From a virus (taxonomy: Duplodnaviria; Caudoviricetes), in IMG/VR virus record IMGVR_UViG_3300036846_000898, positions 1 through 34,435 of that record: DNA of 34,435 nt; one strand, given 5' to 3'. The translations under genes and the position numbers were made by a program. Positions 1 through 34,435 of this stretch are shown here, in pieces. The notes under the pieces were generated by a model. The model made no database searches. It saw only the letters and a list, made by a program, of their open reading frames with translations, and was not told where the DNA came from. How positions within the stretch are numbered: the stretch's first letter is position 1; each line of letters starts with the position of its first letter.

Positions 1-48
1 ATGACGTAGCCGATGCGCATGTAGACGCGCATGAGCACTTGGTCATCC
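1..48. repeat. 48-bp terminal direct repeat, identical to 34388-34435 (circular assembly overlap)
   Basis: ATGACGTAGC...GGTCATCC is present at both ends, and the capsid ORF reads in frame through the join. Confidence 0.95.
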
Positions 49-863
49 TGGAACGCGTTGACGATGACCTTGCCGGTGGGGTCGGTGACGACGCCCTCGG
101 TGGACATGTCGACGGTGATGTCCTGACGGACGCCGACGATGAGCATGTTCCAGGCGCCGGTGATGATGTCGCACTTGGTCGTGTCGAACGCGGCGCTCGA
201 CGAGAAGACCACCGGGTCGCCGTAGAGCCGATCCGGGTTGTCGGACGCGAGGTTGGGCACGAAGATCGGCTGCCCCACCGTGTCGCGCAAGAGCGCGAGC
301 TGGGACATGACCGAGATGTCGACGCCGTAACCGGTGGCGATGATCCCGTCGTCCTCCACGTCGCCCTCCGCACGCCGTGCGGCCTGCGCGAGGTCGGGAG
401 GATCGGTGGTGGCGGTGTGGACGGTGCGAGCGTTCCACGCCGCGGTCGCCGAGGTGCCCTGTCCGAAGATGCCGCCGACCGGGAAGCTCGGGGGAGCGTT
501 CGTCCCGAACAGCACCGCGGAGTCGATCGAGTACGCCAGCGAGTCGGTGATCGCTTGCTGCACGTTGGGCCAGATCGGGATGCCCGAGTCGTCGATCCAT
601 GCTTGGGGGACCGCGACGAGCGCGGCGACTTCTTCAGTCGTCAGCGTCTCCGCGCTCCATTCGACGGTCGCCTGCGGCTTGGCGCCGCCGGTGCCGTTGA
701 CCCAGCCGCTGACCGGCAACGTCTTGAGAAACGGGACGTTCACCTGCGCGGTGGGCATGGGCTGTCGTCGGCCGAGCTGGAGCACGATGCTCTGCTGGCT
801 GGCGACCTGGATGATCTCCTGGGCGATGGATACGGGAATGAGCGTCGAGTCGATGACAGCCAT
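1..863 (-). CDS. Major capsid protein (HK97 fold), N-terminal part; continues at 34387-34243, about 335 aa in total
   Basis: Not in the ORF track because it is split by the window edge. Manual translation from ATG 863 (RBS GAAGGAGG): MAVIDSTLIPVSIAQEIIQVASQQSIVLQLGRRQPM...EEVAALVAVPQAWIDDSGIPIWPNVQQAITDSLAYSIDSAVLFGTNAP. It follows the scaffold gene. Confidence 0.92.
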   Translation of the reverse strand, partial: MAVIDSTLIPVSIAQEIIQVASQQSIVLQLGRRQPMPTAQVNVPFLKTLPVSGWVNGTGGAKPQATVEWSAETLTTEEVAALVAVPQAWIDDSGIPIWPNVQQAITDSLAYSIDSAVLFGTNAPPSFPVGGIFGQGTSATAAWNARTVHTATTDPPDLAQAARRAEGDVEDDGIIATGYGVDISVMSQLALLRDTVGQPIFVPNLASDNPDRLYGDPVVFSSSAAFDTTKCDIITGAWNMLIVGVRQDITVDMSTEGVVTDPTGKVIVNAFQDDQVLMRVYMRIGYV

Positions 864-899
864 CGCGCGCGCCCTCCTTCCGTTGACAAACGAAACGGA

Positions 900-990
900 T
901 AGGGGGCGTCACGCCCATCCCGGATTGCGTCACGCGCTCCGGGGGTCCTCGCCGGGTCACGACCGGCCTGCCCGCAGCATCACGCCGCGC
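900..990 (-). promoter_or_regulatory. Cluster of four small hairpins with CGUGA loops in the capsid 5' leader
   Basis: TCACG on + at 909, 930, 957 and 980, each inside a short inverted repeat (e.g. GGGCGTGACGCCC, GCCGGTCGTGACCCGGC on the minus strand). Confidence 0.55.
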
Positions 991-1010
991 GCATCGGCCT
1001 GAGTGTCGCG

Positions 1011-1580
1011 CTAGCGAGTGGGCTTCAACAAGCCACGCAAGAACTGGTCGCCGTCGCTCGTGCCGGGATCACCGGCCGGAGCGCCCGGTGTGCCGCGTGT
1101 CCCCTGCGGCACTCTCGGGGGCCCGCTCGTGGCGCTGCGCACGAGATAGGGCTTGTCGTCCACGAGCTTGTCGATGGCCGCGGCGATCGCCTTCGGGTCA
1201 TAGCTGCCGTCGGCCGCGGGCTCGAAGTCGTCGAGGTCGAGCAGCCGCACCGCGTCGCTGGGGTCGGCGAGCTTCTGCGCGGCGATGGCCCGAACCTCGG
1301 CCCGCAGCAGCCGCAGGCCCGCCTCGCGCAGCGCCTCGGTGCGCCCCTCGGCCTTGGCCTCGGCGATCTTGCGCTCCGCATCGCTCATGCCCTCGCGCTT
1401 GACCTTCTCGAGCTCGTCGTCGGCCTTCTTGCGGGCCTTGCGCTCGGCGGCGAGCGCGCCCTGCAAGCGGCCGACCTCTTCGGGGTCGAGCGGCTTGGGC
1501 GGCTCCGGCGGCGGGTCGCCCGGTGCGGGCGGCGGCGGCTCGCCCGGCTCGGGTGGGGTCGGCGGGTCGGTGCTGGTCAT
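1011..1580 (-). CDS. Capsid scaffolding protein
   Basis: Pro-rich N-terminus, coiled coil (LAAERKARKKADDELEK...SDAERKIAEAK), 'LADPSDAVRLLD...KPYL' motif; lies directly upstream of the capsid gene. Confidence 0.88.
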   Translation of the reverse strand: MTSTDPPTPPEPGEPPPPAPGDPPPEPPKPLDPEEVGRLQGALAAERKARKKADDELEKVKREGMSDAERKIAEAKAEGRTEALREAGLRLLRAEVRAIAAQKLADPSDAVRLLDLDDFEPAADGSYDPKAIAAAIDKLVDDKPYLVRSATSGPPRVPQGTRGTPGAPAGDPGTSDGDQFLRGLLKPTR

Positions 1581-1690
1581 TGGCTCGGCTCCTTTGGTTG
1601 CGGTTGTGCGGCCGCCGAGCCCGGCACGGGCGGCAGCGGCTTCACGTCACCCGGCTGATAGGTGAAGCGGTCGGCGCGCGGGTCGGCCAT
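1577..1690 (-). CDS. 37-aa microprotein MADPRADRFTYQPGDVKPLPPVPGSAAAQPQPKEPSQ; candidate immunity protein of the MuF-ART toxin
   Basis: TGATG overlap with the MuF-ART stop (1688-1692) and ATGA overlap with the scaffold start (1577-1580). Confidence 0.65.
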   Translation of the reverse strand: MADPRADRFTYQPGDVKPLPPVPGSAAAQPQPKEPSQ

Positions 1691-3015
1691 CACTCGGGCG
1701 CCACGATGAGCTTGTCGACGGTCTGTTTGCCGAGATAGCCCTTGTCGCCCTGGCGTTCGTAACCGATCACGCGCATGACTTGGCCGCGCGGGAGGGTCAG
1801 CTCTTGCTCGCTGAAGGCGGTGCTGCCTCGACCTGACACGACCGGCAGCGACGCCGACGCGTAGCCCTTCGGCAGTCGGTATTCGATCACCGCGCCGCTG
1901 CCGCCCTCGTGCACCGGGACGCCCGAGTACCCCACCGCGAGGTGCTCCGACCCGGTAGTCGAGACGAAGCCGGAATCGCTGAACCGTGCGCCGACCGCGG
2001 ATTCGTCGACCGGCGTGCCGAGCCATTGCTCGGCGTTCTGCGCGCCGCGGTACACCGTCGCATCGCGCGGCAGCGACCCCTTGGCGATCGCGCTGTCGAG
2101 GTTGTCGACGTAGGCGTTCTGCTCGGCGGTGAGGGGGCTGTCGCTGCGCAGATCGTCGTTGATCGCCGAGGACGACTGGTACCGCTTGACCGCGCCCAGC
2201 TCATCGCTGGTGAGGTCGCCGCTCCACGCCTGCCAGGGCTCGCTCGTCATGTCGGCAGGCGTGAGGTCGGCGCTCTCGGGCGCGGGCTCGGGCTCGGGTG
2301 GCGGCTCTTGCACGGCGATCGGACCATCGCTCCCGAGACGGTCGGTCTCGGCTTGGGCGTCGTCGACGCGCTGCTGGTCGGCGTACAGATCCTTCGACAA
2401 CGCGCGTTGACGTTCGAGCGTCGGGTCGTCCTCGTCGCTGACCGGCGCCACGCCACAGGTGCAGTTGTTGTGCGCGGGGGCCAGCTCGTCGGTGCGGTAG
2501 GTCTGGCCGGCGATGAGCAGGCAGAAGTCGCAGGCCACGTCGCTTGGCACGCGCCGATAAGCGACGACGCCCGGCGTGTCGTCCATCGCGGCGACCGCGG
2601 CCTGTTGGCTCGTGTCGGCGACGTCGGTGCGCGCCAGCTCCCGCACGAGCCGCGCGGCCTTGTCCATCGCATCGTCGAAGAATGACCCCTGCGCCAGCGA
2701 CGTGCGCGCGTCGATGACCGGGCTCATGTACCGATCGGGCAGCCCGTCGGCCACGACCGAAGCGATGTCGAGCTTGGCGGTGGGAGCCAGGTCCATCGAC
2801 CGTGCGATCTGGCGCGTGTAGGCGAGCTGGGTGTAGGCGGCCTGAGTCTTGGAGGCACGCATCGTCGGGACCGCGAAGCGCAACCACGTGGACGCGTCCT
2901 CGTCGGTGATGCCGCCCAGGTGCCCCCACGAGCGGTAGTAGATCTCGCCGATCTTCTTGGCGTACGCGCTCATGCGGCGCTGATTCGCCACCGCGAGATC
3001 AACGGGCGACGGCAC
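1690..3015 (-). CDS. MuF-like minor head protein fused to a C-terminal VIP2-like ADP-ribosyltransferase (about 441 aa)
   Basis: Follows the portal gene. MuF motif 'YRRVPSDVACDFCLLIA...HNNCTC'; ART R-S-E signature 'VYRG', 'GFVSTT', 'FSEQELTLPRG'. Probable GTG start at 3015 overlapping the portal end. Confidence 0.88.
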   Translation of the reverse strand: MPSPVDLAVANQRRMSAYAKKIGEIYYRSWGHLGGITDEDASTWLRFAVPTMRASKTQAAYTQLAYTRQIARSMDLAPTAKLDIASVVADGLPDRYMSPVIDARTSLAQGSFFDDAMDKAARLVRELARTDVADTSQQAAVAAMDDTPGVVAYRRVPSDVACDFCLLIAGQTYRTDELAPAHNNCTCGVAPVSDEDDPTLERQRALSKDLYADQQRVDDAQAETDRLGSDGPIAVQEPPPEPEPAPESADLTPADMTSEPWQAWSGDLTSDELGAVKRYQSSSAINDDLRSDSPLTAEQNAYVDNLDSAIAKGSLPRDATVYRGAQNAEQWLGTPVDESAVGARFSDSGFVSTTGSEHLAVGYSGVPVHEGGSGAVIEYRLPKGYASASLPVVSGRGSTAFSEQELTLPRGQVMRVIGYERQGDKGYLGKQTVDKLIVAPE

Positions 3016-4441
3016 CGGACACCGTGACGACCGGCGCCGCGAGCGCGGTGCGCGCGGCCTGCTCCGCGGCCATCTGCTTCCACCGGTCGATCTCTTGCGG
3101 TGATGCGCCCCACTTCTGCCAGAGCACTTCTTGGGGCACGCCGATGCTCGCCATCTTGACGAGCGCGTCGGCCAGCTCGGCATCGGAGCGAGTCTCGAAG
3201 TCGCCCCACATGACCTCGGCTTGGAAGTCGGCCGCGCGGGCGTCGCCTATCGCCGAGAAGGACAGCCGCATGACGTCCTCCCACGCTTCGCCGATGTGGG
3301 CGGCGCGGCGTCGCACCTTCGCCACCAGCCCGGCCTCGGCCGCCTTCAGCGCATCGCCGCTCGCGTTGACGATCTCGCCGAGCAGATAGTGCGGCGGCGT
3401 CTTGGTCACCGCGGCGAGATGGTTCACGTCCGAGGCCACGGAGCGGATGTAGCCCGCCAACTCGCTCTCGCCGAACTCGCCGAACTTGACGGTCGAATCC
3501 TCGGCGACGAGCAGGCGATCGACCGCGATCTCGAACGGCGACGCGTGCTGCGGCTCGCCCGTCAGCGGGTCGGTGATCTCGTTGCCGTCGGCGTCGCGCG
3601 CGACCGGCAACGTCAGGCCGGTGGCCCACTTCTGGCGGAAGGCGGCGTACTCGGTCGCGATCATCCGGTTGAGGATCGTCGTGTTGATCCGGTCCTGAAG
3701 GTCGAGCACGCCATCCATCTCGGAGCGCCCCGGCAACATGCCGACGAGCAGCGGATTCGAGCGCGGCCACGGGCACAACTCGACGATGGGCACCTCGCCC
3801 AGCGGGTTCGCAGCCTCCGCGGTGAGTTGCCAGTACGCGCCGCTCCAGATCATCGCGGTCGTCGCGCCCGGAGGTTGTGTGCCGGGCGCTGGCGCGGCCC
3901 ATTCGAAGCTCGTGCTCGCGGTGCAGAGCCAGCAGCGCAACAGCCCCGGCTCGCGCCAGGTCTTGAGCGAGACGAGCGGCGTGCGTCGGTCGTCGGGGTC
4001 GTAGGCGAGGATCGTCTGCGTCGGGTGCTCGGCGGCGATGCGCACCCCGACCGGCGAGTCCTGATCCGGCCACACGCTCACGTAGTTGACCCCGCACACC
4101 AGCGCGTCGGTCTGCGCAAGTTCGGCGTTGGCGTCGAGGCCGTTGGCCTGCCAGATCATCCAGGCGTCGTCGTCGCCTTGCGCGTCGCCGAAGCGGAAGC
4201 CGACGACCTGCAACCGCTCGGCCACGGAGTCGACGACGAGCTGTATCCAGTTCGTGCGCGACTGCTTCAGCAGGCGGCGGTAGGCGTCGAGCGCGGCCTG
4301 GGGCGCACGAGGCAGCGGGTGGTCGCCCTCGTAGTAGGCGAGGCGCTCCCGGAGGAAGGGTTGGCGCCATTGCAGCTCGACCAGCAGCGCCGTGCGCCAT
4401 TGCTCGGGTGTCCGGTCGGCCAACGCCGACATCTCGGTCAT
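2999..4441 (-). CDS. Portal protein (SPP1 Gp6-like), about 480 aa
   Basis: 'YYEGDHPL...TNWIQLVVDSVAERLQVVGF', 'AAFRQKWATG', 'NASGDALKAAEAGLVAKV' motifs; ATG 4441 lies just after terL. The longer ORF-track start overlaps terL. Confidence 0.93.
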   Translation of the reverse strand: MTEMSALADRTPEQWRTALLVELQWRQPFLRERLAYYEGDHPLPRAPQAALDAYRRLLKQSRTNWIQLVVDSVAERLQVVGFRFGDAQGDDDAWMIWQANGLDANAELAQTDALVCGVNYVSVWPDQDSPVGVRIAAEHPTQTILAYDPDDRRTPLVSLKTWREPGLLRCWLCTASTSFEWAAPAPGTQPPGATTAMIWSGAYWQLTAEAANPLGEVPIVELCPWPRSNPLLVGMLPGRSEMDGVLDLQDRINTTILNRMIATEYAAFRQKWATGLTLPVARDADGNEITDPLTGEPQHASPFEIAVDRLLVAEDSTVKFGEFGESELAGYIRSVASDVNHLAAVTKTPPHYLLGEIVNASGDALKAAEAGLVAKVRRRAAHIGEAWEDVMRLSFSAIGDARAADFQAEVMWGDFETRSDAELADALVKMASIGVPQEVLWQKWGASPQEIDRWKQMAAEQAARTALAAPVVTVSGAVAR

Positions 4442-4482
4442 TGGCCCGAAGCGTACGCCGATGTCGTGAGCGCATACACGGA

Positions 4483-6237
4483 TCAGAAGCCTGCCGCTCG
4501 GCCTCGAGACTTCGGCACCGGCGCGCGCAGGAACCCGTCGACCGCGTTGGCGAGCGCGGCCATGGCGTCGATGCGAGCCGCGGCGCGTTGGCGATCGGGT
4601 TTGACCAGCTTCAGGTTCTCGGTCGAATCGGTGAGCACCTCGGCCGACGATGCGCACCAGGCCGCCACCGGGTCGGCCCCCACGTCGAGCACGCCCGCCG
4701 ACAACTGGCGGTCGATCTCCTTCAGCGCACCCGACTGGCCCGAGAACGCCTGGCTCACGAAGCTGACCGTCAGCTTGGGCAACGCGCGCTGGGCCCAGTT
4801 CACGGTGCCGGTGGCGTTCCAGCGGTCGATGCCGAGGTCGGCCACCGCGTAGCGGGCGCAGTCGGCGGCGATGTCGTCGTGCAGCGCGTCGTAGTCCACG
4901 ACCTCGCCGTCGGTCACGGTCGCCCACCCGGCCGCGACCCATTGCTCGAACAGGCCGTCGGTGATGCGGTTGAGCGTGTCGAGCGCCCCTTCGGGCACGT
5001 AGTGCCGCCACACCGCGCAGGCGGGCAAGGCGTCCTTGGCCGGGAAGTACCAGCACAGCGAGGTCAGGTCCGACACCGCGGCGAGGTCGAGGCCGCCGTG
5101 ACACCGGCGGCCGACGAGCTCGTCGAGCACCAACGCCTCGCCGGTGCGCCAGCGCCCATCGGGGAGCCAGCGCGACTCGGCCCGTTGCCACTGGTTGAGG
5201 TGGAACTGGCGAAACGCCTTGGCCTTGCGCGGGTCGAGCAGCGCCTCGGCGCACTCGTCGCGCAGGCTGCCCACGGTCAAGAAGAACCCGAGCGCCGGGT
5301 TGGCCGCGTGCCAGCTCGGCTCGTCGTTGAGTGGCGCGTCGGCCGCCGCGGCGCGAATCCACACGTAGCGGCGAGCGTCGAGTGAGGGGTCGCTCGCGAT
5401 CCGCCGGCAGTACGCCTCCTCGTTGGCGGCGAAGCTCGGCAGGCGATCCCCGGCGGTGGTGGCCGCGATCATCAGCGGTTGCGGCCGGGTGCCCATCGCG
5501 GTGCGCAGCGCGTTCCACAGCGCGTCGTCGGGCTGCGTGCACACCTCGTCGAAGATCACGCCGTGGACGTTCTCGCCCAGCGCGTGCTCGGCGTCAGCCG
5601 AGATGATCTCGTAGTAGCTGCGGGTGGCGTTGTCGACGAGGCGGGCGCCGTCGTGCGCGGTGATCGACAAGCGGCCCGAGTCGAGCGCGGGGCGCAGCCG
5701 CGGTGACAGTTCGACCATGGCCCGGGCGACGGCGAACACCTTGGTCGCCTGATGGCGGGTGCCTGCGCAGCCGATCAGCTCGGCCGCCTCCTCGCCGTCG
5801 GCCAGCAACAGGTACAGCGCGATGGCGGCGAGCAGCTCGCTCTTGCCGTTCTTGCGCCCCGCGCTGATCCACACGATGCGGTAGACGCGCACCCATTCGC
5901 CGAACTCGTCCGACCACTCGACCCAGCCGAAGATCGGCTCGATGATCTCGTGCTGTTGCCAGGGCGTGAGCAGGAACGGTTTGCGCGCCCAGCGGCTTTT
6001 GGTGTGGACGCAGCACTCCTGGATGAACTCGACCGTGTGCGCGGCACGCGGGGCGCAGTAGTGGCGGCCACGCCGGTCGCACGGCCACGGGCCGTCGCGT
6101 TCGGGCACCCACCACGACGCCGCGCAGCACAGGGTGCGGGTGCGGTCCCGCAGCGGTGGCGCCGAGCGGACGCACGCCGTGAGCGCCCGCCGAGCCAGTC
6201 GCCCGCCGGGCCCGGGGGTGATCTTGGTGCTCGACAC
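4483..6237 (-). CDS. terL: Terminase large subunit
   Basis: Walker A 'AGRKNGKS', Walker B 'VIFDE', 'ATTAG' coupling motif, nuclease 'GGLDLA' and 'RIDAMAA'. Confidence 0.96.
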   Translation of the reverse strand: MSSTKITPGPGGRLARRALTACVRSAPPLRDRTRTLCCAASWWVPERDGPWPCDRRGRHYCAPRAAHTVEFIQECCVHTKSRWARKPFLLTPWQQHEIIEPIFGWVEWSDEFGEWVRVYRIVWISAGRKNGKSELLAAIALYLLLADGEEAAELIGCAGTRHQATKVFAVARAMVELSPRLRPALDSGRLSITAHDGARLVDNATRSYYEIISADAEHALGENVHGVIFDEVCTQPDDALWNALRTAMGTRPQPLMIAATTAGDRLPSFAANEEAYCRRIASDPSLDARRYVWIRAAAADAPLNDEPSWHAANPALGFFLTVGSLRDECAEALLDPRKAKAFRQFHLNQWQRAESRWLPDGRWRTGEALVLDELVGRRCHGGLDLAAVSDLTSLCWYFPAKDALPACAVWRHYVPEGALDTLNRITDGLFEQWVAAGWATVTDGEVVDYDALHDDIAADCARYAVADLGIDRWNATGTVNWAQRALPKLTVSFVSQAFSGQSGALKEIDRQLSAGVLDVGADPVAAWCASSAEVLTDSTENLKLVKPDRQRAAARIDAMAALANAVDGFLRAPVPKSRGRAAGF

Positions 6238-6714
6238 TCAGCCCATGAAGCGCGCGGCCACCGGGTCGAGCGGCGCACCGCCCGGCGCACCCGACGCCAG
6301 CCTCGCTCGAATCTGCGACCTCGACGCCGGGGTGAGCCCGAACTCCCGGCACCACGCCAACACGTCGCGACCGGACTCGCGTTGCATCAGCGCGGCGGGG
6401 TTGCGCCGCGGTTGGCGCTTCTCGTCCACCACCAGCGGGCCGACGGTGTTGACCAACGCCGAGCACCGCTCGAAGTCGGTCCAGCGCTGGGCCAACGCCC
6501 ACAAGGCGAAGCGGTCACCGGCGCCGAGCACGCCGGTCGGCTCCAGCACGGCCACCAGCAGGTCCCAGGTGCGGCCCACCGCCTCGTCCATGTCGGTCGG
6601 CTTGTCCGGTGCACCCGGTGCGAAGTGCAGCTCGTCGTCGTTGATGCGGCTCGGTCGCTCGCCGTGCAGCAGCTTGAGCGCGGTCGGCCGAGGGCGGCGT
6701 CCAGTCTTCGGCAC
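6238..6714 (-). CDS. terS: Terminase small subunit (P27 family), about 158 aa
   Basis: 'GRRPRPTALKLLHG', 'RNPA', 'EFGLTPASRS' motifs; the stop abuts the terL GTG. Confidence 0.92.
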   Translation of the reverse strand: MPKTGRRPRPTALKLLHGERPSRINDDELHFAPGAPDKPTDMDEAVGRTWDLLVAVLEPTGVLGAGDRFALWALAQRWTDFERCSALVNTVGPLVVDEKRQPRRNPAALMQRESGRDVLAWCREFGLTPASRSQIRARLASGAPGGAPLDPVAARFMG

Positions 6715-7131
6715 AGCCCCCACAATGGCCCTGTGAGCGTCGATGCGCCAGGCCGGTACAGCCAAGCGACCGTGACGTACGTGCCAGCGACGTGCCAGCA
6801 AGGCCGGGGAAACGCAACGACATGTGACGCGTGCCCAGCGGCCGGTACCGATTGGGTGCCCCTTGGCCTGGGTTGGGGGGTACCCCCCATCGGGTTGCAC
6901 GCCCACACGAGGCGCGACGCGGCCGGGTCATCATCGTCCAACGTCCGCCACCGCCACCGGCAGGCGGGGATTGCACGTCACGTCCGCCTCCGGCCAGCGG
7001 CCCAGCGCCAGCGGGTCGTGACACGTGCGGGCGCTCACCCCCGCGGGTGAACCGACGGCGCGTTCGGGCGTGGCGACGGCGGCGATGAGACGACCGCCAC
7101 CGCAGCGGCGTTGGACCCGGCCGCGTTCATC
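6715..7131. other. Putative cos/packaging initiation region, including a perfect 16-bp palindrome TGGGGGGTACCCCCCA (6874-6889)
   Basis: Gap without a convincing gene between HNH and P27-type terS, the usual cos position in HNH/P27 phages; short repeats ACGTGCCAGC near 6778-6799. Confidence 0.5.
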
Positions 7132-7488
7132 TCACCGCCGTCGAAGTGCGCCCTCGTCTCGCACCGTGCGCCGTTGATGACACGGCTTGCACCGCGCTTG
7201 CAGCCAGCGCTCGGCGTCGGGGTCGGCGACGCCGCGGGCGACGAGCACCCGACGGGCGACCGGGGCGTGGTCGGCGATGGTCGCCGGTGCGCCGCAGTCG
7301 ACACAGCGCGGGTGACGGGCGAGGAAGCTCGCACGGCGTCGACGCCACGCGGCCGACGAGTAGCGGTGATGGTCGATGCGAGCGGCGTCGGCGCGGCGTG
7401 CGCACGTCACGCACGAGCGCTGCGCGGGGTTCTCGAGGATGCCGGGACAGCCTGGCGTCGAGCACCGGCGCAGCGCACGGCGAGGCAT
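7132..7488 (-). CDS. HNH endonuclease (terminase-associated)
   Basis: 'WRRRRASFLARHPRCVDC...ADH...LQARCKPCHQRRT' plus N-terminal Cys motif; located upstream of terS. Confidence 0.85.
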   Translation of the reverse strand: MPRRALRRCSTPGCPGILENPAQRSCVTCARRADAARIDHHRYSSAAWRRRRASFLARHPRCVDCGAPATIADHAPVARRVLVARGVADPDAERWLQARCKPCHQRRTVRDEGALRRR

Positions 7489-7739
7489 CAGGCCGAGCGC
7501 GACTGCCGGGGCCCGGCGATGCCGAGGGCGTCACGCTCTTCGACGACGAAGGCGTCGTACTCGGCCCGGTGCACGTCGGCCAGGCGGGCGAGCGCACGGT
7601 CACGAGCGAGGCGGCGCAGGCGGTCGCGGCGCAGGGCGTCAGGGTTGTCGGCACGGTAGGCCCGCATGTAGGCGGCCCACCCCCGTTTGGGCGGCACGCC
7701 GTGAACGCTAGGGCCCGCGTCGGCGCACTCAGCGGTCAA
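7488..7739 (-). CDS. Hypothetical protein (Arg-rich, start uncertain)
   Basis: Stop overlaps the HNH start; TTG 7739 overlaps the upstream stop; 'AAYMRAYR...RALARLADVHRAEY'. Confidence 0.6.
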   Translation of the reverse strand: MTAECADAGPSVHGVPPKRGWAAYMRAYRADNPDALRRDRLRRLARDRALARLADVHRAEYDAFVVEERDALGIAGPRQSRSA

Positions 7740-8092
7740 GGCACGTCGCCCGCGCAACCACGGCGGAACGTCGCCAACTCGGGGTCGAACTGATACCAGC
7801 ACACGACGTCATCGAACGGCAGCCGGTCGATCGAGTCAGGGTCGAGGCCAGTCGGTCGCCGACAATGCGTGCATTGCCCGCCGTCGACAAGCAGCTCGGC
7901 GAGGCGCAACACCGCCACGGTCGGGTGCAGCGCGCCCGCGGCCTCGGCTCCATCGCCATAGATGACGACGGCTGCCCACACCACGGGTTGCTCGTCGCCG
8001 CTGTAGCGAATCTGGAACTGCTTCGCCCCGGTGCGGCCGATCAGATCGACGGCAGCGACGAATCTCGGGTCCTGAGTGGGGTCGTCGCTCAT
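7736..8092 (-). CDS. Hypothetical protein with Zn-binding Cys motifs (118 aa)
   Basis: ATGA overlap at 8089-8092; 'DGGQCTHC...CWYQFDPEL...RGC'. Confidence 0.75.
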   Translation of the reverse strand: MSDDPTQDPRFVAAVDLIGRTGAKQFQIRYSGDEQPVVWAAVVIYGDGAEAAGALHPTVAVLRLAELLVDGGQCTHCRRPTGLDPDSIDRLPFDDVVCWYQFDPELATFRRGCAGDVP

Positions 8093-8373
8093 GCCGACGG
8101 GTCGTTGAGCAGGCCGCCGGGGTCGGCGGCGTCGTCGATGCGGCCGTCGCCGACCCATTCGGCGACCTCTTCGACATCGGCGGTGTACGGGCACGAACCC
8201 TCGTCGCACATGGGGCACGTCTCGCCGAGCATGCCGATCAGGTCGTGAAAGGCGTGGTCACGCTCGACCACCGCCGACAGCAGGTTCCCCGAGCCCGCCT
8301 CGCTCACGGCGCGCCACGCCTGCACGTACCGGCGCGCGGAGGCGACGATGTCGCGATTGGTGCCGGTGGTCAT
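8089..8373 (-). CDS. Hypothetical protein (94 aa, CxxC motif)
   Basis: ATGA-coupled on both sides. Confidence 0.7.
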   Translation of the reverse strand: MTTGTNRDIVASARRYVQAWRAVSEAGSGNLLSAVVERDHAFHDLIGMLGETCPMCDEGSCPYTADVEEVAEWVGDGRIDDAADPGGLLNDPSA

Positions 8374-8699
8374 GGCAGCGTGCGCGCCGACAGCCGCCGC
8401 ATCGCCTCGGCGATCCGCTCGCTCATCTCGGCCGGGTCGTTGCGGTTGCCCTCGACCACGATGTCGGCGACGCTCAACAGCTTGCGTGACACGCGCGTGC
8501 CGGGTTCGACCACGGCGATGATCGGCTTGTCCAACATGATCGACGCGCCCAGCTCGACCGCGAACTTGACGTCGAAGTCGCCACGCGGCACCAGGCTCAC
8601 CACGTAGGCCGAGGCGTTGAGCTTCGGCAGCAGGTCGTCACGCACCCGGCGCACGTACTCGTGCCACTCGCGGGTGTCGAACGGGTCGTCAGACATCAT
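8370..8699 (-). CDS. Small Rossmann-like protein resembling the nucleoside 2-deoxyribosyltransferase/TIR-like fold
   Basis: 'DVKFAVELGASIMLDKPIIAV' resembles the NDT 'ElG.A.algKpv' motif; coupled to neighbouring genes. Confidence 0.6.
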   Translation of the reverse strand: MMSDDPFDTREWHEYVRRVRDDLLPKLNASAYVVSLVPRGDFDVKFAVELGASIMLDKPIIAVVEPGTRVSRKLLSVADIVVEGNRNDPAEMSERIAEAMRRLSARTLP

Positions 8700-9177
8700 C
8701 GGGCCTCCACGCCTCGGACGCGTGGCGTTCGTCGCGCATCGCGGCCACGATGCGGTCGTGCCCGGCGCGTGCCGCAGGCTCGGTCGGGTAGCGCATCTGG
8801 AAGTCGTCGAACACCGGCACGTCGCCGAGCAGGCTCGGCTCGGTCATCTCGGAGTGCATGACCATCGTCTCGAAGATGAGCGGCGGGCCCGGCGTGAAGC
8901 GGTGATTGATGCCGAGCCACACGGTCGACACGATCCAGCCGTCGACCTCGCTGCGCTCGACGATGCGGTACTCGGCGTCTTCGAGGCGCAGCGCCCATTC
9001 GCGCAGCGTGAGCGGCAGACCGTCGCGGTCGTAGTGCATCGACCGCATGCGCGGGTGACCGAGCGCGTCGAGGCTGCCGTCGCCGGTCCAGTCGTGACAC
9101 GCGCCGCAGTAGCCCTCGTGCGCGTCCAGCGGGTGGTGCGTGGTGTGCCCGCAGCGCGGGCAGGTGAACGGCGTCAT
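8689..9177 (-). CDS. Hypothetical phage protein with N-terminal Zn ribbon (162 aa)
   Basis: ATGA at 9174-9177; 'FTCPRCG...YCGACHDW' followed by the common phage motif 'VSTVWLG.NH...GPPLIFETMV...RY.T...A.AGH'. Confidence 0.75.
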   Translation of the reverse strand: MTPFTCPRCGHTTHHPLDAHEGYCGACHDWTGDGSLDALGHPRMRSMHYDRDGLPLTLREWALRLEDAEYRIVERSEVDGWIVSTVWLGINHRFTPGPPLIFETMVMHSEMTEPSLLGDVPVFDDFQMRYPTEPAARAGHDRIVAAMRDERHASEAWRPDDV

Positions 9178-9752
9178 TCGTCGTCCCAGCTCACGAGGGT
9201 CATCGTGTGGATGCCCGGCACCAGGCGGCCGATCAGGTCGGCGACCACCTCGTCGGCCTGGTCGCGGCTCACGTCCGCCGCCGCCTCGCGCAGGCCGAGA
9301 CGACGAGCCCGGACCATGAGCGCGCGCACGTCCTCGACATCGACCAGCAGGCGGCCGCTGTTGTCGGGGCCCGAATACGACTCGATGTCGTCGAAGTCGA
9401 TGCGCGCGCCGCACACCCGATAGCGCGCCACGAACAGCGACACGCCCTCGGGTGTCACCCACTGGCCGATCAGCGCCTCGCTCGCGGTCGGGTCGCCTTG
9501 CTCGAAGCGCTCCTTGGGGCTGCGCTCGCCGTCGGGCCCTTCGGCGTGCCAGGCGTCGACGATGAGCATGACCGCCTCGGCGTCCATGAGTGCGAGCGTC
9601 GCCGCGGCGAAGTGCGGGAACGCCAACGGGTCGAGCGCGGCGATCATCACCGGCGTGCCATCGCGGTGCACGACCGCCTTGGGCACGAGCCGCTCGGTGA
9701 CACGCCGGTGTTCCATCTCGACTTCGAGGTACGTCACCGGCACCGCGGTCAT
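9174..9752 (-). CDS. Hypothetical protein (192 aa)
   Basis: ATGA overlaps at both ends; protein-like composition. Confidence 0.7.
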   Translation of the reverse strand: MTAVPVTYLEVEMEHRRVTERLVPKAVVHRDGTPVMIAALDPLAFPHFAAATLALMDAEAVMLIVDAWHAEGPDGERSPKERFEQGDPTASEALIGQWVTPEGVSLFVARYRVCGARIDFDDIESYSGPDNSGRLLVDVEDVRALMVRARRLGLREAAADVSRDQADEVVADLIGRLVPGIHTMTLVSWDDE

Positions 9753-10834
9753 CGGTGCTCCCCGGTGTCGAGCACCCGCACGTGCTCGACGTTCGACAAC
9801 GGCGCATCCTCGGGGCCCCGCCAATGCGCGGCGATCCACGTCGGCCGCCGGTACGCACGATGGGGCCCGTACGCCTGGCGGCGCCAGTGGCCGCTCACGA
9901 GGTAGCGCACGTTGACGTGGCGGTGCTCGCCGTCGCCGTTGGCGTGGGTGCGAGTGTGTCGCCGAGCGACGTCGATGATCTGCACCGTCGGGGTCGCCGC
10001 GCCGTGACGCTCCGCTCGTCGTCGCTCAGCGCGGGTGCCGTGTGAGGTCTCCACCGAGGCGATGCCCGGCTGCGTCATCAGCAACCACAGCGCGGCCAGC
10101 CGTCGCCGGTCCTCGGCGATCGACGCGAACGCCGAGTCGGTGTAGGGCAGCTCACGATGCTCGACGGGCGTGCCGTACAGCCAGTCGCCCCGGCCGAGCC
10201 ACGCCCACACGTCGCCGTGGACGTGAAAGCTCAGGTTGGAGCCTTCACGAAACACCGGGCCTCGCGTCGCCTGTCCGATCGCGCCGGTGACGAGCGCGTG
10301 ATCCAACTCGTGACCGGCGAGGCCGTCGTCGGCGTTGTAGCGGCTGTAGCTGACCATGCCGAGCCCGTCGCGCAGGCGACGGGGTTCGGCGACGCGCACG
10401 GTGCCGCCGCCGATCACCTGCTGCAACTCGGCGAGGTGCACCGGGCCCCAGCACATGGCATCGACGCGCACCAACGGCCCAGCGTCGTCTCGTTGCGCGT
10501 CGAGCCCGTACAGCGGGCGCTCGAACACGACGAGCCCCGATGAACGCGGCACCAGCTCGGCCTCGAGAATCGTGTCGGGCGGGACCGTGCGCTCCGCGGC
10601 GGCGAGCACCTCGCACATCTCGGCGCTCACCCACCACAGCGACGCATCGACGAGCGTGCGCAGATGGAAGTCCGGTTCGCGTGCTGCCCCGGCCTCGTGT
10701 TCGACCTGGGTGACCATCGTGCCCGGCATCATCGCGGCCGTGGCGGCGTACGCACCGCCCGGCAGCCAGCTTTCGAGCAGTCGGTCTCGCAACGTCGGGA
10801 GGTCACGCGGACCCCGTATCACCACTTCAGGCAT
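9749..10834 (-). CDS. Conserved phage hypothetical protein (361 aa)
   Basis: RBS AAGGAG; C-terminal 'VSGHWRRQAYGP...WIAAHWRGP' motif common in phage proteins. Confidence 0.82.
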   Translation of the reverse strand: MPEVVIRGPRDLPTLRDRLLESWLPGGAYAATAAMMPGTMVTQVEHEAGAAREPDFHLRTLVDASLWWVSAEMCEVLAAAERTVPPDTILEAELVPRSSGLVVFERPLYGLDAQRDDAGPLVRVDAMCWGPVHLAELQQVIGGGTVRVAEPRRLRDGLGMVSYSRYNADDGLAGHELDHALVTGAIGQATRGPVFREGSNLSFHVHGDVWAWLGRGDWLYGTPVEHRELPYTDSAFASIAEDRRRLAALWLLMTQPGIASVETSHGTRAERRRAERHGAATPTVQIIDVARRHTRTHANGDGEHRHVNVRYLVSGHWRRQAYGPHRAYRRPTWIAAHWRGPEDAPLSNVEHVRVLDTGEHR

Positions 10835-10872
10835 TGCCCTCTCCTTGCGTTCACGTGTGTGGTCCGTAAACG

Positions 10873-11082
10873 CTACGTCCGTCGCCGCATGCGGGAAAGG
10901 CGTACCACCAGGGCCTTGCAGGCGTGCACCACGAGCACCCCGAGGCAGGCCCCCCAGGCCGCAGCGACGAGCACGTCAATCGGGTCGAGGTCCCGCCGGC
11001 GCAGGGCGACGACCGGCTCGCTCGGCATGAGGTCGGCGAGCCGTTGCTGCATCCGTTGCAGCTCGTGGTCATGGGCGGCCAT
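10873..11082 (-). CDS. Small hypothetical protein, possible single TM segment
   Basis: Hydrophobic stretch VLVAAAWGACLGVLVV; fills the gap in the operon. Confidence 0.55.
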   Translation of the reverse strand: MAAHDHELQRMQQRLADLMPSEPVVALRRRDLDPIDVLVAAAWGACLGVLVVHACKALVVRLSRMRRRT

Positions 11083-11084
11083 CG

Positions 11085-11447
11085 TCAGTCGCCGCCGCCC
11101 TCGTCGTCGGGCTCGTTGTCGCCGTCGAAGTCGAGGGGCGGTGTGCCGAGCAGTTCATCGAGCTCGGCCTGGCGATCGGCGCGCAGCTTCATCAGCAAGT
11201 CGTCGGCGTCGATGCCCTCGGTGAGCACGTAGCCCTCGCCGACCGCGATGCGCTGGATGCGCACCAGGCCCTTCTTGCGCCGGTCGTGCTCGACGTGCTC
11301 GACGACGCCCGCCACCACGACCACGACCTCGGTGTCGGGTGGCAGCGACTGGTTGAGCCGGGTGTCGCCGACCTGGCCGATGACCCGATTGCGGATCTCG
11401 GTCACGGTCTTGCCTTCGAAGCGTTGCTTGGACGTGCGGGGCATCAC
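11085..11447 (-). CDS. Hypothetical protein (120 aa)
   Basis: RBS AAGGAG; start overlaps the rep stop; acidic tail. Confidence 0.72.
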   Translation of the reverse strand: MMPRTSKQRFEGKTVTEIRNRVIGQVGDTRLNQSLPPDTEVVVVVAGVVEHVEHDRRKKGLVRIQRIAVGEGYVLTEGIDADDLLMKLRADRQAELDELLGTPPLDFDGDNEPDDEGGGD

Positions 11448-11986
11448 GACTCCTTGGTTGGTTTGCGCAACCGTTCGCCCGCGGCGCGGGCCTCGGCTCG
11501 GCCACGCTCACGCTGCTCGTCGGTGAGCGGTCCGTCGGGCGTCACGATGGGGGGTAGGGGGGTACTTCGTGTCGTCTGTGTCGTGCTGCGTGACTCACGC
11601 CGTGACTCACGCCGTGACTTCGCCCGAACTTCGCCGTTACCTCGGGCGCGGTAGGCCCGTTGACGCTCACGTGCCGAAGCCCGCTCGGCCTCCCGTTCGG
11701 CCTTGCTGGGCTGCTGATCCAAGAACCCATTGATGACCCAGCCGTCGCCGCCGTCACGGCGTGACGCGACGCGCCATCGCCCCACTTTCACGAGCCGTTG
11801 CACGTGAACTCTCACGCGTGGGATTCCGCGCCCCAACTGCACGAGCGCTGCACTCGGGACGCGCCCGTCCAGTTCGAGGCGCGCGGAATAGCAGATGGCA
11901 CGCACGTCGAGCAGCTCGGCCATCGGCCCGGCTTCGACGAGTTTCGGATGGTCTTGGTGCGTGTCGTCGAGGCGAATCCAGCCCAT
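11444..11986 (-). CDS. Phage replication initiator (RepA-like, actinophage type), about 180 aa
   Basis: 'WIRLDD...HPKL..AG..A...AICYS....DG.VP...LV.VG.W...GWVI..F...QPS...ARERQRAYR' pattern; internal iteron-like repeats. Confidence 0.78.
   Translation of the reverse strand: MGWIRLDDTHQDHPKLVEAGPMAELLDVRAICYSARLELDGRVPSAALVQLGRGIPRVRVHVQRLVKVGRWRVASRRDGGDGWVINGFLDQQPSKAEREAERASARERQRAYRARGNGEVRAKSRRESRRESRSTTQTTRSTPLPPIVTPDGPLTDEQRERGRAEARAAGERLRKPTKES
11589..11623. repeat. Iteron-like 12-bp tandem repeats CGTGACTCACGC x2 plus a partial copy, inside rep (putative origin)
   Basis: Directly visible; GCGTGA-C-TCACGC is itself a palindrome, and a related palindrome CGTCACG-G-CGTGACG lies at 11752-11766. 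Confidence 0.6.
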
Positions 11987-11990
11987 GGCG

Positions 11991-12170
11991 TCACCCCTCG
12001 GCGTCCTGATCGAACGGCGGCGGCGTCTCGGGTAACGGTGTGACATGGGGCGGCGGTGGCGCGAACGGCGCTCCCGGCATGTGCGGGTCGACCGGTCGAT
12101 GCTGACGACGCACGAGCAACAGGCCGACGCTCAGCGCCGTGACCAGGGAGAACGCCAGGCCGAGCATCAC
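11991..12170 (-). CDS. Small membrane protein (about 59 aa)
   Basis: N-terminal TM segment LGLAFSLVTALSVGLLLV; GTGA overlap. Confidence 0.65.
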   Translation of the reverse strand: MMLGLAFSLVTALSVGLLLVRRQHRPVDPHMPGAPFAPPPPHVTPLPETPPPFDQDAEG

Positions 12171-12424
12171 CGGGCAGGCCCGGCGAGCACAACGTCGATG
12201 CGCCCGCCGCCGTGCTCCTGGTCGACGTGATCCTCGACCGCCTTGCCGTAGCGAGCGAACACCTGCCCGCACCCGACGCACCGCACGGCCGCGCCGTTGA
12301 CACGAGCCGGACGCGCACGTTCGGGGCCCTTCGGCGCGCGCGTCCGACTCTCTCCCCCCACCATCTCGGCCACCTGCTTGCGCAGGGCCGGTGGCAACTT
12401 GTCGAGCGGCACGCGTGCGGTCAT
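12167..12424 (-). CDS. C2H2-type zinc-finger protein (85 aa)
   Basis: 'RCVGCGQVF....AVEDHVDQEHGGGRI'; ATGA overlap. Confidence 0.72.
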   Translation of the reverse strand: MTARVPLDKLPPALRKQVAEMVGGESRTRAPKGPERARPARVNGAAVRCVGCGQVFARYGKAVEDHVDQEHGGGRIDVVLAGPAR

Positions 12425-12693
12425 CGTTCGCGGTCTCGCATCGCCCGCCAGGCGTCGTGGCGCATGAGCAGGTCGTGCAGGTAGCGCTCGGCCGCGGGGA
12501 GCGTGAACTCCCAATCGACGACGCCGTACACGCGCGGGTCGGCCTCCAACCGCTTCAGCACGAGCGCCACCGAGCCGTGCGGCAGGTCGTCGGGCACCCG
12601 GAACGTGACCACGAGGTACGTGCTCTCGACCGACGAATCGTCGAGCGGCGTGCCGATCGGAGGTCGTAGGGGCCGTTGCGCCATCGCGGTCAC
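12421..12693 (-). CDS. Hypothetical protein (about 90 aa)
   Basis: GTGA and ATGA overlaps with neighbouring genes. Confidence 0.65.
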   Translation of the reverse strand: MTAMAQRPLRPPIGTPLDDSSVESTYLVVTFRVPDDLPHGSVALVLKRLEADPRVYGVVDWEFTLPAAERYLHDLLMRHDAWRAMRDRER

Positions 12694-12971
12694 CGTGTCG
12701 CTCGGCGGCGGTGCACGCCTGCGTCGGGGCAGGTGGCGAAGTGCGACACGTAGCGCGGCTGGTCGGGGTCGCTGAACAGGTCCGGTTGGCTGCGTTTGAG
12801 GACGATGGCCTTGGGCCAGGTGCGGCCGCTGAACGTGCCGACGGTGTCGGTGGTGATGACCACGGTGCCGTCGTCGACCGGGTCGACATCGAGCGGCGTG
12901 AGCGCGCCCGACGGCATGACCACCCAACGAATCCGCGCGCCGCAGCTCGTGCAACGCGACGCCCGGCTCAT
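12690..12971 (-). CDS. Zn-binding phage hypothetical protein (93 aa)
   Basis: 'CTSCGARIRW...PLD...SHFATCP' motif common in phage proteins. Confidence 0.8.
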   Translation of the reverse strand: MSRASRCTSCGARIRWVVMPSGALTPLDVDPVDDGTVVITTDTVGTFSGRTWPKAIVLKRSQPDLFSDPDQPRYVSHFATCPDAGVHRRRATR

Positions 12972-13156
12972 GGCGTGTCGGGGCCGGGGGCGGCGGCGTC
13001 GATGGACGGCAGGTCGGCGAGCAGCCGTTCGACCGCGCGCGCGATGAGCACGGACGGGCTGACGAGGCGGTCGTTGGCGACGTGCTCCAGGCGCTTCGAG
13101 AGCGGCTCGGGCAACTTGACGCTGATGCGGACGTAGCCGGTCGCAGGTGATGTCAC
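12968..13156 (-). CDS. Ribbon-helix-helix (CopG-like) DNA-binding protein
   Basis: 'RISVKLPEPLSKRLEHVA...VSPSVLIARAVERLL'. Confidence 0.78.
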   Translation of the reverse strand: MTSPATGYVRISVKLPEPLSKRLEHVANDRLVSPSVLIARAVERLLADLPSIDAAAPGPDTP

Positions 13157-14043
13157 GATGGGGCCCCTTCTTCGGTCGCGTGTGGTTTGGTGGCGGTCGG
13201 CTTGTCCTTGGGCTTGGGCTCGGCGGCGGGCGGCGGCTCGGCGTCGGTCGCCTCGGCGTCGGGTTCGTCGGGGAGTGCCGGCGTCTCGTCGACGCCGACC
13301 GCCGCGTACTCGTCCAGCGGCAGGTCGAAGTCGCGGCGCACGCTCTCGTCAGCCCGCTCGGCCGCGGCGATCTCGACCGACAGAGGCAGTTGGGTCACGA
13401 GCGCCCGCACCGCCGACTTGCGCGCCATCTGCGGGTAGTCGGTCACCCACGGGCCATCGTCACGAGAGCGCGAGCGGGAGCGGCGGCGGTCGATGTCGGA
13501 CTTGGACAACACCTCGAAGCGGCGTTCGTCGCCGTCGCGCATCACCGCCATCGCCCACGCGCCGGTCAGCTCGCCCCGGTCGGCGTCCATCGGCCACGTG
13601 TGTTCGAGGCGCTGGCTGGTGCCCTTCTCGAAGATGAAGCGGTCGCGGGCGAAGATCACTTCGCTGTCGACCGCGCGCACGAGGCCCGAGCGCACCGCCA
13701 ACAGGGTGTAGCCGCGGTAGCCGATGATGAGTTGGACGTCGGTGCGCCGGGCTCGGTTGTTGCGAAACGGCAGCAACCACGCCTGGCCGAGCGCCGGGCC
13801 CGGCTCCAGGTTGAGCGACGCCATGGTGAGCACCGCGCCGAGGAAGCTGTGGCCGTCGGCGGCGTGCAGCTTCGGCTCGCGTTGCAGCTCGGTGCGCACG
13901 ATGCGCACGAACCGATCCAGGCCGCCGTTGCCGGTGGGCAGCACGCGGGCGATCTGCGGCCGGTACTGGTCGAGCAGCGCGAACACGGTCGGCCCGCTGG
14001 CGGGCGTGGCGATCTTGTCGCGCAGCTCGACGTCGCCGGTCAT
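13153..14043 (-). CDS. recT: RecT-family single-strand annealing recombinase (296 aa)
   Basis: 'LGQAWLLPF...QLIIGYRGY..LA.RSG', 'PWVTDYPQMARKSAVRAL..LPLS'. Confidence 0.95.
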   Translation of the reverse strand: MTGDVELRDKIATPASGPTVFALLDQYRPQIARVLPTGNGGLDRFVRIVRTELQREPKLHAADGHSFLGAVLTMASLNLEPGPALGQAWLLPFRNNRARRTDVQLIIGYRGYTLLAVRSGLVRAVDSEVIFARDRFIFEKGTSQRLEHTWPMDADRGELTGAWAMAVMRDGDERRFEVLSKSDIDRRRSRSRSRDDGPWVTDYPQMARKSAVRALVTQLPLSVEIAAAERADESVRRDFDLPLDEYAAVGVDETPALPDEPDAEATDAEPPPAAEPKPKDKPTATKPHATEEGAPS

Positions 14044-14657
14044 CGGGTGCGCTCGCCGAGGACGAGCCGCTCCAGGTCGGTGAGGTCCCACATGGCCTGG
14101 ACGACCCACAGGTCGCCGCGCACGTGGCGCAGCAGCGCCGGGTCTCGCGGCGGCGTCGACGGCGACCACTCCTCGACCTCCCACAGCACATGGAAGCGGC
14201 CGATGCGCGGCCGTCGCGGCCGCACGTTGGGCGGGATCACCGGGACCATCGTGCGGACCTGCCACTGGCTGCGGCGGCTCGGCGCGTCGGCGACGTGCAC
14301 CCGCACGGTGTGTTGGCCGACGAGCGCGCCGCGGCTGCGGTGGTGATCGGCGTCGCCGAACACGAAGTGCCCGCCGCCGTTGCGCCAATCCGAGTCCCAA
14401 TGCACGAAACACGTCGCCGCGTCGGCGCGTACGACGGCGATGCGGGGCCAACCGGCGCCGGGCTCGCCCTCGGCGAAGAACCCGCCCGCGGTCACGGCCT
14501 GCGACAAGCGGATGAGGGGCATGCCCCGCTTGGCGGCCCGATAGGCGCGGGCGATGGCCTCGTCCTCGGCCATGCGGTCGCGGGCGAGCACCCCCTGGTA
14601 CTCGGCGAGCTTGGCCTCGGCTTCGGCCGGGTCGACTTGGACGGTGGTGAGGTTCAC
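14040..14657 (-). CDS. Conserved hypothetical protein (205 aa)
   Basis: Coupled between the YqaJ and recT genes; 'VPVIPP.VRP...VLWEVEEW...DPALL...WDLT.LE'. Confidence 0.8.
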   Translation of the reverse strand: MNLTTVQVDPAEAEAKLAEYQGVLARDRMAEDEAIARAYRAAKRGMPLIRLSQAVTAGGFFAEGEPGAGWPRIAVVRADAATCFVHWDSDWRNGGGHFVFGDADHHRSRGALVGQHTVRVHVADAPSRRSQWQVRTMVPVIPPNVRPRRPRIGRFHVLWEVEEWSPSTPPRDPALLRHVRGDLWVVQAMWDLTDLERLVLGERTR

Positions 14658-15628
14658 GAGTGGCCTCCGATCAGCAGGCGGCGTTGGGTGGTGGTGCGGG
14701 CGTAGGCGGCATAGGTCTCGGGCTGGTCCTTGCGCAGCGCGGTGGTGTCGAGGCGCTGCACCTCGTGCGCCTTCCAGGTGACGGCCTCGCGGTCGCCGAC
14801 GACGCCGCGCTCGGCGTCACCGAGCCAGGCGCGCAGTTGGTTCTCGAAGCGGTCGCAGTCGTCCTCGGCCCGCTTGCGCCGGGCGCGTGCGGCGCCGAGC
14901 TCGTCGAGCACCACCGCCGCGCTGGGCGGCAGGGTCACGCTGCGGCCGGGCTCGGGCTGGGGGTAGGCGGCGCTGAGCACGGCCCGGTCGCCGACGCTGG
15001 CCGCGGGCGGGTCGGCCTCGAGGATGCGCCGCCACATCTCGGCCTCGGCCGCGACGAGGCGCTCGATGAGTTGCTCGTCGCGCTCGATGACGTGGACGAC
15101 GAGACGGAATCGACGCTCGGACAGCAGGCCGATCAGCCACCCGACCTGGAAGCCGGTGACGGCGAGGTAGTGCTGGACCTGGAGCACGTGGTGGTCGGGG
15201 GGCCCGTCGTCCCAGCGGGCGGTGTCGTGGGTCAGCTTGATCTCGGCCAGGCCGAGCGCCACGTCGTCGGCGAACGGCGACTCGAACACGAGCCGGTCCA
15301 CGTTGGCGTGCATGAACGGAAGGTCGGCGCGGGCGAACGTGGCGGGCGGGAGCATGAGGTGGAGGCCGGTGCGCTCGGCCCACTCGGCGGCGATGGCGTC
15401 CTCCATCCGCCGGCCCCAGGTCATGGCCTCGGTTTCGTCGGCCGCGGGCACCTGGCCGGTCTTGACCAGCCACAGCGCGAGCGGCGACTCGTACGGGTCG
15501 AGGCCGACGCACGCCGCCGCCTCGGAACCGCCAATGGCCTGACGCCGTTGCTCGTGCCATTCGGGGCTGTCGGGCGGCGCGAACGGCAGCGTGATGCAGC
15601 GCTCGTCCGGGACCACGAGCGCGCTCAC
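14654..15628 (-). CDS. YqaJ-like (lambda exonuclease family) viral recombinase exonuclease, about 324 aa
   Basis: 'EW...RR..IGGSEAAA..G..PY.S...LW..KTG', 'ANVDR', 'EIK', 'QVQHYLAVTG'. Confidence 0.93.
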   Translation of the reverse strand: MSALVVPDERCITLPFAPPDSPEWHEQRRQAIGGSEAAACVGLDPYESPLALWLVKTGQVPAADETEAMTWGRRMEDAIAAEWAERTGLHLMLPPATFARADLPFMHANVDRLVFESPFADDVALGLAEIKLTHDTARWDDGPPDHHVLQVQHYLAVTGFQVGWLIGLLSERRFRLVVHVIERDEQLIERLVAAEAEMWRRILEADPPAASVGDRAVLSAAYPQPEPGRSVTLPPSAAVVLDELGAARARRKRAEDDCDRFENQLRAWLGDAERGVVGDREAVTWKAHEVQRLDTTALRKDQPETYAAYARTTTQRRLLIGGHS

Positions 15629-15942
15629 GGCTGTTCGCTCTTGACCGCCCGGATGAACTCGTCGCCCTCCGCGGTGGTGCGCACGATCTCGACCAGCGCG
15701 CCCACGAAGCGCTCGACGTGGGCCCGGTCGGCGTGGGTGAACAGATCGAACACCGCGCCCGAGTGCAGGCTCATGGCCGCCCGCACCATGGCCTGCTCGC
15801 CGCTCGACAACGAGGCGAACTCGTCCGAGCCCGGCGCGCTGAGCCAATCGGCCAACAGCACGTGCCCGCCGGGCGACTCGACGAGCGCGCCCGGCATGTC
15901 GCCCAACAACTCGCACACCGCGCGGCGGATGGCCGCGGTCAT
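15625..15942 (-). CDS. Hypothetical protein (105 aa)
   Basis: ATGA overlap with the cro stop; 'SLSSGEQAMVRAA' motif. Confidence 0.7.
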   Translation of the reverse strand: MTAAIRRAVCELLGDMPGALVESPGGHVLLADWLSAPGSDEFASLSSGEQAMVRAAMSLHSGAVFDLFTHADRAHVERFVGALVEIVRTTAEGDEFIRAVKSEQP

Positions 15943-16202
15943 GCGCTGCGGCGGCGATCGGGCCAGGCGAACAGGTCGGCGGGGTGCACGCGCAGTGCCC
16001 GCGCGATCGCCAGGCGGATCTCGTCCGGGGAACCGTCGAGGCCCAGCTCCAGGCGGCTGATGGTGGTCTGGTGCAGGCCGACGGCCCGAGCGAGCTGCGC
16101 CTGACTCAGGCCGAGCGCCTGTCGCCGCTGACGGACGCGACGGCCCCAATCGGTGCGGATGGCTCGCAGCCGAGCCTCGGCATGCGGTGAGGGCGTACCC
16201 AT
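15939..16202 (-). CDS. Cro-like XRE helix-turn-helix regulator
   Basis: 'RVRQRRQALGLSQAQLARAVGLHQTTISRLELG...IARALRV...DLF'; first gene of the leftward early operon. Confidence 0.88.
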   Translation of the reverse strand: MGTPSPHAEARLRAIRTDWGRRVRQRRQALGLSQAQLARAVGLHQTTISRLELGLDGSPDEIRLAIARALRVHPADLFAWPDRRRSA

Positions 16203-16323
16203 ACGGACTGAGAACGTACGACGCCGAGGCGTATCCGTCCAGGGGCAATCGCCCGGCCACCCGCGGCGAAGTTAGCTATCAGGAGGTATGCGTCAGAAAC
16301 TTAGATGTGATTACTCTTGGCGT
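16203..16323. promoter_or_regulatory. Divergent cI/cro genetic switch region
   Basis: AT-richer spacer between divergent XRE genes; TACTCT (16312-16317) lies 6 nt before ATG 16324, consistent with a leaderless repressor mRNA. Confidence 0.7.
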
Positions 16324-16695
16324 ATGGCGACGCGCAATAAGGAGAAGCGGCCGACCACCGATCACGAGCTGGGTGACGTGCTCGGCCGAGCTTTGCGAGA
16401 GACTCGCGAGGAGCAGGGCTACACCCAAGCGGCGGTGGCCGAGCATCTAGACGTGCATCAAGCGACGGTCTCAACCATCGAGCTTGGACAACGCTGCGCC
16501 ACGCATAGCGAACTAGCGATGCTTGAGGACTGGTGGGGCTTACCGCGTGGGTACATCCAACGACGCGCCGGAATCATCGACGATCCGACCAACACCAAGC
16601 AAGCGATCTACGCCGATCCAGCGCTCAGCGCCGAGGCTGTCGCGATGCTGGTCGCCGCGTACGACGCGCTCGTCAAGTCGAGCCGTCGCCAATAG
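16324..16695 (+). CDS. CI-like immunity repressor (XRE HTH, 123 aa, no peptidase domain)
   Basis: 'LRETREEQGYTQAAVAEHLDVHQATVSTIELG', C-terminal 'AIYADPALS'; divergent from cro. Confidence 0.85.
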   Translation: MATRNKEKRPTTDHELGDVLGRALRETREEQGYTQAAVAEHLDVHQATVSTIELGQRCATHSELAMLEDWWGLPRGYIQRRAGIIDDPTNTKQAIYADPALSAEAVAMLVAAYDALVKSSRRQ

Positions 16696-16954
16696 CGTCG
16701 TCGCTTTCGGCGGCACGGAAGCCGATTAGCGTCGTCAATTCGTAGTTGTTGACGAGCGAGGCGATCTCGCCGCTGATCGCCTGGAGAAACTCCACCACCA
16801 TCGGGTCGCCATTGCCGCACAGGTGCTCGGCGAGTCGGTCGATCTGACTGCCGATCGACACGAGCGCGGCGGAGAACAGCCGCACGTTGCGGGCGTATTG
16901 CGCATCGCGCTGGGCCAGCTCGGCGAGCAGTCGTTGTTCGACTTGATGTGGCAC
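16673..16954 (-). CDS. Hypothetical protein (about 93 aa)
   Basis: Helical, protein-like composition; converges on the repressor with a 23-bp overlap. Confidence 0.55.
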   Translation of the reverse strand: MPHQVEQRLLAELAQRDAQYARNVRLFSAALVSIGSQIDRLAEHLCGNGDPMVVEFLQAISGEIASLVNNYELTTLIGFRAAESDDAIGDGST

Positions 16955-17038
16955 CAGCGCCCCACCCTCTGATGAAGCGACCAAGACGAGCCGCTATGCG
17001 TGAGAAGCATGCTCTCACAAAGCTGACCCGCGCAAGCG

Positions 17039-17434
17039 TCACCCGGTGGGATGGCCGAGGAGCGAGCCGGTGTCGGCGTACATGACGTCAAAGCCCTCGG
17101 CGAGTCGGGACAGCTCGGCCGCGGTGGCGGCGCAGAACTCAGGCAGCGCAGCGGGGCGTTCGCCGAGCGCGCCGAGCTGCCCGGCGACTGCCCGCAACGT
17201 GGCCGCCAACAAACGACCGGCCCGACCGGCGTGGCGGTCGCGCTCGGCCAGCTCGTCGCGCATCATGCGGCAGCGGTCGAGCAGCAGGCCCACGGCTTGA
17301 TCCTGCTCGCGGACGCGATTCAACAGTTGGGCGTTGGTCGCCTGCGTCAGCGCGACCCGTTCGGCGAGCACGCCGTAGCGCCGCTCCAGATCACGGCAGT
17401 CGGTCAACAGCTCGGTGTGCATCGTGTCGGTCAA
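17039..17434 (-). CDS. Coiled-coil hypothetical protein (131 aa)
   Basis: GGAGGT upstream; heptad-like sequence. Confidence 0.65.
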   Translation of the reverse strand: MTDTMHTELLTDCRDLERRYGVLAERVALTQATNAQLLNRVREQDQAVGLLLDRCRMMRDELAERDRHAGRAGRLLAATLRAVAGQLGALGERPAALPEFCAATAAELSRLAEGFDVMYADTGSLLGHPTG

Positions 17435-17462
17435 GGGCCCCAGACCTCCCCTGTACCCCGCG

Positions 17463-17672
17463 CTACCCGCCGGTCACTATGCCATGGGCGCTTGGCGTCA
17501 TGCACGTGTCAGACCCGCGGCTGCGCTGACCTGCCCGTTTGCGCTCGACACGTTCGAGCACGGACAGCAATCGTGCGCCGAGCGCCCGGTCGATGTGGTG
17601 CCAGTCGCCGCCGCAGGTCGCGGCGCGGGCGTCACGCCAGCGCGGCCAGTTCGCTTCGAACTCGGCGCGCAT
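17463..17672 (-). CDS. Small hypothetical protein
   Basis: MRAEFEANWPRWRDAR...; ATG lies just downstream of the terminator. Confidence 0.4.
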   Translation of the reverse strand: MRAEFEANWPRWRDARAATCGGDWHHIDRALGARLLSVLERVERKRAGQRSRGSDTCMTPSAHGIVTGG

Positions 17673-17684
17673 GGCCTCAGACAG

Positions 17685-17730
17685 AAAAGGCCCCGAGGCG
17701 TTCACGTCGTCGAACGTGCGCCTCGGGGCC
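17685..17730 (-). terminator. Intrinsic terminator downstream of the integrase
   Basis: GGCCCCGAGGCG...CGCCTCGGGGCC 12-bp stem followed by TTTT on the minus strand. Confidence 0.75.
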
Positions 17731-17771
17731 CTGTGACTTCAAGCCGGTTCTCCTGTGGATGACGTTGTGGA

Positions 17772-19301
17772 TCACTCCATCGGCCGACGCCACACGATGT
17801 CCACTCGTGCGAGCGGGTGTGGATCGTGGCCGCGTGTGCGCTCGCCCTCGGGGCGGGCGCTGATGTCGACGCGCTCGATGAACGCACGCAGCACCGCGTT
17901 GCGGTCGTCGTCGTCCATCTCGTCCCATGCGGCGATGATGCGCTCACCCTCGCCGATGAGTCGACGCTGCTCGCTCACGACGTCAACGTCGTGGGCTTGG
18001 GCGTCCAGCTCGTGCAACAAGGCGACGTGCTTGGTCTCCTCGGCGTCGTACTGGTCGTCGGTGATGCGCCCGTCCCCGGCGAGATAGCTCGTCGTGAACT
18101 TGGCGAACCGTTTCACCGCGTCCTCACGGCGGGCTCGGACATCGTTGCGACGCCGCCTGCGGTAGTCGGGTGCGCCAGGCACCCGTTGCCCGCTGAGCAC
18201 ACGGTGCACGACTTCCACGATGGCCGGTTCCACGACGATGTCGCGGATGGCCGTTGTGGCGCAGACGTGCATGTTCGCCGCGGTCTTCTTGCACTTCCAG
18301 TAACGGTACGGACCCTTGGGTCGATGATGTCCCTGGGCGTGCACGACCAATCGTGCGTGGCACTCGCCGCAATACATCAGGCCGCTCACGAGCGTGCGTG
18401 GTCCCGGCGTGGCGTCGGGGCCCCGTCGTGCTGCGTTGACCTTGGCGACGAGTCGGTCGTAGGTCTTGCGGTCGAGGATCGGCTGCCACGCCGCCTTGGC
18501 GTCGGGCTCTCCGGAGTACCGGAGGATGCCCGCGTTGCGCGGGTTGAGCAGCACGCTCTTCACGCTCGTGACGTGCCACGCACGACCGCCACGCGGGAGC
18601 GTGAGCCCTCGCGTGTTCCAATCGCGTGCGACCTCGGACCACGACCAGCCGTCGAGCACGTGCTCGGCGGCGGCACGAATCTCGGCTGCCTCTTGGGGAT
18701 GCTGAGTCATGCCGTCCTCGCGGTCGTGACCGTGACGCTTGCCCAGCCATCCGAACGCACACACACCCACGCCGACGTGCCCCTGCTTGCGCAGGTCGCC
18801 GTTGGATCGGGTGCGCCGTTCGCTCGTCGAGTCGGATTCGCCGGCCGATTGCATCGTGAGCATGCGGGCCGACTGCTTGCCGAACGACGTTGCCAGGTCG
18901 AGCAACATGCCGCCACTGGCGACGACGTACAACGCGCCGTGCCGTTTCGCGGTGCGAAACAGACGAGCGAGGTCGTAGTCGTCACGGACGAGCCGCGACC
19001 ACTCGGACACGAGGACGACGCCGACCTCGCCACGGTCGAGGAGGTCGAACAGGTGCTCGAACCCCTCGCGGTCGCGGCGGCGGTGCATGGACGCCGACCG
19101 GTCGTTGTCTTTGATGGTCGGGTGCGTGACGTTGTATGCGCCGAAGGCGGTGGTGATCCGCTCCTGCCGGTCGACGTTGTCGGTGTCGGCAGGGTCGGCG
19201 TCGCTGAGACGCGCGTAGCGAATGGCAGGGATCTCGTGCAACGAGAACCCTCGCCACGTGTGCAGGCTGCGCCCGGTGTCCCGGCTACGCTGGCCGTTCA
19301 C
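17772..19301 (-). CDS. int: Large serine recombinase (phage integrase); about 509 aa from GTG 19301, or 534 aa from ATG 19376
   Basis: 'AIRYARLS' catalytic Ser, 'DNDRSAS', 'SRLVRD', recombinase domain 'LLNPRNAG', Zn ribbon 'CGECHARL...YWKC...C', coiled coil. Confidence 0.94.
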   Translation of the reverse strand: MNGQRSRDTGRSLHTWRGFSLHEIPAIRYARLSDADPADTDNVDRQERITTAFGAYNVTHPTIKDNDRSASMHRRRDREGFEHLFDLLDRGEVGVVLVSEWSRLVRDDYDLARLFRTAKRHGALYVVASGGMLLDLATSFGKQSARMLTMQSAGESDSTSERRTRSNGDLRKQGHVGVGVCAFGWLGKRHGHDREDGMTQHPQEAAEIRAAAEHVLDGWSWSEVARDWNTRGLTLPRGGRAWHVTSVKSVLLNPRNAGILRYSGEPDAKAAWQPILDRKTYDRLVAKVNAARRGPDATPGPRTLVSGLMYCGECHARLVVHAQGHHRPKGPYRYWKCKKTAANMHVCATTAIRDIVVEPAIVEVVHRVLSGQRVPGAPDYRRRRRNDVRARREDAVKRFAKFTTSYLAGDGRITDDQYDAEETKHVALLHELDAQAHDVDVVSEQRRLIGEGERIIAAWDEMDDDDRNAVLRAFIERVDISARPEGERTRGHDPHPLARVDIVWRRPME

Positions 19302-19332
19302 GGTCCCTCCTTGCGGAGGCATACGTGTGTGG

Positions 19333-19362
19333 GAGGGCCCCTCGGTACGCCGAGGGGCCCTC
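19333..19362. promoter_or_regulatory. Perfect 13-bp hairpin between the two possible integrase starts
   Basis: GAGGGCCCCTCGG-TACG-CCGAGGGGCCCTC. Confidence 0.6.
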
Positions 19363-19428
19363 GTGGTTTTCGCCATCGGTTCTCTCCTGGTTGGTTGTAC
19401 GTGTGTGGGCTCCTGAGCGGAGCGGGCA

Positions 19429-19458
19429 CGCCACCCGATCCGTGTGGACCGGGTGGCG
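19429..19458 (-). terminator. GC-rich stem-loop just after the stop of the 228-aa gene (possible terminator or processing site)
   Basis: CGCCACCCG...CGGGTGGCG; no U-tract. Confidence 0.4.
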
Positions 19459-19469
19459 ACCCTGTGCGC

Positions 19470-20156
19470 TCAGGCGGCGTCGACGTTGGTGACGTCGATG
19501 TAATGAAGTTCCGCGTCGCCGCTCCACGATTCGGTGATGATCTCGTCGAACGAGCGGTCGCTCGGCTGGTCATCGTCGTCGAGTTCGACGGTGAACGAGA
19601 TCGTGGCGGTCACGTCCCAGCGACGCGGCGGCATGTCGAGTCCGAGCTCTTCGAGGAATTCGCGCTTGCCGGAACGGCACCCGTGTTCCCACTCGGCAGT
19701 CGTCTCGGCCACGCGGTCCCTGAAGTTCGACAACGCGTGCTCGGCATTGCGCCGTTCGGCGTGTGCCACTTCGAGCGCGGTGCGCAGCTCGTCTTTGATG
19801 ACGAGGCTCCGCTGTAGCTCGGCCTCGACATCAGCGAGCTTGCCGACGACACAGCCGTCGGCGTGTGCGCCGTTCACGCGGCCACACAGCGGGCACGTCG
19901 TGAACGATTGCGAGCACCAGCCCATCACCGAAGTCGGGTCGGTCGTCGTGACGCAGCAGGCGGTACACGCGAGCACGTCATCGTCAACCGGTCCGAGCTT
20001 CTCGGCGAGCACGCCGTCGTATCGCACGGCGACCCATTCGTGAGCTGGCTCGGCCACCACGTCGGCGGCCTCGCTTCGAATCTGCGCCTCGGGGATCGGG
20101 GTGGTGCCGTCAGTCGGCACGATTCCGGGACCGAGGTCGAGGTTCGTTTCAGTCAT
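19470..20156 (-). CDS. Hypothetical protein (228 aa): Cys-rich region, coiled coil and acidic C-terminus
   Basis: Strong RBS CAGGAGAG; 'GCRSGKREFLEELGL...VTATISFTV'. Confidence 0.8.
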   Translation of the reverse strand: MTETNLDLGPGIVPTDGTTPIPEAQIRSEAADVVAEPAHEWVAVRYDGVLAEKLGPVDDDVLACTACCVTTTDPTSVMGWCSQSFTTCPLCGRVNGAHADGCVVGKLADVEAELQRSLVIKDELRTALEVAHAERRNAEHALSNFRDRVAETTAEWEHGCRSGKREFLEELGLDMPPRRWDVTATISFTVELDDDDQPSDRSFDEIITESWSGDAELHYIDVTNVDAA

Positions 20157-20250
20157 TGGTTCTCTCCTGGTTGGTTGCATTACGTGTGTGGTTGACGTCT
20201 GAGACGTCGCGATGCGCAGCGAGTTGGAACCCGCTGCGCACCGCGCTCAC

Positions 20251-20574
20251 TCAGTCGTAGGTCGCCCATCTCGGGCGAGTGTTCGGGCGACGAGGGACGA
20301 ACGTCCGCTGGTCGAGGTCGAGGTCGCACGCGTTGAACTGCACGAGGCGAACGAGCGACCGCTTGACGACGGACCCCGCGACGCCGAGCTGGCGAGCCAG
20401 CGGGGCGACGGCGAGCACGTACGTGCCCTCGGGACGGTCGAGCATCGACAGCCACAGCAACGTGGACGTGGGCCCGAGCATGGCGAGGGTGCCGTCATCG
20501 ACAACCTCGCGCAGGCTCGGACACGCCACATGCGCCATGCGGCGGACGACGATCTCGTCGGACGAGATGGTCAT
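20251..20574 (-). CDS. Winged-helix-like protein (107 aa)
   Basis: 'LGPTSTLLWL...LARQLGV...VKRSLVRLVQF'; ATGA overlap. Confidence 0.68.
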   Translation of the reverse strand: MTISSDEIVVRRMAHVACPSLREVVDDGTLAMLGPTSTLLWLSMLDRPEGTYVLAVAPLARQLGVAGSVVKRSLVRLVQFNACDLDLDQRTFVPRRPNTRPRWATYD

Positions 20575-20714
20575 GCGACCTCCATCCCCGCGTGCAATCC
20601 GCACTCCGCGTGCACGATGAGCGAGGGCCCCTCGTGCTGCGGGTCGTACATCTCGGCACGTTCGTCGGCGGGCTTGAACTGCTCGCCGCACAGCTCGCAA
20701 CGGCGGCGCGTCAT
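20571..20714 (-). CDS. 47-aa Zn-finger microprotein
   Basis: MTRRRCELCGEQF...IVHAECG; ATGA-coupled on both sides. Confidence 0.68.
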   Translation of the reverse strand: MTRRRCELCGEQFKPADERAEMYDPQHEGPSLIVHAECGLHAGMEVA

Positions 20715-21076
20715 TGGACATCGCCCTCGTTGAGTAACTGCGGCGGGTTGTTCTCGTTGATGAGCGAGAACGTTTCGCCGAGTCGCTGGTATTGGTGTCC
20801 GTTGTCGCACGCCCACGATTGCCCGATACCGGGCGCGCCGTAGTCGGCGACGTAGTGCAGCAAGCTGCTGCACACGTCACAGGCACGCACGTACTCGAAA
20901 CGGTCTTCGCGCGGCACCAGGCCGAGCGACGAGCCGTCGTCCCACTTGACGTGGACGGTGCCCATGTCGTCGACAAGGCGAACGGTCCCGAGCGTGCCGG
21001 GTTCCAGCCGCGTGTACGGGTCGGACGTCGAGATGAGTCGCACGCGCCGACCGACGCGTGAATCTCGGTGTGTCAT
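20711..21076 (-). CDS. DUF4314-domain protein with C-terminal Zn ribbon (121 aa)
   Basis: 'GRRVRLISTSDPY..L.PGT.GTV..VDDMGTVHVKWDDGSSLGLVP.ED'; RBS AAGGAG. Confidence 0.85.
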   Translation of the reverse strand: MTHRDSRVGRRVRLISTSDPYTRLEPGTLGTVRLVDDMGTVHVKWDDGSSLGLVPREDRFEYVRACDVCSSLLHYVADYGAPGIGQSWACDNGHQYQRLGETFSLINENNPPQLLNEGDVQ

Positions 21077-21132
21077 GGTTTTCTCCTTGGTTGCATTACG
21101 TGTGTGTGGTTGCTGCTCATGCGCAGCCCGCG

Positions 21133-21395
21133 CGGCCATCGACTCAAGCTGGGGCGCCGTCGTCGTCGATGGCCGACGGTGTGCGCACGTCATGCCAACA
21201 GGAGAACCGGATCGAATGTCACAAGTCGGTTGCGCAACGTGCGGCGAGGTGGTCGTCCGTGTCGCGGCTTCGTGTTCACCCTCAAGCCGAGGCCGTCGTC
21301 AGGCGAGCACGGCGTGTCACCCTCAAGCCGAGGCCGTCGTCGGGCGACACGTCGATGGGTGCACCCTCAAGCCGAGGCCGTCGTCAGGCGAACCC
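21133..21395 (-). ncRNA. Array of four kink-turn-like hairpins in the 5' leader of the DUF4314-integrase operon
   Basis: Hairpins at 21133-21175, 21271-21311, 21313-21351 and 21357-21395 share the loop GAC-GA-C-GGC-(N4-6)-GCU-U-GA, closed by different but complementary stems. Confidence 0.7.
21277..21391. repeat. Three 30-bp direct repeats CACCCTCAAGCCGAGGCCGTCGTC(A/G)GGCGA
   Basis: Copies at 21277, 21318 and 21362 (periods 41 and 44 bp); a degenerate copy at 21143-21164. Confidence 0.95.
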
Positions 21396-21423
21396 GTGAG
21401 CGTATGTATGCGCTCACCACGTC

Positions 21424-21474
21424 ATGCTATGCCCTACACGCATACGAACCTTTGTTCGTCCGAACCAGTGTTCG
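21424..21474 (-). promoter_or_regulatory. Putative SOS-inducible leftward promoter: -10 TAGCAT with two tandem LexA boxes
   Basis: CGAAC-CTTT-GTTCG (21445-21458) and CGAAC-CAGT-GTTCG (21461-21474) both match the Gram-positive/actinobacterial SOS box; TANNNT at 21429-21424. Confidence 0.75.
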
Positions 21475-21552
21475 TGTTGTCGGATGTGTAGAGCTTCCCG
21501 AGGCCACGAGGAACACACATACACGCCAGGCACGGCAGGTGCGCCCCTGCCT

Positions 21553-21584
21553 GCGCACGTCGTCTGGGGCGTCACGACGTGCGC
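21553..21584. other. 11-bp inverted repeat in the intergenic region
   Basis: GCGCACGTCGT...ACGACGTGCGC. Confidence 0.45.
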
Positions 21585-21808
21585 AACGTGTCGAGGCGAC
21601 GTGTCACGGGGGCCCTGGGGGTGCCTCCCGTCACCCCGTCACCCATGCGCCTGACGCATGATGGCGCACGTCGTCGGGCGTGTCACATCGGGCGACGATG
21701 ATGGCGGCGTTCCCGAGCTATGACGACCTGTACCCCGACGGCGACGACGGCACGGCGGCCGCGCAGGCATCGCCGTCTAAGCGGTCAACGCATGGCAGCA
21801 TGGGCGAC

Positions 21809-22153
21809 ATGCCGATGCTGTCCTTCCGCCAGATGTACGTCGCACCCATCATGCGCGGCGAGAAGCGAGCAACGATCCGGCGGGCGTCGAACCGGCTGCC
21901 CCGTCAGGGCGACGATGTCGTGCTCACGGTCGGGCCCCGGCCGCCGTTCGCCCACGCCACGGTGCGCCGGGTCGAGCGGTTCACCCTCGACGATTGCGAA
22001 CGGTGGTTCGCCGTCGACGGGCACCCCAACGCCGAGGTCATGCGGCGAGCCATCGTCGACCTGTACGGCGAGGACGCCGAGCTGGTCGTGATCGAGTTCG
22101 CGCTCAGGCGTCCACCCCGGACACCCCGTCGAGCAAGCACCGCGCGTCGCTGA
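21809..22153 (+). CDS. ASCH-domain protein, YqfB-like (possible acyl-nucleoside amidohydrolase or RNA-binding protein)
   Basis: 'LSF...Y...I.RGEKRATIR', 'GD', 'AVDG', 'DLY......VIEF' ASCH motifs. Upstream in-frame starts exist; ATG 21809 follows TGG-CAGCAT by 7 nt. Confidence 0.85.
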   Translation: MPMLSFRQMYVAPIMRGEKRATIRRASNRLPRQGDDVVLTVGPRPPFAHATVRRVERFTLDDCERWFAVDGHPNAEVMRRAIVDLYGEDAELVVIEFALRRPPRTPRRASTARR

Positions 22154-23255
22154 GCTTCATGCGATCGCCGACGTAGCGGAACGTCGCGTTCGGGCGGGCG
22201 CCCTGGTGCCAATCGGTGGGCAGCGACGAGCGGGGCCCACGGATGACGCTGCCGACCTTGGGGGCGATCTCCAGCGCCCACGTGGGTGATCGGTCGAACG
22301 AGCGGATCAGCGCCGGGTGCGCCGGGTACGTGCGCATGTTGCACACCTTGGCGGCGTAGGCCGAGGCAACGCGGTCGACGAGCGCGAACGCCAGGCCGAG
22401 CCCCTGCCAGTCGGGGAGCGTGACGAGGCGGCTGACCCCGTAGTTGCGGGTGGCGAAGCGCGACGGGCGCGGCAGCACCCCGGCGCAGGCGGCCGGTTCG
22501 CCCTCGGCGTACAGCACATAGAGGCGGGCGCTCGGGTGGAGCTTGGCCGTCAGATAGTGAAACGGAGCGAACAACCGCCAGAGCGCGTAGGGCGCTCGCT
22601 CGATTCGGCACGCGATGTCGGGGCGTCGATGAAGAGACCTCCAGGTGAAGGCGTCGCCGATCGGCCCCTCGCCGCGCGCCTTGGCGGGCTCGAACACCCA
22701 ATCCGGCTGGAGCCAGTCGATCACGTCGTAGTGGCAGGTCGCGGCGACGAAGCGCCGGTCGGCCCTTCGCACATGCTTGGCGACGGCGTGGGCTCCGATC
22801 TTGGCGACCTGGCGATCGACGACCGAGGTGAACTCGTCCATGACGATCTGCTCGGTCGGCGAGATGAGTCGTCGCGCCAGCTCGACACGGAAGCGCTCGC
22901 CGTTCGACAGGTGCTCGTACGGGCGCAGCCACGCCGGAATGGTGTTGAAGCCGACCGCGCTGCACACCGCGACGATGGCCTCGAGGTCGACGTCGGCCGG
23001 GAAGTCGTCGATGACCGAGGGCGCGGACCATTCGACGGCGGGCGGGTCGCCGAAGCACGAGCGGAGCACGGTCGTCTTGCCTGCGCCCGAGGGCCCGACG
23101 ATGAGGCCCACGTTCCATTCGCGGGTGTCGAGCGGCAGGTCGGCCGACCAGTGGATGGCCTGGCGCTCAGCGGCGGGCACGTCGTAGGCGGCGCTCACCT
23201 GCTCGGCGCGGATGGTGGACGACGGCGCGCACGAGACGGTGACATCGACCTTCAC
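22104..23255 (-). CDS. ABC-type ATPase fused to a GNAT acetyltransferase (putative nucleic-acid modification enzyme)
   Basis: Walker A 'GPSGAGKTT', signature 'LSNGE', Walker B 'VMDEFTS', H-loop 'ATCH', GNAT 'FAPFHYL...SRLVTLPDWQGLGL'; no TM partner. Confidence 0.9.
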   Translation of the reverse strand: MKVDVTVSCAPSSTIRAEQVSAAYDVPAAERQAIHWSADLPLDTREWNVGLIVGPSGAGKTTVLRSCFGDPPAVEWSAPSVIDDFPADVDLEAIVAVCSAVGFNTIPAWLRPYEHLSNGERFRVELARRLISPTEQIVMDEFTSVVDRQVAKIGAHAVAKHVRRADRRFVAATCHYDVIDWLQPDWVFEPAKARGEGPIGDAFTWRSLHRRPDIACRIERAPYALWRLFAPFHYLTAKLHPSARLYVLYAEGEPAACAGVLPRPSRFATRNYGVSRLVTLPDWQGLGLAFALVDRVASAYAAKVCNMRTYPAHPALIRSFDRSPTWALEIAPKVGSVIRGPRSSLPTDWHQGARPNATFRYVGDRMKLSDARCLLDGVSGVDA

Positions 23256-23842
23256 TGAGCGACCGCCCGTGCTCGCAGCCCCTCGCTGCGTAGCCGTTCG
23301 AGCAACGTGCCCTGATGCTCGGCGTCGTCACAGTCGATGACGACGCGGTAGGTGTAGTCGATCTCCAACTGCGGCGACGCGTCGAAGCGGGTCGGCTTGT
23401 GGCCGAGCGCCGCGTGCAGCGCATCCATCGACCAACCGGTCCCGCCGAGGGCGTCACGCTCGTCCCAGGCCGGGAGCAGGTCGGCGAGCATGTCGAGGTC
23501 CCATCCGCCGGCCTCGACGAGTCGGTTCGACGCGAGCAGGTATCCGTCGGCCTCGTCGTCGTCGGTGCTCGACCAGCCCCGCAGCACCGGCACCCGCCAT
23601 GCGTCGTCGTCGTCGACCTCGACGCCATCGGGTGGCGGCTCGCCAGCGGCCCGACGACGGCGCAGCGCATCGACCCGGCCGTGGCCGACGACGAGGCGAC
23701 CGGTGCGCTCGTCGAGGATGATCGGCTCCACGTAGCCGAACCGGCGAAACGATTCGTCGAGCAGCGGCAGGTCATGGCGCTTGGGATTGTGCTCGGCCGG
23801 TTGCAGCTCGTCGAGCGCCAGATACTCCAAGGTGCGCGTCAT
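23252..23842 (-). CDS. ParB/Srx-like N-terminal domain protein
   Basis: 'NPKRHD...SFRRFGYVEPII......VVGHGR...ASNRL...GGWD'; GTGA-coupled to the ABC-GNAT gene. Confidence 0.88.
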   Translation of the reverse strand: MTRTLEYLALDELQPAEHNPKRHDLPLLDESFRRFGYVEPIILDERTGRLVVGHGRVDALRRRRAAGEPPPDGVEVDDDDAWRVPVLRGWSSTDDDEADGYLLASNRLVEAGGWDLDMLADLLPAWDERDALGGTGWSMDALHAALGHKPTRFDASPQLEIDYTYRVVIDCDDAEHQGTLLERLRSEGLRARAVAQ

Positions 23843-23889
23843 CGCCCGCGACGGTACAACGGAGGGGCATCACCCGATGGGGAGGACAC

Positions 23890-24141
23890 ATGGCGCTCAG
23901 CACCAAGCAACGGAACGCTCTGCCTCGCTCGGCGTTCGCGATCCCGTCACGGCGCGCCTACCCGATGCCGACCAAGGCGCAGGCCCGCGCCGCAGGCATC
24001 TCGGAGGCGCAACGCCTGCGCACGCACCGCAACGCGCTGAGTCGTGGCGCGCAGAAGGCCACGGCCGGGAGCTACTCGAAGATGGCGAAGGTCGCTCGCA
24101 CTCGCACCGGCGGCAAGCTCGGTACGGGTCGCAGCCGCTAG
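23890..24141 (+). CDS. Small basic protein, DUF6582-like
   Basis: RBS GGAGG; 'LSTKQRNALPRSAFAIPSRRAYP...RNALSR'. Confidence 0.75.
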   Translation: MALSTKQRNALPRSAFAIPSRRAYPMPTKAQARAAGISEAQRLRTHRNALSRGAQKATAGSYSKMAKVARTRTGGKLGTGRSR

Positions 24142-24145
24142 CCGA

Positions 24146-24757
24146 TCACGCGCAGTAGTTGGGCGGCGTCCAGTTGCACGCCCCCAGCCCGCCGTTCCAC
24201 AACAGCGCAGCGGCGGCGTCCTGATCCGCCGGAGCCCACGTCGATGGGTTCCGGCCGACGAGGTCCGGTCGGCCCATGCGCCGGGCGAGCGCGTCGGCGG
24301 TTGACGGCATGAGCTGGTAGGCGCCGCCCGCACCGGACGGGTTCAGCGCGGTGTACGTGCAGCGACTTTCGCGTTGCGAGATGTAGGCGGGCACCGACGG
24401 ACACGAGCCCGTAGCCTCGGAGACGCCAAGCGAATCTGCTTTGCCTGGATCTCCCTTGCTTGTGTGAGCAGCGTCCCGTGTAGGTCGGCCTGGCCTGACA
24501 CGGGACGCTGCGCGTGCGGCGTTCGTGGCGACGGCTGCGTTCCAGCGTTCGAGCGCGGTGCGGCGCAGCCCCGCGTACCAGCGACCGAGCTGGGCCTGCG
24601 CCGCAAGCGCGTCCCGTTCCTGCGGTGCGAGCCGAACGGCGGTCTCGAGGACGGGTGCCTCAGCGGCGACGCGAACCGGTGCGGAAGAACGTGCGCCGGA
24701 TGCGCCACACGCCGCGAGGACGAGCGCGATGATGACGGCCGCGAGTTTGGTGGTCAT
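24146..24757 (-). CDS. Lipoprotein with C-terminal Rpf/SceD-like lytic transglycosylase domain
   Basis: Signal peptide with lipobox VLAAC; 'RES...ALNPSGAGGAYQLMPST...A.ADQDAAA..L......W'. Confidence 0.82.
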   Translation of the reverse strand: MTTKLAAVIIALVLAACGASGARSSAPVRVAAEAPVLETAVRLAPQERDALAAQAQLGRWYAGLRRTALERWNAAVATNAARAASRVRPGRPTRDAAHTSKGDPGKADSLGVSEATGSCPSVPAYISQRESRCTYTALNPSGAGGAYQLMPSTADALARRMGRPDLVGRNPSTWAPADQDAAAALLWNGGLGACNWTPPNYCA

Positions 24758-24784
24758 GGTTCTGCTCCGAAGGTCGAACCCGCA

Positions 24785-24952
24785 TCACTCCTGCTCGCTC
24801 TCGCCCGCGCCCTGTCCGGCGCGGGCGAGGTTGTAGATCAACTCGTCGAGGCGGGCGACGAGCTCCCGCCACAGGTGGGCGCGCCACAGCTCCCGAGCGG
24901 CCCAAAGGCAAAGCACGACGAGCAGCACGCCCGTCTCGTAGGCGTAGATCAC
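24785..24952 (-). CDS. 55-aa membrane protein (lysis accessory candidate)
   Basis: Manual translation MIYAYETGVLLVVLCLWAARELWRAHLWRELVARLDELIYNLARAGQGAGESEQE; below the ORF-track cutoff. Confidence 0.55.
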   Translation of the reverse strand: MIYAYETGVLLVVLCLWAARELWRAHLWRELVARLDELIYNLARAGQGAGESEQE

Positions 24953-24959
24953 CCGCCGC

Positions 24960-25058
24960 TCACCCGCGCATGAAGCGCCCGAGCAGGAAGGCGAGAAGCT
25001 GCACGCCCGCGATCACGCACACGGCGATGGTCACGAACCCGGCTTGTAGGTGCGACAT
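24960..25058 (-). CDS. 32-aa single-TM peptide (holin-like candidate)
   Basis: MSHLQAGFVTIAVCVIAGVQLLAFLLGRFMRG; TGATG overlap with the endolysin stop; RBS GGAGG. Confidence 0.6.
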   Translation of the reverse strand: MSHLQAGFVTIAVCVIAGVQLLAFLLGRFMRG

Positions 25059-25858
25059 CAGCTCACCTCCTCGGTGGGTGCGCCGTAGAACTCGGCGTCT
25101 CCGAATGCGAACACCCCGCCGTCTTGACCGAGCAGCCAATAGCCCGAGCCGGTCGCGCTGGCCTCGATGCCCGAGATGGGTGCGTGGAGGTCGGCGTCGG
25201 CCATCGAGCCGTACATGAGCGCGTCACCGAAGGCGAAGACCCCTCCGTCGCTGCCGACGAGCCAATAGCCGCCGTTGGTCGGCCGCACCGCCATGCCCAC
25301 GACCGGCGCGTGGAGGTCTTGACCACCCATCGACCCGCGCATCTTGGCGTCGCCGTAACAGAAGACCCCGCCGTCACTGGCGACGACGTAGTAGCCGTCG
25401 CCCGATGGCGTGCGCTTGATGTCCATGGCGCCCTCCTCCTCGGTGACCGGCGGCGCAGGCGCACCGGCCGTGCAGGCAGCGACGACGTCGGCCCAGCGGG
25501 CCACGGTGCGATCGCCGGGACAGACCGTGTTGCTCCCTGGCGAGTCGCGGTGCGCGCGTACGAGCGGCGCATCCACGACGTAGCCGCGAGCGCGGGCGTC
25601 GGCGCACGCTCCCGCGATGAGCACGAGGTCGGCGTCGGTCACGTCGTGCTCCATGCGGTTGCCGGACAGGCAGAGGTCCAGGCTCTCGCCGTTGAAGTTG
25701 AGCGTGCCGTAGGACGACCACACGTCGCGCAGGTGCGTGTACGTCGTCGCCCCGATCCAATAGGTGTAGCCGCCGTCGGCACCGCGGGCGACGTCGGAGG
25801 GTGCCCCGGCGCCCTCGTGATGAACGGTGGTTACCGCCACAGGGGTCGGCATGGTCAA
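25058..25858 (-). CDS. Endolysin: amidase_2 domain plus 'GYWLV.SDGGVFAFGDA' cell-wall-binding repeats
   Basis: 'TVHHEG', 'AHRD....TVCPG' Zn-amidase motifs; three DGGVF.[FY]GDA repeats. Confidence 0.88.
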   Translation of the reverse strand: MTMPTPVAVTTVHHEGAGAPSDVARGADGGYTYWIGATTYTHLRDVWSSYGTLNFNGESLDLCLSGNRMEHDVTDADLVLIAGACADARARGYVVDAPLVRAHRDSPGSNTVCPGDRTVARWADVVAACTAGAPAPPVTEEEGAMDIKRTPSGDGYYVVASDGGVFCYGDAKMRGSMGGQDLHAPVVGMAVRPTNGGYWLVGSDGGVFAFGDALMYGSMADADLHAPISGIEASATGSGYWLLGQDGGVFAFGDAEFYGAPTEEVS

Positions 25859-25986
25859 CCGGCGGCGTCGGCGTCCTCGTGGCCGTCCTCGTGTCCGGCG
25901 TCCTCGGTGTCGTCGGCGTGCTCGTCGTGCTCGACGCGCTCGTCGTGCTCGTCGTCTCGCTGCGGCTCGGGCTCGGTGGGCGTCAT
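25855..25986 (-). CDS. 43-aa acidic, His-rich peptide
   Basis: RBS AGGGAG; 19 D/E and 5 H; stop overlaps the endolysin start region. Confidence 0.6.
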   Translation of the reverse strand: MTPTEPEPQRDDEHDERVEHDEHADDTEDAGHEDGHEDADAAG

Positions 25987-26073
25987 GGCGTCTCCCTGAT
26001 CGGAAGGGGCAGGACGCCCGGAGACGCTATCGCCCACACGCATGAACGCAAGCGATGACGACGTGGGCCCGCA

Positions 26074-27027
26074 TCACGGCGGCGACGAGCCGGGCAGCGG
26101 CCCAGCGTCGACTACCCGCGCGACGATCGGGCCCGGGTCGTTGCCGACCGACGCGACGAAGTCGACGGTGCCCGCATTGGTCGCGGGCCGAACCTTGTAG
26201 GGCCCGTTCACACCAGTGAAGCGCTGCGCCGCGGGGGTGTAGCTGCACCGCTCGCCCGCGTTGCGGTTCATCTGTATTAGGAGTCCGCCGATCAGCGCGC
26301 CGCCGTTGTCCGTGAATTGGACTTTGATCTGTCCGGCCGCGCCGTTCTGGATGATGGCGCCGCAGTAGAACTCGAAGACGTAGACACGATTGGTGATCGC
26401 GGTAAACGCTGGCGTCGTCAAGAGTGTGACCGGCGTCGAGCCGATGCCCGACACCCCAGCCGGGGTCGAGTAGTACAACTGCTCGCCCCACGCGACGCCC
26501 CACGGTTTCGTGAGCGCGCTGCGTCGGACGTCGGTGATCGCCGCGGTAGTGATGCCGGTTTGGCCGACGTTGACGCGCACTTGCGCGAGCGCGATGCAGT
26601 CGCGCGGCAACGCGGGGACGGCCGGGGACGCAGCGGGCGTGCCGCGCACGATCTCCAGCGCAGTCGAGAACCCGGTGCCGGGGGTGATCTCGTCGTCGTA
26701 GATGCGCAGGATGACCACGTCGATGCGCGGGTTCGTCGGGTCGGCCGCCGCGATCGGCAGCGTGACGATCGCATCCGAATAGGCGAAGTACGCCCCCTGG
26801 TGGGTGTCCTGGCCGAGCACGACTGCGCCGCCGCCTTGCGTGCACGCGCCGATCTGGACCTGCATCGTGGTGCCCGCGCCGACTTGCGCGACAGCGAAGT
26901 CGCCGGGCTGGTACACGCCGCCGGTCGTGATGTTGGCCGAGAGCGCCGCTCGCACTCGTCGTCGCTCGTCGCGGGCGTCGACCAGCGGCGACACGTTCGT
27001 CTGGAAGTAGTTCCCTTTGAGCGTCAT
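26074..27027 (-). CDS. Minor tail protein / tail fibre (317 aa)
   Basis: RBS AGGAGG; 'AADPTNPRIDVV...GTPAASPAVPALP....LAQVRV...ITDVR' actinophage minor tail motif. Confidence 0.85.
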   Translation of the reverse strand: MTLKGNYFQTNVSPLVDARDERRRVRAALSANITTGGVYQPGDFAVAQVGAGTTMQVQIGACTQGGGAVVLGQDTHQGAYFAYSDAIVTLPIAAADPTNPRIDVVILRIYDDEITPGTGFSTALEIVRGTPAASPAVPALPRDCIALAQVRVNVGQTGITTAAITDVRRSALTKPWGVAWGEQLYYSTPAGVSGIGSTPVTLLTTPAFTAITNRVYVFEFYCGAIIQNGAAGQIKVQFTDNGGALIGGLLIQMNRNAGERCSYTPAAQRFTGVNGPYKVRPATNAGTVDFVASVGNDPGPIVARVVDAGPLPGSSPP

Positions 27028-27035
27028 CGCTCCTC

Positions 27036-28217
27036 CTACGGGTGTCTCTGCAACGTGGAGACGGCCGACGCTTGCGCGGCCCGCTGCCGGGCGAGAGTCT
27101 TGGCCGCGCGCGTGACCGGCCGAGAGCGGCGCAGCGAGTCGGTGAAGTTGATCGACACGGTGAGCACGCCGATGTCGTCGATGTCGACCTGGCGCCCGGT
27201 GATGCGCCAATAAACGTCGCCGTGCAGGTGCAAGGACCCTCGGTCCGAGATCAGTCGGATCGTGTCGCCGATCTGCCACGTGCCGTACGGCCAGGTGTCT
27301 TGGTCGATCAACTCGACCTGGATGAGGAACTGCTCGGAAGTCTGGACCGCCTGGTTGCCCTTGCCGGTGAGCGTCGGCGTGTCGCTCACGTCGGTGGCGT
27401 TCACGGCGATCTCGTAGAGCGGCTCGCCACTCACCGCCACCGCGACGGTCTGTGACGGGCCATAGGTGCCGTTGCCGACGACTGCGCCGGTCACGAACGC
27501 CGACGAGGCGTAGGCGTTGAAGTCGTCGCTGTAATCGTGCACGCGAATCGCGGTGCCGTCACGCCACACGTACGGCTGGTCGACGCCGAGGCGCGGATAC
27601 CACAGCTCCAACGTGTGGACGATGCGCGGCTGCGCACCTCCGGCCGGGTGCGTCCAGCCCGCGACCACGCGGAACTCGAAGCCGTTGTCTACGTCGGCGA
27701 GCTGTTCGACGGCCTCGCCGAGAATCTTCGCGTCGCGCAGGTCGTAGCTGCGATCGCGCAACACGGCCGAGCCGCCCGGCGGGTTCCACGAGTAGCCCAC
27801 ACCGATCGACCCGACCGGCAACGGCGCGATGGTCTGCGCGTCGTCGACGAGCGTCTGTGCGATCTGGAACTGGTCGACCTGCCCGAACGTGCGAGTGAAC
27901 GGGATGAGCCGTCGCCAGAAGTAGCCCCACAGCGAGTACCCGGAGGCGGTCAAGGTGTCGATGCCGTCGCCTTGCGCGGACCAATCGAGCGCGCCGAGCA
28001 TGCCGGCGAAGTCGATGGTGCCGTCCTCGAGCAGCACGTAGACGTAGGTGCGATGGGGGACGAGCAGCGCGGCGGCCGGGTCGTACGGGTCGAGCTCGCC
28101 GGTCCAGGTTCCGGCCGCGCACATCGTGTCGGTGTAGGAGAACTTGGAGAACGGCAGCACGCCAGTCACGACGCCGGAGGCCCAATCGCGGGCGATGATG
28201 CGCGGCGCGGCGGCCAT
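27036..28217 (-). CDS. Minor tail / baseplate hub protein (393 aa)
   Basis: Follows the Dit gene with TGATG overlap; typical actinophage minor tail sequence ('RDRSY...LGEAVEQLA...GFEF'). Confidence 0.82.
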   Translation of the reverse strand: MAAAPRIIARDWASGVVTGVLPFSKFSYTDTMCAAGTWTGELDPYDPAAALLVPHRTYVYVLLEDGTIDFAGMLGALDWSAQGDGIDTLTASGYSLWGYFWRRLIPFTRTFGQVDQFQIAQTLVDDAQTIAPLPVGSIGVGYSWNPPGGSAVLRDRSYDLRDAKILGEAVEQLADVDNGFEFRVVAGWTHPAGGAQPRIVHTLELWYPRLGVDQPYVWRDGTAIRVHDYSDDFNAYASSAFVTGAVVGNGTYGPSQTVAVAVSGEPLYEIAVNATDVSDTPTLTGKGNQAVQTSEQFLIQVELIDQDTWPYGTWQIGDTIRLISDRGSLHLHGDVYWRITGRQVDIDDIGVLTVSINFTDSLRRSRPVTRAAKTLARQRAAQASAVSTLQRHP

Positions 28218-29134
28218 CAGAAGAGGTAGGTGTCCTGCCAGGCGATCGTCGCCGAGCCGACGCCGGACGTGGCAGTGAACGCTACGGGTGTCGAGCCCGC
28301 GGGGAAGTGCAGCATGTCGGCCCGGTCGGGGAACGCCAGCAGGTTCGAGGCGTTGATGGCGTTGGTGAGGTCGGTCGGGCTGTTGGAGAGCAGCGCGCGG
28401 CCGGTGGCGGTGTCGACGATGAGCGACATGCCCGGTTGCAGCGTCGTCGTGAACGCGAGCGTGTCCTGAGTCGGGGTGATGACGACCGCCGGGTTCACGA
28501 GCGCGGTCTGCGCAGTAATCGTGATGGTCGCCGACGCGGGCGCGGTGCCGTTGTTGACGACCGCGCCGGACGTGCCCGGTGCGCCGGTCCCGGCCTGGTA
28601 GCCGATCGGGTAACCGTGCGAGAACCCATAGCCGGAGTCCGACGGCTGCACGCCTGCCTGGAGCACGAGCGTGTGCGTCGTCGTCGATCGGTAGCGCGGG
28701 TCGGACGCCTCGAACGTGACGATGGCCTGCACCACGCCGGTGTCGATGAGCGCCAGACTCGGCGCATCGACCGGGTCGAAGCGTCCGGTCAGCACCCAAT
28801 CGCCACGGGGGCCGGTCCAGGTGAGTTGGGCGTAGCCGCCCGCGACCGGCGCGCACGCGGTGGCGAGCTGTTGCAGCAGGTTCATGGCGTCGAGTTCGCT
28901 CGCGCCCAAGATGACTACCGGGATCACGACCTTGACCGACCCGTACAGGTCGGGGCCCACGTACAGCACGCCGTGGTCGCCTGGTCGAGGGCGGGTGCTG
29001 CGCCGCAGCTCGGGCGCGCCGAAGATCTGCGGGCCGGGCGCGTCGATGAGGAAGGGCGTCTCGCCGATGATGAGCCCGCCCGGCAGCGTCGCGCGCCAGA
29101 TGCCGTTGCTGAGGTCGGGAACGATCAGGGTCAT
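28217..29134 (-). CDS. Distal tail protein (Dit-like)
   Basis: Directly after the tape measure gene; 'FEASDPRYRS', 'NNGTAPA'. Confidence 0.8.
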   Translation of the reverse strand: MTLIVPDLSNGIWRATLPGGLIIGETPFLIDAPGPQIFGAPELRRSTRPRPGDHGVLYVGPDLYGSVKVVIPVVILGASELDAMNLLQQLATACAPVAGGYAQLTWTGPRGDWVLTGRFDPVDAPSLALIDTGVVQAIVTFEASDPRYRSTTTHTLVLQAGVQPSDSGYGFSHGYPIGYQAGTGAPGTSGAVVNNGTAPASATITITAQTALVNPAVVITPTQDTLAFTTTLQPGMSLIVDTATGRALLSNSPTDLTNAINASNLLAFPDRADMLHFPAGSTPVAFTATSGVGSATIAWQDTYLF

Positions 29135-31341
29135 AGCGTCTGCCCTCGCAGTTCGGCGTACGCGAGGCGGTCGCTGACGGCGTGCGCGAGTTGCCGTGCA
29201 TCGAGCGCCTGCACGTACATCGTTCCGACGGTCGGAGCGCTACGCCGGGCGGCGGCGCCCGCCGAGACGGGGCCGCCTGCACCGCCCGCGGCGTACACGT
29301 CGAGCGGCAACCCGGCCATCGCCTTGTGCACCGCTGCGCCGTGCTCGGTGATGCCGGACGCGATGCCCTTGGAAATCCACTGTCCGACCTGATCGGCCAT
29401 CACGCGCGACGGCGACCCGATGCCGAGGAGCTTCTTGACCGGCGCGGCGATCGTGCCGACGAGGGAGCTGATCTTGTCGGTCACGAAGTGCCACGCGCCC
29501 GCGATGCCGTTGACGAGGCCCATGACGAGATCGACGCCGACGTAGTAAAGCGTCGATGCGAGACTCCCGACCGCGCTGAGCGCCCGGCCGGGAATCCCGC
29601 CGAGCCAGCCGGACACCGCACCCCACCCGGCGGTGATGCCGCTGAGGAACCCTTGCATCATCGACGAGCCGAAGCCGATGAGCGCGCCCGGCAACCGCGA
29701 GAAGAACCCGATGACCGCGCCGACCATCCCCGACACCGCGCCGACGATGGCGCCGATGACCGAGCGGATGATGCCGAGCACGGCGTTCCACACCGCGGAC
29801 GTGATCGCCTGGACCTGCGACCAGTAGCGCCACACGAGCGCGGCGGCGAGCGCGATCGGCCCGAGGATGATGCCGACAATGAGCATCCAGTTCTTGCGCA
29901 GCCAGTTGATGATGGCGGTGACCACCCCGGTCACGAACGTCCAGATCGTGTTCCAGTGCTGGATGATGAGCACCACCGCGAGCCCGATCGGGCCGGTCAG
30001 GACCGCGAGGAGCAGTGGCCAATGCGAGACGATCCAACCGAACACGGTTTGGACGAGGTTGTGGAACCACGAGACCTTCATGTAGGCGATCACGAGCACG
30101 GCGACGAACGCCACGATGCCGACGATGATGAGCGTCAGCGGGTTCGCATTGATGGCCGCGTCGAGCAGGTAGTTGGCCGCGGCGAACGCCCTGGTGATGG
30201 CCTGCCCAATCTTCATCACGGCCTGCCACGCCTCCTGCGCCGCCTTGACGAGCTTCATCGCCTTGTTGACCGCGAGGACCGCGAGCGCGAACGCAGTCAG
30301 CGTGCCGACCAGCGGCGTGAGCCATGACGAGTTCTTGGCGAGCCATCCGGCCATCGACGCGAACGCGGGCGCGACCTGCGTGGCGATGATGTTGCCGACC
30401 TTGGTGAACACCGGCAGGAGCGCCGTGCCGAGTTGCGCCTTCATGTTGGCGAACTGCGCGGCGGTCTTGCGCTGTTGCACTTCGAGCGTCCCGCCCTCTT
30501 TGGCGAACGCACCCTGTGCGGCACCGGCTCGCTTCGCCACCAGCGCGTAGGTCGCCTGCGCTTTCTCGGCCGCGGTGAGCGTGGTCTTGCCGCCCTGGAG
30601 GGCCTTGTTGACATTGATCTGCGCGGCCGCGAGGCCGAGCTGCGCCTTGCGCGCCTCGACCGAGTTCTGGCCGTGCTTCTTGACCGCCGCGTTGTAGGTG
30701 ATCTGCGCCTTATCCGCCGCGATCTGCGCCTTGGCGAGCTTGTTGGTGTCGACAGTCGTGGTGCCGAGGTGCATCGACAACGCCTGCGCGGTGACGGCGT
30801 TCTTGTCGATGACGATGCCGAACTGCTTCAGCCCGCGGTACGCACCGGCAGAGGCGAGGCGGATGGCGTTCACACCGGCGGCCGGGTCCTTCTTGTAGAA
30901 CGTCGCCAGGTCGTTGCCGAGGCTGATGCTGCGCTCGGAGAGTTGCGCGGCACCCTTGCTGGAGAGGCCGTAGGACTTGTAGAGGTTGCCCATGCTCGTC
31001 GCCAGGGTGAGCGACTGGTCCTGGCTCATGCCGAGCGCGGCGGCGCTCTTGGACGACCACGTGAGCACGCCCTTGCCCGCCGAGCCGAACACGGACTCGG
31101 TCTTGTGCATGTCGGCTTGCAGCTCGCTCGCAGCTTCGCCTGCGTCGTGGAGGTACTTGATGACCGCGACCCCGGCCAGCGCCGCGCTCGCCGCCGCCAG
31201 GCCCTTGCCGAACGAGCCGCCGACCTTCTTGCCCGACGCCTCGGCCTCGCTCGACGCGCCCGACATCTTCGCCTTGAGATCGGCGCCGAACTGCTTGACG
31301 TCGGCCAGGATGCGGACGTACAGCGCGCCGATGTCAGCCAC
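29131..31341 (-). CDS. Tape measure protein (736 aa)
   Basis: Ala/Gly-rich helical protein with W/F-periodic repeats, 'LGIGSPSRVM' C-terminal motif; follows the chaperone genes. Confidence 0.93.
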   Translation of the reverse strand: MADIGALYVRILADVKQFGADLKAKMSGASSEAEASGKKVGGSFGKGLAAASAALAGVAVIKYLHDAGEAASELQADMHKTESVFGSAGKGVLTWSSKSAAALGMSQDQSLTLATSMGNLYKSYGLSSKGAAQLSERSISLGNDLATFYKKDPAAGVNAIRLASAGAYRGLKQFGIVIDKNAVTAQALSMHLGTTTVDTNKLAKAQIAADKAQITYNAAVKKHGQNSVEARKAQLGLAAAQINVNKALQGGKTTLTAAEKAQATYALVAKRAGAAQGAFAKEGGTLEVQQRKTAAQFANMKAQLGTALLPVFTKVGNIIATQVAPAFASMAGWLAKNSSWLTPLVGTLTAFALAVLAVNKAMKLVKAAQEAWQAVMKIGQAITRAFAAANYLLDAAINANPLTLIIVGIVAFVAVLVIAYMKVSWFHNLVQTVFGWIVSHWPLLLAVLTGPIGLAVVLIIQHWNTIWTFVTGVVTAIINWLRKNWMLIVGIILGPIALAAALVWRYWSQVQAITSAVWNAVLGIIRSVIGAIVGAVSGMVGAVIGFFSRLPGALIGFGSSMMQGFLSGITAGWGAVSGWLGGIPGRALSAVGSLASTLYYVGVDLVMGLVNGIAGAWHFVTDKISSLVGTIAAPVKKLLGIGSPSRVMADQVGQWISKGIASGITEHGAAVHKAMAGLPLDVYAAGGAGGPVSAGAAARRSAPTVGTMYVQALDARQLAHAVSDRLAYAELRGQTL

Positions 31342-31741
31342 GGCCGCCTCCTGCGGTCAGGTGCTCGAGGACGGCGTAGCCGTTGCTGCGCGGCGTCGTC
31401 GTCACCTTGCGCTTCACCGGCCGCGGGAACTCAAACTCGGGCAGCCTGCTCGCCGCACCCTTGCGCCCGTACGCGGCGATGTTGACCCGCAGCAGCGCGT
31501 ACAGCAGATCGGCGACCGTCGCCAGCGCCTCGTCGCGCAGCGCCCACGGCGCGGTCATCCCGGCTTGGCGCGCGACGACTCGACTGTGCTCCGGGAGCTG
31601 GCGCACAAGCACGGCCAGCCGCCTGACGGTCAGATCGCCGGTGTAGAGACCGGCGAGGGCGACGCCGTAGTGCTCGGCGAGGTCGGCCTCGACGGCACCG
31701 GTGTCGGCAACGACGATCCCGGCGAGGCCAATGATTCCCCC
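31334..31741 (-). CDS. Tail assembly chaperone, frameshifted C-terminal (gpT-like) part
   Basis: -1 frame after GGGGGAA: 'AVEADLAEHYGV.L..LY.G.LTVRRLAVLVRQLP..S...W......LA..AD.L'. Confidence 0.85.
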   Translation of the reverse strand, partial: GGIIGLAGIVVADTGAVEADLAEHYGVALAGLYTGDLTVRRLAVLVRQLPEHSRVVARQAGMTAPWALRDEALATVADLLYALLRVNIAAYGRKGAASRLPEFEFPRPVKRKVTTTPRSNGYAVLEHLTAGGGRG

Positions 31742-32031
31742 AGCGAGAGGCCGTACAGCTCGAACAGGCGCTCCCATTCGTCCTGGTCGAATTGCATGGC
31801 GAACGTCTCGGCGTCGCCGTCGAGTAGGAGCGCGCGGGCGACCGAGACGAAGTCGGGGATGAACCCGGCGACCGTCTCGGGGTGCTCCGGGTCGAAACCG
31901 GGCGGCGCGAGGTAGGCGATCACGGCCGGTGGGAGCGTTGCGCGCAGCTTGTAGGTGACCCCGCCGACGGTCACCTCGTGCGGTTCCTCTGCTGCTTCTG
32001 CACGCAACGCGTCGAAGTCGACGCGTCCCAT
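31630..32031 (-). CDS. Tail assembly chaperone (gpG-like, 133 aa)
   Basis: Between the major tail and tape measure genes; ends 'LGESLASPGSS...'. Confidence 0.85.
   Translation of the reverse strand: MGRVDFDALRAEAAEEPHEVTVGGVTYKLRATLPPAVIAYLAPPGFDPEHPETVAGFIPDFVSVARALLLDGDAETFAMQFDQDEWERLFELYGLSLGESLASPGSSLPTPVPSRPTSPSTTASPSPVSTPAI
31735..31741 (-). other. Programmed -1 frameshift slippery site GGGGGAA
   Basis: CTG GGG GAA in the gpG frame; the -1 frame is the gpT ORF. Confidence 0.85.
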
Positions 32032-32033
32032 GG

Positions 32034-32648
32034 CTACGCCGCTTCGCTGGAGTGAGCGCCGCCCGGCGCGGTTGTAGATGCTGGCGCTTGCGTCGCGGTG
32101 AAGGCCGGTGCGCTGATCCGCTGCCACGGGTCGCCTCCGCTGCTCACACCGAGCACTTTGATGGTCAGCTCGTAGCCGATCATCTCGTCGGCCTTGTGCA
32201 CGATGTCGGCCACGTCGCTGACGATGGCACGAGCGACGTAGTAGCGAATCGTGTTCGGACCGTCGATCACGTCGAAGCAGAAAGCGTTCTCGTACACCTC
32301 GCCCGGCTGCGGCGGTGTGTAGACCTCCTTGGCCGTGTCCCAGCTCCCGCCGCCGAAGGCGAGCATGACGCTCTCCTCGTTGTCCTGGGCCAGCTTGAAC
32401 TTGAAGTCCAACTCCTCGACCACGCGCACGCGCGCCGGATAGATGGACTGCCAGACCATGATGTCGGTGGTGTTCGGCTTGGTGGTGACCGTGAACCCGT
32501 CGTCGCTCGTGTAGCCGAGGTTCACCCACGGCGTCGTGAGCGGGGCGGACGAATCGACCGGTGCCGCGGTGAGCGCGGGTGCGCGCCACAGATTGCCGGT
32601 GGTGCCGAGCCGAACTTCGGTGGCATCCCAGCCATTGGTGACGGTCAT
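32034..32648 (-). CDS. Major tail (tube) protein (204 aa)
   Basis: RBS AAAGGAGG; 'WVNLGYTSDDG', 'WQS', 'GYELTI'. Confidence 0.9.
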   Translation of the reverse strand: MTVTNGWDATEVRLGTTGNLWRAPALTAAPVDSSAPLTTPWVNLGYTSDDGFTVTTKPNTTDIMVWQSIYPARVRVVEELDFKFKLAQDNEESVMLAFGGGSWDTAKEVYTPPQPGEVYENAFCFDVIDGPNTIRYYVARAIVSDVADIVHKADEMIGYELTIKVLGVSSGGDPWQRISAPAFTATQAPASTTAPGGAHSSEAA

Positions 32649-32683
32649 GGTGGTGACCTCCTTTCGCCCAGGGTGGCGGGCGA

Positions 32684-33100
32684 TCAGGTTGGACGGTGAT
32701 GGGTGAGCAGCGCGTCCGCGCGGAAACGTGGGCGCGCCGGGGTGTAGGAGGCGTCGGGGTCGTAGGAGAGGTTCGACCAGGCGACTCGGCCGACGACGAT
32801 GCCGCCGCCCAGGTCGTGCGAGTAGGCGTCCGCGATGCGATCGCGACACGCCTCGGCGAGCTTCGAGGCTTGCGCTTTCGTGCCGCCCCAGGCGTCGAGT
32901 TGGATGAGCGGGCCGTCGTGGGTGAGCGGCCGGTCGTGCGGGGGTGCGCCACCGACCCGCCACACCCGCACCGCGGGGAACGTCGGCGCGCGTGGCAACT
33001 CGGAGTAGATCCCGCCCGATGCGAGCGCGACCACCGCGGCATCGGCGCGCAGCCAGGCGACGAGGGCGCTTTCGATGTCGATGACCGGGAGCGCGGTCAT
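32684..33100 (-). CDS. Tail terminator / completion protein (138 aa)
   Basis: 'DIESALVAWL...P.V.V.RVGG...IQLDAWG...A..LA'; position in the gene order. Confidence 0.82.
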   Translation of the reverse strand: MTALPVIDIESALVAWLRADAAVVALASGGIYSELPRAPTFPAVRVWRVGGAPPHDRPLTHDGPLIQLDAWGGTKAQASKLAEACRDRIADAYSHDLGGGIVVGRVAWSNLSYDPDASYTPARPRFRADALLTHHRPT

Positions 33101-33447
33101 GCGCCCGAGCTCCCGCCGCGTTGGCCCGGCTCGAAGCGGGTGCCGGGGACGCCGGTGCACGCGGAGCGCAGCCAGCCGTGCGGGGCGGTGTTCGCCGAGC
33201 CGAACTCGAACAGGTGCGCGAGCTTCCAGGTCGTGCCCGCGACGACCGCATGCCGGTCGGTCGGGTCGGTGCGCACGAATGCTCGTTTGGCGAACGGCTT
33301 GACCCGCGGGCCGCTGACGTTGCTCTTCATGCTGGCGGTGACGACGCGGCCGGTGGCGAGCAGCGCGGCGTGGACGCCGGGGAGCTTGTAGAACTCGACG
33401 AGCATGGCCGGGCTCATCACGAACTTGGCTTCGGCGACTTCGGCCAT
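33097..33447 (-). CDS. HK97 gp10-like neck protein
   Basis: 'AHLFEFGS...PHGWLRSA'; position in the gene order. Confidence 0.75.
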   Translation of the reverse strand: MAEVAEAKFVMSPAMLVEFYKLPGVHAALLATGRVVTASMKSNVSGPRVKPFAKRAFVRTDPTDRHAVVAGTTWKLAHLFEFGSANTAPHGWLRSACTGVPGTRFEPGQRGGSSGA

Positions 33448-33791
33448 CAGACGACCAGCCGGGCGCGAATCTCGTAGTGCTGGAGCACCGGCGGCCAGCC
33501 GCGCATCGCTTCGGCCGGCGGCCCGATGATGTCGTAGGTGCGGCCGTCCGCCCGTTGCAGCGCGTCGTAGCCGGTCGGCGTCACGTCGGGGGCGACGTAC
33601 ACCCGCACCTCGCTCGCCTCCTGCTCGGTCGCGGTGGTGTCTTCGTACTGCTGGCGCAGCGGCGCCTCGAAGTAGGCGAACGTCGGCGTCGGCGTGTCGG
33701 TGTAGGTCGGCGACCCGTACTCGTCCTCGACCCCGGCGTCAACGCGGGCCAACAGCGTCACCGGCTCAGAGCACAGCGAGCGCAGACTCAC
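33447..33791 (-). CDS. Head-to-tail stopper / closure protein
   Basis: 'DEYG', 'DG.TYDIIG', 'HYEI'; position in the gene order. Confidence 0.8.
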   Translation of the reverse strand: MSLRSLCSEPVTLLARVDAGVEDEYGSPTYTDTPTPTFAYFEAPLRQQYEDTTATEQEASEVRVYVAPDVTPTGYDALQRADGRTYDIIGPPAEAMRGWPPVLQHYEIRARLVV

Positions 33792-34240
33792 CGCTGAGGC
33801 CCCTGAGCGATCGGCTGCACCTCTTCGTCGCCGGTGAAGAACACCTGGCTCTCGTCCGGGTACCAGGGGTCGACGCCGTACGGGCTCGGCGTGAACACCG
33901 AATAGGCGCTGCGTCCCGTCGCCAGGGACCCCCAGGCTCCGAGCGCGTCGTAGTCGTCGTCGGTGAGCTGCATGCCCGGCGTGCCGTAGCCGACCTGGTA
34001 GGCGCCGATCGTCTCGTTATGTGCGGCCGTCGGGTTCGCGAGCTGGCGGACCACGAGCTGCGCGGTGACCATCGCGATCTCATCGGGCGTCGGGATCGGC
34101 AGCGGCGAGATGCACGCGCCCCCGACGATCGCCGATGCGAACTGGATCAGGCGTTCGACCCGATCCTGCGTCGGCTGGTCACCCGGAATCGGGTAGCCAG
34201 CGAGCGCTTCCACATCGGCGACCGTGCAGAGGTCGGTCAT
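33788..34240 (-). CDS. Head-to-tail connector / adaptor
   Basis: 'CTVADVE...LI..AS...V.R...NP....ETIG.Y......G..LT'; follows the capsid gene. Confidence 0.82.
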   Translation of the reverse strand: MTDLCTVADVEALAGYPIPGDQPTQDRVERLIQFASAIVGGACISPLPIPTPDEIAMVTAQLVVRQLANPTAAHNETIGAYQVGYGTPGMQLTDDDYDALGAWGSLATGRSAYSVFTPSPYGVDPWYPDESQVFFTGDEEVQPIAQGPQR

Positions 34241-34242
34241 CG

Positions 34243-34435
34243 CTACTTGCTCGCCTTCGCTCCGCCATTGCCGCCGGATGCGCTCGCGGGCTCCTGCTCC
34301 GCTTCCTGCGCGGCGGCGGCAGGGGTGCCCTGTGCGAAGCCGAACGGGAACACCGGCTTGTTGTGGCGGCGCGACATCGGCGCACCGATGACGTAGCCGA
34401 TGCGCATGTAGACGCGCATGAGCACTTGGTCATCC
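34243..34435 (-). CDS. Major capsid protein, C-terminal part (joins 1-863)
   Basis: 'DDQVLMRVYMRIGYVIG...FPFG' capsid C-terminal motif, in frame across the 48-bp overlap. Confidence 0.9.
   Translation of the reverse strand, partial: DDQVLMRVYMRIGYVIGAPMSRRHNKPVFPFGFAQGTPAAAAQEAEQEPASASGGNGGAKASK

Follow-up and report, generated by a model that had tools for sequence, protein, structure and literature searches.

The window analysed here is the whole 34,435-nt stretch of a Caudoviricetes genome (IMG/VR record IMGVR_UViG_3300036846_000898), which has a GC content of 70%, direct terminal repeats at the record ends and a CheckV estimate of 51%. Its gene content comprises siphovirus head and tail genes, a large serine integrase, RecE/RecT-like genes and an HTH repressor pair. 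The stretch is present in two soil metagenome runs (X1, which may be where this DNA came from, and X2), a single X1 contig covering all of it, and no RNA run is among the runs listed as carrying it. The closest terminase matches come from Streptomyces and Mycobacterium phages (38-40%), a Gordonia phage gives the highest identity to the ABC/GNAT protein among the matches listed, and the Atlas look-alikes of a winged-helix ORF include clusters with Actinomycetota as the commonest phylum. We infer that the host is an actinomycete, with Actinomycetota as the likely phylum, an assignment from sequence likeness that does not amount to proof. Elsewhere in the genome, an ADP-ribosyltransferase domain is fused to a head morphogenesis-type protein (1690-3183; PF25310 and PF03496), and a ParB-like gene is paired with an ABC-ATPase/GNAT fusion (22104-23842), a pair also found in Gordonia phage Jace.

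On the minus strand, an operon runs from a DUF4314 gene through two overlapping ORFs and a 228-aa gene to the integrase and a U-tailed hairpin. The DUF4314 gene (20711-21076; 121 aa, SH3-like barrel) is followed by a 47-aa ORF (20714-20571) and a winged-helix-like 107-aa ORF (20574-20251), for which no close relatives were found. Next come the 228-aa gene (20156-19470), which has neither a known family nor an informative look-alike, and the large serine integrase (17772-19376), the last gene, for which an IMG/VR search returned no relatives. A terminator-like U-tailed hairpin (17680-17731; fold z -4.62) marks the operon end. Directly after the integrase stop, ATCCACA occurs twice, 14 nt apart (17752-17774), a pair that we take to be DnaA-box-like or part of attP.

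Four related translation-start modules, each consisting of CACACACGTA and then a Shine-Dalgarno sequence and each preceded by a hairpin, punctuate this operon; in pairwise comparisons they have 26-34 identical letters. Module 1 (21074-21106) serves DUF4314, with the Shine-Dalgarno AGGAG at 21087-21083, the ATG at 21076 and a small 5-bp hairpin ahead of it (21112-21127). Module 2, together with an intergenic hairpin at 20254-20199, lies before the 228-aa gene (20152-20254; z -4.17), and module 3, with a hairpin at 19474-19412, before the integrase ATG at 19376 (19372-19474; z -5.01). Module 4 follows a perfect hairpin (19362-19333) and precedes an in-frame integrase GTG at 19301 (19298-19362). 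The region 19298-19408 holds two integrase starts with their own modules and, between them, the perfect 13-bp hairpin, whose U-tail points toward the plus strand. In each of the hairpins at 20199-20254 and 19412-19474, a CUGAG/CUCAG closing stem spans the upstream stop codon and an internal loop is present; both are presumably RNase III-site-like.

Upstream of the operon lie two LexA-type (SOS) boxes, to which no strand is assigned. Box 1 (21461-21474) is a perfect match to the palindrome CGAAC-N4-GTTCG, and box 2 (21445-21458) stands 2 bp from it, over the expected -35 position. A similar LexA box is also used by other Gram-positive-type phyla. A putative -10 hexamer, TAGCAT (21424-21429, minus strand), was read by eye and is absent from the promoter scan; judged from it, the RNA is predicted to start at about 21418, at the foot of a 5' hairpin. 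LexA-type matches with at most one mismatch number 8 against 2.6 expected, a count reached in none of 100 shuffles. Both boxes are candidate sites by sequence: they fit the core of the Streptomyces LexA motif, given in one report as tCGAAC-N4-GNNCGa (PMC9380542), and differ from its outer t...a letters. Because two such boxes stand in tandem just upstream, the promoter is likely LexA-repressed and the RNA likely SOS-induced. Among the phage proteins, no S24 or M78 peptidase was found and the repressor is HTH only; since it has no self-cleaving domain, the LexA-gated operon offers a plausible route of induction. Further upstream of the boxes is a perfect 12-bp inverted repeat with a 10-nt loop (21552-21585; z -3.13). 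Viral contigs often have two LexA-type boxes close together (seen in L334-L455; an estimated 240 or so stretches in all), and in two loci (L259 and L260) such pairs also lie upstream of DUF4314.

Between the predicted RNA start and module 1, the minus strand folds into a row of hairpins. A 7-bp 5' hairpin (21396-21417), noticed already in the initial annotation and predicted here with a pair probability of 0.99, is followed by kink-turn hairpin 1 (21357-21395; U-G closing pair, one stem mismatch), hairpin 2 (21313-21351; C-G closing pair, 10 bp, fold z -3.34), hairpin 3 (21271-21311; U-G closing pair, one stem mismatch) and hairpin 4 (21133-21175), which has an 11-bp perfect stem of different sequence, a 6-nt loop and a z of -3.75. 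That annotation had interpreted three near-identical units and one diverged copy as stem-loops of the minus strand, and all four read as it described; its periods of 41 and 44 reappear as start-to-start spacings of 44 and 41 nt among units 1-3. The term tandem array fits units 1-3 and not unit 4, which a 95-nt linker separates from unit 3. Within unit 4 (21157-21167), GAC occurs three times in a row, so that the stem could shift by 3 nt and thereby alternate between kinked and unkinked pairing.

The 19-nt core is present in three exact copies in the window. A generic scan for kink-turn hairpins (at least 8 of 9 C-stem pairs, a 3-nt bulge, GA/GA and at least 3 NC pairs), which is partly fitted because its thresholds were relaxed once a stricter first version had caught only 2 of the 4 units, gave four matches on both strands of the 34,435 bases, all within the array. 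The same scan produced a mean of 0.3 and a maximum of 1 match in 40 Markov controls, and 12 matches in 494 fetched loci (2.37 Mb), with zero adjacent pairs in either set. The outer stems had been said to vary yet pair around an invariant internal loop, and indeed the first ten stem positions pair in 38 of 40 cases on the minus strand and in 34 of 40 on the plus. Between units 2 and 4, 8 of 10 positions per arm have changed and yet all pairs are kept, an outcome that random changes gave in 30 of 200,000 trials, and the stem of unit 3 contains a symmetrical insertion relative to the other copies, again with pairing kept. The fold z-score of the region is -2.75 on the minus strand versus -1.08 on the plus. 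Both changes that X2 shows inside the array leave the pairing untouched, one being in bulge L2 (21384) and the other in the tetraloop (21375), a weak comparison that consists of one contig at a depth of 6.4; no diverged array copy was found among reads at 80% likeness in X1 or X2. A real, selected RNA structure at the array is very likely.

Two explanations would deny the RNA its role. If the repeats were double-stranded DNA sites (operators, iterons or sites for a recombination factor) placed about four helical turns apart, the RNA fold would be a by-product. Such sites, which we consider very unlikely, would agree with the direct repeats of 38 nt, 79-92% alike, at 41 and 44 bp and with the abundance of operators and ACGT words in the region (10 in 670 bp versus 5.8 per kb; the ACGT-GCGCA motif, searched as a pattern, showed no enrichment). 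They do not account for the different stem with which unit 4 pairs (the 30 in 200,000 chance event), for the G-U pairs that are valid on the minus strand only, or for invariant letters that are exactly the kink-turn positions. We hold it to be extremely unlikely that one chance kink-turn-like hairpin was recently duplicated and has no function: although the array comes from one phage only, has identical cores in three copies and resembles single look-alikes that arise by chance in coding DNA (L314, L333, L490), the stem changes of the copies retain pairing, including the symmetrical insertion of unit 3 and the different stem of unit 4.

The transcript across the array is likely a minus-strand non-coding leader. 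Over units 1-3 the minus strand has stops in all three frames, although one minus frame is open from unit 3 via unit 4 into DUF4314; homologues of the latter begin at Met 21076.

All four units have the core of a standard kink-turn, that is, a 3-nt bulge and tandem G.A and A.G pairs between the C and NC helices. The closing pair -1b:-1n is C:G in units 2 and 4, the best pair for folding in the published rules, where G:C blocks it (PMC8191799), and U-G in units 1 and 3, which lies outside those rules as far as that source sets them out. At 3b:3n and 4b:4n, all four units have C.U and G-U, respectively. According to the published rules, protein-free folding in magnesium is expected when 3b is C or 3n is G in a non-Watson-Crick pair, and folding is aided by G-U at 4b:4n, an effect shown for 3b:3n = A:G (PMC8191799, PMC5061560). 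By their letters, the cores carry the signature of ion-induced kink folding, and the original identification as a standard K-turn is backed by these sequence rules and by the covarying stems of the four units. An Rfam comparison, which had been suggested as a check, gave no family match in the array region: the covariance-model search of the window returned three matches at E up to 5, all of them elsewhere. Membership in drum, HOLDH, RAGATH-18, Actinomyces-1 and L10_leader was rejected, none of these having a covariance-model match at the array. The hairpin loops vary (in unit 4 and in X2), which makes a loop-loop contact unlikely and a site recognised by its core likelier.

Homologous arrays were sought in IMG/VR, JGI metagenomes, GTDB genomes, GenBank phages and plasmids, and the sequence-bound patterns and model found none beyond the near-identical copy in the second soil sample. 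The single-core pattern, run on about one third of the IMG/VR collection, matched at least 120 loci, none with real stems; the two-core pattern matched 67 loci, the array being in none of them, and the start-module pattern 6 loci, all unrelated. JGI metagenomes yielded three loci, one of which is a coding repeat, and no array; GTDB genomes yielded four, with no kink hairpins at the matches; and blastn against phages and plasmids gave short matches only, at E 0.07 or worse. Nor was an array found at 122 viral double-LexA-box loci from about half of the collection (80 with full flanks), where four single weak kink matches lie near the boxes. A generic two-kink pattern hit 18 loci with one look-alike, in an archaeal-type virus (L201, IMGVR_UViG_3300035454_001657). 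On the minus strand of that record, at 3935-4120, a TATA-like element, a 5' hairpin and a row of kink-turn-like hairpins (two clear and one weaker) form a similar layout in unrelated sequence, with a whole-region fold z of -0.44; a DUF3800-X RNA lies at 110-183 of the same record.

The covariance model, built from units 1-3, is a weak tool because unit 4 scores only 12.7 bits with it. In 150 Actinomycetota genomes it gave weak matches in 36, and no array was present in the 19 of the top 20 that were inspected; one match (L333) was discarded as antisense to a coding gene. The unit pattern with two mismatches matched in 17 of 401 genomes versus 14 control matches, and 16 of its loci, when inspected, had no array, the best one being coding. 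Genomes flagged as unpublished (G050, G122, G557) are counted in these two tallies and may also be among the other samples of the phylum, but none of the claims depends on their sequence. As no homologous array was found, there is no between-genome covariation for the hairpins or for the pairing described next. A literature search likewise found no description of such an RNA, and no phage is mentioned in the accessible text of two surveys of 3D motifs in Rfam (PMC12510878, PMC13085918).

The linker between hairpins 3 and 4 contains a 27-nt anti-RBS arm (21185-21211, minus strand) that complements the four start modules. Its duplexes with them have energies of -24.2, -26.4, -28.4 and -29.3 kcal/mol, the near (DUF4314) module being matched less well than the three later starts. 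Among 8,601 candidate windows on the minus strand, the arm is the top-ranked partner of each of three modules; for single modules, its lead on the runner-up is small, at 1.0, 0.3 and 1.8 kcal/mol. Summed over four modules, it ranks first of 11,470, a sum reached by none of 2,000 arm shuffles; as the modules are related, the four matches are not four tests. Shuffled leaders attain the arm value in 0 of 150 cases for DUF4314 and in 1 of 150 for the integrase. The complementarity covers the Shine-Dalgarno beyond chance, and the X2 sequence is identical across the arm. For 26 other genes, the start regions have partners upstream at -17 to -38 kcal/mol, a control that is uninformative because these regions are GC-richer and it was not GC-matched. 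A weaker fifth start module, at 10826-10862 before a 361-aa gene, pairs with the arm at only -17.9 kcal/mol. The arm could also be the sense RBS of a plus-strand ORF (21216-21491), but that ORF has no codon bias (GC 0.62/0.60/0.65); the phage genes used for comparison, picked by selection, have a GC3 of at least 0.78.

In the prediction for the full leader, four of the five Shine-Dalgarno letters are paired and hairpin 4 is placed within the loop of the arm:RBS helix. Opening the first RBS is predicted to cost 9.1 kcal/mol with the arm versus 1.7 without it, and a median of 3.4 with a shuffled linker (1 of 100 at 9.2). There are two copies of the 10-mer GCATGACGTG, one at the putative RNA start (21418-21427) and one in the arm (21186-21196), each 15 nt past TTCG. 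The second copy could be a weaker promoter for an arm-less RNA beginning at hairpin 4, in which the RBS is predicted to be open.

An inverted duplication of one module would look the same as a selected arm. If the hairpins merely stabilised the message, by 5' protection or processing, the arm could be such a chance inverted copy, and one would expect, as is seen, a hairpin before every start module in the operon and 22-24 letters that the arm's complement has in common with each module. Plain hairpins would suffice for this purpose, however, leaving invariant kink-turn cores on covarying stems superfluous, and an accidental arm would carry the cost of the occlusion predicted for the first RBS; we regard stabilisation alone as distinctly unlikely.

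The reading that we tentatively prefer, while stopping short of calling it probable, is a LexA-gated antisense translational brake in which the kink-turn hairpins serve as protein docks and protective caps. DNA damage would free the two boxes of host LexA, and the RNA would begin near 21418, at the putative promoter. Five local hairpins would fold first (predicted probability at least 0.96), the kink-turn cores being expected from their letters to kink in magnesium without protein. Some 100 nt later the arm is predicted to shut over the Shine-Dalgarno of DUF4314, enclosing hairpin 4 in the loop, which would silence the three overlapping ORFs after at most a brief window. The leader may then be cleaved in the C/A-rich single-stranded stretch that follows hairpin 4, mycobacterial RNase E being reported to cleave before C in C-rich RNA (PMC10641625), and the resulting small RNA of about 300 nt, its arm capped by hairpins on either side, could base-pair at the three starts further along the operon, two of which belong to the integrase. 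A candidate kink-turn-binding protein would likely stabilise the RNA or shift its fold. The net effect would be a short pulse and then damping of early and integrase protein upon induction. An RNA that represses its own co-transcribed genes needs a release step; before the RBS is made, the arm is predicted to pair loosely upstream, in a competing fold about 9 kcal/mol weaker.

We also entertain, as an unlikely reading, an SOS-induced guide RNA that is cut from the leader of its own operon, is bound by a kink-turn-binding protein unrelated to L7Ae and shuts four starts, both integrase starts among them, with one arm. In box C/D guide RNAs, the C and D boxes flank the guide on one helix, and L7Ae acts with partner proteins. 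The phage RNA was excluded from that class, as each of its kinks closes its own hairpin, its cores are GACGAC/UUGA and L7Ae was not found.

As for candidate binding proteins, 1 of the 151 Actinomycetota genomes searched has a PF01248 (L7Ae/YbxF) match above the cut-off, as do 0 of 101 genomes in the order of G107, the genome with the best match to the phage SLT-domain lysis protein, and the family was not found in the phage. The proposal of the initial annotation that the array is a sponge for L7Ae is weakened by this rarity. Two neighbouring proteins had also been named there as possible binders: the kink-turn array is present at none of the 80 viral DUF4314 loci examined, of 572, and the ASCH gene sits on the opposite strand.

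Unlikely, in our estimate, is an array that acts upon SOS as a multivalent decoy or landing pad for some host kink-turn-binding protein, be it ribosomal or not, with the arm incidental. An invariant core repeated four times on variable stems and loops fits repeated protein sites. A related kink (CC/GG stem, 3-nt bulge, GAC) is present in 9 of 13 Actinomycetota L10 leaders examined, and L10(L12)4 is described as binding such a kink (PMC4538822). The phage units, however, have no extra A, 3n = C or UAA element as the L10 site does, the L7Ae family is nearly absent from the genomes surveyed, and the arm is left unexplained.

The predicted structure of DUF4314 is an SH3-like barrel with a core pLDDT above 96. 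Its fold matches are generic (best Z 7.6, to an endonuclease domain; Foldseek E 0.01 or worse), the tied ones including KOW and Tudor domains, with NusG/Spt5 KOW at a Z of about 6.3. This likeness bears on the possibility, which we judge quite improbable, of a put-like RNA that modifies RNA polymerase for read-through to the integrase, perhaps aided by an SH3/KOW-like DUF4314. HK022 put consists of two stem-loops and is not known to have kink-turns. As described, it is, like the phage leader, a structured promoter-proximal phage RNA; it works as nascent RNA and acts on RNA polymerase (PMC9378689). The generic nature of the DUF4314 match and the 0 of 80 DUF4314 loci with such a leader count against a partnership of this kind. 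Three strong hairpins do lie before the integrase body, as read-through would have it, but no U-tailed minus-strand terminator is listed from the leader to the integrase for it to overcome, and the 19333 hairpin has its U-tail toward the plus strand, which speaks against the antitermination suggested earlier. Tail-less termination occurs in Actinomycetota.

The preferred reading, an antisense brake with kink-turn docks, can be compared with several known systems. The OOP promoter of phage lambda is under LexA control. Lambda OOP is likewise a phage antisense RNA against a lysogeny function and is reported to have a minor role after SOS induction (PMC2327240). Transcribed from the opposite strand, OOP is fully complementary to a single target and has no kink-turns, whereas the phage arm is on the same strand, is imperfect and fits four starts. 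Promoter P1 of GIL01 also belongs to a temperate phage in which several host SOS boxes gate induction; the phage class differs, and the account of it seen here describes no such structured leader (PMC4551915).

Among kink-turn RNAs, the archaeal l7ae 5'-UTR has a leader kink-turn stem-loop tied to RBS occlusion (PMC6298567). As presented there, it is one kink over the RBS, folds in dependence on L7Ae and is bound by its own gene product. The phage instead has four kinks with a self-folding signature away from the RBS, the nearest ending 46 nt before the Shine-Dalgarno, a separate arm predicted to do the occluding and no PF01248. The bacterial L10 (rplJL) leader similarly uses a kink as a protein site that switches expression; it mimics rRNA at a single site and includes an extra A, 3n = C and a UAA element (PMC4538822; RF00557), and since the phage units have none of these three features, we rejected their membership among the L10(L12)4-target leaders. 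The orphan bacterial RNAs drum, HOLDH, RAGATH-18 and Actinomyces-1 are described as having one standard kink-turn each, and the phage shares G-U at 4b:4n with three of them and C at 3b with Actinomyces-1 (PMC8191799). It differs from them in having four copies as terminal hairpins of a phage leader, in its antisense arm and in the lack of a model match. In the preferred reading, the phage leader would resemble the l7ae and L10 leaders, and antisense RNAs of the OOP type, in its way of working, but it fails membership in each.

The case is built on one phage and on prediction. Bacterial kink-turns are, for the most part, single elements of RNA architecture or sites for ribosomal proteins; four terminal kink-turn hairpins from a phage whose likely host phylum is nearly without L7Ae would be ready bait for other bacterial kink-turn readers. 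One arm for all starts of a LexA-gated integrase operon would, if true, add an RNA layer to prophage induction and integration, for which our literature search found no description. The guide-RNA reading, if true, would establish a new class of ribonucleoprotein with which a phage regulates its lysis-lysogeny switch and would point to a novel kink-turn reader in Actinomycetota.
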